Of a stretch of 64,000 bases of DNA, positions 1-64,000 are shown one piece after another. The position numbers and the translations under genes were made by a program. Below the pieces are notes generated by a model, which did no database searches, was not told the origin of the DNA, and worked only from the letters and a program-made list of their open reading frames with translations. Numbering within the stretch: the stretch's first letter is position 1; each line of letters starts with the position of its first letter. Source of the stretch: Candidatus Lustribacter sp. (GTDB lineage Bacteria; Vulcanimicrobiota; Vulcanimicrobiia; Vulcanimicrobiales; Vulcanimicrobiaceae); contig OZ255842.1 of assembly GCA_965277805.1 (NCBI GenBank), forward strand, positions 3,200,001-3,264,000, given 5' to 3'.

Positions 1-558
1 CTCAAGACGAAACTCGATGCACTGATCGAGCAGAGCCCGAAACTCAAGGCGTTCAAGAATCAGATCAAGATCGACATCACGAGCGAAGGCCTGCGCATTC
101 AAATCCTCGACAATCAGAACCGCCCGATGTTCGATAAGGGCGATGCGGTGCTGAAGAGCTACACCAAAGATATCCTCGATCAGATCGCGCCCGCACTCAA
201 CAACGTGCCCAATCATATCTCGATCGCCGGTCATACCGACTCGCTCCCGTATCGCGGGATGCTGGACGGCTATTCCAATTGGGAACTCTCGAGCGAACGC
301 GCCAACGCGGCGCGGCGCGAATTGCTCACCGGCGGCATGCGCGCCAACAAGATCTTGCAGATCCGCGGGCTAGCCGACGCATTGCCGTTTCTGAAAAACG
401 ATCCGACGAACCCGGCCAACCGGCGCATCAGCATCGTCGTGCTCAACGCGCAAGCCGAACAGAACTTTCTGCGCGACGGTCAACAAACTGCCAGCGAAAC
501 CCCAGGTCCGGAAGCGAGCGGCTCCCCGGCTCCTGTGCCGCCGGCGGCAACGCCGTAA
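1..558 (+). CDS. motB: Flagellar motor protein MotB, C-terminal part (5' truncated by window)
   Basis: Frame open from base 1 (LKTKLDALIEQSPKLKAFKNQIKIDITSEGLRIQILDNQNRPMF); OmpA-like motifs GHTD, SNWELSSERANAARREL, NRRISIVVL. Confidence 0.9.
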   Translation, partial: LKTKLDALIEQSPKLKAFKNQIKIDITSEGLRIQILDNQNRPMFDKGDAVLKSYTKDILDQIAPALNNVPNHISIAGHTDSLPYRGMLDGYSNWELSSERANAARRELLTGGMRANKILQIRGLADALPFLKNDPTNPANRRISIVVLNAQAEQNFLRDGQQTASETPGPEASGSPAPVPPAATP

Positions 559-625
559 TTCTCCAAAGACTTAAATTGCATTAGAAACGCACCCTTTGGA
601 AAAATGGGTACGTTTGCAGAATATT

Positions 626-1255
626 ATGATGAGACTCATCGCCGCAGTCATTGCGGCCCTTTTCCTCGCCGCACCGTTAGCGGCTAACGCTCAAATGGCG
701 CCGACATATGCGGCCGGCCCCGCGGATGACGGTGACGCGAACATCCACGGTCGGATCCTCAATTTCGACGGCGCGTACTCCCTCCAGGTTCGCGATGAAC
801 AGGGCTACGTCGACAACGTCCAGCTGCATCAAGGAACGATCATCAATCCAACCGGCCTCACGTTGGCGCCGGGCATGGTCGTGAGCATCATGGGCTATAA
901 CGCCGGCGACTACTTCGCCGCGAACGAAGTCGACACGCCGTACACGTACTACTCGGGCGTCCCGTACTATGCGGGTCATCCGTGGAACTACTACGGTCCG
1001 AGCATCAGCCTCGGCTTCTTCTTCGGCAATAGCGGCTGGTGGCACGGCGGTGCATTCCACGGAGGCTACCATTACGTCGGCGGCGGCGGCGCGCGCGTCT
1101 ACAATAGCGTGCACGTGAACAACGTCTACCGCGGCGGAGCCTACCAGGGCCGCAACTACGTCGCTCGGCCCGAGCACGGCGGCTACGTCCCGCACGGCGC
1201 TGCACACGCACCGCAGCACGTCGGGGGCGGCGGCGGCGGCGACCGTCACCGCTAG
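626..1255 (+). CDS. Secreted hypothetical protein with beta-rich core and Gly/His/Tyr-rich tail
   Basis: Signal peptide MMRLIAAVIAALFLAAPLAANA; core paralogous to 14063..14512. Confidence 0.75.
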   Translation: MMRLIAAVIAALFLAAPLAANAQMAPTYAAGPADDGDANIHGRILNFDGAYSLQVRDEQGYVDNVQLHQGTIINPTGLTLAPGMVVSIMGYNAGDYFAANEVDTPYTYYSGVPYYAGHPWNYYGPSISLGFFFGNSGWWHGGAFHGGYHYVGGGGARVYNSVHVNNVYRGGAYQGRNYVARPEHGGYVPHGAAHAPQHVGGGGGGDRHR

Positions 1256-1272
1256 ACACTAGCACCGGACAC

Positions 1273-1310
1273 AAAAAAGCTCGCGGTGACCAACGTCGCC
1301 GCGAGCTTTG
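1273..1310. terminator. Bidirectional intrinsic terminator
   Basis: AAAAAAGCTCGCGG-loop-CCGCGAGCTTT hairpin between convergent genes. Confidence 0.8.
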
Positions 1311-1332
1311 CATTTGCTACCGAGCGTGAACG

Positions 1333-1812
1333 TTAGGCTTGGTAATCGAGAATCGACGAACCGGCCGGCGCGTTCACGTAGTTTTGGATCGTCTGCAGCG
1401 CCTCTTGGTCGCTCGCGTCGAGAATCGACTGGACGGACGGAACGTTGGTCAGCGCGCTCGAGGCCGACGACGTCGACGACGCGGGCGTGGTCGACGCAGC
1501 CGCACTCGTCGCTAACGTGCCGGGATGACCCGGGCTGCCGAGCAGCACCGCGGCCTGTTGGAGCACGGAGTCAGTATTGGCGAGGCTGTCCGACGGCGAA
1601 AGAAACGATGCGTAGAGCAGCTCTTGGTTGTCGTACTGCTGCAGGTTCGCATACTCAGTTTGATACGTCGACTCGGTGTTCGACGGCTTGGCTGCGGCCG
1701 GCACCGGATTCGGAGCGCTTCCGCTGCTAAGGAGGGAAGCACCGACGGACGACAGCCCGCCGTTGGGAAGCGAACTGGAAGATCCCGACGAGATTGAAGA
1801 AATGCCGCTCAT
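1333..1812 (-). CDS. Ser/Ala-rich hypothetical protein (159 aa)
   Basis: 3' part of ORF 1333..2799; ATG at 1812 preceded by TGCTATAGT extended -10; the upstream part is a shadow of the + strand gene. Confidence 0.7.
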   Translation of the reverse strand: MSGISSISSGSSSSLPNGGLSSVGASLLSSGSAPNPVPAAAKPSNTESTYQTEYANLQQYDNQELLYASFLSPSDSLANTDSVLQQAAVLLGSPGHPGTLATSAAASTTPASSTSSASSALTNVPSVQSILDASDQEALQTIQNYVNAPAGSSILDYQA

Positions 1813-1896
1813 GGCCTCACTATAGCACCGGCCCGCCCGGATGTGGCTGGGAAGCAAGCGGCGTTTACGCATTTGTGACGCGGGTCCCGCGCGGGA

Positions 1897-3081
1897 ATGC
1901 TCACGAAGCAACCGGTAGACCGCGGGATGGACCGGACCGCCCTGATCGCCGCCGCGCTCCCGATCCTCATCATCGGGTTCGGCGGCGACTACGAGCACCC
2001 CGATCCGGTCCACCTCACCCTGTTCCTCGCGGCCGGCGCCGGCATCGCGGGGGCCCTGTTGCGCAAGCCTTGGGCCGGGCTCACGATTCTCCTCACCGTA
2101 CTGGCCGCGGGCGCCTACTTGCGCACCCTGGCGGGCGACAATCGCGCGAGCGACGTCATGCTGACCACAAACGAAGCGCTCAGGGTGCTCGCGAGCGGCG
2201 GCGATCCGTATACGCACGTCTACGCGATGACGAATCCGCCGGGCGGACCCTTCGGCTATCCGCCGGGCGAACTCGCCTTTTACGGGCTCGCGCACGCGGC
2301 CGGCCTCAACGTGTTCCGCGTCGACATGCTGGCCGGCATCATCGCTCTCGGCCTGATCGCAAGCCTCGCGCCGTTGATCGGTGACGGTCTGGCCGCACTC
2401 GCCATCATGCCGCTCGCCGGTGCCGTCGACCTCATCTTTCACTCGACCGACGGCAGCAACGATACGGCCGCGGCGTTTCTGGCGCTGCTGGGTATCGTTG
2501 CTCTCGTCTGGTCGTACGACGTGCGAGGGCGGCCGGGACAAGCGTTGTGGTGGACGTCGGCGATCGCACTGGGCTGGGTCGTCGCCTTCAAGGAATACGC
2601 GTTGCCGATCGCCGTTTTCATCGCGTTGTTCTTGTGGCGCAGCGATGCACGGCGCGCGCGCGGGTGGATCGTCGCAGCAGCCGCGACGACGGCGCTGTTC
2701 GTGCTGCCGTTTTTCGCTTGGAATCCGGGCGCGTTCGTATCGAACGTCGGCGGCGCGCTGCTGCTGCATCAGAACATCTGGGGGCGCAATGTGTGGCACG
2801 ACGTGCTGAGCTTAGAGCCGGGCGAAGTGGCGATTGCACCGCTGATTCCGGTCATCATGCTGGCCGCGTTCGTAGGCCTCGCGGTCGCGCTCTGGCGACG
2901 GCCGGCGCCGAGCATCGGCGCAGCCTTGCTGCAAGGCTGCGCGCTGCTCGCAACAACCTTCGTATTGGCGCGGTGGACGTCGAGCGTCTACTACGTCTTC
3001 CTCGCGCCGCTCGCGATGACGGGAATCGCGCTCACCCTGGGGGCGGAACGCGCGACTCCCGCCGTCACACCGGACGCTTAG
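1897..3081 (+). CDS. Multi-pass membrane protein, GT-C/GT87-like glycosyltransferase
   Basis: Many TM segments; GGDPY...PFGYPP, DGSNDT and FKEYA motifs; alternative start 1927. Confidence 0.6.
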   Translation: MLTKQPVDRGMDRTALIAAALPILIIGFGGDYEHPDPVHLTLFLAAGAGIAGALLRKPWAGLTILLTVLAAGAYLRTLAGDNRASDVMLTTNEALRVLASGGDPYTHVYAMTNPPGGPFGYPPGELAFYGLAHAAGLNVFRVDMLAGIIALGLIASLAPLIGDGLAALAIMPLAGAVDLIFHSTDGSNDTAAAFLALLGIVALVWSYDVRGRPGQALWWTSAIALGWVVAFKEYALPIAVFIALFLWRSDARRARGWIVAAAATTALFVLPFFAWNPGAFVSNVGGALLLHQNIWGRNVWHDVLSLEPGEVAIAPLIPVIMLAAFVGLAVALWRRPAPSIGAALLQGCALLATTFVLARWTSSVYYVFLAPLAMTGIALTLGAERATPAVTPDA

Positions 3082-3734
3082 TGGTAAGCGGCGAGCTTGA
3101 CCGTGTTCACGCCGAGCGCGTGTGCGAGGTCGACGTGTGCCTGATCGGCGATGCGGTGGTAATTGCCGTCGGCGGCCGCGCCGAATTTGTTGTCGATGTC
3201 GACCATGACGATCTCGTGAACCTTATGCGAGACCAGATGATCGAGCATGACGCCTTCGTAGTACGTGCCGTTGATGAGGCCGGCCTTGGTGACGCGCAGC
3301 GCCAACGCGCCGCCCTTCACTGCCGGGGCCGGAAACTTGACGCCGGCCGCCGTGGCGACTTTCACCGCATCGTCGACGGCGAAGTTCTGCACGGTGACGA
3401 ACGAGGTGACCTTCGCGGCACCGTATTGCTTCGTGAGCTTGGCGACTTCCGCATTGGCGGTCGACGCGCCGGCGAGCGCCGTGACGGCCTTCGTGATCGA
3501 GAAGTGGCCGATCGGGCCGCCCGCGACGACGAGGGATACCGCTCCTTGCAGATCGGGCGCACCGGTATAGGCGATGCCGTCGGCGCCCATCGTGCCTTCG
3601 GGCATGCCGTGTTCCATGCTGCCCATCGACGACATCGCCGACGACGACATGCTCGACGTCTGCGCGCCGGCAGCGAGGGTAGAACCGAGAATCGCCGCCG
3701 CGGCGACGACGGGGAGTAGCGCGAGTTTGAACAT
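3078..3734 (-). CDS. Secreted hypothetical protein with Met-rich N-terminus
   Basis: GGAGG RBS, ATG 3734, signal peptide, MSSSAMSSMGSMEHGM segment. Confidence 0.75.
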   Translation of the reverse strand: MFKLALLPVVAAAAILGSTLAAGAQTSSMSSSAMSSMGSMEHGMPEGTMGADGIAYTGAPDLQGAVSLVVAGGPIGHFSITKAVTALAGASTANAEVAKLTKQYGAAKVTSFVTVQNFAVDDAVKVATAAGVKFPAPAVKGGALALRVTKAGLINGTYYEGVMLDHLVSHKVHEIVMVDIDNKFGAAADGNYHRIADQAHVDLAHALGVNTVKLAAYH

Positions 3735-3798
3735 CCAAACCTCCGGGATGAGAGTACGATTACGCACTCCCAACGGAGCAAGTCGCGGTTTGGATTGT

Positions 3799-4575
3799 CT
3801 ATAACGTCCGATCGAAGCTCTTGGCCAGTGCGCGCACGGAGTTGGCGAGGAGCGTCGCTTCGGTACCGACGGCTACGAACGTGGCGCCCAGTTCGAGATA
3901 GCGGCGCGCGAGCCGCTCGTCGGGGGTGAGCAGACCGGCCGGATTTCCGGTGGCGAGAATCGTGGCGATCGCGCCCTCGATCGCGGCCACCACGTCCGGA
4001 TGACCGGGATTGCCGCGATGCCCGAGCGATGCGGCAAGATCCGAGGGGCCGAGAAAGACGCCGTCGATCCCGTCGACCTCGGCAATCGCCGCAACGTTGT
4101 CGAGACCGAGCCGCGATTCGACTTGCACGAGCAAGCAGATCTCGTCCTCGCCGTTGGCGAGATAGTCCGGGAACGCCATCCAGCGCGACACGCGCGAGAT
4201 GCTCGCGCCGATGCCGCGGATGCCGCGCGGCGGATAACGCACGGCCGCAACGAGCTCGCGCGCCTGTTCCGCCGTTTCGACCATCGGGATCAGCAGCGTT
4301 TGCGCGCCGATGTCGAGCAGCTGCTTGATCAGAACGGAGTTGCCGGTCGTCGCGCGCACGACCGGGTGCGCGGGATAGGCGGCGAGCACTTGCAGCTGCG
4401 AGAGGATCAGCGGGATGTCGTTGGGTGCGTGTTCGCCGTCGATCAGGAGCCAGTCGAAACCGGCGGTCGCGCAGATCTCGGCAGTGTATGGGTTAGCGAG
4501 CGCGAGCCACATCCCGATCTGGGTGCGGTTTTCGCGCAGCGCGCGTTTGAATGGGTTGGCGTTCGAGAGCGTCAT
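3799..4575 (-). CDS. hpaI: HpcH/HpaI aldolase (4-hydroxy-2-oxoheptanedioate aldolase-like)
   Basis: GFDWLLIDGEHAP, DIGAQTLLIPMV, QVES and GPSDLAASLG motifs. Confidence 0.88.
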   Translation of the reverse strand: MTLSNANPFKRALRENRTQIGMWLALANPYTAEICATAGFDWLLIDGEHAPNDIPLILSQLQVLAAYPAHPVVRATTGNSVLIKQLLDIGAQTLLIPMVETAEQARELVAAVRYPPRGIRGIGASISRVSRWMAFPDYLANGEDEICLLVQVESRLGLDNVAAIAEVDGIDGVFLGPSDLAASLGHRGNPGHPDVVAAIEGAIATILATGNPAGLLTPDERLARRYLELGATFVAVGTEATLLANSVRALAKSFDRTL

Positions 4576-4633
4576 GCGACGACGCGGCTTCGCCGGACGA
4601 GGCGCTGGCGCATCCAGCGGACAAGAATTCGCC

Positions 4634-4939
4634 GTGCCCAGCAGGACCAAGACGCAGGAGCGGGATGCGGCGCAAACGCAGCCGATGCCGCTCTACCATA
4701 CGATCGTCCACAACTGCGACTGTCACACGTTCGAAGATGTGATCTTCGGGCTGATGCGCATCGTCGGCACCGGCCTGCGCGATGCGGAGCGGAAGGCGCG
4801 CGAGATCGATTTCTTCGGGCGCGGCATCGTCGCCACGACGACGCTCGAAGTCGCCGAGCTCTACGCCCAGCGGCTGCACAACGAAGTCGTCAGCGCCAGC
4901 GGAACGCTGCTCGGAACGTCGATCGAACCGGCGACTTAA
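4634..4939 (+). CDS. clpS: ClpS-like adaptor protein
   Basis: YHTIVHNCDCHTFEDVI...AREIDFFGRGIV...EVAE...SIEP matches the ClpS fold pattern; GTG start inferred. Confidence 0.7.
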   Translation: MPSRTKTQERDAAQTQPMPLYHTIVHNCDCHTFEDVIFGLMRIVGTGLRDAERKAREIDFFGRGIVATTTLEVAELYAQRLHNEVVSASGTLLGTSIEPAT

Positions 4940-5202
4940 GGCTTAGGTTTGAGTTTCTCGATGCGCTCTTTGGAGTACGAGACCATCGAGCCGGCCGGCA
5001 GCAGCGATGCCTTGACGACCTTCTTGCGGACGACCCGCTTGTGCGCCGGATGATGATCGTTGATGCCGCCCGGACGCGTGATCGAAAACAGCATCTGCAT
5101 CAGCGGCGTCTCGGTCGAGAGATGGATGAACGGATTGAACGTGCGGCGGCGCCGGACGGAAGCACCGTCGCGTAGGGCGTGCAGGTCATTGACGTCCATC
5201 AC
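4936..5202 (-). CDS. Small basic hypothetical protein
   Basis: AGGAG RBS before GTG 5202; fills the gap between neighbours. Confidence 0.55.
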   Translation of the reverse strand: MMDVNDLHALRDGASVRRRRTFNPFIHLSTETPLMQMLFSITRPGGINDHHPAHKRVVRKKVVKASLLPAGSMVSYSKERIEKLKPKP

Positions 5203-5298
5203 AATCTCCTAACGTGATGCGATTGGCCTTAGGCAAAGCGGCGGAAAGCCCCGCCCCGAGGCGCGGATTTAACGAAACTCTCCCCGAAGCCGCCGCGT

Positions 5299-6285
5299 AT
5301 GAGCCGCGTTCGAGTCCTCGTGGGTACCCACAAGGGGGCGTTCATCTTGTCTGCCGACGGCAAGCGCGACCGGTGGGAAGTCGGCGGCCCGCACTTTCCG
5401 GGCTGCGCGATCTCCGACGTCGTGGGCTCGGCGGCGCAGCCCAGCCGCCTCTATGCCGCGCAAAACACCGGTGAACCCGGCCCGCAAGTCCACCGTTCGG
5501 AAAGCGGCGGATTCACCTGGGAGGCGCTGGGCGTGATGCCCGGCCCGATCAGTTCGCTCGTCGCTTCGCCCAACCTCACCGACACCGTGTATGCCGCGTG
5601 CGAGGACGGGACGCTGCTGCGGTCGACCGATCGCGGCGAGAGCTGGGACGAGTTGCCTGGTCCGTACGCCGGGGGCGCGGGTCTCGTGCTGCGGCCCACG
5701 ATCATGCTCGATCCCTCGAGCGCGGACCGGCTTTACGTTTGCTCCGCAGGCGGCGCGTTTCGAAGCAATGACGGGGGCGCATCGTGGCGCGCGCTCGGCG
5801 AACCCGGGTTCGACGTCCAGCGCTTAGCCGTGCACGCCTCGAGCCCCAACCTGATCTACGGCCAGACCGCGAACGGCCTCATGCGCAGCAACGACGGCGG
5901 TGCAACCTGGAACGACGTCAGCGGCAGCCTGCCTTCGCCGTTCGGTTATACTGTCGAAGTGCACTCAATGGAACCCGAGACGATCTACGTGGTGCCGATG
6001 AAGAACGCGGCCGAAGATTACCCCGTCGACGGCAAGCTGCGCGTGTATCGCAGCCGCGCCGGCGGCACCAAATGGGAGCCGCTTACGACCGGGTTGCCGC
6101 AGCGTGACTGCTACGTCAGCGTGGCGCGCAATGCGTTGTGCGCCGACGGTCTCGACCCGTGCGGCCTGTTCTTCGGCACGAGCGCCGGCGCGGTGTACGG
6201 CTCGAGCGACTCGGGCGAAAGCTGGATGCCGATCGTGAGCTATCTCCCGCCGGTGAATTCGGTGAAGGTGCAAACGCTGCCTTGA
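5299..6285 (+). CDS. BNR/Asp-box beta-propeller protein (sialidase-like/WD40-YVTN)
   Basis: Repeated SxDxGxxW Asp boxes; VLVGTHKGAFIL N-terminus. Confidence 0.85.
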   Translation: MSRVRVLVGTHKGAFILSADGKRDRWEVGGPHFPGCAISDVVGSAAQPSRLYAAQNTGEPGPQVHRSESGGFTWEALGVMPGPISSLVASPNLTDTVYAACEDGTLLRSTDRGESWDELPGPYAGGAGLVLRPTIMLDPSSADRLYVCSAGGAFRSNDGGASWRALGEPGFDVQRLAVHASSPNLIYGQTANGLMRSNDGGATWNDVSGSLPSPFGYTVEVHSMEPETIYVVPMKNAAEDYPVDGKLRVYRSRAGGTKWEPLTTGLPQRDCYVSVARNALCADGLDPCGLFFGTSAGAVYGSSDSGESWMPIVSYLPPVNSVKVQTLP

Positions 6286-7391
6286 TCAGTCAGCAAGAAA
6301 ACGAACTGCTCACGCGCATCGGACGCGGCACGCCGATGGGCGACCTGCAGCGACGCTACTGGCACGTCGTGGGCGCGGCGTCCGAGCTGACGGACCGCGC
6401 GACCAAACGCATCCGCCTGCTGGGCGAAGAACTCGTGCTCTACAAGAACCGCGACGGCGCGTTCGGCATCACCGCCGGGTATCCGGTCGAACTGCTGGGC
6501 GGCCTGTTATGGGCGTATCTGGGGCCGCAGCCGGCACCGCTCTTGCCGCGCTGGGACGGTCTCGCCGGCGAGAGCACGATCCAGATCTGCGGCTGGAACG
6601 TGGTCAACTGCAACTGGCTGCAGATCATGGAGAACTCGGTCGACCCGGTGCACACCGAATGGCTGCACGGCGCGCTGCTCGAGTTCCGCCGCGAAAAACA
6701 AGGCACGAAGTTTGCGATCGCCTCGAAGCATCTCAAGATCGCTTTCGAAGAGTTCGAGTACGGCGTTTACAAGCGCCGCCTGCTCGAGGGCCACTCCGAA
6801 GACTCCGACGATTGGCGCGTCGGTCATCCGGTGCTCTTCCCCAACATCCTCGCGGTCGGCAGCGGCGGCGGCGACGTGTGGAAATTTCACCGCTACCAGA
6901 TTCGCGTGCCGATGGACGACGAGCACACGATGCACTACTGGTATTCCGCCTACGCGCCGCCGAGCGGCGTCGACGTTCCGCCGCACCTGCTCAACAACCT
7001 CGACTACTTCGAGATCCCGACGCGCGACGCGAACGGCGAATATCTCCTTGACATCATCAACGTGCAAGACGTGATGGCGTGGGAGACGCAGGGACCGATC
7101 GCGCAGCGGCATCTCGAAAAACTCGGCACGACCGACGTCGGGGTGATTCACTTTCGCAACATGCTCAAGCGCGAACTGGCCAACGTCGCGGCCGGCAAAG
7201 ACCCGATGGGCACCGTGCGCGATCCGGCCAAGAACACGGTGATCCAGTTCGCACTCGAACGCAACAAAGCGCACTACGCCGATAGTCTCGAGCGCGGGTT
7301 CCGGCATTCGCCGGCCAAGTACTCGGCGCTCGCCGACGATATCTGCGCGGTCTTTGCCGCCTTCAGCAAAGAACCCGCGGGCGTTCGCTAA
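6282..7391 (+). CDS. Rieske oxygenase alpha-subunit-like (phthalate 4,5-dioxygenase/LigX type) lacking the Rieske [2Fe-2S] motifs; possible pseudogene
   Basis: ENELLTRIGRGTPMG..RRYW start, ENSVDPVHTEWLH and QD iron ligands; no CxH/CxxH; TTG start overlaps upstream TGA. Confidence 0.75.
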   Translation: MISQQENELLTRIGRGTPMGDLQRRYWHVVGAASELTDRATKRIRLLGEELVLYKNRDGAFGITAGYPVELLGGLLWAYLGPQPAPLLPRWDGLAGESTIQICGWNVVNCNWLQIMENSVDPVHTEWLHGALLEFRREKQGTKFAIASKHLKIAFEEFEYGVYKRRLLEGHSEDSDDWRVGHPVLFPNILAVGSGGGDVWKFHRYQIRVPMDDEHTMHYWYSAYAPPSGVDVPPHLLNNLDYFEIPTRDANGEYLLDIINVQDVMAWETQGPIAQRHLEKLGTTDVGVIHFRNMLKRELANVAAGKDPMGTVRDPAKNTVIQFALERNKAHYADSLERGFRHSPAKYSALADDICAVFAAFSKEPAGVR

Positions 7392-8353
7392 GCGAGGGCG
7401 TTCGGGTCGATGACGTCCTTGGCGGGGAACGCCGCCGCCAGCGCCTTGTACTTCACCGCGGCGTCGATGATCGGCTGAATCATCTTCGGATCGAGCTGCT
7501 TTGCATTCGTCGCCACCGGCGAGAGCGACTGCGCGGCGATGACCTTCTCCTCGATGCCGCTGTACTTCGCGAGCAGCGGAATCATCTGCTGGAAGTTGGC
7601 GTTGGCGTACGTGGCCGCTTCGTAGAGGCCGCGCCGGAAGCGCGTCATCACGTCGGCGTTCTTTGCGGCGAAGTCGGCGGTGCAGAAATACGCGGTCACG
7701 ATGAAGTGTTTGGCGATCCCGTCTTGGCCGTGGCCGATTACGCGGAATCGCCCGCTTTGCAATGCATCGCCGAGGATCGGATTGGCGATGTTGGCGGCAT
7801 CGACGCGTCCGGCGGCGATCGATTCGGCGGCCGCCCGATGCGGTAATTCCAGAAACTTCACCGTGCGCGAGTCGCCGCCGCGCTGGTCCATCCACGACGA
7901 GATTGCGATCTGGTAGAGATCGCCGAGCGAGGGCACCGAAATCGTTTTGCCGTCGAGGTCGCGGCCGGTGCGAATCGGCGAATCCTTGGCGACCAGCAGC
8001 GCGGATTCGGGCACGTCGGTGTTCCAAATCGAGCCCGGCGCTTCGAGCACGAGCGAGACGCCTTTGGCGTGCGCGTTGAGCAGCGAGAGCAGGCTGCCTT
8101 TTCCGATCTCGAGCGAACCGCCGATGACGGCCGCCGTCACGACCGCACCGCTGTTGGAACTGCGCACGTCGACGTCGAGACCATACTTCGCGAAGATACC
8201 GCCCTGCTGGCCCCAAAGCGCGCCGATGATGTCGTGATCGGGCGAGCCGGAGAGCCGCAGTTTCGTCAGCGTCTGCGCGCTCGCGAAGCGCGGCACGGAT
8301 GCAAACGCCGCCAGCGTTGCGAGAAACGCCGCGCGGCCGGGTGTGAACGTCAT
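7388..8353 (-). CDS. ABC substrate-binding protein, SsuA/NMT1 family
   Basis: Signal-like leader; FAKYGLDV, SPIRTGRDLDGKTI, GRVDAA motifs. Confidence 0.85.
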   Translation of the reverse strand: MTFTPGRAAFLATLAAFASVPRFASAQTLTKLRLSGSPDHDIIGALWGQQGGIFAKYGLDVDVRSSNSGAVVTAAVIGGSLEIGKGSLLSLLNAHAKGVSLVLEAPGSIWNTDVPESALLVAKDSPIRTGRDLDGKTISVPSLGDLYQIAISSWMDQRGGDSRTVKFLELPHRAAAESIAAGRVDAANIANPILGDALQSGRFRVIGHGQDGIAKHFIVTAYFCTADFAAKNADVMTRFRRGLYEAATYANANFQQMIPLLAKYSGIEEKVIAAQSLSPVATNAKQLDPKMIQPIIDAAVKYKALAAAFPAKDVIDPNALA

Positions 8354-10902
8354 GAAGCCGTTCTTATCGCTGCGCCGTTTCGCTCCTGGAGATGGGTGGC
8401 GAGGAACTCCGCGAGATAGGGCGCGGTGCGGCTCTCCCGCGACCGCGCGACGTCCGCCGGCGTACCGGCCGCGACGATGCGGCCGCCCTCGTCGCCCGCG
8501 CCGGGACCGATGTCGATGACCCAATCGCTTCCCGCAACGACGCGCATGTCGTGTTCGACCACAATCACCGTGTTTCCGGAATCGACCAGCCCATGGAGCT
8601 GCCGCATGAGCTTCTCGACATCGGCCGGATGCAAACCGGTGGTCGGCTCATCGAGCACGTAAAGCGTATCGCCGTGTTGCGTGCGCTGCAATTCGGTGGC
8701 CAGCTTGATGCGTTGCGCTTCGCCGCCGGAGAGCTCGGTCGCGGGCTGGCCCAGACGCAGATATCCGAGCCCGACTTGACGTAGCGCGTCGAGCGCGCGG
8801 CGTACCGTCAGCTCGCCTGCGAAGAATTCCCACGCGTCGTCGACCGTTAGGTCCAGCACGTCCGCGATCGACTTGCCGCGATACTGAATCTTGAGCGTTT
8901 CGGGGTTGTAGCGCGCGCCGTGACAGGCCGGGCACGGCGCGTACACGCTGGGAAGAAAGAGCAGTTCGACCATCACGAAGCCTTCGCCGGCGCACGTCGG
9001 ACAGCGGCCTTTGGCAACGTTGAACGAAAACCGGCCGGCGTCGAAGTGCCGTGTGCGCGCCGCCGGGGTTGCCGCGAACAGTTTGCGCACGGCGTCGAAC
9101 AGGCCGGTGTAGGTGGCGAGGTTGGAGCGCGGGGTGCGGCCGATCGCTTTTTGATCGACTCGCACGAGCCGCGCGATCGCGTCCATCCCGGCGTCGATGC
9201 GCCCGCCGGCCGGCGCGGCCGGATTGCGTTCCAGGTCTTCGCGTTCGTCCGCCTCCGGCTCGAGCTCGGTGCCGAGCTTTCGCGCAACGAGCTCGACCAG
9301 CGCCTGACTGACCAAGCTTGATTTTCCCGAACCCGACACGCCGGTCACGGTCGTGAAGGCGCCGAGCGGAAAATCGACGTCGAGGCCGCGCACGTTGTTT
9401 TGCGTCACGTCGCGCAAACGCAACGCCTCCTTGAGGACGCGCTGCGGCCGGGCCGGCAGCGGTGGCGCGGCCGCGAGATAGCGCCGCGTTTCCGACGCGG
9501 CGACGCGCTTCAGCCCCGCCGGCGGTCCACTGTAGAGAATCTGTCCACCGAATTGCCCCGCGCCGGGGCCGACGTCGACGATCCAGTCGGCATGCCGGAT
9601 GATGTCGAGTTCGTGCTCGACGACGAAGAGCGAGTTCCCGGCGGCCTTCAGGCGGTCGAGAGCGCGCAAGAGCGCGGCGGTATCGACGGGATGCAAGCCC
9701 GCCGACGGCTCGTCGAGCACGTACACCACTCCGAAGAGATTCGAGCGGACTTGCGTTGCCAAGCGCAAGCGTTGCAGTTCGCCGGGCGAAAGCGTCGGCG
9801 TGCTGCGCGCGAGTGCGAGATAGCCGAGACCGAGATCGAGCAGTACGGCCAGACGCGCGATGAGATCTTCCACAATTCGCGCGACCACCAGCGCCCGCTC
9901 GGGATGCGCGGCGCCGAAGCGCGCCGGCTCGACATCGCCCGGATGCATGTACGGCCGCAGTAATGCGTCCAAACGCGACAACGGCAAGTACGCCATCTCG
10001 GCAAAATCGAGGCCCGCAAACGTGACCGACAGCGATTCGCGGCGCAAGCGCTTGCCCTTACAGAGCGGGCACACGCTGCCGACCATGAACGACTCGGCCC
10101 GCTTCTTCATCAAGGCGCTCGGGCTGTTGGCAAACGTCTGGAGCACGTACTTGCGTGCGCCGGTGAACGTGCCCTGATAGCTCGGCTCTTCCTTGCGCTT
10201 GAGCGCGCGTTGCACTTCTTTGGGAGTGTAACCGGCGTACACCGGAACCTGCGGCTGTTCTTCGGTGAAGAGCAGCCAGTCACGATCTTTCTTCGGCAGC
10301 TCGCGCCACGGCTTGTCGATGTCGTAGCCGAGCGTCACGGCAATGTCGCGCAAGTTCTGTCCGTGCCACGCCGTCGGCCACGCGGCGATGGCACGTTCGC
10401 GAATCGACAGTGACGGATCCGGCACCATCGAGCGTTCGGTGACGTCGTAAATGCGGCCGAGACCGTGACAGCGCGGGCACGCGCCGGCCGGCGTGTTGGG
10501 GGAAAAGGCCTCGGCCTCGAGATGCGGCTGCTTGGCCGGGTAGAGACCGGCGCGCGAATACAACATCCGCAGCAGATTCGAAAGCGTGGTAACACTCCCA
10601 ACGGACGAACGCGCCGTCGGTGACCCACGCTGCTGCTGCAAGGCGACGGCCGGCGGAAGACCGTCGATCTCGTCGACGTCCGGGACCGCCATCTGATGGA
10701 ATAGTCGCCGTGCGTACGGTGAGACCGATTCTAGATAGCGGCGTTGCGCTTCCGCGTAGAGCGTACTGAACGCCAGCGACGATTTTCCCGATCCTGACAC
10801 GCCGGTGAATACGACCAGCGCCTCGCGCGGAATGTCGACGGCGATATCCTTGAGATTGTGTTCGCGGGCACCGCGCACGCGCACCATGCCGGAGGAGTCC
10901 AC
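8350..10902 (-). CDS. uvrA: UvrA-family ABC ATPase, short class II (UvrA2/DrrC-like)
   Basis: Two [10 protein letters not shown] Walker A motifs, LSPGE/LSGGE signatures, CxxC Zn fingers; 850 aa with no UvrB-binding insert. Confidence 0.88.
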
Positions 10903-10931
10903 ACCGGGGATGTACCCTCGTGAAGCACCGT

Positions 10932-11672
10932 TCAGCCCAAGTAGAGGCCGCCGTTGACGTGCAGCGTTTGCCCGGTGACGAAGCGCGCTCCCGGCCCCGC
11001 AAGCCAGCGCACGGCCGAGGCGACGTCGTCGGGCACCCCCTTACGGCCCAGCAGCGTGACGCGGTCGGCGCGATGCGAGGGGATGAAGTCGCGTACGGTT
11101 TCGATCAGTCCCGGCGCGACGCAGTTGACGGTAATCCCATCGGGTCCCAAGTCGTGCGCCAGCGCGCGCGTGAAGCCGGCAATGCCGGCTTTCGCCGTTA
11201 CGACGTGGGCGCGATTGCGCGCTCCGGTATGAGCGGTCAAACCGCCGAGGTTCACGATCGCGCCGCGGCCGCTCGCGCGCAAGTGCGGCAACGCAGCCTG
11301 ACTGCACAGGAACGCGCCGTCGAGCGCGACGTGCAGCACGGCCTGCCACTGTTCTAGCGTCAGCTCGGCAAACGTCGACTCATGGCGCAGCGACGCGTTG
11401 TTCACCAGAACGTCGAGCCGTCCGAAACGCGCGACGGTCTCGTCGACGACGCGCGCGACGTCGGCGGGATTTCCCACGTCGCCCAGGATCGCCGCGGCGC
11501 GGCCGCCGCCGGCTTCGATCTCCGCCACCAGCTCTGCCGCGGCTTGCGCAGATGACTTTGCGTTGACGACGACCGCTGCCCCGCCGTGCGCGCACGCGCG
11601 CGCGATTTCGGCGCCGATGTTTCGCGCGCCGCCGGTAACGAGCACGACCGATCCGCTGAGTTCCGCTTCCAT
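10932..11672 (-). CDS. Short-chain dehydrogenase/reductase (FabG-like)
   Basis: [20 protein letters not shown] (His at the catalytic Tyr position), VNCVAPG. Confidence 0.85.
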
Positions 11673-11724
11673 TTCGGATCGTTTCTCCGCAGGAGAACGT
11701 GCCTCACCTTCACGACTAGCGAAG

Positions 11725-13086
11725 ATGAGCACGATTGCCGAGCAGCTTGCCCACGCCGCGCAGGGCGTACGCGCAAACGAACTGCCGGCCGCCGTCCGGC
11801 GCGTTGCCGCCGACTTGATCCTCGACGTTGCGGGCTTGTGCGTTGCTGCGCGCGGCACGGACTATATCGCGGCCGTGCTGCAGAGCGTCGAGCCCGGCGG
11901 CGCGTGCACCGCGATCGGTCATCCGGGCGCTTTCACGGCGCTCGACGCCGCGCTGATCAACGGGATCGCCGCGCACGGCGAAGATTACGACGACACGTTC
12001 GAGGGCGGGCCCGTGCACGCGGGCGCGGTGATCGTGCCGGCGGTGCTCGCCGTGGCGGAGCGCTACCGCGCATCCGGCGATGCGATCCTGCGCGGCCTCG
12101 CGAGCGGTACCGAAATCATGTGCCGGCTCGGGCTCGTCGCACCGATGCGCGTGCACAAAGCGGGCTTCCATCCGACCAGCGTGTTCGGCGCGATCGGCAG
12201 CGCACTCGCCGTGTCGGTCACGCTCGGGCTCGACGAGCAGAAAACCGTCGACGCGCTCGGCATCGTCGGCAGCATGGCCGGCGGCATCATCGAGTATCTG
12301 GCCGAAGGTGCGTGGACCAAACGGCTGCACGCGGGCTGGGCCGCGCAATCCGGCATTCGCGCGGCGCTCTTGGCGCGCGGTGGCTTCGTCGGCCCGCGCA
12401 CGGTGTTCGAAGGAACGCACGGCCTCTTCTTCGGCTTCGCCAACACCGCCGGCAACGATTTCACGCCGCTGACCGGCGGTTTCGGCCGCGAGTGGCTGAT
12501 GGAAACAGTCGCGTTCAAACCCTACGCTTGCGGGACGATGATCCATCCCTACATCGATTGCGCGATCCGGCTCGCGGCTCGCGGCGTGAGCGCCGATGCG
12601 ATCGCATCGATCGAGTGCGATACGGCCGAGGGCATCGTACACCGCTTGTGGGAACCGCTGGCCGTCAAACAGACGCCTCCGAACGCGTACGCGGCAAAAT
12701 TCAGCACGCCGTTCTGCATGGCGCTCGGCTTCATCCGCGGCGACGTCGGGCTCGGCGCGTTCACCGAGGAAGCCGCGCACGATCCGCAGGTGCGCACGCT
12801 GGCCGCGAAGATCCGTTACCGCATCGATCCGGAGAACCCGTACCCGCGCGCGTTCACGGGACACCTCCGCGCCACGCTCAACGACGGAACGGTGATCGAA
12901 GAACGTCAGCCGCACTTTCGCGGCGGCGCGCAAGAACCGCTCACCGCGGCGGAGATCGAAGCGAAATTCGTTGCGAACGCGGCCTTCGGCGGCTGGCCGC
13001 CCGAGCAGACGGCGGCGGCGCGCGAAACGCTGCGGCGGATCCTAACCGGAGAACATGATGTCGCGGGCCTCGATCGGCTGCGTTAG
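11725..13086 (+). CDS. MmgE/PrpD family protein
   Basis: AHGEDYDD...HAGA, GFHPT, KRLHAG, FKPYAC, AKFS motifs. Confidence 0.9.
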   Translation: MSTIAEQLAHAAQGVRANELPAAVRRVAADLILDVAGLCVAARGTDYIAAVLQSVEPGGACTAIGHPGAFTALDAALINGIAAHGEDYDDTFEGGPVHAGAVIVPAVLAVAERYRASGDAILRGLASGTEIMCRLGLVAPMRVHKAGFHPTSVFGAIGSALAVSVTLGLDEQKTVDALGIVGSMAGGIIEYLAEGAWTKRLHAGWAAQSGIRAALLARGGFVGPRTVFEGTHGLFFGFANTAGNDFTPLTGGFGREWLMETVAFKPYACGTMIHPYIDCAIRLAARGVSADAIASIECDTAEGIVHRLWEPLAVKQTPPNAYAAKFSTPFCMALGFIRGDVGLGAFTEEAAHDPQVRTLAAKIRYRIDPENPYPRAFTGHLRATLNDGTVIEERQPHFRGGAQEPLTAAEIEAKFVANAAFGGWPPEQTAAARETLRRILTGEHDVAGLDRLR

Positions 13087-13986
13087 CGTCTTGTAGCGCA
13101 GCATCGTGTCGATCACGGGCTGCACGAGCTTCGGATCGAGCGTCGTCCCTTGCTCGACGCGCGTCATCTTCGCAACCTGCGCCGGTTCGAGCGAGGTGAA
13201 CTTCGCGATCAGGTCCGCCGTTTGCGCGTGGTGCCCGTTGCAGTAGTCGGCCGCTTTGCGCAAGGCCAGCGAGACGTTCTTCACGACTGCCGGATTCGCG
13301 GTGGCGTAGGTCTTGGTCGTGAACCACGCGGTGTACATGAAGCGCGGCGCGATGCCGTCGAAGTGATGGGCGAGCGGGCGCAGCTTGCTGTCGGTGAGCG
13401 CCGCCGAGAGCACCGGCTCGTTGACGGAGCCGGCCGTCACGCGGCCTTGCTCGATTGCGACCGGAATCTCGCCGATCGGGATCTCGACGAACTTGATGCT
13501 CGTGACGTCGCCGCCGTTCTTGTCCATCCACGCGATCGTCGCCAGCGAATGGATGTCGTTGAGCGCGCCGACGGCGATCGTCTTGCCGTTGAGGTCGGCG
13601 GCTCTTTTGATCGGCGAATCGGCCGGAACCAGCAGCGATGCGATCGGTGCACGCGTATCGTAGATGCCGGCCGGCATGATGATCGTGAACGGCAGTCCCT
13701 TACTGAACGCGGCGATCAGCGGCGGAGTGCTCGACTTTCCGACCTGATAGCTCCCGCCGACCACACCGCTCATCACCGAGGGGCCATTGTGCTGCGGCTG
13801 CATGTCGACGTCGAGGCCATACGGCTTGAACAAGCCGCTCTGGATGCCGTAGAGCACGGTCGTCGCCGAATCTTCCGGCACGCCGGCCATTTTGATCGCC
13901 GTCAAATCGGCGGCCCGGGACAACGACGGCGCGGCAAGTGCCGCGCCGGTCAGAGCGATAAACGATCCACGCGTGCGAAATGCCAT
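13042..13986 (-). CDS. ABC substrate-binding protein, SsuA/NMT1 family
   Basis: Tat-like leader RTRGSFIAL; SPIKRAADLNGKTIAV. Confidence 0.85.
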   Translation of the reverse strand: MAFRTRGSFIALTGAALAAPSLSRAADLTAIKMAGVPEDSATTVLYGIQSGLFKPYGLDVDMQPQHNGPSVMSGVVGGSYQVGKSSTPPLIAAFSKGLPFTIIMPAGIYDTRAPIASLLVPADSPIKRAADLNGKTIAVGALNDIHSLATIAWMDKNGGDVTSIKFVEIPIGEIPVAIEQGRVTAGSVNEPVLSAALTDSKLRPLAHHFDGIAPRFMYTAWFTTKTYATANPAVVKNVSLALRKAADYCNGHHAQTADLIAKFTSLEPAQVAKMTRVEQGTTLDPKLVQPVIDTMLRYKTLTQPIEARDIMFSG

Positions 13987-14015
13987 CTCACGCGCTTCTC
14001 CTCGCGATGGTGGCG

Positions 14016-14058
14016 GTCCCTCGACGATGCGCCTAACGGCGCTTTGCTCGGGATGACA
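14016..14058. repeat. REP-like palindromic element fragment
   Basis: GTCCCTCGAC...GCGCC-TAAC-GGCGC...GCTCGGGATGACA nested hairpin in intergenic space. Confidence 0.4.
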
Positions 14059-14062
14059 CAGG

Positions 14063-14512
14063 TTATGGGGCGGGTGGATTCGTGAATGGCGGGGCGGGGG
14101 CGTTTATGTAGCGCTGCCCGTCCGGCTGCGCGGCGCCGTTCCACTCGCGGTACCATTGCGGCTCGCGGGCGAACGCGACGCGGCGCGGCGGCAGACCGTC
14201 GATCTCGTTTGCGGTGAACGCGTTGCCTTGATTGAAGCCGACGATGCGCACGCGCATTCCCGGTCGCAGCGTCAGCCCGATCGGGAAGATGATCGTCTTG
14301 TCGTGCAGCCGCACGTTGTCGACGAAACCCTTGTCATCGCGCAGACCGAGTTCGTAGGTGCCTTGTGTAAAACGCACGACGATGCCGTCGAGCCGCTCGT
14401 TGCCCAGCGGCGTCGCGAACGAGGGCTGCGTTTGCGCCGTCGCCGGTTGCGCGAATGCGCATCCCGTAATCGCCAGCGCCGCCGCCGCGCACAGCACGTC
14501 TCGGATCTTCAT
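14063..14512 (-). CDS. Secreted hypothetical protein (paralog of 626..1255)
   Basis: Signal peptide; RDDKGFVDNVRLH...GLTLRPGM...FTANEID. Confidence 0.75.
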   Translation of the reverse strand: MKIRDVLCAAAALAITGCAFAQPATAQTQPSFATPLGNERLDGIVVRFTQGTYELGLRDDKGFVDNVRLHDKTIIFPIGLTLRPGMRVRIVGFNQGNAFTANEIDGLPPRRVAFAREPQWYREWNGAAQPDGQRYINAPAPPFTNPPAP

Positions 14513-14563
14513 GTTTCATCGTACCCGCCCGGCACCCAAACGACGCCGGGTCCGGCCGGTCGC

Positions 14564-16129
14564 TTACTTACAGACGAAGTTCTCGGCGCGGTTGGTGTCG
14601 CCGGTGCCGGTGTAGCGCGCTTGCGCCGGATACACGCACAGCGGACGCGTGAGCGGCGAGCCGGTTTTCGTCGCGATGATGCGCACGGGCGGTTTGCCGC
14701 CGGCGACCCAGTCGTCGAGCGCCGCGAGCATGTCGAACCGGTCTGGTCCCGGTCCGCCGCCGCAATGGTACACGCCGGGCGCAAGAAACACACGCACGTC
14801 GGCGGCAAGCGCGGCTTCGCTCACCCCCATCTTTTTCGCCGATGCGGTCAGCGCGGCGTGGTAGTACTCGAGCGTGGCTTGCGGGCTCGGCGCGGGATCG
14901 TAAACGCCGTGCCACATGATCCACTTGCCTCCGCGTTTGAAAAACTCGGAGACGTCAGGGTTGTTCGCCGTCACGAGCGGTGCGGTCTCGCTCTGACCGA
15001 TGTCGCCCAACGCCTGTTCGGGCGTGAGCGAATCCCAGTCCTGATTCGGGTTGGCGTAGATGACGTCCATGAAATACTGCGCGCCCAACGGGTAATTCAG
15101 GCCGTACGGGTTGGCGGGCGTGCCGCCGATCGAAAATTGCGTCCACGGAAGTTCGCCGCCGCGCGGCAGCGGAAACGCGGCAATGCGGCCGTCGGGCGTT
15201 CCGATCCCGTTGTAGCTGCGCCGCACCGCCATCACTTGGCGCGCCGTGAGACAGCCGGTGCCGGCGTCGCTGCCGCCTTTGCAGGCGATCGCCGCCGGAT
15301 CCCATTTGCAGTTGGACGGATCCTGGATGATGCCGTCGCGCACGCCGTCGTTGAGGTCGCACGCACGCAACACGTCGGCATTGATGGCCTGCACTTGGGC
15401 CGGTGTGATCTTGCTCGATGGGTCTTTCTGAAAGAACTGCAAGCGGAAGATCGCGCTCGTCTGCGCGCGCAGATCGTAGAGCGGCGCGCCCGAAATCACG
15501 CCGTCGTAGTCGTCCGGAAAACGCTGCACTTCGGTGAAGCCCTGCCGGCCGCCGGTGGAACAGCCCTCGAAGTACGATTTCGCCGGAACGCGGCTGTAGT
15601 AGCGCGCGACGATCGCTTTGCCGGCGACCGTCATCTCATGCACGGCGCGAAAACCGAAGTCGGTGAGCGTGACGCGATTGATCTTGCCCGGACCGTCGAG
15701 CATGAACGAGCCGTCGGTCGGGCTCGTGCCCGGATGGCCGGTGTCGGTCTCGATGACCGCATAGCCTTTCGTTAGGCCTTGCGCGGCGCCGGCGAGCGTG
15801 ACGTCGCCCGCGAAACCGCCGCCGCCGATCCCCAGCATCTTGCCGTTCCAGGTCTCGGGCAGCCGGTAAACGACGCCGATGTTCGATCCCGGCACCGGCC
15901 GGATCGTCGCGACGACTTCGCAGTAGGCCGGCATACCGGGCGCGGCATCGGCGGCGACCATGCGCGCCGACGTCACGGCCGTATTCGCAACGAGCCCGGC
16001 CGTCTCGAGCGCGCTGCAGGCCGGTTCGGCCGCCGCCGCGCGCTGGGTGGCGGCGCGCGGCGCAAACGCGCAAAAGCACACGAGGAGCGCGATCGCTGCC
16101 GGCCGCAGCAGCGATCCGAGCCGGGTCAC
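14564..16129 (-). CDS. Secreted tannase/feruloyl esterase family hydrolase
   Basis: GCSTGG nucleophile elbow, HG..D, PGVYHCGGG, RPLCVYP; GTG start overlaps ligI stop. Confidence 0.9.
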   Translation of the reverse strand: MTRLGSLLRPAAIALLVCFCAFAPRAATQRAAAAEPACSALETAGLVANTAVTSARMVAADAAPGMPAYCEVVATIRPVPGSNIGVVYRLPETWNGKMLGIGGGGFAGDVTLAGAAQGLTKGYAVIETDTGHPGTSPTDGSFMLDGPGKINRVTLTDFGFRAVHEMTVAGKAIVARYYSRVPAKSYFEGCSTGGRQGFTEVQRFPDDYDGVISGAPLYDLRAQTSAIFRLQFFQKDPSSKITPAQVQAINADVLRACDLNDGVRDGIIQDPSNCKWDPAAIACKGGSDAGTGCLTARQVMAVRRSYNGIGTPDGRIAAFPLPRGGELPWTQFSIGGTPANPYGLNYPLGAQYFMDVIYANPNQDWDSLTPEQALGDIGQSETAPLVTANNPDVSEFFKRGGKWIMWHGVYDPAPSPQATLEYYHAALTASAKKMGVSEAALAADVRVFLAPGVYHCGGGPGPDRFDMLAALDDWVAGGKPPVRIIATKTGSPLTRPLCVYPAQARYTGTGDTNRAENFVCK

Positions 16130-17001
16130 TTCGGCCAGTAGAGCCGCATCGGGTTGTCGACGAGCATCTTTTGCTGCAGTTCCTTCGTGGTTGCGACGCG
16201 CGGGATGAAGTCGACCAGTTTGCCGTCGTCGGGCATGTGCGTTTCCATGTTGGGATGCGGCCAGTCGGTGCCCCACAGCACGCGGTCGGGATAGCGTTCG
16301 ACCAGCGCGCGGCCGTACGGCACGACATCGTCGTACGGCGGTCCGGTTTCGCTGATGCGTTCGGGTCCCGTGACCTTCACCCAGATGTTGGTGTGCTCGT
16401 CGAGCATGCGCAGAAAGCGCTTCCATTGCGGATGGTCGAGTCCGAGTTTCACGTCGGGGCGGCCCATGTGATCGACCACGACCGTCGTCGGGATCGCCTC
16501 GATGAACGGCGCCAGGTCTTCCAGGTCTTGCGATTCGAAGTACACCACGACGTGCCAGCCGAGCTGTTTGCACATCTCGATCACGCGCTGATAGCGCTCG
16601 GGCGGCGTCGGGTCGACGAGCCGTTTGAGAAACGCGAACCGCACGCCGCGAATGCCGCCCGCATCCATCGCTTTGAGTTCATCGAGCGTGATGTCGAGCT
16701 CGACGACGGCGATGCCGCGCGCTCTTTCGCCGGCCGCCTTGATGCCGTCGAGCGTCGCGGTGTTGTCGGTGCCGTGACAACTCGCTTGCACGATCACGTT
16801 GCGCGAGAGCCCGAGGAAGTCGCGCAGGCGGAAGAGATCTTCTTTGGAGGCATCACCCGGCGTGTACTTGCGCTTGGGGTGATACGGGAACACGTCGCCG
16901 GGCCCGAAGATGTGGCAGTGCGCGTCGACCGATCCCGGCGGCACGACGAACGTGGGCTTCGAGGGGTTGGGGTGAAATTTGTTGAGGTCCAAGGTATCCA
17001 T
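16126..17001 (-). CDS. ligI: 2-pyrone-4,6-dicarboxylate lactonase
   Basis: DAHCH, VQASCHGTDN, LKRLVD, DHMGRP, WGTDWPHPNM. Confidence 0.88.
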   Translation of the reverse strand: MDTLDLNKFHPNPSKPTFVVPPGSVDAHCHIFGPGDVFPYHPKRKYTPGDASKEDLFRLRDFLGLSRNVIVQASCHGTDNTATLDGIKAAGERARGIAVVELDITLDELKAMDAGGIRGVRFAFLKRLVDPTPPERYQRVIEMCKQLGWHVVVYFESQDLEDLAPFIEAIPTTVVVDHMGRPDVKLGLDHPQWKRFLRMLDEHTNIWVKVTGPERISETGPPYDDVVPYGRALVERYPDRVLWGTDWPHPNMETHMPDDGKLVDFIPRVATTKELQQKMLVDNPMRLYWPK

Positions 17002-17017
17002 GTTCGCGCGTCCTTTT

Positions 17018-18043
17018 TTACTTCGCTTGTTTGGCGAGCTGCGCTTGGAGGCGCGGGTACACGTTGTAGGCGTTCGTTTCGAACAGTTGTTTCTGCGTGT
17101 TCGCGTCCAGCTTTAGCGCATCGATGTACTTCTTCGTGTCGTCGAAGTAGTGTTTGGTTTCCGGATCGATCCCGCGCACCGCGCCGACCATCTCCGAACC
17201 GAACAAAATGTTCTTGAGCGGGATCACGTCGAGCAGCAGCTCGATGCCGGGCAGATGGTAGACGCAGGTGTCGAAGTAGATGTTGTTCATCAGCAGATCG
17301 TCGAGCTCGCCGAGCTTCATGTCGAGCGCGATCCCGCGATAGCGTCCCCAGTGGTAGGGCACGGCACCGCCGCCGTGCGGAATGATCAATTTCAGTTCCG
17401 GGAAGTCTTTGAAGACTTGCGCGGATTGGATGAACTGCATGAACGCGGTCGTGTCGGCCGCGATGTAGTAGGCGCCGGTCGCGTGGAAGACGGGGTTGCA
17501 CGAACCGCTCACGTGCACCATCGCGGGCACCTTCAGCTCGACCATCTTCTCATAGAACGGATACCAGGACTTGTCGTAGAGCGGCGGGGCGTCGAAGTGG
17601 CCGCCTGACGGATCCGGATTGAGGTTCGCGCCCACGAAGCCGAGCTCGTTCACGCAGCGCTCGAGTTCGGCGATCGCCGGCTTGAGATCGGCGCCGTGCG
17701 TTTGCGGCACGTGGCACACGCCGATGAAGTTCTTCGGGTACAGCCCGCACACGCGGTGGATCAGGTCGTTGGACGCGCGCGCCCAGGCGATGTTGTCTTC
17801 GACCGATCCGACGTGCGGCGCCATGGTCGAAGCGCGCGGCGAAAAGATCGTCACGTCGATGCCGCGCTCGCGCAGCAGTTTCAGTTGGGCGTTTTCGAGC
17901 GTCTCGCGTAGCTGGTCGTCGCTGAAATGGGGCAGAATGGCCTCCGGCTGCGTCGAGTCTTTCGTGTGCGCTAGTTGCGCTTGACGGAAGGTCTGCATGC
18001 CTTCGGGGACCGTCGTGTAGTGGCCGTGACAATCAATGATCAT
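17018..18043 (-). CDS. ligJ: 4-oxalomesaconate hydratase
   Basis: MIIDCHGHYTT, FSPRAS, PHGGGAVPYHWGRYRG, FDTCVYH, SEMVGAVRGIDP. Confidence 0.92.
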   Translation of the reverse strand: MIIDCHGHYTTVPEGMQTFRQAQLAHTKDSTQPEAILPHFSDDQLRETLENAQLKLLRERGIDVTIFSPRASTMAPHVGSVEDNIAWARASNDLIHRVCGLYPKNFIGVCHVPQTHGADLKPAIAELERCVNELGFVGANLNPDPSGGHFDAPPLYDKSWYPFYEKMVELKVPAMVHVSGSCNPVFHATGAYYIAADTTAFMQFIQSAQVFKDFPELKLIIPHGGGAVPYHWGRYRGIALDMKLGELDDLLMNNIYFDTCVYHLPGIELLLDVIPLKNILFGSEMVGAVRGIDPETKHYFDDTKKYIDALKLDANTQKQLFETNAYNVYPRLQAQLAKQAK

Positions 18044-18126
18044 TAAGCCGGGCTTTACCAAAAGCGTGATCCCACTCCCGCCCCCGCAGCGAGGCGTTCG
18101 GCCGGTCGGGTGGAAAACGGGAGAGC

Positions 18127-18492
18127 ATGCCCCGTCTCGCGCACCGTCAGCTGGCTTTACCGCTCCTCGCCGCACTCGCGGCATGCAGCGCCAATGGCGT
18201 GGACTCGACCCCGATTGCGCCGATGGGCCCGGCAGCCTCGCCGGCCAGCTTGACCTTCACCGCCGCCGGCCAAACCCAGGCGATCGCGGTCACCGATCCC
18301 GGCCTCTTGCGTGAGGTCTACACCGTGAGCGGCTGCGAGGGCATCGTCATCGCCGGCGCCGTCACGAACGGCTCGCTCACCGTCACCTCGCTCGCCGCCG
18401 GTTCGTGCACGCTCACCGTGAGCGATCCGGTCTCGCGCAGCACGACGGTTTCGGTCGGCGTGATGCCGCCGGTGCACGGTCCCTCGATTTAG
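18127..18492 (+). CDS. Small lipoprotein, Ig-like beta-rich hypothetical
   Basis: Lipobox LAAC; Thr/Val-rich beta strands. Confidence 0.65.
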   Translation: MPRLAHRQLALPLLAALAACSANGVDSTPIAPMGPAASPASLTFTAAGQTQAIAVTDPGLLREVYTVSGCEGIVIAGAVTNGSLTVTSLAAGSCTLTVSDPVSRSTTVSVGVMPPVHGPSI

Positions 18493-19475
18493 ACCGCGAA
18501 CCCCGTTCGCCGCAGCATAGCGAAGTCGTCGTCATCGTCGCGTCCGGCGGTGGTGAGGTAGGCGCCCAGCACGATCCCCGACGCACCGCTCTGCATGCCG
18601 AGGTCCTGCAGCCCTTGCAGCGTGATCTCGCGTCCGCCGGCTAGGCGCACGAGCGCGTAGGGCAGCGCGAGCCGCGCCATCGCGACGAAGCGCAGTGCTT
18701 CGACGGGATCGACGATCGAGCGGTCGGAGAGCGGCGTTCCCGGCCGCGGGTTGAGGAAGTTGATCGGCACTTCGACCGGTCCGAGTTCTTGCAGCGCGCA
18801 CAGGAAATCGAGCCGGTCGTCCGCCGTCTCGCCCATCCCGATGATGCCGCCGCTGCACAGTTCGAACCCGTGGCGCTTCGCGCGCAGACACGTTTCCCAG
18901 CGCTCGTCGTAGGAGTGCGTGCTGCAAATCGCGGGGAAGTGGCGGCGCGAGGTCTCGAGGTTGTGGTTGATTTTGTGCACGCCCGCTTCGGCCAGCTGCG
19001 CGCAGTGCGCGTCGGTAAGGATGCCGAGCGAAACCGCCACGTGCATCCCGGGCAGGCCGGCGCGAATCGCGCGCGTCGCGTCGCAGACCCGCTCGAGGAG
19101 CGCGTTCGACGGACCGCGCACCGCGACGACGATGCAGAACTCGCCGGCGCCGCGCGCGTGCGCTTCGCGCGCCGCTTCGAGAAACTCGTGCGTTTCGCGC
19201 AGCGGTTCCGCCAAGACGTCGGTGGCGTAGCGCGCGCTCTGCGAACAGAAGTGGCAATCCTCGGAACAGCCGCCCTTCTTCGCGTTGAACAGCACCTCGA
19301 CCGCGGCCGCATCGCCCGACGCGCGGCGGCGCACGTCATCGGCGAGCGTCAACAGACCGCCGACGTCCTCGCGCGGCAGCGCCGCAAGTCCGGCCAGCAC
19401 GTCGCGGCCGAGCACGCCGTTCTCGTCGAGGGCGATGCGGCGCGCAGTGGGGAGGGCGTCAAGCACGGGTTCCAA
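18489..19475 (-). CDS. bioB: Biotin synthase
   Basis: Radical SAM CSEDCHFC, NHNLET, CSGGIIGMGE, RLAGGRE; start TTG 19475 or GTG 19466. Confidence 0.93.
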   Translation of the reverse strand: MEPVLDALPTARRIALDENGVLGRDVLAGLAALPREDVGGLLTLADDVRRRASGDAAAVEVLFNAKKGGCSEDCHFCSQSARYATDVLAEPLRETHEFLEAAREAHARGAGEFCIVVAVRGPSNALLERVCDATRAIRAGLPGMHVAVSLGILTDAHCAQLAEAGVHKINHNLETSRRHFPAICSTHSYDERWETCLRAKRHGFELCSGGIIGMGETADDRLDFLCALQELGPVEVPINFLNPRPGTPLSDRSIVDPVEALRFVAMARLALPYALVRLAGGREITLQGLQDLGMQSGASGIVLGAYLTTAGRDDDDDFAMLRRTGFAV

Positions 19476-20109
19476 CCTTGTCCAAGAGTGTGGCGGCGCG
19501 GGCGACGCTGCGCGCCGCGTCGGGATCGTATTCGATGAGGGCCAGCACCGGCGCGCGCGATTCGATCGCGCCCGCGATGCGCGCGCGTTCGCTTCCATCG
19601 CACGGCCCCCAACGCTCCACCAGTACGACGCCGTGCACGGGAACCCCATGCGCTTCGAGGTAGGCCAGCGTGAGAAAGGTGTGGCTGATGCAGCCCAAGC
19701 GCATGCCGGTGACGACGACCGCCTCGCACGAGGTCTGCGCGATGACCGTCGTGATCGTTTGAGCCGGATTGATCGGAACGGCCGCACCGCCGGCGCCCTC
19801 CACGATCACCGTGCCCGCCACCGCCTCGATCCGCTTTGCCAAGCGGTTTGCATCGAGCAGCGGCGCGTTCTCCGCCTCCGCCGCCGACCACGGATCGGCC
19901 GGCAAACGAAAGCGCGCGAACTCGAGCGCCGTACAGCCGGCCAATGCGCCGGCCTCGGCCGCATCACCCGGGACGCCCGGCTCGAGCCCCGTTTGCACCG
20001 CTTTCACGATCGTCGGCGTTTCGCCGCGCGCAACGCACATCGCCGCGAACGCAGCCGTAACGCGCGTCTTGCCGACGTCGGTGTCGGTACCCGTCACGAA
20101 CAGCCGCAT
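19459..20109 (-). CDS. bioD: Dethiobiotin synthase
   Basis: FVTGTDTDVGKT, KAVQTG, VEGAGG, LGCISH. Confidence 0.93.
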   Translation of the reverse strand: MRLFVTGTDTDVGKTRVTAAFAAMCVARGETPTIVKAVQTGLEPGVPGDAAEAGALAGCTALEFARFRLPADPWSAAEAENAPLLDANRLAKRIEAVAGTVIVEGAGGAAVPINPAQTITTVIAQTSCEAVVVTGMRLGCISHTFLTLAYLEAHGVPVHGVVLVERWGPCDGSERARIAGAIESRAPVLALIEYDPDAARSVARAATLLDKVGTRA

Positions 20110-21230
20110 CAGTCCGTCGCAACCAAATCCGCCGCGCGCAGCTCGCGCAGCGCCTGCACGAGCGCGCCGATCTCCGCATCGGTGTGATTCGCGCGTACCG
20201 ACAAACGCAGCCGGCACGCCCCGGCCGGCACCGTCGGCGGCCGCACGGCGGGCGCATATACGCCGCGTTCTTCGAGTGCGCGGGCTACTCCCAATGCTGC
20301 GCTCTCGCTGCCGAGCACGACCGGGACGATCGGCCCGGCGTCGCCGGGCACGTCGTAGCCGAGCTCGCGCAGTTCGCCGCGCACGCGCGCTGCCGACGCG
20401 TCGAGCCGCGCGCGCAACGCATCGCCTTCGGCATCGCGCACGATGCGGAGAGAACGTTGCGCGGCCGCGGCGATCGCCGGCGGCATCGCCGTGTCGAAGA
20501 TGAACGAGCGCGCCGTGCTGACGAGCAGTTCGATGACCTCCGCCGGACCGGCAACGAACCCGCCGGCGGCGCCCAAGGCTTTGGACAGGGTGCCGATCAG
20601 CACGATGCGTTCGTCGCGGAACGCGGAGGCGTGGCCCGCTCCGTGCGGACCGGCCACGCCGAGCGCGTGCGCTTCGTCAATCACGAGCACGTCGTCTTCG
20701 CGCAAGTCCGCGACGTGCGTAGCGATCGGCGCCCGCGATCCGTCCATGCCGAACGCGGACTCCGTCACGATCAGCGCGCCGCCGGCCCCGGCCGAACGAT
20801 CCGGCAGCGCCGCGTGCGGAACGATGTGCCGCTCGAGCTTGGTCAAGCGCAGGCCGTCGATGATGCACGCGTGCACGAGCGCATCCGAATACGCCGCGGT
20901 GACGCACGGCGCGAGCGCCGTGATCGCGCCGATCGCCGCGAGATAGCCCGAGGAGAAAAGCAGCGCGCGCTCGCGGCCCGTCCATTCGGCCAGCGCGGCT
21001 TCGAGCTGCGCGTATTCGCCCGCGGCGCCGCCGAGCAACCGCGAACCGCCGCTGCCCACCCGCGTCGCGCCGCGCAGCGCAGCCAGCACGCGTTCGTCGC
21101 GCGCGAGCCCGAGGTAATCGTTGGATGAGAAGTCGATCGCGCCGTCCGGTATGCGCGTGCGCGCAGCGCGGCGGCGCTGTTTGGCCGTCAGCACCGCGAG
21201 TTCGGTGCGCACGCGATCGAGATAGCTCAT
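20109..21230 (-). CDS. bioF: 8-amino-7-oxononanoate synthase
   Basis: FSSNDYLGL, SSGYLA, DEAHALG, GTLSKALG, RPPTVP. Confidence 0.92.
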   Translation of the reverse strand: MSYLDRVRTELAVLTAKQRRRAARTRIPDGAIDFSSNDYLGLARDERVLAALRGATRVGSGGSRLLGGAAGEYAQLEAALAEWTGRERALLFSSGYLAAIGAITALAPCVTAAYSDALVHACIIDGLRLTKLERHIVPHAALPDRSAGAGGALIVTESAFGMDGSRAPIATHVADLREDDVLVIDEAHALGVAGPHGAGHASAFRDERIVLIGTLSKALGAAGGFVAGPAEVIELLVSTARSFIFDTAMPPAIAAAAQRSLRIVRDAEGDALRARLDASAARVRGELRELGYDVPGDAGPIVPVVLGSESAALGVARALEERGVYAPAVRPPTVPAGACRLRLSVRANHTDAEIGALVQALRELRAADLVATD

Positions 21231-22408
21231 CCGATCGCGTCCAGCGCGCCGGTAAAGGCGGCGACGAACGACGCGATTTCACCCCGCGTCGACGATAACG
21301 GCGGCACGAGCTGTACCGTCTGCCCGATCGGCCGCGTGAAGTGGCCGCGCTCGTATAACGCGCCGGCAATGCGCCCGGCCGGCATGGTGACGTCGATGCC
21401 CGCCATCAGGCCCGCGCGCCGCACGCCGGTCACGCTCGGATGCGCGGCGAGCGGCGCCAGCAATTCGTCCAGCGCGGCATCGAGCTCGGCCACGTGCGCG
21501 AGCGTGCCTTCCGCCGCAAAGAGATCGAGCGAGGCGAGCGCGGCCGCGCACGCGATCGGATTGCCGGCATACGAGTGGCCGTGGAAGAACTGGCGATTCG
21601 CTTCGGGTGCGCCGAGAAACGCGTCGTAGACGCGCTGCGTCGCCAGCACGGCCGAGAGCGCGAGCGTTCCGCCCGAGATGCCCTTACCCAAGCACACGAG
21701 GTCGGGGGCGAGGCCGAGCGATTCGTACGCGAACATCGTGCCGGTCCGGCCGAACCCCGTCGCGATCTCATCGGCGATCAGCAGCGGACGGTGCGGCGCG
21801 CGCATGCCCGCGTACCGTTCCGTCGCGACGATGCGCATCCCGGCCGCCGCTTGCACGCGCGGCTCGAAGACGATCGCCGCCACGTCATCGCGCGCGAGCG
21901 CATCGGGCACGTCGTCGTAACACACCGACTCGATCAGGATCGGCGCAAAGCGCGCGCGGAATGCTGCTATGCCGGATACGGACATCGCCCCGGCCGTATC
22001 TCCGTGATACGAATCGCGCAAGTGCACGAACCTCACGCGTTGGGACTCGCCGCATTCTTGCCAGTACTGGATCGCCATCTTCAGCGCCGCTTCGATCGCG
22101 CTCGCGCCGTCGCTCGCGAAAAACGCGGCGTCGAGTGCGGTCAGCGCGCACAGGCGTTCGGCGAGTTCGTCGGCCCACGGGTTCGTCGCGCCGAGCGTGG
22201 TGGCATGATCGAGCACCGCGGCCTGCCGCGCGATCGCCTCGACGATGTGCGGGTGGCTATGGCCGTGAATCGTGGTCCATACGGAAGAGATCGCATCGAA
22301 CACCTCCGCTCCGGCGGCATCCGTGAGCATCGTGCCGCGGCCGCGCACGAACGTGCGCGCGCGCGCGTCGAAGCCGCTCATCTGCGTGAACGGCAACCAG
22401 TGCCGCAC
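21227..22408 (-). CDS. bioA: Adenosylmethionine-8-amino-7-oxononanoate aminotransferase
   Basis: WLPFTQM, YHGDT, DEIATGFGRTG, GKGISGG, HGHSYAGNP. Confidence 0.92.
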   Translation of the reverse strand: MRHWLPFTQMSGFDARARTFVRGRGTMLTDAAGAEVFDAISSVWTTIHGHSHPHIVEAIARQAAVLDHATTLGATNPWADELAERLCALTALDAAFFASDGASAIEAALKMAIQYWQECGESQRVRFVHLRDSYHGDTAGAMSVSGIAAFRARFAPILIESVCYDDVPDALARDDVAAIVFEPRVQAAAGMRIVATERYAGMRAPHRPLLIADEIATGFGRTGTMFAYESLGLAPDLVCLGKGISGGTLALSAVLATQRVYDAFLGAPEANRQFFHGHSYAGNPIACAAALASLDLFAAEGTLAHVAELDAALDELLAPLAAHPSVTGVRRAGLMAGIDVTMPAGRIAGALYERGHFTRPIGQTVQLVPPLSSTRGEIASFVAAFTGALDAIG

Positions 22409-22962
22409 TACGGTATGCGGCGGATGCTGATGATCTTGACCGGCGCAACCAGCTGATCTCCCGCGACGGGCAGTCGCGCGATTTTGCGAACGAGGTCCAT
22501 GTTCTTCGTAACGTGGCCGAAGGCAGCATAGCCGGGCTCGCCCGGCGCGCCGTCGAGCCGCGCTTGATCGCCGTCGTCGAGAAAGAATTCCGACGTTGCC
22601 GAGTTCGGGTCGGACGTGCGCGCCATCGCGATCGAGCCGTCGACGTTCTTCACGCCGGTCTTCAGCGGCGTTTCGAGCGGGATCATCTTGTCGTGATCCG
22701 TTTCGCGCGTTTTGTTGCCGCCTTGGATCACGAAGCCGGGAATGGCGCGGAAGAACGTGCCGCCGTCGTAAAACTTATGATCGACCAGGTCGAGGAAGTT
22801 TTTCGTCGTGACGGGCGCGTGCACCGGATCGAGCACGACGTCGATCGTGCCGGCGGACGTGACGATCGCGACCTGCGGCGCGGACGGTGCGGCGGCGGCC
22901 GCCAACGGCCCGGCGGTCATTACCCCCGCCAAGACAACAGCAATGGAACGGAATCGAAGCAT
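22408..22962 (-). CDS. ppiA: Exported cyclophilin-type peptidyl-prolyl isomerase
   Basis: Signal peptide; FYDGGTFFRAIPGFVIQGG, AMART..PNSATSEFF, GYAAFG. Confidence 0.88.
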   Translation of the reverse strand: MLRFRSIAVVLAGVMTAGPLAAAAAPSAPQVAIVTSAGTIDVVLDPVHAPVTTKNFLDLVDHKFYDGGTFFRAIPGFVIQGGNKTRETDHDKMIPLETPLKTGVKNVDGSIAMARTSDPNSATSEFFLDDGDQARLDGAPGEPGYAAFGHVTKNMDLVRKIARLPVAGDQLVAPVKIISIRRIP

Positions 22963-22980
22963 GCAAATCCCTACGGCGCG

Positions 22981-23027
22981 TTGACAGGGGCGTCCTTGAA
23001 TACATACAATCTGGAACGAATGTTTCC
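22981..23027 (+). promoter_or_regulatory. Sigma70 promoter with overlapping palindromic operator
   Basis: TTGACA(22981)-N18-TACAAT(23005); TACATACAATCTGGAACGAATGT resembles the 28195 motif. Confidence 0.75.
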
Positions 23028-23454
23028 GAGCGACGGCAACCCGGCGATCGAGGCAACGTGTACGAAGATGACGCTGCGCTTCTATCGCAGCCTCGACACG
23101 CGCGATCATGCCGCCGTGGCCGCGATGTTCGCACCGGACGGCACGTGGCATCGCCAAGGCGTACTGCTCAACGGCCCCGCCGACGTGCTGGCGGCGCTCG
23201 ATAAGCGCTCGCCGGACCGTTCGACCGCGCACATGCTGACCAACGTGTGGGCCGAAGCGCTCGATCCCGATCGCGCGCGCGTTCACTACTACTTGAGCTT
23301 GCGCGAAAAAATTGCGAAGCCCGGCGAGCCGGTGCTCATTCGCGCCGGCGGCGTGCTGTACGGCACCGACGACTTCGTGCGTCTCGCCGACGGCTGGCAC
23401 ATCCAAAGCAAGAGTTCGCAGCCGGTGATCCCGGCGGCGGATTCGGAAAAATAA
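23020..23454 (+). CDS. SnoaL-like/NTF2 family protein
   Basis: FYRSLD, MFAPDGTW, HMLTNV, DDFVRLADGWHI. Confidence 0.82.
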   Translation: MFPSDGNPAIEATCTKMTLRFYRSLDTRDHAAVAAMFAPDGTWHRQGVLLNGPADVLAALDKRSPDRSTAHMLTNVWAEALDPDRARVHYYLSLREKIAKPGEPVLIRAGGVLYGTDDFVRLADGWHIQSKSSQPVIPAADSEK

Positions 23455-23467
23455 TGACGGAGAAATC

Positions 23468-24487
23468 ATGAGCGACGCCCCCATCATCTGGCTCACCAAC
23501 AGCGACGTATCGGAGCTGGTCTCGCTCGAGGACGCGATCGAGGCGCTCGAAGAGGGTCTCGCGCTCGAAGGCCGCGGCGAAGCACGGAACGTGGCCAAAG
23601 CGCTCGGCACCTGGGGCGACGGCAACTCGATGCACGCGCTCGGCTCGATGTTTCCGGATGCCGGTTACGTCGGCTTCAAGACGTGGGCCAACACCAAACA
23701 CGGCGCCGGTACGATCTTCGAGCTCTTCAATTCGGAAACGGGCGCGCTGATGGCCGTCATCGAGGCCGCCGTGCTGGGACAACTGCGCACCTCGGGCATC
23801 TCCGGCCTGGCAACGAAATGGATGGCGAAGCCCGACGCGAGCGAGATGGCCCTGATCGGCACCGGCAAGTCGGCGCTGCTGCAAGTCGCGGCGATCGCTG
23901 CGGTGCGGCCGCTCAAGCGCCTGCGCGTCTTCAGCCCGACCGAAGAACACCGCAAGGAATTCGTGAAGAATGCCTCTTCGCTGCTAGCCTTCGACGTCGT
24001 CGAAAGCGCGACGCTGCGCGAGGCAACGCAGGGCGCCGACATCATCACGATCATGACGCGCGCGCGCGAGCCGTTCTTCTCCGCCGCCGATATCGACCGG
24101 GGCGCGCACCTCAACGCCGTCGGTGCGATCTTGCCGAAGTTCGGTGAATTCCACCAAGACATTTTCGACCGCGCCTCGATGGTCGTGGTCGACCACATTC
24201 CCAACGCCAAGATCGCTTCGTTCGAATTCCGCCAACGTTACGACGACGGCGGCGGCTCGTGGGACGACGTCAAGGAACTGTGCGCCATCATCGCCGCGAA
24301 GACGACGCGGCCGGCGAATGCGGACATCACGCTCTTCAAGGCGCTGGGCATGGGCATCTCCGATCTGTCGGTCGCGAAGATGGTCTACGAGCGCGCGCGC
24401 GCCAAGGGCATCGGCATGGAAATTCCCAAGCCGAAGCGCGGCGTCCCGGCCCGCTGGCGCTCGGGCCGCAAACCCTCAGCCGTGTAG
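23468..24487 (+). CDS. Ornithine cyclodeaminase/mu-crystallin family protein
   Basis: GFK, LRTSG, IGTGKSA, HLNAVGA, LFKALGMGISD. Confidence 0.88.
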   Translation: MSDAPIIWLTNSDVSELVSLEDAIEALEEGLALEGRGEARNVAKALGTWGDGNSMHALGSMFPDAGYVGFKTWANTKHGAGTIFELFNSETGALMAVIEAAVLGQLRTSGISGLATKWMAKPDASEMALIGTGKSALLQVAAIAAVRPLKRLRVFSPTEEHRKEFVKNASSLLAFDVVESATLREATQGADIITIMTRAREPFFSAADIDRGAHLNAVGAILPKFGEFHQDIFDRASMVVVDHIPNAKIASFEFRQRYDDGGGSWDDVKELCAIIAAKTTRPANADITLFKALGMGISDLSVAKMVYERARAKGIGMEIPKPKRGVPARWRSGRKPSAV

Positions 24488-25318
24488 TTCGTCGACGACG
24501 GTATTCCGCAGAATACCGATCGAGCTGATCTCGATCTCGAACACGTCGCCGGCTTTCATCCAGAGCGGCGGCTTGCGGGTGAAGCCGACGCCCGCCGGCG
24601 TGCCGGTCGCGATCACGTCGCCCGGCTTCAACACCGACCACGAACTCAAATACGCGATCAAGAACGGGATGTCGAAGATCAAGTCGCCGGTCGACGCGCT
24701 CTGCATCACCTCGCCGTTCAGCTTGCCCGTGAGCGTGAGGGCGGCCGGATCGGGAATTTCGTCGGCCGTCACGAGCCACGGTCCGAACGCGCCGCTGTGG
24801 TGGAAATTCTTGCCCGGCGTGATCTGGCGTTCGTGGCGTCCGTAATCGCGCAGCGTGTGGTCGCCGAAACACGAGTAGCCCGCCACGTAGTCGAACGCGT
24901 GCTCTTTCGCAACGTGCCGGCCGGTTTTGCCGATGATCACGGCGAGTTCGGCTTCGAAATCGAATTCGGATGAGAGAAACGGCCGCACGATGGGCGTGTC
25001 GGGACCGACTTGCGAATCCGGAAAGCGCATGAACATCGACGGGTATGCTTTGTTCTCGCGGCCCGTTTCGCTCGTGTGCGACTTGTAATTCACGCCCGCG
25101 CAGTAGATCTTCTCGGGATCGGGCACCGGCTGCAGCAATTTCACCGCCGCGAGCGGCGCGCGCGCCGTCGTCTCGGCCAGCGCCGCCGCGATCGCGCGGT
25201 TGCCGGCGCCGAGCGCGGTCTTCAAACTCGGCCACGCGTGATCGAGCGGCGCGACCTCATCGCCGAGCACCGCTCCCCAGCGCTGCCGGTTATCGTGGTT
25301 GAACGTGGCCAGACGCAA
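24476..25318 (-). CDS. Fumarylacetoacetate hydrolase family protein
   Basis: AGVNY, DFEAEL, GKNF, GDVIATGTPAGVG; AGGAG RBS before TTG 25318. Confidence 0.9.
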   Translation of the reverse strand: MRLATFNHDNRQRWGAVLGDEVAPLDHAWPSLKTALGAGNRAIAAALAETTARAPLAAVKLLQPVPDPEKIYCAGVNYKSHTSETGRENKAYPSMFMRFPDSQVGPDTPIVRPFLSSEFDFEAELAVIIGKTGRHVAKEHAFDYVAGYSCFGDHTLRDYGRHERQITPGKNFHHSGAFGPWLVTADEIPDPAALTLTGKLNGEVMQSASTGDLIFDIPFLIAYLSSWSVLKPGDVIATGTPAGVGFTRKPPLWMKAGDVFEIEISSIGILRNTVVDELHG

Positions 25319-25326
25319 ACGATCTC

Positions 25327-25950
25327 CTAATGCGAACGATTGCGCAACTCGCGCAAGGCAATCTGATAAAGCGTGGTGCGGTCGGCGTCGTGATCGCCGA
25401 GCGGCTGGAGCATCTTCAGCACGCCGAAGCCTCGCGCGGCCGACATCACCACCCGCCGGATCGCCGACAGCTCCGCCGCGCTGAGGCCGGCATCGCGAAA
25501 CAGCTCGTGCCACACGACGCCGTAACTCTCACGCGCTTCATCAAGCGAATCCGCCAGCCGCGTTGCCAGTGCCGGTTCGCCGGCGATGCTGAGGCTGATG
25601 CCCAGCACGGCCCGGAACGACGGGCCGGTGAACACCTCCCAATAGCGATCGACGATCGCCGCCACGCGCGCTTCGAGCGGCGCCTGCGCGAGCGCGGCGA
25701 CGTCGAACCGCAGGTTCAGTTCTTCGGACACGCGGTCGATCACCGCCACGATCAAGTCGGCCTTGGTGGCAAAGTGATGCTGCAGCGCGCCGCGGCTCAC
25801 GTTCGCCTGCTGCGCGATCAGCGTGGTCGTTGCCTCAACGTAACCGACGCGCTCGATGCACTCGATCGCGGCGACGATGAGGCGCTCGCGCGTTTCCGCG
25901 CTGCGCTGCTCTTGGCTGCGGCGCGCGCGCGGCGCCGCAAGGGCCGTCAC
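25327..25950 (-). CDS. TetR/AcrR family transcriptional regulator
   Basis: HTH IAQQANVSRGALQHHFATKADL; GTG overlaps upstream stop. Confidence 0.9.
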   Translation of the reverse strand: MTALAAPRARRSQEQRSAETRERLIVAAIECIERVGYVEATTTLIAQQANVSRGALQHHFATKADLIVAVIDRVSEELNLRFDVAALAQAPLEARVAAIVDRYWEVFTGPSFRAVLGISLSIAGEPALATRLADSLDEARESYGVVWHELFRDAGLSAAELSAIRRVVMSAARGFGVLKMLQPLGDHDADRTTLYQIALRELRNRSH

Positions 25951-27068
25951 TTGCCCTTGCGGCGCGGGCCGACGTATCCCGTGACGCCGGCTTGCGAACC
26001 GAGCGTGAGGATCGGGCCGTCCATCTCCTCTTGCCAGATCAGCGACTCCATGCCGATGTGCAGCGGATGGTCTTGTACGGTCAGCGTCGTGTTGCCGACC
26101 GGCGAGGCGCTCACGTAATGCGCGTGCTCGGACCAGCTCGGCGCCGAAAGCATCAGATCCCCGGCACCCCACTCATACGTCACATCGTCGACGACGCTCT
26201 TGCCGCCCGCACCGAGGAAGTAGTAGTTGATGGCAACCGAACTATGCCGATGCCCGCGGCCGACCGGACCGGGATCGCGGTTGGGCTCCTTGCCGGCCAA
26301 CGTCGCGAAGAAGCTGTGCGTCGTGCCGTTACGGCGCTCGGTTGCCGGATTGTAGAGCAGCAGAATGCGCCGGGCATCGGGATTGCCGCTGCTGCGCAGG
26401 TGCGGCCACACTGCCTTCCAGGGCCATAGGATTGCCTTCGACTCGAGCACCTCGATGTCGACCAGAAACTCGTAGCCGCGCAAGCGCGCACCTTCGGGCG
26501 TCACTTCGAAATCCGGTGCGTTTTCGCGCGCGTACTTGTTCTTCTGCTGCGTGCTGGTCGCGATCTCCGTATCGATCACGAGCGGTGCCGGGTTTTCTTC
26601 GAAGTAGTGCGCGCCGAGTTTTTCGAGCAGCGGCGCGTTCGAGTAGCTCAGGCGCGCCCACAGCTCCTTGCCGGTGTTGCGGTAGAAATACGTCTGCATC
26701 GCCGGCACGTTCCAAATGTCGTTCGCCTCGACCGCGAATTCGCGCTCGCCCGCGTGCACGACGCCCGTTCCGCCGATGACGATCTCGAGCTGGTTGGAAT
26801 TGCGCCGCACCGGCACGGTTTGTTCGCCCGGCTTGAGCACGTTGATCGTTACGTCGATGCCGGGCGAAAATCCGAGCCCGGGGCGTGTGGCTTGCGGGTG
26901 CACGATCAGCGCGGCCCGACGCCCGTTTGCCGGTCGCGGCTCCGACGCCAATCGTTCGATTTCATTGAGGATCGTCGCGCGGGGCACGACGATCGGCGAC
27001 CACGACTCGTTCGGCGCGTAGCCCGTGCCCGATACGTCGACCATGAATTCGTTGCGCTCGGATATCAT
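25947..27068 (-). CDS. Bicupin protein, gentisate 1,2-dioxygenase-like (copy 2)
   Basis: LLLYNPAT, GHRH, APSWSEHAH, VQDHP; GGAG RBS before ATG 27068. Confidence 0.78.
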   Translation of the reverse strand: MISERNEFMVDVSGTGYAPNESWSPIVVPRATILNEIERLASEPRPANGRRAALIVHPQATRPGLGFSPGIDVTINVLKPGEQTVPVRRNSNQLEIVIGGTGVVHAGEREFAVEANDIWNVPAMQTYFYRNTGKELWARLSYSNAPLLEKLGAHYFEENPAPLVIDTEIATSTQQKNKYARENAPDFEVTPEGARLRGYEFLVDIEVLESKAILWPWKAVWPHLRSSGNPDARRILLLYNPATERRNGTTHSFFATLAGKEPNRDPGPVGRGHRHSSVAINYYFLGAGGKSVVDDVTYEWGAGDLMLSAPSWSEHAHYVSASPVGNTTLTVQDHPLHIGMESLIWQEEMDGPILTLGSQAGVTGYVGPRRKGK

Positions 27069-27072
27069 TGTG

Positions 27073-28203
27073 TCAATCTCCACGTTTACGCGGACCGACG
27101 TATCCCGTAACGCCGGCCTGCGAGCCAAGGGTAAGGATGGGAAGGTTGAGATCCTCTTGCCAGATGAGCGATTCCATCCCGATGTGCAGCGGGTGATCCT
27201 GAACGGTCAGCGAGACCGTTCCCGTCGGCGCCGGACGATACGAGTGCGCGTGGTCGGTCCAGCTCGGCGCAGCCAGCATCAGCGAGCCGCCGCCGAAATC
27301 GTAGCGCTCGCCGTCGACGATGCTGTAACCGCCGTCGCTGATGAAGCGATAGTTCACCGCCGCCGACGTGTGCCGGTGCCCGGCCGGTGCGGTTTTCTGC
27401 GGCGTATTCGGCGGCATGCCGCCGAGCGTTGCGAAAAAGCTGTGCGTCGTGCCGTTGCGCCGTTCGGTGGCCGGATTGTAGAGCAGCAGAATCCCGCGCG
27501 CATCGGGATTCCCGCTGATCGCCAGATGCGGACGAACGGCTTTCCACGGCCAGTGGATCGCCTTCGACTCGAGCACCTCGATGTCGACCAGAAACTCGTA
27601 GCCGCGCAGACGCGCGCCCTCCGGCGTTACCACGAAGTCGGGAGCATTTTCACGCGCGTACTTATTCTTCTGCTGCGTGCTGCTTGCGAGCGCGGCATCG
27701 ATCACGAGCGGCGGCGGATCTTCTTCGAAGTAGTGCGCGCCGAGTTTTTCGAGCAACGGCGCGTTCGAGTAGCTCAGCCGCGCCCACAATTCCGTGCCCG
27801 TGTTGCGATGCGTGTAGGTCTGCATCGCGGGAATGTTCCAGATGTCGTGATCTTCGGTCACGAACTGCTCGCCACCGGCGCGCACCGTACCGCTGCCGCC
27901 GATGCAGATCTCGAGCTGATTGGAGTTGCGGCGCACCGGCACGGTCTCTTCGCCCGGCTTGAGCACGTTGATCGTAACGTCGATGCCCGGCGCGAAGCCG
28001 AGGCCGGGCGCCGTAGCTTGCGGATGCACCACCAGCGCCGCCCGCCGGCCGTTGGCCGGACGCGGCTCATCGGCCAGGCGCGCGATCTCGGCCGCTATCT
28101 GCTCGCGCGAAACCACGACCGGTTTCCACGGCGTGCACTCGGCATAGCCCTCACCCGAAACGTCTTCTAAGGTGGCCTCCGCCGGCAGGGGCTTTACATA
28201 CAT
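27073..28203 (-). CDS. Bicupin protein, gentisate 1,2-dioxygenase-like (copy 1)
   Basis: Tandem paralog of 25947..27068; GHRH, PSWTDHAH. Confidence 0.78.
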   Translation of the reverse strand: MYVKPLPAEATLEDVSGEGYAECTPWKPVVVSREQIAAEIARLADEPRPANGRRAALVVHPQATAPGLGFAPGIDVTINVLKPGEETVPVRRNSNQLEICIGGSGTVRAGGEQFVTEDHDIWNIPAMQTYTHRNTGTELWARLSYSNAPLLEKLGAHYFEEDPPPLVIDAALASSTQQKNKYARENAPDFVVTPEGARLRGYEFLVDIEVLESKAIHWPWKAVRPHLAISGNPDARGILLLYNPATERRNGTTHSFFATLGGMPPNTPQKTAPAGHRHTSAAVNYRFISDGGYSIVDGERYDFGGGSLMLAAPSWTDHAHSYRPAPTGTVSLTVQDHPLHIGMESLIWQEDLNLPILTLGSQAGVTGYVGPRKRGD

Positions 28204-28241
28204 TCTGGAATGATTGTAAACGTGCGCCGCATCCGTGTCAA
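28193..28241 (-). promoter_or_regulatory. Sigma70 promoter for the cupin operon with palindromic operator
   Basis: Minus strand TTGACA(28241-28236)-N17-TACAAT(28218-28213); palindrome TTTACATACATTC-TG-GAATGATTGTAAA at 28193..28220. Confidence 0.8.
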
Positions 28242-29253
28242 GGCCGCCCTGCTCTGGGTCATCGTCGCCGTCTTCCTCGTGGGCCTAGTGCCCGGCGCCG
28301 GCCGCGCCGCCGACGCCGACGTCGTGAAGCTGATGTTCAATCCGGGCATCTACGACGCGCTGCCGTTGGAACTTGCGCTCGACAAGGGCTATTTTGCCGA
28401 CGCTCACCTCGACGTGCGCGTGACGAAGACGCCGGGTTCGCTCGGATTGATCGTACCGTTCCTGGCGCGCGGCGACATCGACGTTGCGCCGCAAGTGATG
28501 GTGCCGGCGTTCTTCAATCAGTACACGCAGGGCTTCGGCATCAAGGTCGTCGCGACGCTCGATGAAACGCACAAGGGCTGGAACGACACCGTCTACTTCA
28601 TGGTGCGTCAGGATTTGTGGAACACGAAGATTCGCAAACCGTCCGACCTGCGCGGCCTCAAACTGCCGAAGCCCACCGGTTCGCCAAACGATTTCCTGAC
28701 GCTGGAGATCCTCGCCAAAGCCGGGCTCACGATGTCCAACGTCAACATGAACGTGATGCTGACCGGCACGACGAGTTTTCTGCCGTCGCTGCTGAACAAA
28801 CAGTACGATGCACTGAGCGTGCCCGAACCATTGGCCACGCAGTTCGAGAAGCAGGGCATCGCACACCGGTGGCTCGGCTATCAGGACGTAATTCCGTACT
28901 ACCAGACCGGCTATCTTGCGATCTCGCCGCAGTTTGCCAAAGAACATCACGACGACGTCGGGCGCTTCGTGCAAGCCTACTTGCGCGCGTGCCGCGACAT
29001 CGCTGCGACCAACGGGAAGTGGACGCCCGAATTGATCGACGAAGTCGTGAAATGGTCGGGGCAGAGCCGTGACGTCATCGCAGCGATCCCCGGGCCGGCA
29101 TATCCCGGCATCGGCAAAATTTCGGTCGAATCGATAACCCGTCAAGAGCAGCTCTGGCTGCAACTCAACATGCTGCAGAAAAACGTGCCCATCGCGGAAC
29201 TCATCGACGAGTCCTACGCGCGCAACGCGCGTAAAGCGCTCGGCATCAAATAG
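28210..29253 (+). CDS. ABC substrate-binding protein, SsuA/NMT1 family
   Basis: Signal peptide; ALDKGYFADAHLDV, IRKPSDLRG, EP motif; alternative start GTG 28222. Confidence 0.82.
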   Translation: MIVNVRRIRVKAALLWVIVAVFLVGLVPGAGRAADADVVKLMFNPGIYDALPLELALDKGYFADAHLDVRVTKTPGSLGLIVPFLARGDIDVAPQVMVPAFFNQYTQGFGIKVVATLDETHKGWNDTVYFMVRQDLWNTKIRKPSDLRGLKLPKPTGSPNDFLTLEILAKAGLTMSNVNMNVMLTGTTSFLPSLLNKQYDALSVPEPLATQFEKQGIAHRWLGYQDVIPYYQTGYLAISPQFAKEHHDDVGRFVQAYLRACRDIAATNGKWTPELIDEVVKWSGQSRDVIAAIPGPAYPGIGKISVESITRQEQLWLQLNMLQKNVPIAELIDESYARNARKALGIK

Positions 29254-29304
29254 CGACTTTTCCCTCTTCGCAGGCTGCCCGAACGGGCGGACAATAGTGC
29301 GGTT

Positions 29305-30528
29305 ATGAGCCAGCAAGCGATTCGGGCCGGAATACTGAGCCCGCGGCCCGCAGCAACGACCGCGTTCGGCGTGCTCGTCGCGATCAGTTACTGCCACTTC
29401 AGCAACGATTTGCTGCAGTCGCTACTGCCGGCAATTTATCCGAACCTCAAGCTAGCGCTCGGCCTCTCGTTTACCCAGATCGGTTTCGTGACGCTCGCCT
29501 ATCAGATCGTCGCATCGCTTTTGCAGCCGGTCGTTGGTCTCTTTTCCGACAAACGCCCGACGCCGCTGGCATTGCCGCTCGGCACGTTTTTCGCTATGGG
29601 CGGTCTGTGCGTGCTGGCCGTCGCGCACAATTACGGGCTGCTGGTTCTCGGCGCGTGTCTGCTCGGCATCTCCTCGGCGATCTTCCATCCCGAAGCATCG
29701 CGCGTCGCGCGCATGGCCTCGGGCGGACAGCCGGGCCTCGCGCAATCGCTGTTTCAAGTCGGCGGCAACTTGGGCTCGGCCCTCGGGCCGCTGGCGGCCG
29801 CGCTCATCGTCGTGCGCTTCGGTCAAACGAGCCTCGTGTTCTTCGCGATGTTCGCGCTGCTCGCGGCAACCGTGTTGTGGTTCATCGCGCAGTGGTACCG
29901 CGCCGAGGGCCTCACGCGCCTCAAGGCCGCCGTGAAACGCCATCCGCTCGACGTGGCGATCCCGCACCGCCAAGTCGTCACCGCCATCGCGATCCTGCTC
30001 GTGCTGATCTTCTCGAAATACTTCTACCTCGTCAGCATCACGAATTACCTGACGTTCTACCTGATCGAGAAGTTCGGCGTCTCGGTACAGACCTCACAGC
30101 TACACCTGTTCATGTTCGTCGCCGCCGTTGCGGTGGGGACGATCGCGGGCGGCCCGCTCGGCGACCGCTTCGGCCGCAAGTACATCATCTGGTTTTCGAT
30201 CTTGGGCACGCTGCCGTTCACGCTGCTGCTGCCCCACGCCAATTTGTTCTGGACGGGCCCGCTCACGATGATCATCGGCTTGATCCTCGCCTCGGCGTTC
30301 CCGGCGATCGTGGTGTACGCGCAAGAACTCGTCCCGGGCAAGATCGGCACGGTCTCCGGAATGTTCTTCGGCTTCGCATTCGGGATGGCCGGACTCGGCG
30401 CCGCGGTGCTCGGCCTGCTCGCCGATCGCGCCGGCATCGAGTTCGTCTACGGTGTCTGCGCGTTCTTGCCGGCGATCGGACTCTTCGCGGGCTTCCTCCC
30501 GCAAATCGAACGAGCGCCGGCGGCATAA
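29305..30528 (+). CDS. fsr: MFS transporter, Fsr (fosmidomycin resistance) family
   Basis: HFSNDLLQS, FHPEASRVARMASGG, AQSLFQVGGN, FSKYFY. Confidence 0.85.
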   Translation: MSQQAIRAGILSPRPAATTAFGVLVAISYCHFSNDLLQSLLPAIYPNLKLALGLSFTQIGFVTLAYQIVASLLQPVVGLFSDKRPTPLALPLGTFFAMGGLCVLAVAHNYGLLVLGACLLGISSAIFHPEASRVARMASGGQPGLAQSLFQVGGNLGSALGPLAAALIVVRFGQTSLVFFAMFALLAATVLWFIAQWYRAEGLTRLKAAVKRHPLDVAIPHRQVVTAIAILLVLIFSKYFYLVSITNYLTFYLIEKFGVSVQTSQLHLFMFVAAVAVGTIAGGPLGDRFGRKYIIWFSILGTLPFTLLLPHANLFWTGPLTMIIGLILASAFPAIVVYAQELVPGKIGTVSGMFFGFAFGMAGLGAAVLGLLADRAGIEFVYGVCAFLPAIGLFAGFLPQIERAPAA

Positions 30529-30532
30529 CCGT

Positions 30533-31612
30533 TTACTGCGATTTTTCCTCGGCGAACTTCACCAGGAGTTCGATCGCTTTGGTTTCCATTTCGTCGAGTT
30601 CGTTGACGGGCGTCGTTGCGAGCGCCCGTTTTTCTTTGACGAATGCCTGGTGCGCGGCGTAAGCCTCTTGCGCCGCTTCGGGCGTATCGGTGCACTTCTT
30701 GAAGTGCTCGAGTAGCGAGAGCGGGAGCGGGCTGTTCGGCAATTGCGCGCGGCGCAACTCGAACTCTTTGCCGTTGCGGGTGAAGTCGAAGACGCCGTCG
30801 AGGATATTCTCCAACCGGCGGTCGTACGGCAGCGCGCTCAGCCCCTTGCGGGTATCGCGCAGAATCAGGTAGGCATCCGGGCCGAATTGGTCGATGCGCA
30901 CGAACATGACGCCGCTGACGGGCATCTGGAACTTCTTCACGTCGCCTTCGCCGAAGGTGCGCAGACGCAGCTCCTCGTTGGAAACGCGGCCGGCGGCGAG
31001 CCGCTCGGCATAGCTTTCGCGCTCGGCGTTGATCTCGTCGACCTTGGCCTTGGTGCTTGCCAGCTCTTCGTCCTGATGGATCTCGGCTAGCCACTTCTCC
31101 GAGGTCGTGACCTCTTTCACGACCTGCGGCGCACGTTCGAGCGCCTTCTGCATCTCGATCTCGACCTGGGGTTCGTTGTGTTCGATCCGGCGGATGTTGC
31201 TGGCCGCGTTTTCGGCCGCTTTCCACGCGTCTTGCGCGGCGTGATAGAGCTTGTTCGCCGCGCCGAGACTCCTCATGTTCTCGATCATCGACGGCTCGAC
31301 GATGCGCGTCTTTTTGACGTGCGCGGGACAGACTTTGCGGTAGGCTTCGCGCGCGGCCTCGAGGGCTTCGGTACGCCGATTCCACTCGGCATTCGCTTCT
31401 GCGAGTTCTTCCCGGAGCTCCTCGCGCTTGGAGGACGCGTTGCGACGGACCGAACTGTCGTACTCGGACGCAAAGTCTTTGATGCGCCGCTCGATCATGG
31501 ATTTGTAGCGGGCCTGGACCCGCTCGTCTTCGCGAAAATTTGGTACCGCCGGGGGCGGCGGACCTTGGGGACGGACTTCTGGTGTTGTCATGGTGGCCAT
31601 ACTCGGTTCCAC
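30533..31612 (-). CDS. Hypothetical coiled-coil protein
   Basis: Glu/Arg/Lys/Ala-rich helical ORF with host-like codon usage; start uncertain. Confidence 0.75.
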   Translation of the reverse strand: MEPSMATMTTPEVRPQGPPPPAVPNFREDERVQARYKSMIERRIKDFASEYDSSVRRNASSKREELREELAEANAEWNRRTEALEAAREAYRKVCPAHVKKTRIVEPSMIENMRSLGAANKLYHAAQDAWKAAENAASNIRRIEHNEPQVEIEMQKALERAPQVVKEVTTSEKWLAEIHQDEELASTKAKVDEINAERESYAERLAAGRVSNEELRLRTFGEGDVKKFQMPVSGVMFVRIDQFGPDAYLILRDTRKGLSALPYDRRLENILDGVFDFTRNGKEFELRRAQLPNSPLPLSLLEHFKKCTDTPEAAQEAYAAHQAFVKEKRALATTPVNELDEMETKAIELLVKFAEEKSQ

Positions 31613-31873
31613 ATATGGGGGGTGTTTGTCGTGATCTAGACGGTCACTTTACCCTGCCATTTGCGGTCATAATAGGCTTTTGCAGGGGATTCCGCAACGC
31701 ATTTCGGGCGCGTTTTGTCAATGCTTGGTGCCGGTTTCGTCAATGCATTGTAGCGCTGGCGTTCCCTCTGGTTTACGCTTCTTTACAGATGCTCCCGGGT
31801 GCTAGCCGGGGGATTGAGGCTTGGCGGGCAGAACTTTGATAATGCTCACTCCCGCCTAGGAGGCCAGTAGGAA

Positions 31874-32062
31874 ATGGCTACCGGAGTCGCCGCCCCAGCA
31901 CCGTCAGCGAATATCGCCGATCAACGGATCACGCTCTCGCCGGTCGGAACCATTCAGGACACCACCGCGAAGCTCACGATCGAGTCGATCGGCATCACGC
32001 CGCTCCCGATCAATACGCTTCAGGGATTCGGCCAAGGCATCTACGTCAACATAAACGCGTAG
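31874..32062 (+). CDS. Small hypothetical protein (62 aa)
   Basis: Purine-rich RBS (GGAGG/AGGA); C-terminal GFGQGIYVNINA. Confidence 0.6.
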   Translation: MATGVAAPAPSANIADQRITLSPVGTIQDTTAKLTIESIGITPLPINTLQGFGQGIYVNINA

Positions 32063-32077
32063 CGAAGCGAAGGCGGC

Positions 32078-32120
32078 TTGGGCGAAGCCCAAACGCGAAG
32101 GATTCACGGAACGTGAATCC
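32078..32120. terminator. Tandem GAA-loop hairpins between convergent genes
   Basis: TTGGGC-GAA-GCCCAA and GGATTCACG-GAA-CGTGAATCC. Confidence 0.55.
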
Positions 32121-32122
32121 AC

Positions 32123-33403
32123 TCAGGGACGGATTTGGCCGGTGCCTCGCACGAGGTACTTGTAGCTGGTGAGTTGTTCCGCGCCGACCGGACCACGGGG
32201 CGGCAGACGGCCGGTGGAGATGCCGATCTCGGCACCCATTCCGAATTCACCGCCGTCGGCAAATTGCGTCGACGCGTTGTGCAGCACGATCGCGCTTTCG
32301 ACTTCGTCCAAAAAGCGCGCCGCGGCATCCGCATTCTCGGTGACGATCGAGTCGGTGTGGTGCGAACCGTAGTGATTGATGTGCGAGATCGCGCCCGCGA
32401 CGCCGTCAACCACGCGCACCGCTAGGATCGCATCCAGATATTCGGTCGTCCAATCGTCTTCGGTCGCGGCGAGCGCGAGCGGATCGAGCGCGCGCGTTTC
32501 GGCGTCGCCGCGAATCTCGCAGCCGGCCGCGTGCAGATCGGCGAGGATCGGCGGCAAGTGCGTGGCCGCGACCGCGCGATCGACCAGCAACGTTTCCGTC
32601 GCGCCGCAGACGCCGGTGCGCCGCATCTTCCCGTTGACGGTTACCGCGCGGCTCTTCGCAAGGTCGGCCCCCGCATCGACGTAGGTGTGGCAGAGACCCT
32701 CGAGATGCGCGATCACCGGAATCTTGCTGTCGCGCTGCACGCGTTCGATCAGCGAACGGCCGCCGCGCGGCACGATCACGTCGATCGCTTCGGCCATGCC
32801 GAGCATGATGCCGACGGCCGCGCGATCGCGCGTCGGTACGAGTTGCACCGCATCTTCGGGCAAACCGGCTTGCGCGATGCCGCGGCGCAAACACGCCGCA
32901 ATCGCGCCGGACGACGCGAAGCTCTCCGAACCGCCGCGTAAGATAACGGCGTTACCGGCACGCAAACACAAGCCGCCCGCATCGGCGGTGACGTTGGGGC
33001 GCGATTCGTAGATGATGCCGATGACGCCGATCGGAATGCGCACGCGCGCGATGTCGAGGCCGTTGGGGCGCGTCCAGCGCGCGAGTTCGGTGCCGATCGG
33101 ATCGGGCAGCGCGGCCATCGTTTCAAGCCCGACGGCCATTTCCTCGACCCGCTTGTCGTTGAGCAGCAACCGGTCGAGTAGCGCGCCGGAAACGCCGGCC
33201 GTTTTCGCCGCCGCCATATCCGCGGCGTTCGCAGCCAGAATCTCCGCGCGCGCGGCACGCACCGCTTGCGCGGCGTGCTGCAGCGCGGCCGTCTTCTGCG
33301 CGGCCGGCGCGCGCGCGAGCACGCCCGCGGCTTCGCGGGCCGCCGCTGCGATCGAGCGCATCTCACGATCGAGATCCGTTATACCGGGTTGAACTGCCGT
33401 CAT
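32123..33403 (-). CDS. proA: Gamma-glutamyl phosphate reductase
   Basis: [42 protein letters not shown]. Confidence 0.95.
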
Positions 33404-34557
33404 AGTCGTTTTCCGCTTACCACCAGGTCGTCGCGATGGATCATTTCGTCGCGGCCGCGATAGCCGAGGATGGCCTCGATCTCGCTGCTGCGATGCCCGG
33501 CGATCGCTTGCGCGTCAACGCTCGAATACGCCGAGAGCCCGCGCGCGAGCTCGAGCCCGGCACGGCTGCGCACAATAACCGCATCACCTTGCTCGAAGGT
33601 TCCCTCAACCGCAATTACGCCCGCCGGCAGCAGGCTCGTACCGCGCGCGAGCGCGCTGACCGCGCCGTCGTCGACGACGAGCGCGCCCGTGACGTTGACC
33701 GCGCCCGCGATCCAGCGTTTGCGCGCCGTGCCCGGTTCCGCATCGGGAATGAACCACGTCGCGCGCGCGCCCGCTTCGATCGCCGCCAGCGGGTGCAGTT
33801 CTTCACCGCGCGCGATCACCATGCGGCAGCCCGCCGCCATCGCGATGCGCGCGGCCACGAGCTTCGTCACCATTCCGCCCGAACTGTAGCCCACGGGCGC
33901 GCGTCCCGCCATCGCTTCGATCTCGGGAGTGATGTCGCGAACTTCCGGCAGATGCCGCGCGGCAGAATCGCGCCGCGGATCGGCCGTATATAAACCGTCG
34001 ACATCGGAGAGCAGCACCAGCGTGTCGGCGCTGATCATCTGCGCGACGCGCGCCGCCAAACGGTCGTTGTCGCCGAATCGGATCTCGGCCGTGGCGACCG
34101 TATCGTTCTCGTTGATTACCGGCACCGCGCCGAGCGCGAGCAGCTGTTCGATCGTGGCGCGCGCGTTCAGGTGACGGCTGCGCTCCTCGGTGTCGTCGGG
34201 GGTGAGCAGAATCTGTGCGACGCTGATGTCGTGACGCGCGAGCGCTTCGAGATACGCGTGCGCGAGACGGATCTGTCCGGCCGCCGCCGCGGCCTGCTTC
34301 TCTTCGAGCCGTAGCGTACGGCCGACGAGACCGAGATGACGCCGTCCGACCGCGATCGCGCCCGAAGAGACCAGCACCACGTCTTGTCCGCGGGCGCGGC
34401 AGCGCGCAATGTCTTCAGCGAGCGCCGCCAGCCAATCGCGGCGGATGTCGCCCGACGCTTCGTCGACCAGCAGCGCCGAGCCGGCCTTGACGATCAGGCG
34501 GCGCGCGGAAGCGAGCCCGGTGGACGCCGCGAGCTCCGCGGCAGGACGCGACGTCAT
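33400..34557 (-). CDS. proB: Glutamate 5-kinase
   Basis: [37 protein letters not shown] domain. Confidence 0.95.
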
Positions 34558-35405
34558 CAGCCGGCGCCGTCGAGATGATTGCGCGCTTCTTCGACCGCGC
34601 GCGCCAGCACCGAGCGCAGCTTGCCGTCTTCCATCACGAGCAGCGCGGCGATCGTGCAGCCGGCGGGCGTCGTCACGTCGTCGCGCAACGCGGCCGGATG
34701 ACGATCGTTCTCCTGCACCATCACGGCGGCGCCGAGCACCGTCTGCGCCACCAGCGTCATGGCGACGTCGCGCGGCAAACCGATCCGCACGCCCGCGTCG
34801 GCCAGCGCTTCAATGATGAGGTAAACGTAGGCGGGACCGCTGCCGCTGATTGCGGTGACCGCGTTGAGCTGACGCTCTTCAATCGTGATGCACAACCCGA
34901 CGGCGCCGAAGAGGCGCTCTGCAATCGCGAGGTGCGCCGCCTTCGCGTGGCTGCCGCCGGAGATCGCCGTCATGCCCCGCCCGACGAACGACGGCGTGTT
35001 GGGCATCGCACGCACCACCGGATTCGCCGTGCCGAGCGCCGCCTCGATGCGCGCGATCGAGACGCCGGCCGCTACCGAGATCACGAGCGCCTCGGGCTCC
35101 AGGCCGGCGGCGACGAGTTCGCGCAGCGCCGCCTCGAGCTGGGCCGGCTTCACGGCCAGCAGCAGCACGTCGCTCCCGGCGGTCAGCTCCGCATACGAGG
35201 TGTGCGCCGCAATGCCGAACTCGTTGGCAACCATCTGCGCGGACGCGGCGGATTTGGTCGCGGCCCAGACCGCATCGAGGGGAACGCCGCTACCCAGCAC
35301 GCCCCGCAGGAGCGCGCCGCCCATCGCCCCGGCACCGATAATGCCGAGCCGCGAACCGGGTGCGAGGGCCGCAGCGGGCCCGTCAATCGAGATTTCCACG
35401 ACCAA
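34557..35405 (-). CDS. proC: Pyrroline-5-carboxylate reductase
   Basis: [34 protein letters not shown]. Confidence 0.93.
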
Positions 35406-35522
35406 TTACGGTTCTGGGCGCTCGAGTTGGGTTCCCGGGAAGCAATGACGGCTAGCGGGGAACGCCAGGCTGCACGCCGGAACTCCAACACGGAATTCAG
35501 TTCCGGGAGGACGCCTTTCGTC

Positions 35523-37415
35523 ATGCAAGAGCTGTTCAAACAATACCTCGACCAAAATATCTCGCGGGGCAAACTGCTCCAAGGCCTCGGCGCCGTCGGC
35601 CTGAGCGCTGCAGCGGCGAGCACGATCGCCGAATCGCTGGCGCCGGTGAACGTCAGCGCGGCGACCGCGGCGGGCGCGGTCCGCAACCTGCGCGATACCG
35701 GCGGCACGCTCTTCGTGCAACAGCTCAAGGCCGCGGGCGTGAAGTACTACTTCTTCAACCCGTCGACCGGCGATGCGCCGATCTTCAACGCGATCGCCAA
35801 CGAGCCGAGCATCCAGCTCATCAAGGGCATTCAAGAAGGCGTGGTCATCGCGATGGCCGACGGCTACTCGCGGATGTCGGGCAAGACCGGCGTGTGCACG
35901 ATCGCCAACGTCGGTTTGCCCAACGGCATGACGCAGCTCGTCAACGCCTACAAGGACCGCATACCGCTGCTGCTGGTCATCGCTGCCTTCGGAACGCAGC
36001 AATCGGGCCGCGACGGCCCGCAAGACTACGATCATCAGGAAACGATGCTGCAGCCGCTGACCAAATGGTATTGGATGGCGGAATCGGGCGCCGCCATTCC
36101 GGAGACGACGCGCCGCGCGATGAAGTTCGCCACGACGCCGCCGGGCGGCCCGGTGTTCGTCTCGATTCCCGATGACATCCTCGGCCAGCCCGCCGCCGCC
36201 GACATCTACGACCAGTCGGGCTACGACGTGCCGGTGAAGATTCGCGCCGATGCGTCCGACGTCGAAAAAGTCGCGCGCATGCTGATCGAAGCGAAGAACC
36301 CGCTGCTCTCGGTCGGCGACGAGATCACGATGTGCAACGGCGAGGCCGAAGTGTTGCAGCTGGCCGAACTGCTCGGCTTGCCGGCGGCGGGCGGCGGCGA
36401 ATTCGGCGTTTGGTCGAAACCGTTCCCGACGATGCACCCGCTCTACCTCGGGCCCGTGCTCAAGAACATGAAGTACCCGGGCGACGTCGACGTGCGGCTG
36501 AACATCGGCAACCAGTACGGCGAGGTTTCCGGGCCGAACACGACGCTGATTTCGATACGCCGCGATCCGACGAGCCTCGGCCGCGTGGGTCCGGTCGACA
36601 TGGGGCTCGTGGCCGACAGTAAACTCGCCGCTGCCGATCTCGTTGCGGCGGTGAAGAGCATCGCGACCGCCGATCGTTTGCGTCAGATCGCCGCCGGCCG
36701 TCTCGCGCGCACCAAAGCCTACACCGACGGCATGAAAAAGATGCGCGAAGCAATGCTCACCGGGTTCCCGAGCGCCGACGGCGGGCCGGTAACGCTCGAA
36801 CGGCTGGCGTACGAACTCGAGAACGGGCTCGAGAAAGATACGATCTACGTCAACGACACCGACTCCGGCAAGAAGATGGACGTCTTCATGACCTTCGGCG
36901 CCGGCGGAAAAACTTACGTCGGCAACGGTCCGAACATTCTGGGCTGGGGACTCTCGGCCGGCGCCGGCGCCAAACTTGCGCGGCCGGATTCGCCGGTCGT
37001 CGCGATCCTCGGCGACGGCGCGTTCCTCTTCGGCGGCCCGCAACCGCTGTGGAGTCAAGCCCGCTATAACATTCCGGTCTTGAACATCGTGCTGAACAAC
37101 CGCAGCTACAACAACGAGCGCAACCGCATCTGGACGTTCGTCTCGGGACAGCAATTCAAATCCGGTCTCGACATGACGTGCTACAACGGCTCGCCCGACG
37201 TCGACTTCGTCAAGGCGTCGCAAGCATTCGGCGTCGAGGGCGAGCTGGTGAAAGAGCCGGGCCAGATCAAGGCCGCGATCGCGCGTGGGAAACGCGCGAC
37301 CGCAGAAGGGAGACCGTACTTGCTGGAAGTTCTCATTCAACGAGACGGCGTCGGCGCCGGTTCGACCTGGTATCCGCCGTTCTCCGTTGCGGCGATGCGG
37401 ACGCGCCATGTATAA
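35523..37415 (+). CDS. ThDP-dependent enzyme (benzoylformate decarboxylase/ALS-like) with Tat-like leader
   Basis: GGGAGG RBS; QEGVVIAMADGY with catalytic Glu, GDGAFLFGG...NN ThDP motif. Confidence 0.85.
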   Translation: MQELFKQYLDQNISRGKLLQGLGAVGLSAAAASTIAESLAPVNVSAATAAGAVRNLRDTGGTLFVQQLKAAGVKYYFFNPSTGDAPIFNAIANEPSIQLIKGIQEGVVIAMADGYSRMSGKTGVCTIANVGLPNGMTQLVNAYKDRIPLLLVIAAFGTQQSGRDGPQDYDHQETMLQPLTKWYWMAESGAAIPETTRRAMKFATTPPGGPVFVSIPDDILGQPAAADIYDQSGYDVPVKIRADASDVEKVARMLIEAKNPLLSVGDEITMCNGEAEVLQLAELLGLPAAGGGEFGVWSKPFPTMHPLYLGPVLKNMKYPGDVDVRLNIGNQYGEVSGPNTTLISIRRDPTSLGRVGPVDMGLVADSKLAAADLVAAVKSIATADRLRQIAAGRLARTKAYTDGMKKMREAMLTGFPSADGGPVTLERLAYELENGLEKDTIYVNDTDSGKKMDVFMTFGAGGKTYVGNGPNILGWGLSAGAGAKLARPDSPVVAILGDGAFLFGGPQPLWSQARYNIPVLNIVLNNRSYNNERNRIWTFVSGQQFKSGLDMTCYNGSPDVDFVKASQAFGVEGELVKEPGQIKAAIARGKRATAEGRPYLLEVLIQRDGVGAGSTWYPPFSVAAMRTRHV

Positions 37416-37929
37416 ACCGGCGCTCTTTCTCTTCGCGCTCGTGGCGGCGCTCGGCGCCGCCGCGCTGCCGCTGCGCGCACAGCAAGACAACAACCCGCTG
37501 CCGCCCGGCGACGGCCGCGACATTGTCGCGGTCACCTGTTCGCAATGTCACGGCCTCAATGCACTCACGCAACTGCGCCAAGGCGCGAAGGCGTGGCGCC
37601 ACCAGATCTACGACATGATCGAGCGCGGCGCGCAGGTCTCGCCGAGCGAGATCGACGTGATGGTCAACTATCTCACAACGCACCTCGGTCCGGGCATCCC
37701 GTATCCCGGTCCGTCGCCCGCGCACGTCGATTTGCCCGCCGGCACCGGGGCCGACATCGTGCAGAGCCGGTGCAGTCTCTGTCACGGCGTCGACCGCGTC
37801 GTCGCGACCAAACGCACGCGCGCGCAGTGGACCAGCATCGTGAACCGGATGGTCTACCTCGGCGCCCCGCTCAGCGCCGGCCAGCAAAAAACCGTCCTCG
37901 ATTATCTAAGCACGAATTACAGTAACTAA
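37408..37929 (+). CDS. Secreted di-haem cytochrome c
   Basis: Signal peptide; CSQCH and CSLCH, each followed by W..M (internal duplication). Confidence 0.85.
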   Translation: MYKPALFLFALVAALGAAALPLRAQQDNNPLPPGDGRDIVAVTCSQCHGLNALTQLRQGAKAWRHQIYDMIERGAQVSPSEIDVMVNYLTTHLGPGIPYPGPSPAHVDLPAGTGADIVQSRCSLCHGVDRVVATKRTRAQWTSIVNRMVYLGAPLSAGQQKTVLDYLSTNYSN

Positions 37930-38891
37930 GGCTTCGCTACGCTCGGATCGACGAGCTCGCGCGCCGGGAACGGATGCGCGATGAGTTTGTATTTTGCCGC
38001 GAGATCGATCAGCGGCTGAATCTCCGAGAGGTGCAGCACCGTCCCCAGTTCGGGGCGGTTCGCGTGCTCGATCGTCTCGAGCGTCTGGCCGGTGAACGCG
38101 GCGAGCATCGCGGCGGTTTCGGCATGATGCGCGTTCGTGTACGCGGTCGATTCGGCCACGGTGCGCGCGAAGGCTTGCACGAGATCGGGATGTTTGGCCG
38201 CCCAATCCGACGATGCGAACCAGCCCGAGTACGGAAATTCGGGCGCGACCGCGTCCATGGCGGGCGCAAGAATACGCACGTTGCCCGATGCGAGCGCGGT
38301 AGCCAGCGCCGTGTCGTTCATCAGCGCGGCGTCGACGCGGTGCAGTTCGATCGCCGCTTGCGCGGCGCTGATCGGGATCTCGACGAACTTCAGCGTGCGT
38401 GAATCGCCGCCGTGTTTGTCGACCCAGTTCGAGATGACGAGCGTCGAGAGCGAATCCAGCGCCGGCGTCGCGATCGTTTTGCCGTTGAGATCCTTGCCGC
38501 TGCTCGCCGTCGAGTCGTGCGCGACGACGAGTTCCGAAAACGGCGTCTTGCTGTAGTACGTGCCGGCCGGGGCCAGCAGCGTGAAGCCGACGCCGCGCAC
38601 GTGCGCGCTCATCAGCGTGACGAGGTTGGAAAGGCCGATATCGAACGAGCCGGCCAAGACGGCGGCGGCGATCGCGGCGCCGCTGCCGGCGCGCTCGATC
38701 TGCACGTCGATTCCGGCTTTGGCGAAGAGCCCGGCCTTTTGCGCGTAGAGGATCGGCGTCGCATCGTCGGTCGCGATGGTCTGGATGCGCACGGTTTGCA
38801 GCGGCGCCGCAGCCACGCGGGCCGGCACTGCGGTCAGCGCGACGAGAAGCGCGAGCAAAGCCGCGCTGAGGGAGTTGCCGGCACCGAACAT
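37926..38891 (-). CDS. ABC substrate-binding protein, SsuA/NMT1 family
   Basis: Signal peptide; GLFAKAGIDV, GKDLNGKTIA, HRVDAA. Confidence 0.85.
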   Translation of the reverse strand: MFGAGNSLSAALLALLVALTAVPARVAAAPLQTVRIQTIATDDATPILYAQKAGLFAKAGIDVQIERAGSGAAIAAAVLAGSFDIGLSNLVTLMSAHVRGVGFTLLAPAGTYYSKTPFSELVVAHDSTASSGKDLNGKTIATPALDSLSTLVISNWVDKHGGDSRTLKFVEIPISAAQAAIELHRVDAALMNDTALATALASGNVRILAPAMDAVAPEFPYSGWFASSDWAAKHPDLVQAFARTVAESTAYTNAHHAETAAMLAAFTGQTLETIEHANRPELGTVLHLSEIQPLIDLAAKYKLIAHPFPARELVDPSVAKP

Positions 38892-38904
38892 ACCGGCCCC
38901 TTTG

Positions 38905-40158
38905 TCACCGCGCCGGGCGGTACCCGTCGGTCAACGTTTGCAAGAAGGCGATGATGTCGAGTTCCTGCTGTGGGCTCAGCGCCGGCGCGGCCCCGGCTTT
39001 ACGGTCGAACGGGGCATCGGCGATGTCGAGATTAGCACGCGCGGACGGCGGCAGATCGTCGGGCGCACCGTGACGGTAGATGCGCTGCGGACGCGTGCTG
39101 CGGAAATCGTAGAAGTCGAGCACCGCTTGCAGCGTGTGATAGACGCCGTTGTGGAAGAACGTGTGACGCGTTGCGACGTTGCGCAAGGTCGGCGTCAGAA
39201 ACATTCCGCAGTACGGCGCAGCACGCTTCATGTCGGTGCGGATCGGACCGCAGATGCCGAGATCGAAGTAGCGTGGATTGCGGTTTGCGGCGAGCGTCAT
39301 GTTCCGCGGCGCACCGAGCGCTTCGAACTGATGGTCGGTGAAGAGCGGCGGCAATCCGTTCGCATCGGGGCGGTCGAGATGACAGGCGGCGCAATTCGCG
39401 CCGTTGGGATCGCGAAAAAGCGTATAGCCGCGCGCTTCTGCCGCCGAGAAGCGCGCCTTGCCCTCGAGCCACGCATCGTATTTGCTCGAGTACGGATGGA
39501 ACGACGGATCCTCGATTTGGTAGCGCGCGACGGCGAACAACGCCTCGCCCACGGCCATGCTGGCGCGATCGAAGATTCGCGGGCCGAACAGCTGCGCGAA
39601 GCGAGCCGCATACGGCGCGCGGCGCAGCTTTTCCGCGACGCGTCCGACGCTGCCGCCGTTCATCTCGAGGGGGTTGAGCACCGGCTCGAGCGCCTGGCTT
39701 TGCAGCGTGTTGACGCGGCCGTCCCAGAACAAGCCGCCCTGCGGCACGAGATTCTGTGCGCTCTGCGCCGTATTCTGCGCGCTCTTCACCGCAAGCGCCG
39801 GCGCGTTCGACGATAGCGGCGAGGGAGTGGCTTCGTTCTCCGCATCATCCGGACCGATGCTGAAGTTCGGCTGCCGTTCGAGATACATCAGCGACGGAAT
39901 GGCGCGCACGCCCGCCGGTACGGCCAAATCGGCGGGCGGACCGTACGCGTGCTGCGGGCTGTGACACGACGCGCACGACAGCGCGCCCGACGATGACAGC
40001 GTCGGATCGAAGAACACAAGCCGGCCCAATTGCGCCATCGCGGACAACGGCGCAACCTCCGGACGCATCAGGCGAACCGGGTGCGGATTGCCCCCGTCCG
40101 GACGCACCGCGCTCAGCGCAACGGCAACGACGCCCGCGAGGGCGAGCGTTCGCGTCAG
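38905..40158 (-). CDS. Di-haem cytochrome c peroxidase/MauG family protein
   Basis: LGRLVFFD, CASCH, FWDGR, CAACH, TPTLRNVA..FFHNG; start uncertain (CTG 40158 or GTG 40107). Confidence 0.85.
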   Translation of the reverse strand: MTRTLALAGVVAVALSAVRPDGGNPHPVRLMRPEVAPLSAMAQLGRLVFFDPTLSSSGALSCASCHSPQHAYGPPADLAVPAGVRAIPSLMYLERQPNFSIGPDDAENEATPSPLSSNAPALAVKSAQNTAQSAQNLVPQGGLFWDGRVNTLQSQALEPVLNPLEMNGGSVGRVAEKLRRAPYAARFAQLFGPRIFDRASMAVGEALFAVARYQIEDPSFHPYSSKYDAWLEGKARFSAAEARGYTLFRDPNGANCAACHLDRPDANGLPPLFTDHQFEALGAPRNMTLAANRNPRYFDLGICGPIRTDMKRAAPYCGMFLTPTLRNVATRHTFFHNGVYHTLQAVLDFYDFRSTRPQRIYRHGAPDDLPPSARANLDIADAPFDRKAGAAPALSPQQELDIIAFLQTLTDGYRPAR

Positions 40159-41789
40159 CGCGCGGCTACCGGAATTCCGGTTCGCGGGCTGAGCAAGAGC
40201 TTCGGCGTGCGTCCGCCGCTACGGAAGTCGAACATATCCATGATCGAACCTGCGCTCGCATCGAACGAACCCCCTCCGAGGCGCTCGCCCTTGAGCCAGT
40301 TGTCCTCGATGAAGCGCACGACCGACGCTTGCGAAATGCGCGCGTGGGAAACGGCGTTGCGTTTCGCCCAGGGCGAGATCACGAGAAACGGAATGCGCGT
40401 GCCGGGTCCGCAGCGGCCGTTCACCGGCTTGCCGTTCACCCCCGGCAGCGCGGGGCCCGATCCGCAGGTGCCCAGCCCGTCGAGTTGATCGGCCTGATCG
40501 TACGACGGGCTCGTCGCTTTTACGGACGCATGGTCGTACCAGCCGTCCGAATCATCCCAAGCCAGAATGATCGCGGTGTCTTTCCATTCCGGCCGTTGTT
40601 CGAGAAAGTTCACGAGCGTGACGATTGCCGTTTGCTCGTCGAGCGGATCGGAGTAGCCCGCGTGGCCATCTTGAAACGCGGGCGCTTTGAGGTATGAGAC
40701 GGCCGGAAAATTACCGGCCTTCACCGCGGCATAGAAATCGTTGAGGTCGTAGTTGTGGTTGGCCGGATCCTTCGTGCCGTCGGGATCGTTCGAGTGCCCG
40801 ATCGCTCGGACCGTCAGCGGACGCGCATGTGTCGAGTTGACCGTCGTCGGGTAGTAAGCGAACCAGTTGTGGTGCGGGATGTAATCCGTGACGAGCGCTG
40901 CAACGGTCGTGGAATAGGTCGCCCGCTTGCAGCCGGTCGTGCCGTTCGGATTCGATGCCGTAAGATCGAAGCCGGCCATGAAGCCGCCCCACGTAATGCC
41001 CGCGTCGTTGAGCAGATCGCCGATGTTCTTCCCAGCCATGAACACATCGTCGGTTTGACTCGAGCACGCATCGGAGGCGGGATCGACGTCGTTGATCATC
41101 GTCAAACCGCCTTGACCATCGTTGACGTAGTACGATGGTGCGGCAACGGTCGCAGGCTCTTTCGTCGTGTCGATGGCGAGCATGCCGTTGGTTTGGCCCG
41201 AGATCACGTTGAGTGCGCCGGGCGTCGAGGGACCGTAGACGTCGGTGTAGGCGTTATCGCTCATCGCATAATGCTGCGCGTATTCCCACAGCGCCATCAC
41301 CGTGTTGCCGTCGAAGTAGCCCATCACTTGACCGCGCGAACCGAACGCGCCCACGCCGCCGCTCGTGCCTTTGCCCGTATATTTCGGAAAGAGATCCGCC
41401 TTGCCGCCATCGGTCGCGAGCTGTTCCGCCGTGTACGCGTGGTTCTGATCGGCGGTGTTTGCCTGGGTCCGGTCGAGGCGGAACGGATTGGCAGCGTCGG
41501 CGCCGTTACCGGTATTCGTCAAATTAGGGTTGTAGCGCAAGAACTTCGCCATGGCTAAGTTGTTGACGGCCGGCGTCCCCGGTGCGGCGCGGAACACGGG
41601 CTCGTCGGGTGGATTGGCGGCCTTCGGATACGTCGCGAAGTAGTGATCGAACGAGACGTTCTCACCGTAGAGAACGACGAGGTGTTTGATCGGCGTCGCG
41701 GTCGAGGATCCCGATTGCGCCGCGAGCGGCACCGATCCCGCTGCGGCAAAAAATGAAAGAACAACGCACAATGCGACGACGCGCTTCAT
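40155..41789 (-). CDS. Secreted phosphoesterase (phospholipase C/AcpA family)
   Basis: PIKHLVV..GENVSFDHYF, GPSTPG, DGHAGYS, WDDSDGWYDH, GPGTRIP. Confidence 0.9.
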   Translation of the reverse strand: MKRVVALCVVLSFFAAAGSVPLAAQSGSSTATPIKHLVVLYGENVSFDHYFATYPKAANPPDEPVFRAAPGTPAVNNLAMAKFLRYNPNLTNTGNGADAANPFRLDRTQANTADQNHAYTAEQLATDGGKADLFPKYTGKGTSGGVGAFGSRGQVMGYFDGNTVMALWEYAQHYAMSDNAYTDVYGPSTPGALNVISGQTNGMLAIDTTKEPATVAAPSYYVNDGQGGLTMINDVDPASDACSSQTDDVFMAGKNIGDLLNDAGITWGGFMAGFDLTASNPNGTTGCKRATYSTTVAALVTDYIPHHNWFAYYPTTVNSTHARPLTVRAIGHSNDPDGTKDPANHNYDLNDFYAAVKAGNFPAVSYLKAPAFQDGHAGYSDPLDEQTAIVTLVNFLEQRPEWKDTAIILAWDDSDGWYDHASVKATSPSYDQADQLDGLGTCGSGPALPGVNGKPVNGRCGPGTRIPFLVISPWAKRNAVSHARISQASVVRFIEDNWLKGERLGGGSFDASAGSIMDMFDFRSGGRTPKLLLSPRTGIPVAAR

Positions 41790-41797
41790 CGCCTAGC

Positions 41798-41832
41798 AGC
41801 ATACCGCACGAGAGATTAAGGGAACACTAAGG
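41798..41832 (-). promoter_or_regulatory. Putative Pho-box-like activator site and -10
   Basis: Minus strand CCTTAGT-N4-CCTTAAT (11-bp period) upstream of TATGCT. Confidence 0.5.
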
Positions 41833-41936
41833 ACGCGGGCGGCACGCACGTATTGGTGAGGGGATTAGCAGGGCTTAATTTCGGGGTCGCATACTGCAGT
41901 TAATTCACTTCCCTTTACTGCACGTTCTTCGGGAGG

Positions 41937-43067
41937 TTGGTCTTGCGCAATCGTTTTCTTGCCGCAGGTCTGCTGTTGGCAATTGTTTCCGGGTGTGCCG
42001 GCGGCGGCATGAGCGCGAACACGGCGGTCCCGAGCGGCTCGGGCCTCACCACCGACGCGGCCGCGAGCGACGCGAGCACCGCAACGCGGCTTGCGACGCA
42101 GGCCATCGGCAGCAACGTCGTCGTCAATCCGGGCTTCGAAACGGGTTCGCTCTCGCCGTGGACGTCGTGCGGCAGCGTGAGCGGGCCCGCCGTCTCGACC
42201 GCCAAGGAGCACGCCGGCACGGACAGCGCGCTGATCGGTTCCACCAAGACGCCGGAAGTCAACGGCACGGCCGGTCTCTGCCAAACGGTTACGGTTCCGG
42301 CCGCAGCGACGCTGACGTTCTGGGTGTATGAAGGCACGACCGATACGATCACCTACGTCGATCAGGAAGCCGACATCCGCAGCACCAGCGGCAAGCAACT
42401 CACGCAATTGTATTCCGAAGCGAAATCGACCGGCGGCTGGGTGCAGAAAACGTTCAGCCTGAGTTCCTATGCCGGCCAAACCGTGGAACTGTATTTCGGC
42501 GTCAAGGGCAACGGCTATTCCAAGGACTACGTCTACGAGTATCTCGATGACGTCTCGCTGACCGGCACGAGCGCCTCGCCGACTCCGTCGCCGTCGCCGA
42601 CACCAAGCGGTGCGCCGACCTCGACGCCGGCCCCGACCCCAACGCCGAGCGCCGCGTTCGCGTGCAATAACACGCAGTTCCTCACCGATCAGAGCGAATT
42701 CGCCGCGGGCTCGATCTCGGCCGATCAACTCGTCGACATCTGCGGCAACGTAACGCAAGTGCTCGCGAAGAAGACCACCAGCAGCGGCACTCACGGCTAC
42801 TTCTACGTGCAGATGCCGTCCGGCTATCAGATCGAGATCGTCTCGAATCTCGACGCGATGGCCGAAGCCTCAACCGGCAAACCGCCCTCGACGTGGCCCT
42901 GGGTGGCCGTCGGCGACTACGTCTACGTTCAAGGCCGCTACTACTACGATAACTCTTCGAGCCAAGGCGTGGACTGGACCGAAGACGATACCGATAGCTC
43001 TTGGGAGCACACCGGCTACGTCGCGGTCTGCAACGCATCCGGTGGGGCCTGCTCGAAATACTGGTAG
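41937..43067 (+). CDS. Lipoprotein: CBM-like domain + Pro/Thr linker + DUF3465-like OB-fold
   Basis: GGGAGG RBS; lipobox VSGC; NPGFETG..PW; (SPTP)n linker; VGDYVYVQGRY..DWT. Confidence 0.7.
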   Translation: MVLRNRFLAAGLLLAIVSGCAGGGMSANTAVPSGSGLTTDAAASDASTATRLATQAIGSNVVVNPGFETGSLSPWTSCGSVSGPAVSTAKEHAGTDSALIGSTKTPEVNGTAGLCQTVTVPAAATLTFWVYEGTTDTITYVDQEADIRSTSGKQLTQLYSEAKSTGGWVQKTFSLSSYAGQTVELYFGVKGNGYSKDYVYEYLDDVSLTGTSASPTPSPSPTPSGAPTSTPAPTPTPSAAFACNNTQFLTDQSEFAAGSISADQLVDICGNVTQVLAKKTTSSGTHGYFYVQMPSGYQIEIVSNLDAMAEASTGKPPSTWPWVAVGDYVYVQGRYYYDNSSSQGVDWTEDDTDSSWEHTGYVAVCNASGGACSKYW

Positions 43068-43149
43068 GCAGCAGCAGCGACGGATGTCACATTCGTCGAT
43101 AGGCGTCCGTCCGCTCGCATGGCAGTGTTAGCAACATGAACTGCGTCGG

Positions 43150-44622
43150 ATGGGCACCTTGAAAAAAGTCGCACCCGGAGTCGGCCCGAAATTTCCCCAA
43201 GTCGTCGTGCTCTTCGGCGCTACCGGCGATCTCGCGCGGCGGAAGCTCTTGCCGGGGCTCTTCCACCTCTCGAGCGTCGGGTTCATCCCGGGTTGCCGCA
43301 TCATCGGCGTCTCTCTGGATGACCTCGACGTCGAGGCGTTTCGCACGTTCGCGCGCACGGCCGTCGATGATTTCGCGACGCGCAAGGTCGGCGATGGCGC
43401 GTGGGCCGAGTTCGCGCAGACACTCGACTACCTGCCGCTATCGGCCGGCCCCGATGCGCTCAAGGCCGCGGTCGAACGGGCCGAGGCGTCACTCGGCGGC
43501 GAGAGCCACCGGCTGCACTACCTCAGCGTTCCGCCGAACGCCGCGCTCTCGGCCGTGCGGATGCTCGGCGAAGCCGGACTCGTGGAACGCTCGCAGATCA
43601 TCATGGAGAAGCCGTTCGGCACGAACCTCGAAACCGCGGTCAAGCTCAACGCCAACCTGCACGAGGTCTTCGCCGAAGAGCAGATCTTCCGCATCGACCA
43701 TTTCCTCGGTAAGGAGCCCGCGCAGAACATCCTCGCGTTTCGCTTCGCTAACGGCCTCTTTGAGCCGATCTGGAATCGCAATTTCATCGATCACGTCCAA
43801 ATCGACGTGCCGGAAAAGCTCTCGCTCGACCATCGTGCAGCGTTCTACGAGCAGACCGGCGCGTTTCGCGACATGGTCGTCACGCATCTCTTGCAGATCG
43901 TAGCGTTCATGGCGATGGAACCGCCCACGTCGCTCGAACCCGGACCGATCAGCGAAGAGAAGAACAAAGTCTTCCGCTGCATGCTGCCGATCGATCCGAA
44001 GGATGTCGTGCGCGGCCAATATACGGGCTACCGGCACGAAGAAGGCGTCGACACCGAGTCGGACACCGAAACGTTCATCGCACTGAAGTGCATGATCGAT
44101 AACTGGCGCTGGGCCGGGGTGCCGTTCTTCCTGCGCACCGGGAAGCGCCTGGCGGAAGGCATGCGCATTATCTCGATCGCGTTTCGCGAACCGCCCAAGA
44201 GCATGTTCCCGGTGGGTTCCGGCGTCGGCGCGGAAGGCCCCGATCACCTCACGTTCGACCTCGCCGACGCATCGAAGATGTCGCTCTCGTTTTACGGCAA
44301 GCGGCCGGGGCCGGGCATGAAACTCGAAAAGCTGAGCTTACAGTTCGCGATGCACGAAACGGGCCTGATCGGCGACGTGCTCGAGGCCTACGAACGGCTG
44401 ATCCTCGATGCGATGCGCGGCGATCACACGCTCTTCACGACCGCGGAAGGCATCGAGCGACTGTGGGAAGTCTCGCGTCCGCTGCTGGAAGCGCCGCCGC
44501 CGGTGCGGCTCTATCCGCCCGGCTCGTGGGGACCGAAGTCGATCCACCAGCTCGTCGCGCCGCACGCGTGGCGTTTGCCGTTCGAACGCGCCTGGCGCGA
44601 TCCCAACGCCACCGGAGCCTAA
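43150..44622 (+). CDS. zwf: Glucose-6-phosphate 1-dehydrogenase
   Basis: [38 protein letters not shown]. Confidence 0.95.
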
Positions 44623-45188
44623 CTCCCGAGCACGATCCGGAACGTGACCGTGACCGCGTCCTTCACGGTCACCGCGCCGCCCGCAACCCGGATCGGCGTG
44701 ATGCCGAAGGCGCTCTGAACGACCGTCGCCGATCCGCTGAAGTGCGTCGCGTCCGCGCGCACCGCTGCGAACGCGATCGGATGCGTTTGTCCGTGCAGCG
44801 TGAGATCGCCGTTCACGGTCCAATGTGCCGGATCGGTGGCCGTGATGCTCCTCGAACGGAACACGATCGTGCGGTACGTGCCGGCGTCGAGGACTTGCGG
44901 CCCGGTCATGTTGCTCTGCACGTCCGCCCGCCGGCTCGCCGATGACTTCGGATCGAGCACGCGCATTTGCGTCGCGTCGACGGTGAGGGTCACGGCTTTC
45001 TGCGCGTCGTCATAGGTGCCGGAGGCGATCGGCGCGTCGATGGCGTGATTGTCGGCGAACAGCGAAAACACGCCTTGCTTGGATACCGCCACGCTCATCG
45101 TCGAGTGCGCGACGTCGATCGGCACCGGATTGCCGAACGCCGGCGCCGCCGCAAAGATCAAGCCGATGACGATGAGGATTCGTTGCAT
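44619..45188 (-). CDS. Secreted YceI family protein
   Basis: Signal peptide; [26 protein letters not shown]. Confidence 0.85.
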
Positions 45189-45286
45189 GACGTAACTACT
45201 AGCGCTCCGGCTTGAAGATTTCGTGAAACTCACGAAAATCTAACCAGCGCCCGGTTGCTTTTCCGATTTCGGGGTAAAGCGGCGCC

Positions 45287-46642
45287 GTGAAGTTACCTAC
45301 CAGAACCCTGGCTGGGAGCGCAGCGGCGCTTTCCTTCGGTTTGCTGCTGACGCTTGCAGCGAGCGCGCAAGTCGCGATCAGCATCAACGGCAACGGGGTC
45401 GATGTATCGCCGTCGCCGCTGATCCAAAACGGGCGCGTCTTCGTGCCGCTGCGCGGCGTGTTCGAGAACCTCGGCGCCCGGGTGAACTACGCCAACGGCC
45501 GGATCGATGCGACCGGCAACGGACGTGAGATCGCGCTCGAGATCGGATCGACGCAGGCGACGGTCAACGGACAATCGGAAACGATCGACGTTGCGCCGTT
45601 CATCGTCGGAGCGAGCACCTACGTTCCGCTGCGTTTCGTCTCGCAAGCGCTCGGTGCGGGGGTTCAGTGGGACAACACCGACCGTGTCGTCGAGATCAGC
45701 ATGGCCGGAGTGCAGCCCCAAGACCTCGCTGTTCCGAACGCGCAAGACGGCGACTGGGTCGATTCACCGCCGCCGGCGATTCCGGCGTACGAGCCGCCGC
45801 CCGCGCCGGCAGAAAATGATATTTGGGTGCCCGGCTACTGGGCGTGGGGCGAAGGCGGCTACTACTGGGTCGCCGGTACGTGGACGCAGCCGCCGCAGCC
45901 GGATTATCTATGGACGCCCGGCTATTGGTCCGCCAACAACAACAACGCCTACGTCTGGCATCAAGGCTATTGGGGTCCGACGGTCGGATTCTACGGCGGC
46001 ATCAATTACGGCGCCGGCTACTACGGCCGCGGCTACGTCGGCGGGCGCTGGTCGGGCAATCAGTTTCAATACAACACCGCCGTCACGCCTGTGAACCGCA
46101 ACGTGATTCACAACGTGTACGTCGATAAGACCGTCATCAACAACAACACCACCGTCAACAATCACACGAGTTACAATGGCGGCACGCACGGTGTGGCCGT
46201 CCAACCGACCGCAGCGGAAGCGACCGCAGCGCGCGCGCCGCATAAACCGATGACCCCGACGCAACAACAACACGCGCAAGTCGCCGGCCAAGATCGCCGC
46301 AACCTCGCAACCGTCAATGCCGGTAAACCCGCGGTCGTCGCCGCGCCGCATCCGTTCACGCACGCAGCGACACCGGCCGGCGCCGTTCCGGTCACCACGA
46401 ACGATCGCAGCGCAGGCGGGCAGCTCATCGCGCGTCCGGCGGTTCGTCCGCAACCCGCGGCGCCTGCTGCAGCACCCCCGCGCCCGGCCTTCGTTCGGCC
46501 GCAAGGTCAAGCACCGGCTCATCCCGCAGCCGTCGTGCCGCCGGCAGCCGCAACGCGTCCGGTGACGAGCATTCCGGTCTACGTGCATCACGCACCGGCC
46601 GCGGCCGTTGCGCGTCCCGAGCCTTCGGGCGCTCCGCGGTAG
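45287..46642 (+). CDS. Secreted stalk-domain (copper amine oxidase N-term-like) protein with YXWGXW repeats
   Basis: GRVFVPLR, TYVPLRFVSQALGA; repeated W.PGYW.W; Pro/Ala tail. Confidence 0.82.
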   Translation: MKLPTRTLAGSAAALSFGLLLTLAASAQVAISINGNGVDVSPSPLIQNGRVFVPLRGVFENLGARVNYANGRIDATGNGREIALEIGSTQATVNGQSETIDVAPFIVGASTYVPLRFVSQALGAGVQWDNTDRVVEISMAGVQPQDLAVPNAQDGDWVDSPPPAIPAYEPPPAPAENDIWVPGYWAWGEGGYYWVAGTWTQPPQPDYLWTPGYWSANNNNAYVWHQGYWGPTVGFYGGINYGAGYYGRGYVGGRWSGNQFQYNTAVTPVNRNVIHNVYVDKTVINNNTTVNNHTSYNGGTHGVAVQPTAAEATAARAPHKPMTPTQQQHAQVAGQDRRNLATVNAGKPAVVAAPHPFTHAATPAGAVPVTTNDRSAGGQLIARPAVRPQPAAPAAAPPRPAFVRPQGQAPAHPAAVVPPAAATRPVTSIPVYVHHAPAAAVARPEPSGAPR

Positions 46643-46645
46643 CGG

Positions 46646-47674
46646 TTACGCGCGCAGCGACGCTGCTCCGACGAGGGGCAGCGCGCTCGCGCGCATGATC
46701 GTTGCCAAATCGGCCGGCGAAGCCCCGCACACCGCGAGCTCGCCGGTCGTCGCTTTTCCCGGTGCATACGGGTAATCCGTGCCGAGCACGATGTGCGAGG
46801 GCGGGATCAATTTCAGCAGCCCGGCCATGCCGCTCGGCGACGACACGAACGCGGTGTCATAATAGAACTTCTTGAGTTCCGCTTCGACGCCGTTCGGAAA
46901 CAGACCGGCGTTCTTCGGCAGACGCTGATCGTTGTGAAAGCGGTCGATCACGTAGGGCATCAGGCCGCCGCCGTGCGAGAAGATGAACTTGATGTTCGGA
47001 AACTTCATCGACGTGCCGCTAAACACGAGGCTGCCGATCGTGCGCGTCGTGTCGGCCGCGAACTCGACCACCGTTTCGCTCATCACCGGCGCGACCGGAT
47101 TCACGCAGCACGCGGCGTCGGTCGGATGGCAGAACACGACCGCGTTGCGGCGGTTAAGCTCCGTCCACAACGGCGTGAGAAACGGATCGCCGAGATAGCG
47201 CTGGCCGTAGCTCGACCACACGCCCACGCCGTCGGCGTGCAACGTGTCGAGCGCGTAAGCGAGTTCGGTCATGCTGCCTTCGACATCGGGCAGCGGCAGC
47301 GCGGCATAGACGCCGAAGCGGCCCGGGTGCAGGCGCCGCAACTCCGCCATGTACTCGTTGCTCTCGCGGCAGAACTTGCGTGAGAACGCGACGTCGCCGA
47401 ACGTCATGCCGGGCCGCGCGGGCATCGAGAGCATGCCCAATTCGATCCCGGCCGCATCCATGTCGGCGAGACACGTTTCGGGCGTCCACGACGCGAGAAC
47501 GGGCGGAAACGGCTTCGTATACGCGCCCTTGATCTCGGCTGCGTAGCCCGGCGGGCTCACGTGCCGATGCACGTCGATGCTCCGCGGACCACCGCTCTGC
47601 CCAGCCGCGACCAGCGGCCCCGCGCACGCGGCGGCCGCAGTCAAACCAGCGAGAAACGCCCCTCTATTCACCAT
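46646..47674 (-). CDS. Amidohydrolase_2 family protein (6-methylsalicylate decarboxylase-like) with Tat-like leader
   Basis: DVHRH, FCHP, SHGGG, YYDTA, GTDYPY. Confidence 0.85.
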   Translation of the reverse strand: MVNRGAFLAGLTAAAACAGPLVAAGQSGGPRSIDVHRHVSPPGYAAEIKGAYTKPFPPVLASWTPETCLADMDAAGIELGMLSMPARPGMTFGDVAFSRKFCRESNEYMAELRRLHPGRFGVYAALPLPDVEGSMTELAYALDTLHADGVGVWSSYGQRYLGDPFLTPLWTELNRRNAVVFCHPTDAACCVNPVAPVMSETVVEFAADTTRTIGSLVFSGTSMKFPNIKFIFSHGGGLMPYVIDRFHNDQRLPKNAGLFPNGVEAELKKFYYDTAFVSSPSGMAGLLKLIPPSHIVLGTDYPYAPGKATTGELAVCGASPADLATIMRASALPLVGAASLRA

Positions 47675-47695
47675 CGCGGGGGCGTTCGGATTCGT

Positions 47696-50600
47696 CTAGT
47701 GCGCTCCTACCGGCTCCGGTTCCGCCGGCGGCTGCACGTGACCGTTGGGCCGCGGCCGCACGTGCGACTGCGGCAATTCCTTGGGCGCGAGCCACATATA
47801 CATGTTCGGGATCAGCAACAGCGTGAGGACGAGCGAACTGATCACGCCGCCGATGATCACGATGCCGAGGCTCGAGCGCGAACCCGAACCGGGATCGAGC
47901 GCGAGCGCGAGCGGCAGGTTTCCGAAAATGACCGAGAAGCTCGTCATCACGATCGGCCGGAAGCGCGTAAACGCACTCTGTTTGATGGCTTCGAGTTTGC
48001 CGTAGCCGCGCGACCGCAGCGTGTTGGCGTAGTCGACCAGCAAGATGCCGTTCTTCGTGGCAATGCCGACGAGCAGAATGGTGCCGATCAGCGAGAACAG
48101 GTTCAGCGTGCGGTGCGTGAGCACCAGTGCCGTCATTGCCCCGACCGCCGCGACCGGAACCGAGAAGATGATGATGAACGGATCCCGATAGCTGTTGTAG
48201 AGCGCGACCATCAGCAAGAAGACGAGTAAGATCGAGAGGACGAGCGACGAGCCGAGTCCGCGCAAAGTCTGGTTCATGAAGTCTTGCTGTCCCAGCGGGG
48301 CCGGCTTGACCGTGATGTTCGGCGGCAAGTGCAGCGAGGGCAGGCCGCGGACGAACGCGCTTTGTACGTTCGAGAGCGACGATCCCGGTGCGAAATTCGC
48401 ATCGACGTGGATCACGTTCAGCCGGTCGGTGCGCGTCACCAGGGGTGACGTCGGCGTCGAACTGAACGTCGCGAAATCGCTCAGATGGACGATCGAACCG
48501 TTCTGCGAGCGAATCGGCACCTCGCCGAGCGACTGCAGCGCCGTTTGGTCGCTGAGCGGGTAGATCACCTGTACTTGTTCGAGACCCGCGGGCGTTTCGA
48601 ACTGCGTTGCAACGTCGCCGCCGAACGCGGCGCCCGCAGCTTGGGCTGCGGAGCCGAGGCTCACGTCAAGCGCTTGCATTTTCTGCCGGTTGAACTCGAT
48701 CGAGACTTCGGGCGCGAGCGACGTGCCCGAACTGTTCACGCTGGTGGCGCCCGGGGTGCTCTTGAGCAACGCCAGCACTTTGGTGGCATACGGCGTTGGA
48801 TCGCCGCCGGTGATATCGGAGACGATGAAGTCGATCGGCTGTTTGTTTCCACCCGTTTGGCCGGTCGACGGAACGACGACGGTATTGGCGTCGGGCGCCG
48901 CGCGATGCGCGACCGCCGTTAACTTCGGCACCCAGTCGGCCGTGCTGAACTTACGGTCGTCTTTGAGAAAGATCGTCAGCTGCGCGACGTTGCTCTGCAC
49001 GACGAATCCGCCGAACGCGGCCGAATAACCGCCGGCCGTCGTCGCTTCGGCGTCGACGTCGCTCTGCCGATCGACGGCATGTGCGACCTTGAACGCGGCA
49101 TCGCGCACGTGCGCGAGCGGCGTGCCGATCGGATAGGTGAGCTGCATGAAGATCTGGCCGCGATCGGTCGTCGGAATGTACTCTTCGCCGACGATCCCGA
49201 GCGGCACGAGCGCTGCGGCGATGCCGAACGTCACCGCGCAGAAGGCCGCGACCAGCACGCCGTTGTTCAAGCCCCACGGGAGCGCGCGATGAGCGTACCA
49301 GTCGCGCACGTTGTCGAAGCCGGTGGTGAACCAATCGATGAAGGCCGGGGGCTTCCAATGCGACTTCAGCGCCCAGAGGCCCGCCAGCGTCGGCGTCACG
49401 GTGAACGAGACGAAGAGCGAGGTGAGCGTCGAGATCACGACCACGATCGCAAACTCGACCAGCTGCCGCCCGACTTGACCGCCGATGAACGCGATCGGAA
49501 AGAACACCACCACGTCGACGAACGTGATCACGATCGCCGCCGCGCCGATTTCCGCGCGGCCTTCGATCGCCGCGTTCTCGGGCGTCTGGTGCAGTTCGGT
49601 AAAATGCCGTTCGATGTTCTCGAGCACAACCGTCGAGTCGTCGACGAGAATTCCGATAACCAGCGACATCGCCAGCAGCGAAATCGTGTCGAGCGTGAAG
49701 CCGAGCACCTTCATCGCCGAAAACGCGATCGCCAGCGACGTTGGGATCGACACGCACACGACCAGCGCGTTGCGCCACGAACGCAGGAAGAACACCATCG
49801 CGATGGCGGTCAGCGCCACCGCTTCCAGCAACGTGCGGATGACGAGATCGATCTGCTGCTCGGTGAACCGCGACTGGACGTTGATGATCTTGAACTCGAT
49901 TGCCGGAAACTGCTCCTTGATCAACGGCAGCGCGGAGAGCACCGCGTTTGCGGCGTCGACCTCGCTCGCATCGGAGGCTTTCTGGATTTGCAGAAAGAGG
50001 CCGGGGCGTCCCGAGATCTGCGCGTAAACCTGGCGGGGCTCGTAGCCCGAGATGACGTTCGCCACGTCCTCGATGCGGCGCACGGCATTGCTCGCCGTCC
50101 ACGTATCCACGCTGCCCGGCAAACCGTTCAGCCCGCTGGAATACGTCGCGGTCGCGCCCGGCGTCGATCCCGACGCCGCCGCCGACGAACCGCCCGCGGC
50201 TTGCTGAATCGGCAGCTGCGCAACGGTTGCGATATTCTGGATGTCGCCGCGAACGTCGACCGTCGTCTGGCGGTTGGTTTCATAGACGGTCCCGCCCGGA
50301 ACGCGCGAGTTGTCGGCGCCGACCGTTGCGATCACGTCGTCGAGCGTCAAGCCCGAGGCCGCGAGCTTCGCCGGGTCGACGTTGATCTCGTAGGCAGGCG
50401 TCACGACGCCGCCGACGTTGGCATACGAAATGCCGGGCAGCTGTTCGAGTTTCGGCGCGATCACGTTCTGCGCGTAGAGCGAGAGCTCGCCCGGAGTGAG
50501 TTTCTGCGAATACATCGCCATCGTCACGACGGTCGATTCGCTGGGGTCGCGGATCGAAACGGTCGGCGGCGTGATGTTGGTCGGCAGCACCTTCTCGGCG

Positions 50601-50941
50601 GACTGCACGTCCTTGTTGACGAGCGCGAGATCGGTCGCGATATCGGAGGTAATCACGAAGGTGGCCTGGATCGAGGCTTGGCCTTGTTCCACCACCGAGC
50701 TGAACGTTTGCAAATCCGTCGTGCCGGCGAGGTACTGTTCGATCGGCGCTACGATGTTGTCGCGCATTTCGGTGACCGATGCGCCGTTGTACTGAACGGA
50801 AATCGTCACCGTCGGCTGATCGACGTTGGGAAAGAGCTGTTTGACGATCGTCATGACCGAGATGACGCCCGAGAGCGACATCAGCGCGATGAGGACGAAG
50901 ACCAGCGTGGGACGGGCGACGAACAGGCGGGTCAGGTTCAA
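47696..50941 (-). CDS. RND efflux permease (AcrB/MdtB-like)
   Basis: GILVDDSTVVLENI, TKNGILLVD, RFRPIVMT. Confidence 0.92.
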   Translation of the reverse strand: MNLTRLFVARPTLVFVLIALMSLSGVISVMTIVKQLFPNVDQPTVTISVQYNGASVTEMRDNIVAPIEQYLAGTTDLQTFSSVVEQGQASIQATFVITSDIATDLALVNKDVQSAEKVLPTNITPPTVSIRDPSESTVVTMAMYSQKLTPGELSLYAQNVIAPKLEQLPGISYANVGGVVTPAYEINVDPAKLAASGLTLDDVIATVGADNSRVPGGTVYETNRQTTVDVRGDIQNIATVAQLPIQQAAGGSSAAASGSTPGATATYSSGLNGLPGSVDTWTASNAVRRIEDVANVISGYEPRQVYAQISGRPGLFLQIQKASDASEVDAANAVLSALPLIKEQFPAIEFKIINVQSRFTEQQIDLVIRTLLEAVALTAIAMVFFLRSWRNALVVCVSIPTSLAIAFSAMKVLGFTLDTISLLAMSLVIGILVDDSTVVLENIERHFTELHQTPENAAIEGRAEIGAAAIVITFVDVVVFFPIAFIGGQVGRQLVEFAIVVVISTLTSLFVSFTVTPTLAGLWALKSHWKPPAFIDWFTTGFDNVRDWYAHRALPWGLNNGVLVAAFCAVTFGIAAALVPLGIVGEEYIPTTDRGQIFMQLTYPIGTPLAHVRDAAFKVAHAVDRQSDVDAEATTAGGYSAAFGGFVVQSNVAQLTIFLKDDRKFSTADWVPKLTAVAHRAAPDANTVVVPSTGQTGGNKQPIDFIVSDITGGDPTPYATKVLALLKSTPGATSVNSSGTSLAPEVSIEFNRQKMQALDVSLGSAAQAAGAAFGGDVATQFETPAGLEQVQVIYPLSDQTALQSLGEVPIRSQNGSIVHLSDFATFSSTPTSPLVTRTDRLNVIHVDANFAPGSSLSNVQSAFVRGLPSLHLPPNITVKPAPLGQQDFMNQTLRGLGSSLVLSILLVFLLMVALYNSYRDPFIIIFSVPVAAVGAMTALVLTHRTLNLFSLIGTILLVGIATKNGILLVDYANTLRSRGYGKLEAIKQSAFTRFRPIVMTSFSVIFGNLPLALALDPGSGSRSSLGIVIIGGVISSLVLTLLLIPNMYMWLAPKELPQSHVRPRPNGHVQPPAEPEPVGAH

Positions 50942-52215
50942 CGGACGGCAACCTTCTCGCCGTCGCCGATGCTCGTTTGGCCGTTGCTGACCACGCGCAC
51001 CCCGGGATCGATCCCACTGACGATCGAGGTGACGCCGTCATCGGCGACCTCGACGACCTTCACGGTCTTCACCGTGCCGTTCTGCACGACCATGATCGCA
51101 TCGTGATTGTCGTCGGTGAACGCGGTTTCCGGGACGCGGATCCCGTGCACGCCCGGCAGCTGCACGCTGCCCGAAACCGCCATACCGGGACGCAGCGAAC
51201 CGTCACCGTTCGGCAACACGACCTTCACCTGAAAGTCGGTCGAGCCCGGCACGATTTGGTTCAACACCCCGGCCACTTTGCCGGCGCGCTGCGAGCGCTT
51301 CGCGTCGGTGCTGAGGATCGTCGCCGGCGCGTTGGTCGCGATCTGCGCGATCTGCTGGCCCGAACCGCGCAGGATCGCGTAGATCGGATTGACTTGCTGC
51401 AGCGTGAAAATCTGCCGCGTGCCGGGATACTCGCCCGGATTGAGGTTGCGGTTGACGACCACGCCGTCGATCGGCGAGACGATCGTGGCTTTCGCAATCT
51501 GCACGCGCTCTTGGTTGGCGTTGGCCAGCGCGACGGCTTCCGTCGCCTGTGAGGCCTGCACGGTCGATGACTGCAAACCCGGCGCGTTCAACGACGAACC
51601 GTTCGCGGTAACGTTGGAGGCGGCGCTCGCGACCGCGGCTTGATCCGCGCGCAGCGTTTGCGCGTCGTCGTTGACGGTGGTTTGCTGCTGCGCCTCTTGC
51701 TGCTCGGCGACGTAGCCGTTCGAGAGCAATTGCTGGTAGCGGTGCAGGTCGGTCGTGTCGCGGGCGAGGTTCGCCTGCGCTTGGCGCACGGCGGTCTGCG
51801 CGGAACGCAGGGAGTCGACGCCCTGGGCGATCGACAGCGAACCGGCAAACGTGTTGTGGCTCGTCGCCGCGTGGTCGCTCTGCGCTTGCGCGAGGTCGGA
51901 CTGCAAGGCCGCGTTGAGATCGGCGGTATCGAGTTGCGCCAGCACCTCGCCACGGTGGACGACGTCGCCCTCGGCGACGTTGACGCTGTCGGCCGGTTCG
52001 GTGAGGGTCGATGAGATGGCGACGTTCTGGTACGGCGCGATGACGCCGGCGAGCTGCTCGCCCGGGACGATCGCGCCTTGGACGGCCACGGTCGTCTCGA
52101 CGTACGGGGCCTGCGCCACAATGGCCTTATGAGCGCTGCCGCACGCGGCGAGGGAGGCGCCGAGAACGCAGGCAGCGGCTGCTTGAGCGGCACGGCGATG
52201 AGAACGAGCGATCAT
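50938..52215 (-). CDS. RND periplasmic adaptor (MFP) lipoprotein
   Basis: Lipobox LAAC, V.EGD.V..GEVLA.LD, IVSPIDGVV, LRPGM. Confidence 0.9.
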   Translation of the reverse strand: MIARSHRRAAQAAAACVLGASLAACGSAHKAIVAQAPYVETTVAVQGAIVPGEQLAGVIAPYQNVAISSTLTEPADSVNVAEGDVVHRGEVLAQLDTADLNAALQSDLAQAQSDHAATSHNTFAGSLSIAQGVDSLRSAQTAVRQAQANLARDTTDLHRYQQLLSNGYVAEQQEAQQQTTVNDDAQTLRADQAAVASAASNVTANGSSLNAPGLQSSTVQASQATEAVALANANQERVQIAKATIVSPIDGVVVNRNLNPGEYPGTRQIFTLQQVNPIYAILRGSGQQIAQIATNAPATILSTDAKRSQRAGKVAGVLNQIVPGSTDFQVKVVLPNGDGSLRPGMAVSGSVQLPGVHGIRVPETAFTDDNHDAIMVVQNGTVKTVKVVEVADDGVTSIVSGIDPGVRVVSNGQTSIGDGEKVAVR

Positions 52216-52325
52216 GGTCTTCACGGCACCCATCAGTGTAGCCGCCGCCCCGGTTGACGATCCTTGAAAATTTCTTGGAAACGTGTGCACATTATCCCAG
52301 CAAAGCGTTAGATACTAAGCGAGCA

Positions 52326-53015
52326 ATGGAGAACATCGGCGCGCGCGTTCTGGTCGTCGACGACGAAGACGCCTTACGGGAAATGCTCGATTACGGGCTG
52401 CATCAAGCCGGCTTTTCGGTGCGCACGGTGGCGGACGGGGCGGAGATGCTGCGCGCGATCTCCGACTGGGCGCCGGAAGTGATCGTACTCGACGTGATGC
52501 TGCCTAACGTCGACGGTTTCACGCTCTTGCCGTCGGTCCGGCGGTTGACCGACGCGCCGATCATCATGCTCAGCGCGAAAACCGAAACGGCGCAGAAAGT
52601 CACCGGTCTCGCGCGCGGTGCCGACGACTACGTCGGCAAGCCGTTCGAACTCGAAGAGCTGATCGCGCGCTTGAATTCGGCATTACGGCGGCCGCGCATG
52701 GAATTGCGCGAAAAATTCCGCTACGCCGACGTAACGGTCGACGTCGGCCGGCGCTCGGTCTTTCGCGGCGGACGCCGCATCGATCTCTCGACGCGCGAAT
52801 TCGACTTGCTGTTGACGTTCGTGCGCAATCCCGAACAGGTCTTCACCCGCAGCATGCTGCTCGATCTGGTGTGGGGCGTGGATCGCGACGTAGTCCCAAA
52901 TACGGTGGAGACCTACATCTCCTACTTGCGAGCGAAAATCGACAGCAACGAACCGGTCAAGTTGATCCAGACGCTGCGCGGCGTCGGCTACGCGTTGCGC
53001 GCCATGGAGCGATGA
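52326..53015 (+). CDS. OmpR/MprA-family response regulator
   Basis: VVDDE, LDVMLP, GADDYVGKPF, winged helix ending TLRGVGY. Confidence 0.92.
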   Translation: MENIGARVLVVDDEDALREMLDYGLHQAGFSVRTVADGAEMLRAISDWAPEVIVLDVMLPNVDGFTLLPSVRRLTDAPIIMLSAKTETAQKVTGLARGADDYVGKPFELEELIARLNSALRRPRMELREKFRYADVTVDVGRRSVFRGGRRIDLSTREFDLLLTFVRNPEQVFTRSMLLDLVWGVDRDVVPNTVETYISYLRAKIDSNEPVKLIQTLRGVGYALRAMER

Positions 53016-54448
53016 GCGCTTCGCTCGAGCGGCGCCTAACCATCATCTCAGCCGTCGTCATCGGCGGCGGCTTCGTAGCGATCGTGATCGCGTTTACCCT
53101 CTTCGCGTTTTCGACTTACGTCAGCACGCTCAACCGCGACGTGCTCGACACGATCGTCGACGTGCAGAGCGTGTTGCAAAATGCCGGCGGCCCGCCGAGC
53201 GATGCGCGCGTGGCGGCGCGGCGGCTTTCGGCCCACTTCTTCAGCGACCAAATGCGCATCTCGCTGCTCGATCAGCACCGGCGCGTGGAGATCTACCGCC
53301 GCTCGGCAACGATGCCGTACGTCTTTAGCACGAGCGGCCGCAACGACGCGGTGCGCGAATACCCGATCGACACGTTCCCGGCGCGAACGGCGCTGGCGCT
53401 GGCCACGTTCTTCGGCTTGGTCCCGCAACGCACCACGGTCGGTCCCCTGCTCGTCGTCGTTCGGGTTCAGGAGACCGCGCTCGTGCACGACGTCGCGCAG
53501 CTGCTGCCGATGTTGTGCGTCGCACTGGTGTGCGCGGTTATCCTCGGGATCTTGCTCGGCCGCGTGCTGGTGCTGCAGGCGTTGCGCCCGCTCAACGATG
53601 TCACTGCGGCACTCGAGCGTTTTGCGGCCGGCGATTTGACCCCGCGCACCATTCCGGCGCACGCCGACCACCAGCTACAAGATCTGACGCGCGCCTACAA
53701 CGGCGCGATCGCGCAGGTTGAGCACGCCTTCGCCGAACGCGACGAAGCCCACGAATCGATGCGGCAGTTCATGTCGGACGCGGGGCATCAGTTGCGCACG
53801 CCGCTGACCGTGATTCGCGGCTTCATCGGCGTGCTGCTGCGCGGCGACCTGCGCAGCCCCGCCGATCACGCCGGGATCCTCACCACGATGAACGCGCAGT
53901 GCATGCTGATGGGCTCGCTGATCGAGAAGCTGATTCTGCTCGACGTGTGGCAGCACGAGCGCGGCTCGCAGCCTGAAGTGGTCGACGTCTCGCAACTGGT
54001 CGAAGACGTCGTTATGCCGATCGCTGAGGCTTCGCCCGGGCGCACGGTGGAACTCGACATCCGGCCCGGCGCGATGGCGCGCATCGACCCGATCGGCGCT
54101 TCGTACGCGTTGACCAACCTCGTCGATAACGCGATCAAGTACGCGCCCGAGAGCCCGATCGAGGTTACGCTCGATTACGACGAGCGCTTCATTCGCATCG
54201 CCGTCACCGATCACGGCGCCGGCATGTCGGAAGACGAGGCCCAGCACATCTTCGACCGCTTCTATCGCGGGCCGCTGCGCCGCGACGTGCCCGGGTCGGG
54301 CCTCGGCCTGCCCATCGCGCGCAGCGCGATCGAACGCGCCGGCGGCACGCTCGTGGTCGAGAGCCGGCCCGGCAGCGGCGCCCGCTTCATCATCCGCCTG
54401 CCCGTGGCACAGGTGCCGTCGATGAACGGAGCACGTGTGCCGGCCTAA
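53012..54448 (+). CDS. HAMP sensor histidine kinase
   Basis: Two TMs, DAGHQLRTPL H-box, NLVDNAIKY, D.G.G, GSGLGL. Confidence 0.92.
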   Translation: MSASLERRLTIISAVVIGGGFVAIVIAFTLFAFSTYVSTLNRDVLDTIVDVQSVLQNAGGPPSDARVAARRLSAHFFSDQMRISLLDQHRRVEIYRRSATMPYVFSTSGRNDAVREYPIDTFPARTALALATFFGLVPQRTTVGPLLVVVRVQETALVHDVAQLLPMLCVALVCAVILGILLGRVLVLQALRPLNDVTAALERFAAGDLTPRTIPAHADHQLQDLTRAYNGAIAQVEHAFAERDEAHESMRQFMSDAGHQLRTPLTVIRGFIGVLLRGDLRSPADHAGILTTMNAQCMLMGSLIEKLILLDVWQHERGSQPEVVDVSQLVEDVVMPIAEASPGRTVELDIRPGAMARIDPIGASYALTNLVDNAIKYAPESPIEVTLDYDERFIRIAVTDHGAGMSEDEAQHIFDRFYRGPLRRDVPGSGLGLPIARSAIERAGGTLVVESRPGSGARFIIRLPVAQVPSMNGARVPA

Positions 54449-54486
54449 ACGGCGCCGCCGCGCTTTTTCTGGGAATAGCTCCTCGC

Positions 54487-55656
54487 ATGGCGGGGCGCAA
54501 ATCCGGTACGTGGCAGATCATCGCTCCGCTCGTCCCGATCTACGGGATCACGCTGATCGACGTCTTCGGATACATGATCATGATCCCGCTCTTGCCGTAT
54601 CTGGCGCAGAAGTACGGCGCCAGCGGGGTCGAGGTCGGAGCGCTGCTGGCCACGATGGCCGTCGCGTCGACCGTGGCGGCACCGGTGTGGGGCGCACTCA
54701 GCGACCGCGTCGGCCGCAAACCCGTGGTCCTCATTTCGCAGTTCGTCTCGCTCGGCGGTTACGTCGCATTAGCGCTCGCACCAACGCTCGGGATGCTCTT
54801 CATCGCGCGCGGCATCGCCGGCATCGGCGGCGGCAACCTCGGCGTCACGCAATCCTATATCGCCGACGTCACGCCCGAGCGCTATCGCGATCGCGCGTAT
54901 GCGGCGTTCGGCGTGGTGTTCGGTTTGGGCATCGTCCTCGGCCCCGTGACCGGCGGATTCCTCGTGCACTTCGGCTACGGCGTATCGTTTCTCGCGGCGG
55001 CTTGCATCGAAGCGATCAACATCGTGTTGACGCTGCGCTTTCTGCCGCAAGTGAAGCGCAAACCCGGACAGCGCTTCAATCTGCAGCAAGCGATGCGCCA
55101 CGTGCTCGAGCGGCCGGCGGTGCGCAGTCTCGTGGTGCGGCACGGCCTGTTCATCTTCGCGGTAACCTACTTCTTCACGATCTTCGCGCTGTTCGTGCAG
55201 CGCATGCTGCACGGCGGTCCACAGCTCTCGAGCTGGCTGATCGCGGGCTGCGGCGCGGTCGGCGGCATCACGCTGGTGGCCGCGGTCGGGCCGCTCGCAA
55301 AACGGTACGGTGATGCGAAGGTCGCGCAAGCCGGCATCGCGCTCAGCATCATCGCTTATGCCGGGCTCGGCTTTGCGCACGATCTCTGGTCGTATTGCGC
55401 GGTGCTGGTCGTGTGGTCGGCCGGCGCGTCGTGCGTCGAACCGACGCTTTCGGCCCTGCTTTCCAAACGCGCGCCGGCAAGCGAACGCGGCGCAGCACTA
55501 GGCTTCAACGATGCGATCAGCAACCTCGCGCTGATGGCGGCGCCGGCGCTCGGCGGGTTCATCATCGACCGGAACATCGCCCTCATCGGCCTCGTGCCCG
55601 GGGCCGCGCTCATCGTCGCGTTTGTGCTCGGATCGTTCGACCGCAGCAGGGGCTGA
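54487..55656 (+). CDS. MFS transporter (TetA/DHA1-like)
   Basis: GALSDRVGRKPV motif A; 12-TM pattern. Confidence 0.87.
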   Translation: MAGRKSGTWQIIAPLVPIYGITLIDVFGYMIMIPLLPYLAQKYGASGVEVGALLATMAVASTVAAPVWGALSDRVGRKPVVLISQFVSLGGYVALALAPTLGMLFIARGIAGIGGGNLGVTQSYIADVTPERYRDRAYAAFGVVFGLGIVLGPVTGGFLVHFGYGVSFLAAACIEAINIVLTLRFLPQVKRKPGQRFNLQQAMRHVLERPAVRSLVVRHGLFIFAVTYFFTIFALFVQRMLHGGPQLSSWLIAGCGAVGGITLVAAVGPLAKRYGDAKVAQAGIALSIIAYAGLGFAHDLWSYCAVLVVWSAGASCVEPTLSALLSKRAPASERGAALGFNDAISNLALMAAPALGGFIIDRNIALIGLVPGAALIVAFVLGSFDRSRG

Positions 55657-55689
55657 TCGAAAGCCCGGCTTTCTGGGAACACGGGTGAG

Positions 55690-56712
55690 GTGAACGTTCC
55701 CTGGCGGCCCGCCGAGCTCTCGATCGCGGACGACGCACTGTACGGCGGGCTCGCCGATGCAGGCGGCGTGCCGCGCATCGGGCGCGCGGGCGAACACGAT
55801 CGCCTGCGCGCTGCCGGCGCCGCCGACCTTGCTTGGGGCCGCCTCTACGAGGGCCACGTCAACGCGCTCCAGCTCATCGCGCGCCTCGGCACGGCGCGCC
55901 AGCGGCAGCAGGCTGAAGACGACGTGATGCGCGGCTGCCTGTTCGGGGTCTGGAACACGCAGGCGGCGGACGGCGTGCACGTGGTGGACGTCGATGCCGG
56001 CGGTGTCACGATCGCGGGCCGCAAGACGTTTGCTTCCGGTGCCGGCCGCGTCGCGCGCGCGATCGTTACCATCGGTTGGCCCGACGGCTCGACGCAGCTC
56101 AGCATCATCCCGCTGGATCGCGTCGCGACGACCATCGATCGCTCGTTCTGGCACCCGTACGGCATGGAAGATTCCGACAGCTTCGCGATCGATTTCCGCG
56201 GCGTGCATTTGTCGTGCGAGGACCTGCTGGGCGGCCCGAACGACTACGAACGCAGCCCGTGGTTCACCGCCGGCGCATCGCGTTTCGTCGCCGTGCAAAC
56301 CGGCGGCATCGAGCAACTCACCGGCGACTTCGGCGCGTTCCTGCGACGGCGCGAAGTGCACGAAGATCCGATCCAGCTGACGCGCTTCGGCGAATGCGTG
56401 ATCGCCGCGCGAACGGCGCGCATGTGGACCGATGCCTGCGCCGAGTGCTGGATGCGCTACGACGCTGCGCCCGGCGATCTGACCGAAAGCACGTTGCTGA
56501 TCACGGTCGACGCGGCACGCACCGCCGTCGAGCGTGCCGCGCTCGACGTTGCCGAGCGGGTCGAACGCGGCGTGGGCGCGCGCGGGCTGCTCGAAACCGA
56601 ACCGTTTGCGCGCCGCTTACGCGACTTGCGGATGTATCTCCGTCAACCCGCGATCGACGACACGCTGCTGCGTGTCGCGCGGTCGTCGCTGACCCCGCGC
56701 GCGATCAGCTGA
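55690..56712 (+). CDS. Acyl-CoA dehydrogenase-like flavoprotein
   Basis: DLAWGRLYEGHVNAL, GRKTFASGA, W..GM..S.S, RDLRMYLRQ. Confidence 0.8.
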   Translation: MNVPWRPAELSIADDALYGGLADAGGVPRIGRAGEHDRLRAAGAADLAWGRLYEGHVNALQLIARLGTARQRQQAEDDVMRGCLFGVWNTQAADGVHVVDVDAGGVTIAGRKTFASGAGRVARAIVTIGWPDGSTQLSIIPLDRVATTIDRSFWHPYGMEDSDSFAIDFRGVHLSCEDLLGGPNDYERSPWFTAGASRFVAVQTGGIEQLTGDFGAFLRRREVHEDPIQLTRFGECVIAARTARMWTDACAECWMRYDAAPGDLTESTLLITVDAARTAVERAALDVAERVERGVGARGLLETEPFARRLRDLRMYLRQPAIDDTLLRVARSSLTPRAIS

Positions 56713-57668
56713 CGGAGGACGGCCGTGGCCTCGGCCGCGGGTACGCATGCCGGATGTTCGCTCGGCGGGCCGACGTCTTCACCGCGCAGGCGCGCAACCG
56801 TAATCTCCGGATCCTCGACGCGCAACTGACGATAGAGCTCGCCCTGCTCGTGCCAGAGACGGATGCGCGCGCCGAAACCGCCTGCCGCGCGCGACTGAAA
56901 ACGCGCCGACGTCGCCACACGGACGCGCAGGCTATGGCGGATGCGCGCGCCGATGCGATCGAGCGCATCGTAGAGCGCGATGTCTTCAAGCGCGCGCACA
57001 GGCGGAACGCCGCCGGCCGCATTGTAGGCGCTTAAGCGAACGGCGAGGCTGGGACCCGAACGCTGCCAGTGCCGCGGCCACGGATCGTACGGTCGCGGAT
57101 CCAATTGCGTCTTGAGTTGCGCGATGGTCAGGTGATAGCGATCTTCTTCCAGCAGCATGTTGCGCGTCGCTTCCGGCAGCGCGCGCCAATCGGCGGGGTC
57201 GACCTGGATGCGGCCGGTGACGACGTCGACGTGTTCCATCTCGCGCAACGTCCACGCGAGCCACGTCGGTGACGGAACGCTGTCGGCGTCGGTCGCGGCC
57301 AAAATGGCATCCGGCAGGCCGGCTGCGGCGAAGCGCGCGGCGGCGGCGTTCATCGCGGTACGGCGCGCCGTTCCGATGTGCGCAACGTTCGGCGGCAGGG
57401 ACTCCTCGGCAACGTAGATCGCGTGCTCGGGATGGCGGCGAGCGGCGGCGCGAACGGCCTCGGCGGTATCGTCGAAGCAGTTGTTGGCATACACGAGCAC
57501 GTCGAACGTTGCGGGCGCGAGGCGCGAGCCGTCGGTGTCGCGCTGACCGGCCAGCGCATCGAGCGTCCGGCCGATGAACGCGGCCTCGTCGCGCGCCGGG
57601 ATCACGACCGTGATCCGGCACGCCGGGTGCGGCGCGGGCAGGGTGGCAAACGGATCGAGGGCGATCAC
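56643..57668 (-). CDS. Glycosyltransferase family 2
   Basis: VIPARDEA, NNCFDDT, TDADS, LED, V.TSAR. Confidence 0.87.
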   Translation of the reverse strand: MIALDPFATLPAPHPACRITVVIPARDEAAFIGRTLDALAGQRDTDGSRLAPATFDVLVYANNCFDDTAEAVRAAARRHPEHAIYVAEESLPPNVAHIGTARRTAMNAAAARFAAAGLPDAILAATDADSVPSPTWLAWTLREMEHVDVVTGRIQVDPADWRALPEATRNMLLEEDRYHLTIAQLKTQLDPRPYDPWPRHWQRSGPSLAVRLSAYNAAGGVPPVRALEDIALYDALDRIGARIRHSLRVRVATSARFQSRAAGGFGARIRLWHEQGELYRQLRVEDPEITVARLRGEDVGPPSEHPACVPAAEATAVLRQLIARGVSDDRATRSSVSSIAG

Positions 57669-58228
57669 TTGCGTACGAGCAGGTCGAGGCGGTACCGTTC
57701 GGCGCGAAAATGCTCCTTCGCTTCGAAGCGCCGGTCGGCCAGGAACGCCTCGTGTACGGCGTCCCCTTCGCGGACGTAGTCGTCGACGTGCGGTAAGAAA
57801 TGGACGAGCAGCAGCTCACCCTCCGGCAAGAGGCGATCGGCGATCGTATCGCGGGCGCGCGCGAGATCCGCGTCCGACCAGTAGTAGCCGACTTCGCAGC
57901 ACGTGATGAGATCAAACATCGACGGCGAGCACTGCTCGGGAAACGCCGCGCGCACGACGCGGACGTGCGGCTGGTGCGCACAGCGCACGCGCGCGCTGCG
58001 GATCGCGAGTTCGCTGATGTCGACCGCGATCAGTTCGTCGCAGCGGCGTGCGAGCCGTTCGGTGAAGACGCCGATCGAACAGCCGATCTCGAGCACGCGC
58101 CCGTAATGCGGCGCCAGCACCGAGAGCGAGCGATCGTATTTTTCGCGTTCGTACGGGCTGCTGGCGAACGCCCACGGATCGTCGGCTTCGGCGTAGATCG
58201 ATTCGAAGTACTCGCGACTGAGCGACAT
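57665..58228 (-). CDS. SAM-dependent methyltransferase (NodS-like)
   Basis: DPW....YEREKY, LEIGCSIG, VDIS, EVGYY. Confidence 0.87.
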   Translation of the reverse strand: MSLSREYFESIYAEADDPWAFASSPYEREKYDRSLSVLAPHYGRVLEIGCSIGVFTERLARRCDELIAVDISELAIRSARVRCAHQPHVRVVRAAFPEQCSPSMFDLITCCEVGYYWSDADLARARDTIADRLLPEGELLLVHFLPHVDDYVREGDAVHEAFLADRRFEAKEHFRAERYRLDLLVRK

Positions 58229-58938
58229 TACGAACGGCCGGCCGGGATGACGAAACGCTCGTACGGCCCGAGCGCCAGCAGCAACAGATCTTCGGGCAAT
58301 TCGAAGGCCCACGACGCATCGGTGACAAGCTTCCCGAGTTGCGAGCGGTGTTCGCTCAGCGCGGCCCGTTTCGCGGGCAACCACGGCCCGCTGGCCACTT
58401 CTACCGTGACGCCTTCGTGCGGCAACGGCGCGTCGGACGCATCGCCGATCACGCCGAGCCAGACCGCATATTCGAACCGCAACGCGCGCGGGCGTTCGGC
58501 CAGCACGACATCGACGAGCGACGTCGCCGAACGATGGTCGCAGTGCGGATCGCGCCGCCACGGTGTCGCCACGGCCACGTCGGCGTCGTCCGGGATCGCC
58601 GCTCGCAGCGCCGCGAGCAATGGAGCCGCGCCGTCGTCGCCGGCCGCCGGCACGGTGCCGTCGGGCCAACGCAAAAATTGCGGCGGGGTCTTCACGCCGA
58701 GACGACGGAGCGCACGCCGCGCCTCATCTTCGCGCACAGCGCGCAGGCGTTCCGGCGGATAGGCCGACGAGTTTTCGTGAGATGCCGCGCCGTCGGTGAG
58801 ATAGATCACGCGCACCGGCAAGTGCATCGACGCGCGCGCGATGAGCGCGCCGCAGCCGAGCACGTCGTCGTCGGGGTGCGGCGCTATCACGATCAACGCC
58901 GAGGCCGTCCGCAGAAAGTCTTCGGGAAAATCAGCCAT
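58228..58938 (-). CDS. PIG-L/LmbE family de-N-acetylase
   Basis: APHPDDDVLGCG, TDGAASH, R..E, DPHCDH, HRSQ. Confidence 0.88.
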   Translation of the reverse strand: MADFPEDFLRTASALIVIAPHPDDDVLGCGALIARASMHLPVRVIYLTDGAASHENSSAYPPERLRAVREDEARRALRRLGVKTPPQFLRWPDGTVPAAGDDGAAPLLAALRAAIPDDADVAVATPWRRDPHCDHRSATSLVDVVLAERPRALRFEYAVWLGVIGDASDAPLPHEGVTVEVASGPWLPAKRAALSEHRSQLGKLVTDASWAFELPEDLLLLALGPYERFVIPAGRS

Positions 58939-58949
58939 GGGAGTGCTTC

Positions 58950-58973
58950 ATACCCGGATAACGGCGGGTAAAC
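58950..58973 (-). promoter_or_regulatory. SigB/SigF-type promoter
   Basis: Minus strand GTTT-N14-GGGTAT upstream of PIG-L ATG; overlapping GGGTAA on + strand. Confidence 0.6.
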
Positions 58974-58981
58974 GCCTGCAT

Positions 58982-59866
58982 ATGAATCCCGAGTTCACGC
59001 CTGAGGGTCCGCTGCGTCCGTGGGCTAAAAATCGGACGTTAGGTGCGATAGCGGACGCAATTCAGCCGGCCGTCAGAGCGCTGCTCGACGGCGACGACGG
59101 CGCACGCCGGCCGATCAAGGATCTGCTGCACGGCACGTCTCTCGGTCATCCGCTGCACCCGCCGCTGACCGATATTCCGATCGGCGCGTGGACCGTGGCG
59201 GCGGTGTGCGATGCCCTCCAACTCGCCGGCGTCGAGCGCTATCGCGACGCCGCCGATGTGGCGATCGCGATCGGCGCGCTCGGAGCGGTGGGCGCCGCCG
59301 TTACCGGTCTCGCCGATTGGTCCGACACGAAAGACGAGCCGCAACGCTTGGGCCTGCTGCACGCAATGCTCAACAGCGCGGCGCTGACGAGCTACGTTGC
59401 GTCATTGCTCGCGCGGCGCACCGGCGCGCGCGGCTTCGGACTCGCGGCGGCGTTTGGCGGCTATGGTCTCATGGCGCTCGCCGGCTACCTGGGCGGCGAA
59501 CTCGCCTTCGGCATGCAGCTGGGTGTCAAGCACACTGTTATCCCGCACGAACCGCCGCTCGACTTCGTGCACGTTCTCGATACGATCGAGCTGACCGACG
59601 GCGTGATGCATCCCGCACAGGCGAACGAACTGCCCGTCTTGGTGACACGCTTTGACGGAACGACGCGTGCCGTCGGCGGGGTGTGCACGCATCGCGGCGC
59701 GCCGCTCGCCGAGGGCGAGCAAGTGGGGCGTTGCGTGCGCTGTCCCTGGCACGGTTCGCGCTTCTCGCTCGACGACGGGCACATCGAGGAAGGCCCGGCG
59801 ACGTTTCCCCTACCGAACTACGAAACGCACGCGGCGGCCGGCGGGATCAGCGTTCGTATGCGGTGA
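58982..59866 (+). CDS. DUF2231 membrane domain + Rieske [2Fe-2S] fusion
   Basis: GHPLHP.LTDIPIGAW, LH...N, YLGGEL; CTHRG...CPWHG. Confidence 0.85.
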   Translation: MNPEFTPEGPLRPWAKNRTLGAIADAIQPAVRALLDGDDGARRPIKDLLHGTSLGHPLHPPLTDIPIGAWTVAAVCDALQLAGVERYRDAADVAIAIGALGAVGAAVTGLADWSDTKDEPQRLGLLHAMLNSAALTSYVASLLARRTGARGFGLAAAFGGYGLMALAGYLGGELAFGMQLGVKHTVIPHEPPLDFVHVLDTIELTDGVMHPAQANELPVLVTRFDGTTRAVGGVCTHRGAPLAEGEQVGRCVRCPWHGSRFSLDDGHIEEGPATFPLPNYETHAAAGGISVRMR

Positions 59867-61136
59867 CGTCGGTGGGCCAGTTCGCAAACGAGCTGGCTTC
59901 CGCCACGATCATGCCGAGCGGCGCGCGTCCCATGCGGCGCGCGCCCTTGGACGATACGTGCACCGAGTCGCCCCAAATGAATTGGTACTTCTTATCGGGC
60001 GTCGCGATGGTCGGCTTGACGATGTACACACCGTTCTCGGGAAAACGGAAATCCATCGCCTTCTCGGTGCCTTCGTACATCGGTTTTGCGTCGAGGTTCG
60101 TCAACAAAAGCGGACGATCGTCGCCGAGACCGCGGCCGTGCACGATCAGCGACGACTTCACGTCGGCGAGCGGACCGCTGCGCAGCGCGACGCTCTTGCC
60201 GACCGCAATCGTCTTGTCGATCAGCTCGGCCACGGTGATTCCGGGCCGCAAGACCTCGAGCAGGCGCGGGTAGAGCTCGGCGTGCATCTTCGCGAGCTCG
60301 AGCAGCACCGGATCGCACCGGCGCACCGCAATCGGCCGGATCTGCTGCGCGCGGTAACCGATGACCGACGATTCGATTTCCGAAACGATGACGTCGCCTT
60401 CGTCTAAGGGGCGGCCGGTCGGGCGCGAGAGCGTGCGGCCGGGCAAGGGCGCGGCGATCCAGTTGAAGTGCACCGACTGCTCCGAGCCGCGCGCGTACAT
60501 CGCGTGCATCGTCTCGGCCCAAACGACGTAATCCGGCACGCCGGGCTGCGCCGCGAACGTTTGCGCATCGACGCCGCGTTCGATCAAATCGACCGAGCAC
60601 TGCAGCACCGCGACTTCCTCGTCGCTCTTGACCTCGCGCACTTCTTGCAGCAGATCGGATGCATCGACGAACGTGGCCTGCGGGCACGCTTTGACCAGCG
60701 CTTCGTAGTTGCCGTACATGATCGTGCCCTCGGGCGTGCGCGTGCCGCCGCCGAGGCCCGAGATGCCGATGCGTTCGTTCGTGATGCCGAGTTCGCGCAG
60801 CCGTTCGCCCAGCACGCGGCCGTAGCGCCGATTGGCTTCGCGCACGTCGGTGACCCAATCTTGAATCGACGGTCCCCAGCGTTCCGCGGCCGACGTTGCG
60901 ACGACGGTGACGTCGCCCTCGAGCGGAATGAGCGCGGCGATCGATGCGTCGGCGCCTCCGCCGCAGTGCGAGAGATATCGCGCGTCCGCTTGCCAATCGG
61001 TCGAATTCCCAGGATTGGCCGGGGCGACGATCGCCGCGAGGTTGTCGCGTTCCATGAGACGCCGGACGGCGGCCCAGCGACGATCGCGCTCGGCGATCGA
61101 AAAGCGGCGAAAAACATGCCGTGGAATCGTACTGAT
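59847..61136 (-). CDS. M24 (Xaa-Pro peptidase/creatinase) fold protein
   Basis: FSIAERDRRWAAVR, R.VKS.EE, HGRGL; start uncertain (ATC 61136 or ATG 61055). Confidence 0.78.
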   Translation of the reverse strand: MSTIPRHVFRRFSIAERDRRWAAVRRLMERDNLAAIVAPANPGNSTDWQADARYLSHCGGGADASIAALIPLEGDVTVVATSAAERWGPSIQDWVTDVREANRRYGRVLGERLRELGITNERIGISGLGGGTRTPEGTIMYGNYEALVKACPQATFVDASDLLQEVREVKSDEEVAVLQCSVDLIERGVDAQTFAAQPGVPDYVVWAETMHAMYARGSEQSVHFNWIAAPLPGRTLSRPTGRPLDEGDVIVSEIESSVIGYRAQQIRPIAVRRCDPVLLELAKMHAELYPRLLEVLRPGITVAELIDKTIAVGKSVALRSGPLADVKSSLIVHGRGLGDDRPLLLTNLDAKPMYEGTEKAMDFRFPENGVYIVKPTIATPDKKYQFIWGDSVHVSSKGARRMGRAPLGMIVAEASSFANWPTDVTAYER

Positions 61137-61219
61137 CTCAAGCCCTCCCTCGAACGGGAAGATTGTTTAGCCACGCTAAGGTACTTCCTCCAACCATCTC
61201 TCTGCAAGAAAGCTCGAAC

Positions 61220-61957
61220 ATGCCGGAATTGCGCCTCCTCATCGAAGACCTCGTTGCCGGAAATCACATCCTCTACAATCAGGGAATCGTCGACGGATAC
61301 GGCCACATCAGCTTCCGGCATCTAGATAAACCAGACCGCTTTTTCATCGCCGCGGCCGTCGCGCCGGGCCGGGTGAAAGAGGGCGATATTCTCGAGCTCG
61401 ACCTCGACGGCAAGATCGTTTCCGGCGAAGACCGTCCGACGTATTCCGAACGCTTCATTCACGCCGAAGTATATCGTGCGCGCGCGGACGTGCAGTCGGT
61501 GATCCATAGCCACTCGCCCACGGTCATCCCGTTCGGCATCACCGACGTTCCGTTGCGCCCGATCATGCAAACGGCGTCGTTCTTGCACACCGGCGTGCCG
61601 ATCTACAACTCACGCCTCGTCCCCGAAGCGAAGAGCCCGCTCGTCAGCTCGCCGGTGCTCGGCAAAGCGCTCGTCGCGAGTTTGGCGCAGAACAACGTCG
61701 TGCTCATGCGAGGGCATGGCAACACCGTCGTCGGCCCGGACATCCGCGAGACCGTGTCGCGCGCGATTTACACCGAGCTCAATGCACGCCTGTTGCTGCA
61801 AACGCTGTCGCTCGGACGGCCGATCGAGTATCTCAACGATACCGAAGCCGAGACGATGATGTCGCGCGGAGCCGGTCTTCCGAACGTCGGCAAAAGCCAC
61901 GGCGTCGACCGTATCTGGCAGATGTGGATCGACGAGGTGCGGCGCAGCCAATCATGA
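61220..61957 (+). CDS. Class II aldolase/adducin family protein
   Basis: GHISFR, SERFIH, HSHS, LMRGHG. Confidence 0.88.
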   Translation: MPELRLLIEDLVAGNHILYNQGIVDGYGHISFRHLDKPDRFFIAAAVAPGRVKEGDILELDLDGKIVSGEDRPTYSERFIHAEVYRARADVQSVIHSHSPTVIPFGITDVPLRPIMQTASFLHTGVPIYNSRLVPEAKSPLVSSPVLGKALVASLAQNNVVLMRGHGNTVVGPDIRETVSRAIYTELNARLLLQTLSLGRPIEYLNDTEAETMMSRGAGLPNVGKSHGVDRIWQMWIDEVRRSQS

Positions 61958-62800
61958 TTCGCCGGAACTTTCTCGCTGCCGCGGCCGCGTTCACGGCGAT
62001 GCCGGCGCAGGCGTTCGCGCAGGCCGAACCGCCGGCGATGATCCGCTTCGCCGCGCAAGCCGGCGACGATCTGCGGCCGGTGCTCTACGCGCTCAGCACG
62101 GGAATGTTCAAACAAGCCGGCTTGGACGTGGTGATGCAAACGGGCAACGGTTCGACCACGGCGCAAGCGGTGAGCGGATGATCTACCGCAAGATTCACCG
62201 ACCTCGGGTGTCGTCGTGGCGACGAACTCGCCGCTGCGTACCGGGCGCGACCTGCAGGGCAAGGTCGTCGGCTGTTCCGCGCTCGGCGGCATCGCCTATC
62301 TAGGGTTGCGCGCGCTCGTCGATGCTCAAGGCGGCGACTCATCGCTCATCAAGTTCATCGAGATGAACGGCTCGCTCACGCCGGCCGCCGTCGAAGAGGG
62401 CCGCATCGATGCCGGCGTCACGGAAGAGCCGCATCTGACCGAGAGCATTCGCAGCGGCAAAGTACGGCTGCTGCTCGACATGTTCGACGGTTATCCGAGC
62501 CCCCCGCTGGAATCGGTGTTCTTCACCACCCGCGATTTCGCAAGCAAACATCCCGAGGCGATCGCGCGCTTCGCAAAAGTCGTCCAGGATGCGGCGAAGT
62601 ACACCAATACGCACGAAGCGCAGACGCTGCCGCTGTTCGTCCAGCTCTCCGGCATGGACCCGAAGCTCGCCAATCAGATTCACCATTCGTTCACGCCGGT
62701 CTCGTTCAACGCAGCGCAGATTCAGCCGGTCATCGAACTCGCCGCCAAATACAAGGCGATCCCGGCGAGCTTCGACGCGCGTGAGTTACTTGCGCAGTAG
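61954..62800 (+). pseudogene. Disrupted SsuA/NMT1-family substrate-binding protein
   Basis: Tat leader MIRRNFL..., stop at 62179-62181, continuation in another frame (VATNSPLRTGRDLQGK); internal segment missing relative to paralogs. Confidence 0.75.
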
Positions 62801-63108
62801 CTAAGAACTGTTTCTCGACCGTAGGGAACTCGATGTTCGTCACATCGGATACTGAGCGGACGGGATATCAGGAACGCGCTCGACGCGCCCAATAGATGGC
62901 CTGTGCGGAACGGCGCGAGACTCTAGACGTAGCCATGATGTCGTGTCAGAATTCTCACAACGCTATTAAGACGGGAATTTGTCTCATCGCTCCACCTGGG
63001 TGGGGCCTACCCCGATAGCAGTGACGCGGGGCGCCCCTCCTCGACTGGCTAGACTAACGGCAGCATTCACTCTTATTTGCCTTCACGTGTCGATAGGAAA
63101 GTGCAAGC

Positions 63109-64000
63109 ATGTTCGCCCCGAAGGTCGCCAAACCACAGACGCAGGCCACCGCAAGCGCAGCGACTAGAGTCGAGCGGAGCATTGGGAATCAAGCAACGCT
63201 CAGGAGAGTGGCCCAACGGGCAACGAACCTTCGTGAGAGCGAACTTCACGGCCACGACGAGCAAGAGGCTGACCTTGCAAGCCTGACCGCCGCCGCGCCT
63301 CCAATCGTGCAAAAAGTGCTTCGCGAGCCAGGCCAGCCGCTAGATCAGTCTTCCCGGGCTTTTTTTGAGCCTCGTTTCGGCTTCAACTTTGGCTCTATAC
63401 GCATCCACACCGACGCCAACGCTGCACTGTCGGCGGATGCGGTGAGAGCTCTTGGATACACAGTTGGCAACCACATCGTTTTCGGCGCCGGTCAATATCA
63501 ACCCGCAACTCCGAAGGGACGGCAACTGCTGGCGCACGAGCTGGCACACGCAGTTCAGCAGCGCTCGAGAAACACCCCGGACTCCGAGCCTCCGATAGGT
63601 AACACCAGCGGCTCCTATGAGCGTGAGGCTGACGAGGCGGCACAAGCTGTGTTTGACGGACGGGCGTTCGAGCTGGGACCTGTAAATGGCCCAATTTTGG
63701 CTCGCAAGACGAGCGAAGGCGTGCACGACTCTGAAGAGCTGGGTGATGCCGCTCGAGCATTTATGGATAACAACTCTAATCTAGGAACGGATACGTTGAG
63801 TAAGATTAGATCGGGGATATACAAACTCGCCAGCGAATCGGGAACCTATGAAGTAGCGTACTCGTTTTTCAACGTGTATTCGCATTTTAACAACAGCATA
63901 AGACAAATGACGCCTCTCGAGGAAGAGAAGGAAAAGTCGCTCGGGAATCGCTTGGCGGTGACGGACACAACCTTGGGGTTCACCACGACAACGCTGCAAT
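63109..64000 (+). CDS. DUF4157 (eCIS-core) domain protein, 3' truncated by window
   Basis: Manual translation: GQPLD....FFEPRFG.NF..IRIHTD......A.GYTVGNHIVF..GQY.P....GRQLLAHELAHAVQQ; no stop to window end. Confidence 0.88.
   Translation, partial: MFAPKVAKPQTQATASAATRVERSIGNQATLRRVAQRATNLRESELHGHDEQEADLASLTAAAPPIVQKVLREPGQPLDQSSRAFFEPRFGFNFGSIRIHTDANAALSADAVRALGYTVGNHIVFGAGQYQPATPKGRQLLAHELAHAVQQRSRNTPDSEPPIGNTSGSYEREADEAAQAVFDGRAFELGPVNGPILARKTSEGVHDSEELGDAARAFMDNNSNLGTDTLSKIRSGIYKLASESGTYEVAYSFFNVYSHFNNSIRQMTPLEEEKEKSLGNRLAVTDTTLGFTTTTLQ

Follow-up and report, generated by a model that had tools for sequence, protein, structure and literature searches.

The DNA analysed here (the window) is a stretch of 64,000 nucleotides from contig OZ255842.1 of Candidatus Lustribacter sp. 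(assembly GCA_965277805.1), within which all coordinates given below are counted. Two overlapping genes lie on its forward strand, the first for a ThDP-dependent enzyme (P0001) and the second for a cytochrome c with two haem-binding motifs (P0002), with the following features.

35523..37415, forward strand: gene for the ThDP-dependent enzyme P0001 (630 aa), stop codon included, with three Pfam TPP domains.
35523..35687, forward strand: leader of the enzyme (residues 1-55), comprising a conserved n-region, a Tat-like motif, a weakly hydrophobic h-region and an alanine-rich end.
35562..35579, forward strand: S-R-G-K-L-L where a twin-arginine motif would stand, glycine (GGC) replacing the second arginine.
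35835..35837, forward strand: codon of E105, the cofactor-activating glutamate, which aligns with E47 of BFDC.
37011..37100, forward strand: ThDP/Mg-binding motif, G497-D498-G499 to N525-N526 (from a 58-row alignment).
37408..37415, forward strand: 8-bp gene overlap, containing the ATG of the cytochrome and the TAA of the enzyme.
37408..37929, forward strand: gene for the dihaem cytochrome c P0002 (173 aa), with two SorB-like domains.
37408..37479, forward strand: putative signal peptide of Sec type, residues 1-24 of the cytochrome, with L-R-A at its end before Q-Q, as read from sequence and hydrophobicity.
37537..37551, forward strand: haem-binding motif 1, C44-S-Q-C47-H48, invariant in a 40-row alignment.
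37771..37785, forward strand: haem-binding motif 2, C122-S-L-C125-H126, invariant in the same 40 rows.

The 630-codon frame of the enzyme runs from the ATG at 35523 to the TAA at 37413-37415. A first-pass annotation of this DNA had described a ThDP enzyme whose gene overlaps by 8 bp that of a secreted cytochrome with two CxxCH motifs, and the reading frames, Pfam domains and motifs all bear this out. A scan of positions 35300-38200 for promoters and terminators found no terminator and a single promoter-like site, which is weak and lies on the strand opposite to the genes; the scan is uninformative in a genome with a G+C content of 65%.

The enzyme has the PYR-middle-PP domain order of the decarboxylase (POX/ALS/BFDC) superfamily, with TPP_enzyme_N at residues 59-172, TPP_enzyme_M at 247-371 and TPP_enzyme_C at 466-603, all above the Pfam cut-offs and preceded by some 55-58 residues. 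D498, G499, N525 and N526 are invariant in the 58-row alignment and G497 and E105 nearly so; the cofactor-binding motifs are intact, as had been noted from the sequence. The AlphaFold model (pLDDT 91.4) superposes on BFDC with a TM score of 0.87, and the closest folds and sequences are those of BFDC, 4-hydroxybenzoylformate decarboxylase and the HKA synthase BbmA (PDB 1bfd, 7orx and 8x3x; TM 0.86-0.87 on the target, 23-28% identity, 134-185 bits). All three share with P0001 the three domains, the activating glutamate and the GDG...NN motif, and the window enzyme is, judged by its sequence and predicted fold, BFDC-like. They differ from it in having no leader, their alignments beginning at residues 60-66 of P0001, near the start of each chain, and in being non-oxidative enzymes with no cytochrome partner, unlike the role proposed below. 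Nor is P0001 a benzoylformate decarboxylase by profile: model NF005485 gives 194 bits against a cut-off of 493, and the best NCBIfam match is NF006203 (PRK08327, 'thiamine pyrophosphate-requiring protein'), at 215 bits also below its cut-off of 456. In the alignment the catalytic His70 of BFDC corresponds to Ala128 of P0001 and is thus absent, and His281 corresponds to H305 in the window copy and to asparagine in most family members.

The cytochrome has the hallmark of the c-type, CxxCH behind an export signal, and its leader is hydrophobic, with a best 12-residue Kyte-Doolittle mean of 2.65. The 40-row alignment holds both CxxCH motifs invariant, together with a tryptophan and M46 (mature numbering); each of the two domains keeps its CxxCH and an invariant methionine. 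Pfam Cytochrome_CBB3 matches at 34.2 bits (cut-off 27), and the SorB model NF052246 reaches 67.9 bits in two stretches, below its cut-off of 93; 2blf_B is matched at an E value of 4e-4, and in a separate fold comparison with a TM score of 0.75 on the target.

In 60 of 61 loci of other genomes the enzyme gene is followed by one for a homolog of this cytochrome, the remaining locus ending at a contig edge, and 58 of the 60 cytochrome homologs carry two CxxCH motifs. The cytochrome neighbours on which the first-pass annotation had staked its proposal are thus far from lacking. The enzyme and the cytochrome are the only genes conserved across the 61 loci, with no third gene, such as one for a chaperone, conserved within 4 kb, and their pairing is not due to chance. 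A separate observation concerns a gene for an NMT1/THI5-type binding protein, which adjoins the module in the window and two modules of the same genome outside it. A functional link to this neighbour was considered and set aside: genes of this type number at least 150 in the genome (150 scored out of 372 candidates), so that adjacency is weak evidence.

The location of the enzyme hinges on its leader. In the window copy this contains S14-R15-G16-K17-L18-L19 followed by a 19-residue uncharged stretch, and it lacks the consecutive arginines of a Tat signal (S/T-R-R-x-F-L-K-like). The h-region is weakly hydrophobic, as is typical of Tat signals and below the level of Sec signals: its 12-residue Kyte-Doolittle maximum is 1.57 (1.46 over 19 residues), compared with 2.65 for the Sec leader of the adjoining cytochrome and 1.68-2.05 for three RR leaders of the host. 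AlphaFold models the leader as three helices (pLDDT about 85) followed by a linker at residues 41-50 (pLDDT 40), and Ala-x-Ala-like sites, such as V-S-A at residues 44-46, can be read after the h-region. The length of the leader, its SRGKLL motif and its Tat-like h-region agree with the original description of an extension of about 55 residues resembling a degenerate twin-arginine signal.

The Tat-signal HMM TIGR01409 did not list the window leader at E<=10, either in a scan of the genome or with the 60-aa leader alone, and listed none of four RG leaders; of 26 RR leaders of the family it listed 14, one of them above the cut-off. Scans with leaders alone matched only Tat-related models, and weakly. 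Pfam TAT_signal was rejected as a decider, since no more than 2 of the 31 members examined matched it at E<=0.1. The second arginine of the Tat motif has a critical role according to the available portions of studies on E. coli, and this, with the missing TIGR01409 match, upholds the earlier caution that RG in place of RR leaves export uncertain.

For the family as a whole the picture is clearer. Whether RR is conserved across homologs had been posed as a check on the proposal, and three sets answer it in the opposite sense to a loss of such leaders: 87 of 119 full-length homologs have S-R-R-x-L-M leaders, 46 of 50 ingroup rows from the genome collection have S-R-R leaders, and 25 of 26 leader-bearing relatives at 26-44% identity show a clear R-R-x-F motif. 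Among the matches listed there are also 74 relatives of 542-584 aa without a leader. The n-region upstream of the motif is unusually conserved throughout the family. All 32 non-RR leaders (RG, RA, RS or RH) are confined to one clade of 36 that includes the window copy, and each of these 32 has an acidic residue closing the h-region, where 74 of the 87 RR leaders have a basic one. Rerouting of this clade to Sec was considered and rejected, because the hydrophobicity of its leaders is hardly higher (median 1.58 vs 1.47) and stays far below the 2.65 of the Sec leader. The window copy belongs to an Eremiobacterota clade nested inside Alphaproteobacteria, which makes gene transfer from Alphaproteobacteria to Eremiobacterota likely on phylogenetic grounds; the second arginine would have been lost after arrival. 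Among the RG copies of Eremiobacterota both leader and cytochrome are under purifying selection, with dN/dS values of 0.045-0.138 for the leader, against 0.074-0.234 for the mature enzyme, and 0.128-0.310 for the cytochrome.

The host possesses the machinery that such a system would need. Its genome encodes TatC (168 bits), two TatA proteins (41 and 27 bits) and a cytochrome c assembly protein for haem attachment. In E. coli, residue E103 of TatC is the salt-bridge partner of the second arginine, according to the part of that literature available. TatC of the host lineage has threonine at this position, and five alphaproteobacterial hosts of RR copies have glutamate there, which suggests that the second arginine may be less important where TatC is without the glutamate. 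RR is kept in all 20 other leaders listed from the genome, a set biased by having been found with a model that demands RR, and a second ThDP family retains it within the genus in 19 of its 24 leaders; the host Tat system therefore probably still reads RR. Other candidate cargo is sparse: the three multicopper oxidases of the host have one RR leader and two leaders of Sec or lipoprotein type, too few to decide, its two molybdoenzymes have no leader, and no PhoD was found in the genome. Taken together, Tat export appears strongly indicated for the family and uncertain for the RG copy, and for the latter we put it at somewhat better than even.

The most serious alternative is that loss of the second arginine ended export, leaving a cytoplasmic enzyme whose leader is kept for another purpose, for example chaperone binding. 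The RG motif and the absence of a Tat-HMM match are as this would predict, and the conserved n-region and confidently modelled helices would suit a binding epitope; the switch from a basic to an acidic residue at the end of the h-region also points this way. There is a precedent in NarG of E. coli nitrate reductase A, which, according to the accessible part of one account, retains and conserves a Tat-type leader that has lost its twin arginines, as in the window, and that binds NarJ (PMC10609526). The partners of NarG described there are, however, all on the cytoplasmic side, whereas that of the window enzyme is a Sec-exported c-type cytochrome, which must mature outside the cytoplasm. In RG copies this cytochrome still has its signal peptide, both CxxCH motifs and the 8-bp overlap of its gene, and it is under purifying selection; the surrounding 4 kb show no conserved chaperone gene, and the lack of an E103 equivalent in the host TatC may lessen the need for a second arginine. 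We regard a remnant leader as improbable, though it deserves to be taken seriously.

A second possibility is that the enzyme is exported and remains anchored, with an uncleaved leader tethering it to the membrane's outer face in the manner of Rieske proteins. The uncharged 19-residue stretch in leaders of the window clade and a degree of leader conservation equal to that of the mature part are in keeping with this; set against them are the Ala-x-Ala-like sites, the modelling of residues 41-50 as a disordered linker and a hydrophobicity that is low for a membrane helix. Such anchoring seems to us unlikely, and it would be compatible with the reading of the pair favoured below.

Complex prediction supports binding of the enzyme to the cytochrome. 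Three runs gave ipSAE values of 0.70, 0.71 and 0.69, and the best of three controls 0.00; of 157 solved complexes 116 attained this mark, and of 215 mismatched pairs 2 did. At least 90% of contacts are shared between the runs, and the pLDDT of the partner is at least 81. On the cytochrome side the predicted interface includes both haem motifs, among them H102 (mature numbering), and on that of the enzyme it comprises conserved loops from the middle domain and the PP domain. The model contained one enzyme chain and no ligands, and the predicted site could be one that is occupied by the dimer partner of the enzyme itself.

Our favoured reading, which we hold to be reasonably likely, is that the gene pair specifies a dehydrogenase of the periplasm, in which a ThDP-dependent catalytic subunit is joined by a dihaem cytochrome c of its own. 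The first-pass proposal of a possibly periplasmic 2-oxoacid/aldehyde:cytochrome c oxidoreductase has accordingly gained the RR leaders of the family, the conserved pairing and the predicted binding; its export, electron transfer and substrate are still what we infer. By analogy with other Tat cargo, the enzyme would fold and bind ThDP-Mg in the cytoplasm before its leader carries it over the membrane via Tat. The cytochrome, which has the necessary sequence features, would be exported by Sec and receive its haem outside, where the two proteins would associate as in the controlled prediction. ThDP would then add to a 2-oxoacid, with subsequent decarboxylation, or to an aldehyde; an aromatic substrate of either kind is a weak guess. 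The resulting ThDP-bound carbanion/enamine would be oxidised by the nearer haem in two one-electron steps and the acyl-ThDP hydrolysed to a carboxylic acid, steps that we propose because of the known ThDP chemistry of PoxB and pyruvate:ferredoxin oxidoreductase. Electrons would leave through the second haem for the respiratory chain.

A flavin could in principle stand between the two cofactors, as in pyruvate oxidase/PoxB, with FAD in the middle domain taking two electrons from ThDP and passing them to the haems. P0001 shares its three-domain superfamily with the FAD enzymes, and glyoxylate carboligase, an FAD protein, appears at rank 37 of its structural matches. Its closest matches in both sequence and fold are nevertheless FAD-free members, and no pyruvate-oxidase model is among the 25 best of 57 NCBIfam matches. 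The window enzyme would thus itself be free of FAD, judging from its nearest relatives only, and we consider a flavin-mediated route doubtful. That the exported enzyme acts in the periplasm as a decarboxylase, lyase or carboligase, its cytochrome being structural, regulatory or merely co-regulated, is more improbable still: the nearest solved relatives of the enzyme, including benzaldehyde lyase besides the three described above, are indeed non-oxidative, but the pair is kept where all other neighbours vary, the second ThDP family has cytochrome partners of two other types, the predicted interface takes in both haem motifs, and alanine replaces the catalytic His70 of BFDC.

The proposed dehydrogenase has recognizable counterparts among known systems. 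In sulfite:cytochrome c oxidoreductase, SorA is a Tat-exported, cofactor-loaded subunit. The SorAB complex of Starkeya novella (PDB 2blf) combines a periplasmic catalytic subunit with a small dedicated c-type cytochrome, as we propose for the window pair; its cofactor is molybdenum, whereas that of the window enzyme is ThDP. Each half of P0002 matches the SorB model, making it a tandem of two SorB-like domains. Its best whole-length structural match is the dihaem domain of the alpha subunit of quinohaemoprotein amine dehydrogenase (1jju, 1jmx; E 1.7e-3), to which PF09098 also points at 22.9 bits, both matches being under the cut-off. This module likewise accepts electrons from a periplasmic dehydrogenase; it is fused to a larger subunit, whereas the window cytochrome is a separate protein of 149 aa. 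PoxB/pyruvate oxidase and pyruvate:ferredoxin oxidoreductase provide the chemistry, in that they oxidise a ThDP-bound enamine and pass the electrons to a redox cofactor. Unlike the window pair as proposed, they are located in the cytoplasm or at the membrane's inner face, and they use FAD or [4Fe-4S].

To our knowledge, ThDP enzymes are regarded as cytoplasmic, and the oxidative members known to us use FAD or iron-sulfur clusters; we know of none with a haem c partner or an export leader. Our literature searches for an exported ThDP enzyme or a haem c-coupled ThDP system returned no description of either, and the portion of a Tat survey available to us does not mention an exported ThDP enzyme (PMC3305326). 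The module is not rare. Four further pairs of a leader-bearing ThDP enzyme and a cytochrome, from the second ThDP family and with two other cytochrome types, occur in the same genome, which brings its modules to five, and a collection of 185,579 species with one genome for each yielded 273 stretches that encode relatives. Two of the second-family paralogs score 257 and 237 bits with NF006203, again below the cut-off of 456.

These findings point to an undescribed kind of oxidising enzyme outside the cytoplasm. If this is correct, ThDP would be added to the classes of cofactor on the list of Tat cargo, and respiration would have a new type of electron input, through which bacteria of soil and peat oxidise 2-oxoacids or aldehydes extracellularly, with direct delivery of the electrons to the respiratory chain. 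The window clade raises the further question of whether a single-arginine Tat leader functions where TatC is without an E103-type glutamate; on a tentative reading it would, because the host TatC has no glutamate to read the second arginine. That everything holds at once, with ThDP carried by Tat, a flavin-free periplasmic ThDP dehydrogenase in which a c-type haem would directly oxidise the ThDP-bound enamine, and single-arginine leaders (R-G, R-A, R-S or R-H) working in Eremiobacterota, is a bolder and tentative reading that we think will probably fail in some part. Should it hold, it would constitute a natural case of co-adaptation between signal and receptor following the transfer of a gene across phyla.

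Two overlapping genes make up the module considered here:

35523..37415, plus strand: P0001, a ThDP enzyme of 630 aa, with a leader at residues 1-55 carrying the motif S-R-G-K-L-L
37408..37929, plus strand: P0002, a dihaem cytochrome c of 173 aa

The open frame that contains P0001 is long (34575-37415), its upstream part running antisense through proC, and the ATG at 35523 is taken as the true start, since that Met is where alignment with homologs begins. Three Pfam ThDP domains occupy residues 59-172, 247-371 and 466-603, with some 55 residues ahead of the first, and both the ThDP/Mg motif (G497-D498-G499...N525-N526) and the activating E105 are retained. The cytochrome gene begins at 37408, eight bases before the enzyme stop, and encodes two CxxCH motifs behind a hydrophobic leader. 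The layout described in the first-pass annotation, namely the extension of about 55 residues, the preserved ThDP motifs and the 8-base overlap with a two-CxxCH gene, was seen in all its parts.

No curated model scores above its cut-off against P0001, the best being NF006203 (215 bits; cut-off 456); that for benzoylformate decarboxylase (BFDC) reaches 194 bits, below its cut-off of 493. AlphaFold gives a confident model (pLDDT 91.4, pTM 0.88), and the closest solved folds, at 22-28% identity, are BFDC, 4-hydroxybenzoylformate decarboxylase, the HKA synthase BbmA and benzaldehyde lyase, all superfamily members that use no flavin and are not oxidative. The catalytic His70 of BFDC corresponds to Ala128, which is invariant in the P0001 family, and His281 corresponds to H305 in P0001 itself but to Asn in most of its relatives. 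On this alignment the group is a family apart from BFDC with an active site of its own. AlphaFold models residues 1-40 (window 35523-35640) as three helices at pLDDT ~85, unusually confident for a signal peptide.

The first-pass annotation had asked whether a twin-arginine pair is conserved across homologs, and to a large extent it is. All close homologs among the matches listed (61-96% identity) keep the extension, and the motif in 119 homologs of at least 600 aa reads S-R-R in 87, R-G in 20, R-A in six, R-S in five and R-H in one. In a library of 50%-identity representatives, 26 more distant proteins (606-659 aa, 26-44% identity) align with P0001 from the N terminus; 25 have a clear R-R-x-F, mostly as S-R-R-x-F-(L/V/I)-K, and the other has RR at residues 2-3 only. 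A further 74 relatives of 542-584 aa among the matches listed are leaderless and begin directly at the first domain. With RR in distant long relatives, alongside leaderless short ones, the leader is thus an old, conserved signal of twin-arginine type that marks one clade of ThDP enzymes. HMM support for a Tat leader is weaker than the motif alone suggests: with 60-aa leaders, 14 of 26 RR leaders appear among the matches listed for the Tat-signal model TIGR01409, one of them above its cut-off, and Pfam TAT_signal matches two of 31 family members. The remaining weak matches of these leaders again concern Tat-linked models (formate dehydrogenase Tat target, hydrogenase small subunit, Rieske and EfeB). 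About 12 residues ahead of the arginine motif are unusually conserved, down to ~30% identity, and this stretch may be an epitope recognised by a chaperone whose gene lies elsewhere.

The window comes from a genome of the Eremiobacterota (Vulcanimicrobiota). In a 55-row tree, the five copies from this group are monophyletic (support 100) and nested within Alphaproteobacteria beside three alphaproteobacterial rows, to which they are 71-73% identical; this nesting and identity point to gene transfer into Eremiobacterota. Of the 50 ingroup rows, 46 have RR, and the four R-G rows all lie inside the Eremiobacterota clade; in a wider sample, a single clade of 36 (support 95) takes in all 32 non-RR proteins. 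Since non-RR copies are confined to one clade, the second arginine was probably lost after the transfer, the position then drifting between Gly, Ala, Ser and His. The leader of the R-G copies nevertheless shows no decay: comparison of the window with four relatives gives dN/dS of 0.045-0.138 over residues 1-55, 0.074-0.234 for the rest of the enzyme and 0.128-0.310 for the cytochrome, and the hydrophobicity of the non-RR leader is still Tat-like.

The second arginine reportedly has a critical role, to judge by the title of a genetic study. A 2026 structure paper (PMC13323110) describes its salt bridge with TatC E103 and packing on Y100. The window's own genome encodes TatC, two TatA and a cytochrome c assembly protein, and at least 11 leaders encoded there score above the cut-off of the Tat model; RR occurs in all 20 leaders among the matches listed, a biased sample in that the model demands RR. 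When the host TatC (G000:C1:4666207-4666830, L062) is aligned to that of Aquifex, in which F87/Y93/E96 equal E. coli F94/Y100/E103 at a constant offset, the corresponding host residues are Phe, His and Thr. In relatives of the same class (30 TatC loci, L097-L126), the E103 position is Thr in 26, Ala in one and Val in three (22, one and three of 26 without four loci from unpublished genomes), and across host and relatives the Y100 position is His, Asn, Ala or Asp. Tyr and Glu occupy these positions in five alphaproteobacterial genomes that hold RR copies. This difference is compatible with a recipient that depends less on the second arginine, although most leaders of a second ThDP family in the genus, discussed below, are still RR.

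Association with the cytochrome, a second point raised at the outset, was borne out by a search of one genome per species, in which 273 stretches encode relatives and 61 loci were kept. A cytochrome homolog lies downstream in 60, directly in 59 and 2 kb away in one (L008), and the last, L006, is cut short by a contig edge. The displaced gene is at L008:8032-8454, in an alphaproteobacterial locus. Two CxxCH motifs are found in 58 of 60 homologs, the exceptions being one cut by a contig end and one frameshifted; the latter, at the alphaproteobacterial L061:6069-6501, is split over two frames by a frameshift or assembly error. On ORF clustering, enzyme and cytochrome are the only genes common to the 61 loci; the next real neighbour family occurs in at most 9-10, and three further large clusters are antisense shadows of the pair. 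Each half of 40 aligned mature cytochromes keeps CxxCH, Trp and Met, a pattern that fits His/Met haem ligation. Both halves of P0002 match the model for SorB, the cytochrome subunit of sulfite:cytochrome c oxidoreductase (67.9 bits, below the cut-off of 93), and the second half matches SorB of PDB 2blf at E 4e-4. The structure model (pLDDT 92.7) weakly matches SorB and the dihaem domain of quinohaemoprotein amine dehydrogenase, both cytochromes built into periplasmic dehydrogenases.

Prediction of a complex between one mature enzyme chain (residues 56-630) and the mature cytochrome, each with its own alignment and without ligands, scored 0.70, 0.71 and 0.69 in three runs, against 0.00 for the best of three controls. 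At that score, 116 of 157 solved complexes and two of 215 mismatched pairs reach the mark, counts that are only rough with custom alignments. Contacts agree between runs by at least 90%, with partner pLDDT of at least 81. The predicted interface comprises, on the cytochrome, the first CxxCH, the first Met region and the His of the second CxxCH, and on the enzyme, middle-domain residues 309-318, helix 400-414 and loops 450-454, 538-549 and 608-616 of the PP domain; many of these enzyme residues are invariant in the family. ThDP enzymes are dimers, and the site predicted from a single chain might clash with the dimer partner.

Four more ThDP enzymes of the same genome, 26-29% identical to P0001, carry a leader and have a cytochrome c gene after them, giving five modules in total:

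G000:C1:2456964-2459554 (L065:1965-4552): ThDP enzyme of 650 aa, 26% identical to P0001, D-R-R-A-F-L leader
G000:C1:1692103-1694438 (L066:2104-4439), minus strand: ThDP enzyme of 652 aa, GTG start, G-R-G-G-F-L-K leader
G000:C1:1254873-1259220, minus strand: two neighbouring paralogs from the second ThDP family, RR leaders, a single-CxxCH ORF after each

The first has a textbook Tat leader, the top Tat-model match in the genome, and overlaps a 213-aa dihaem class I cytochrome c by 4 bp (ATGA). In the second, Gly again replaces the second arginine, and the same R-G is seen in orthologs from three genomes of the genus; a monohaem cytochrome c lies 8 bp downstream, followed on the same strand by an NMT1-type binding protein. 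In the second ThDP family of the genus, 24 of 27 full-length matches bear leaders (19 RR, four RG from one orthologous group, one RK). A CxxCH ORF follows 23 of these 24, the other being at a contig edge, and none follows the three leaderless matches. That two ThDP families occur with three cytochrome types argues for electron transfer over chance linkage. The genome also has 27 ThDP-enzyme matches (E<=1e-10), several adjoining NMT1/THI5-type genes by coordinates; substrate-binding proteins of NMT1/THI5 type are very greatly expanded in it (150 scored matches among 372 candidates).

Aromatic 2-oxoacids and aldehydes are the substrates of the closest solved relatives. Subsets of alphaproteobacterial loci contain Amidohydro_2, VOC/glyoxalase-fold and 2OG-Fe(II) oxygenase genes (nine each), a VanA-like Rieske oxygenase (five) and a molybdenum hydroxylase (four), which hints at aromatic catabolism. 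An aromatic 2-oxoacid or aldehyde as the substrate of P0001 is a tentative and rather doubtful assignment. Neighbours in Eremiobacterota are a binding protein, a dihaem cytochrome c peroxidase and a phosphoesterase, the last two lying downstream of the module in the window:

38905-40107, minus strand: dihaem cytochrome c peroxidase (CCP_MauG)
40155-41789, minus strand: phosphoesterase-family protein

Both recur in four Eremiobacterota loci (L001, L002, L005 and L007), and the peroxidase could conceivably be fed by the module's cytochrome.

A full-text literature search, with most subscription journals outside its coverage, found no exported or cytochrome c-linked ThDP enzyme. The original proposal that P0001 and its cytochrome form an oxidoreductase is supported as far as computation reaches. 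The P0001 family is very probably an exported ThDP enzyme that works with its cytochrome; that the R-G copy in the window is still exported and works likewise is a less secure, though favoured, prediction. What the window contributes is a clade in which the second arginine was apparently lost once the gene had crossed between phyla, with selection continuing on leader and partner, together with a difference between donor and recipient TatC and the occurrence of five modules in a single genome.
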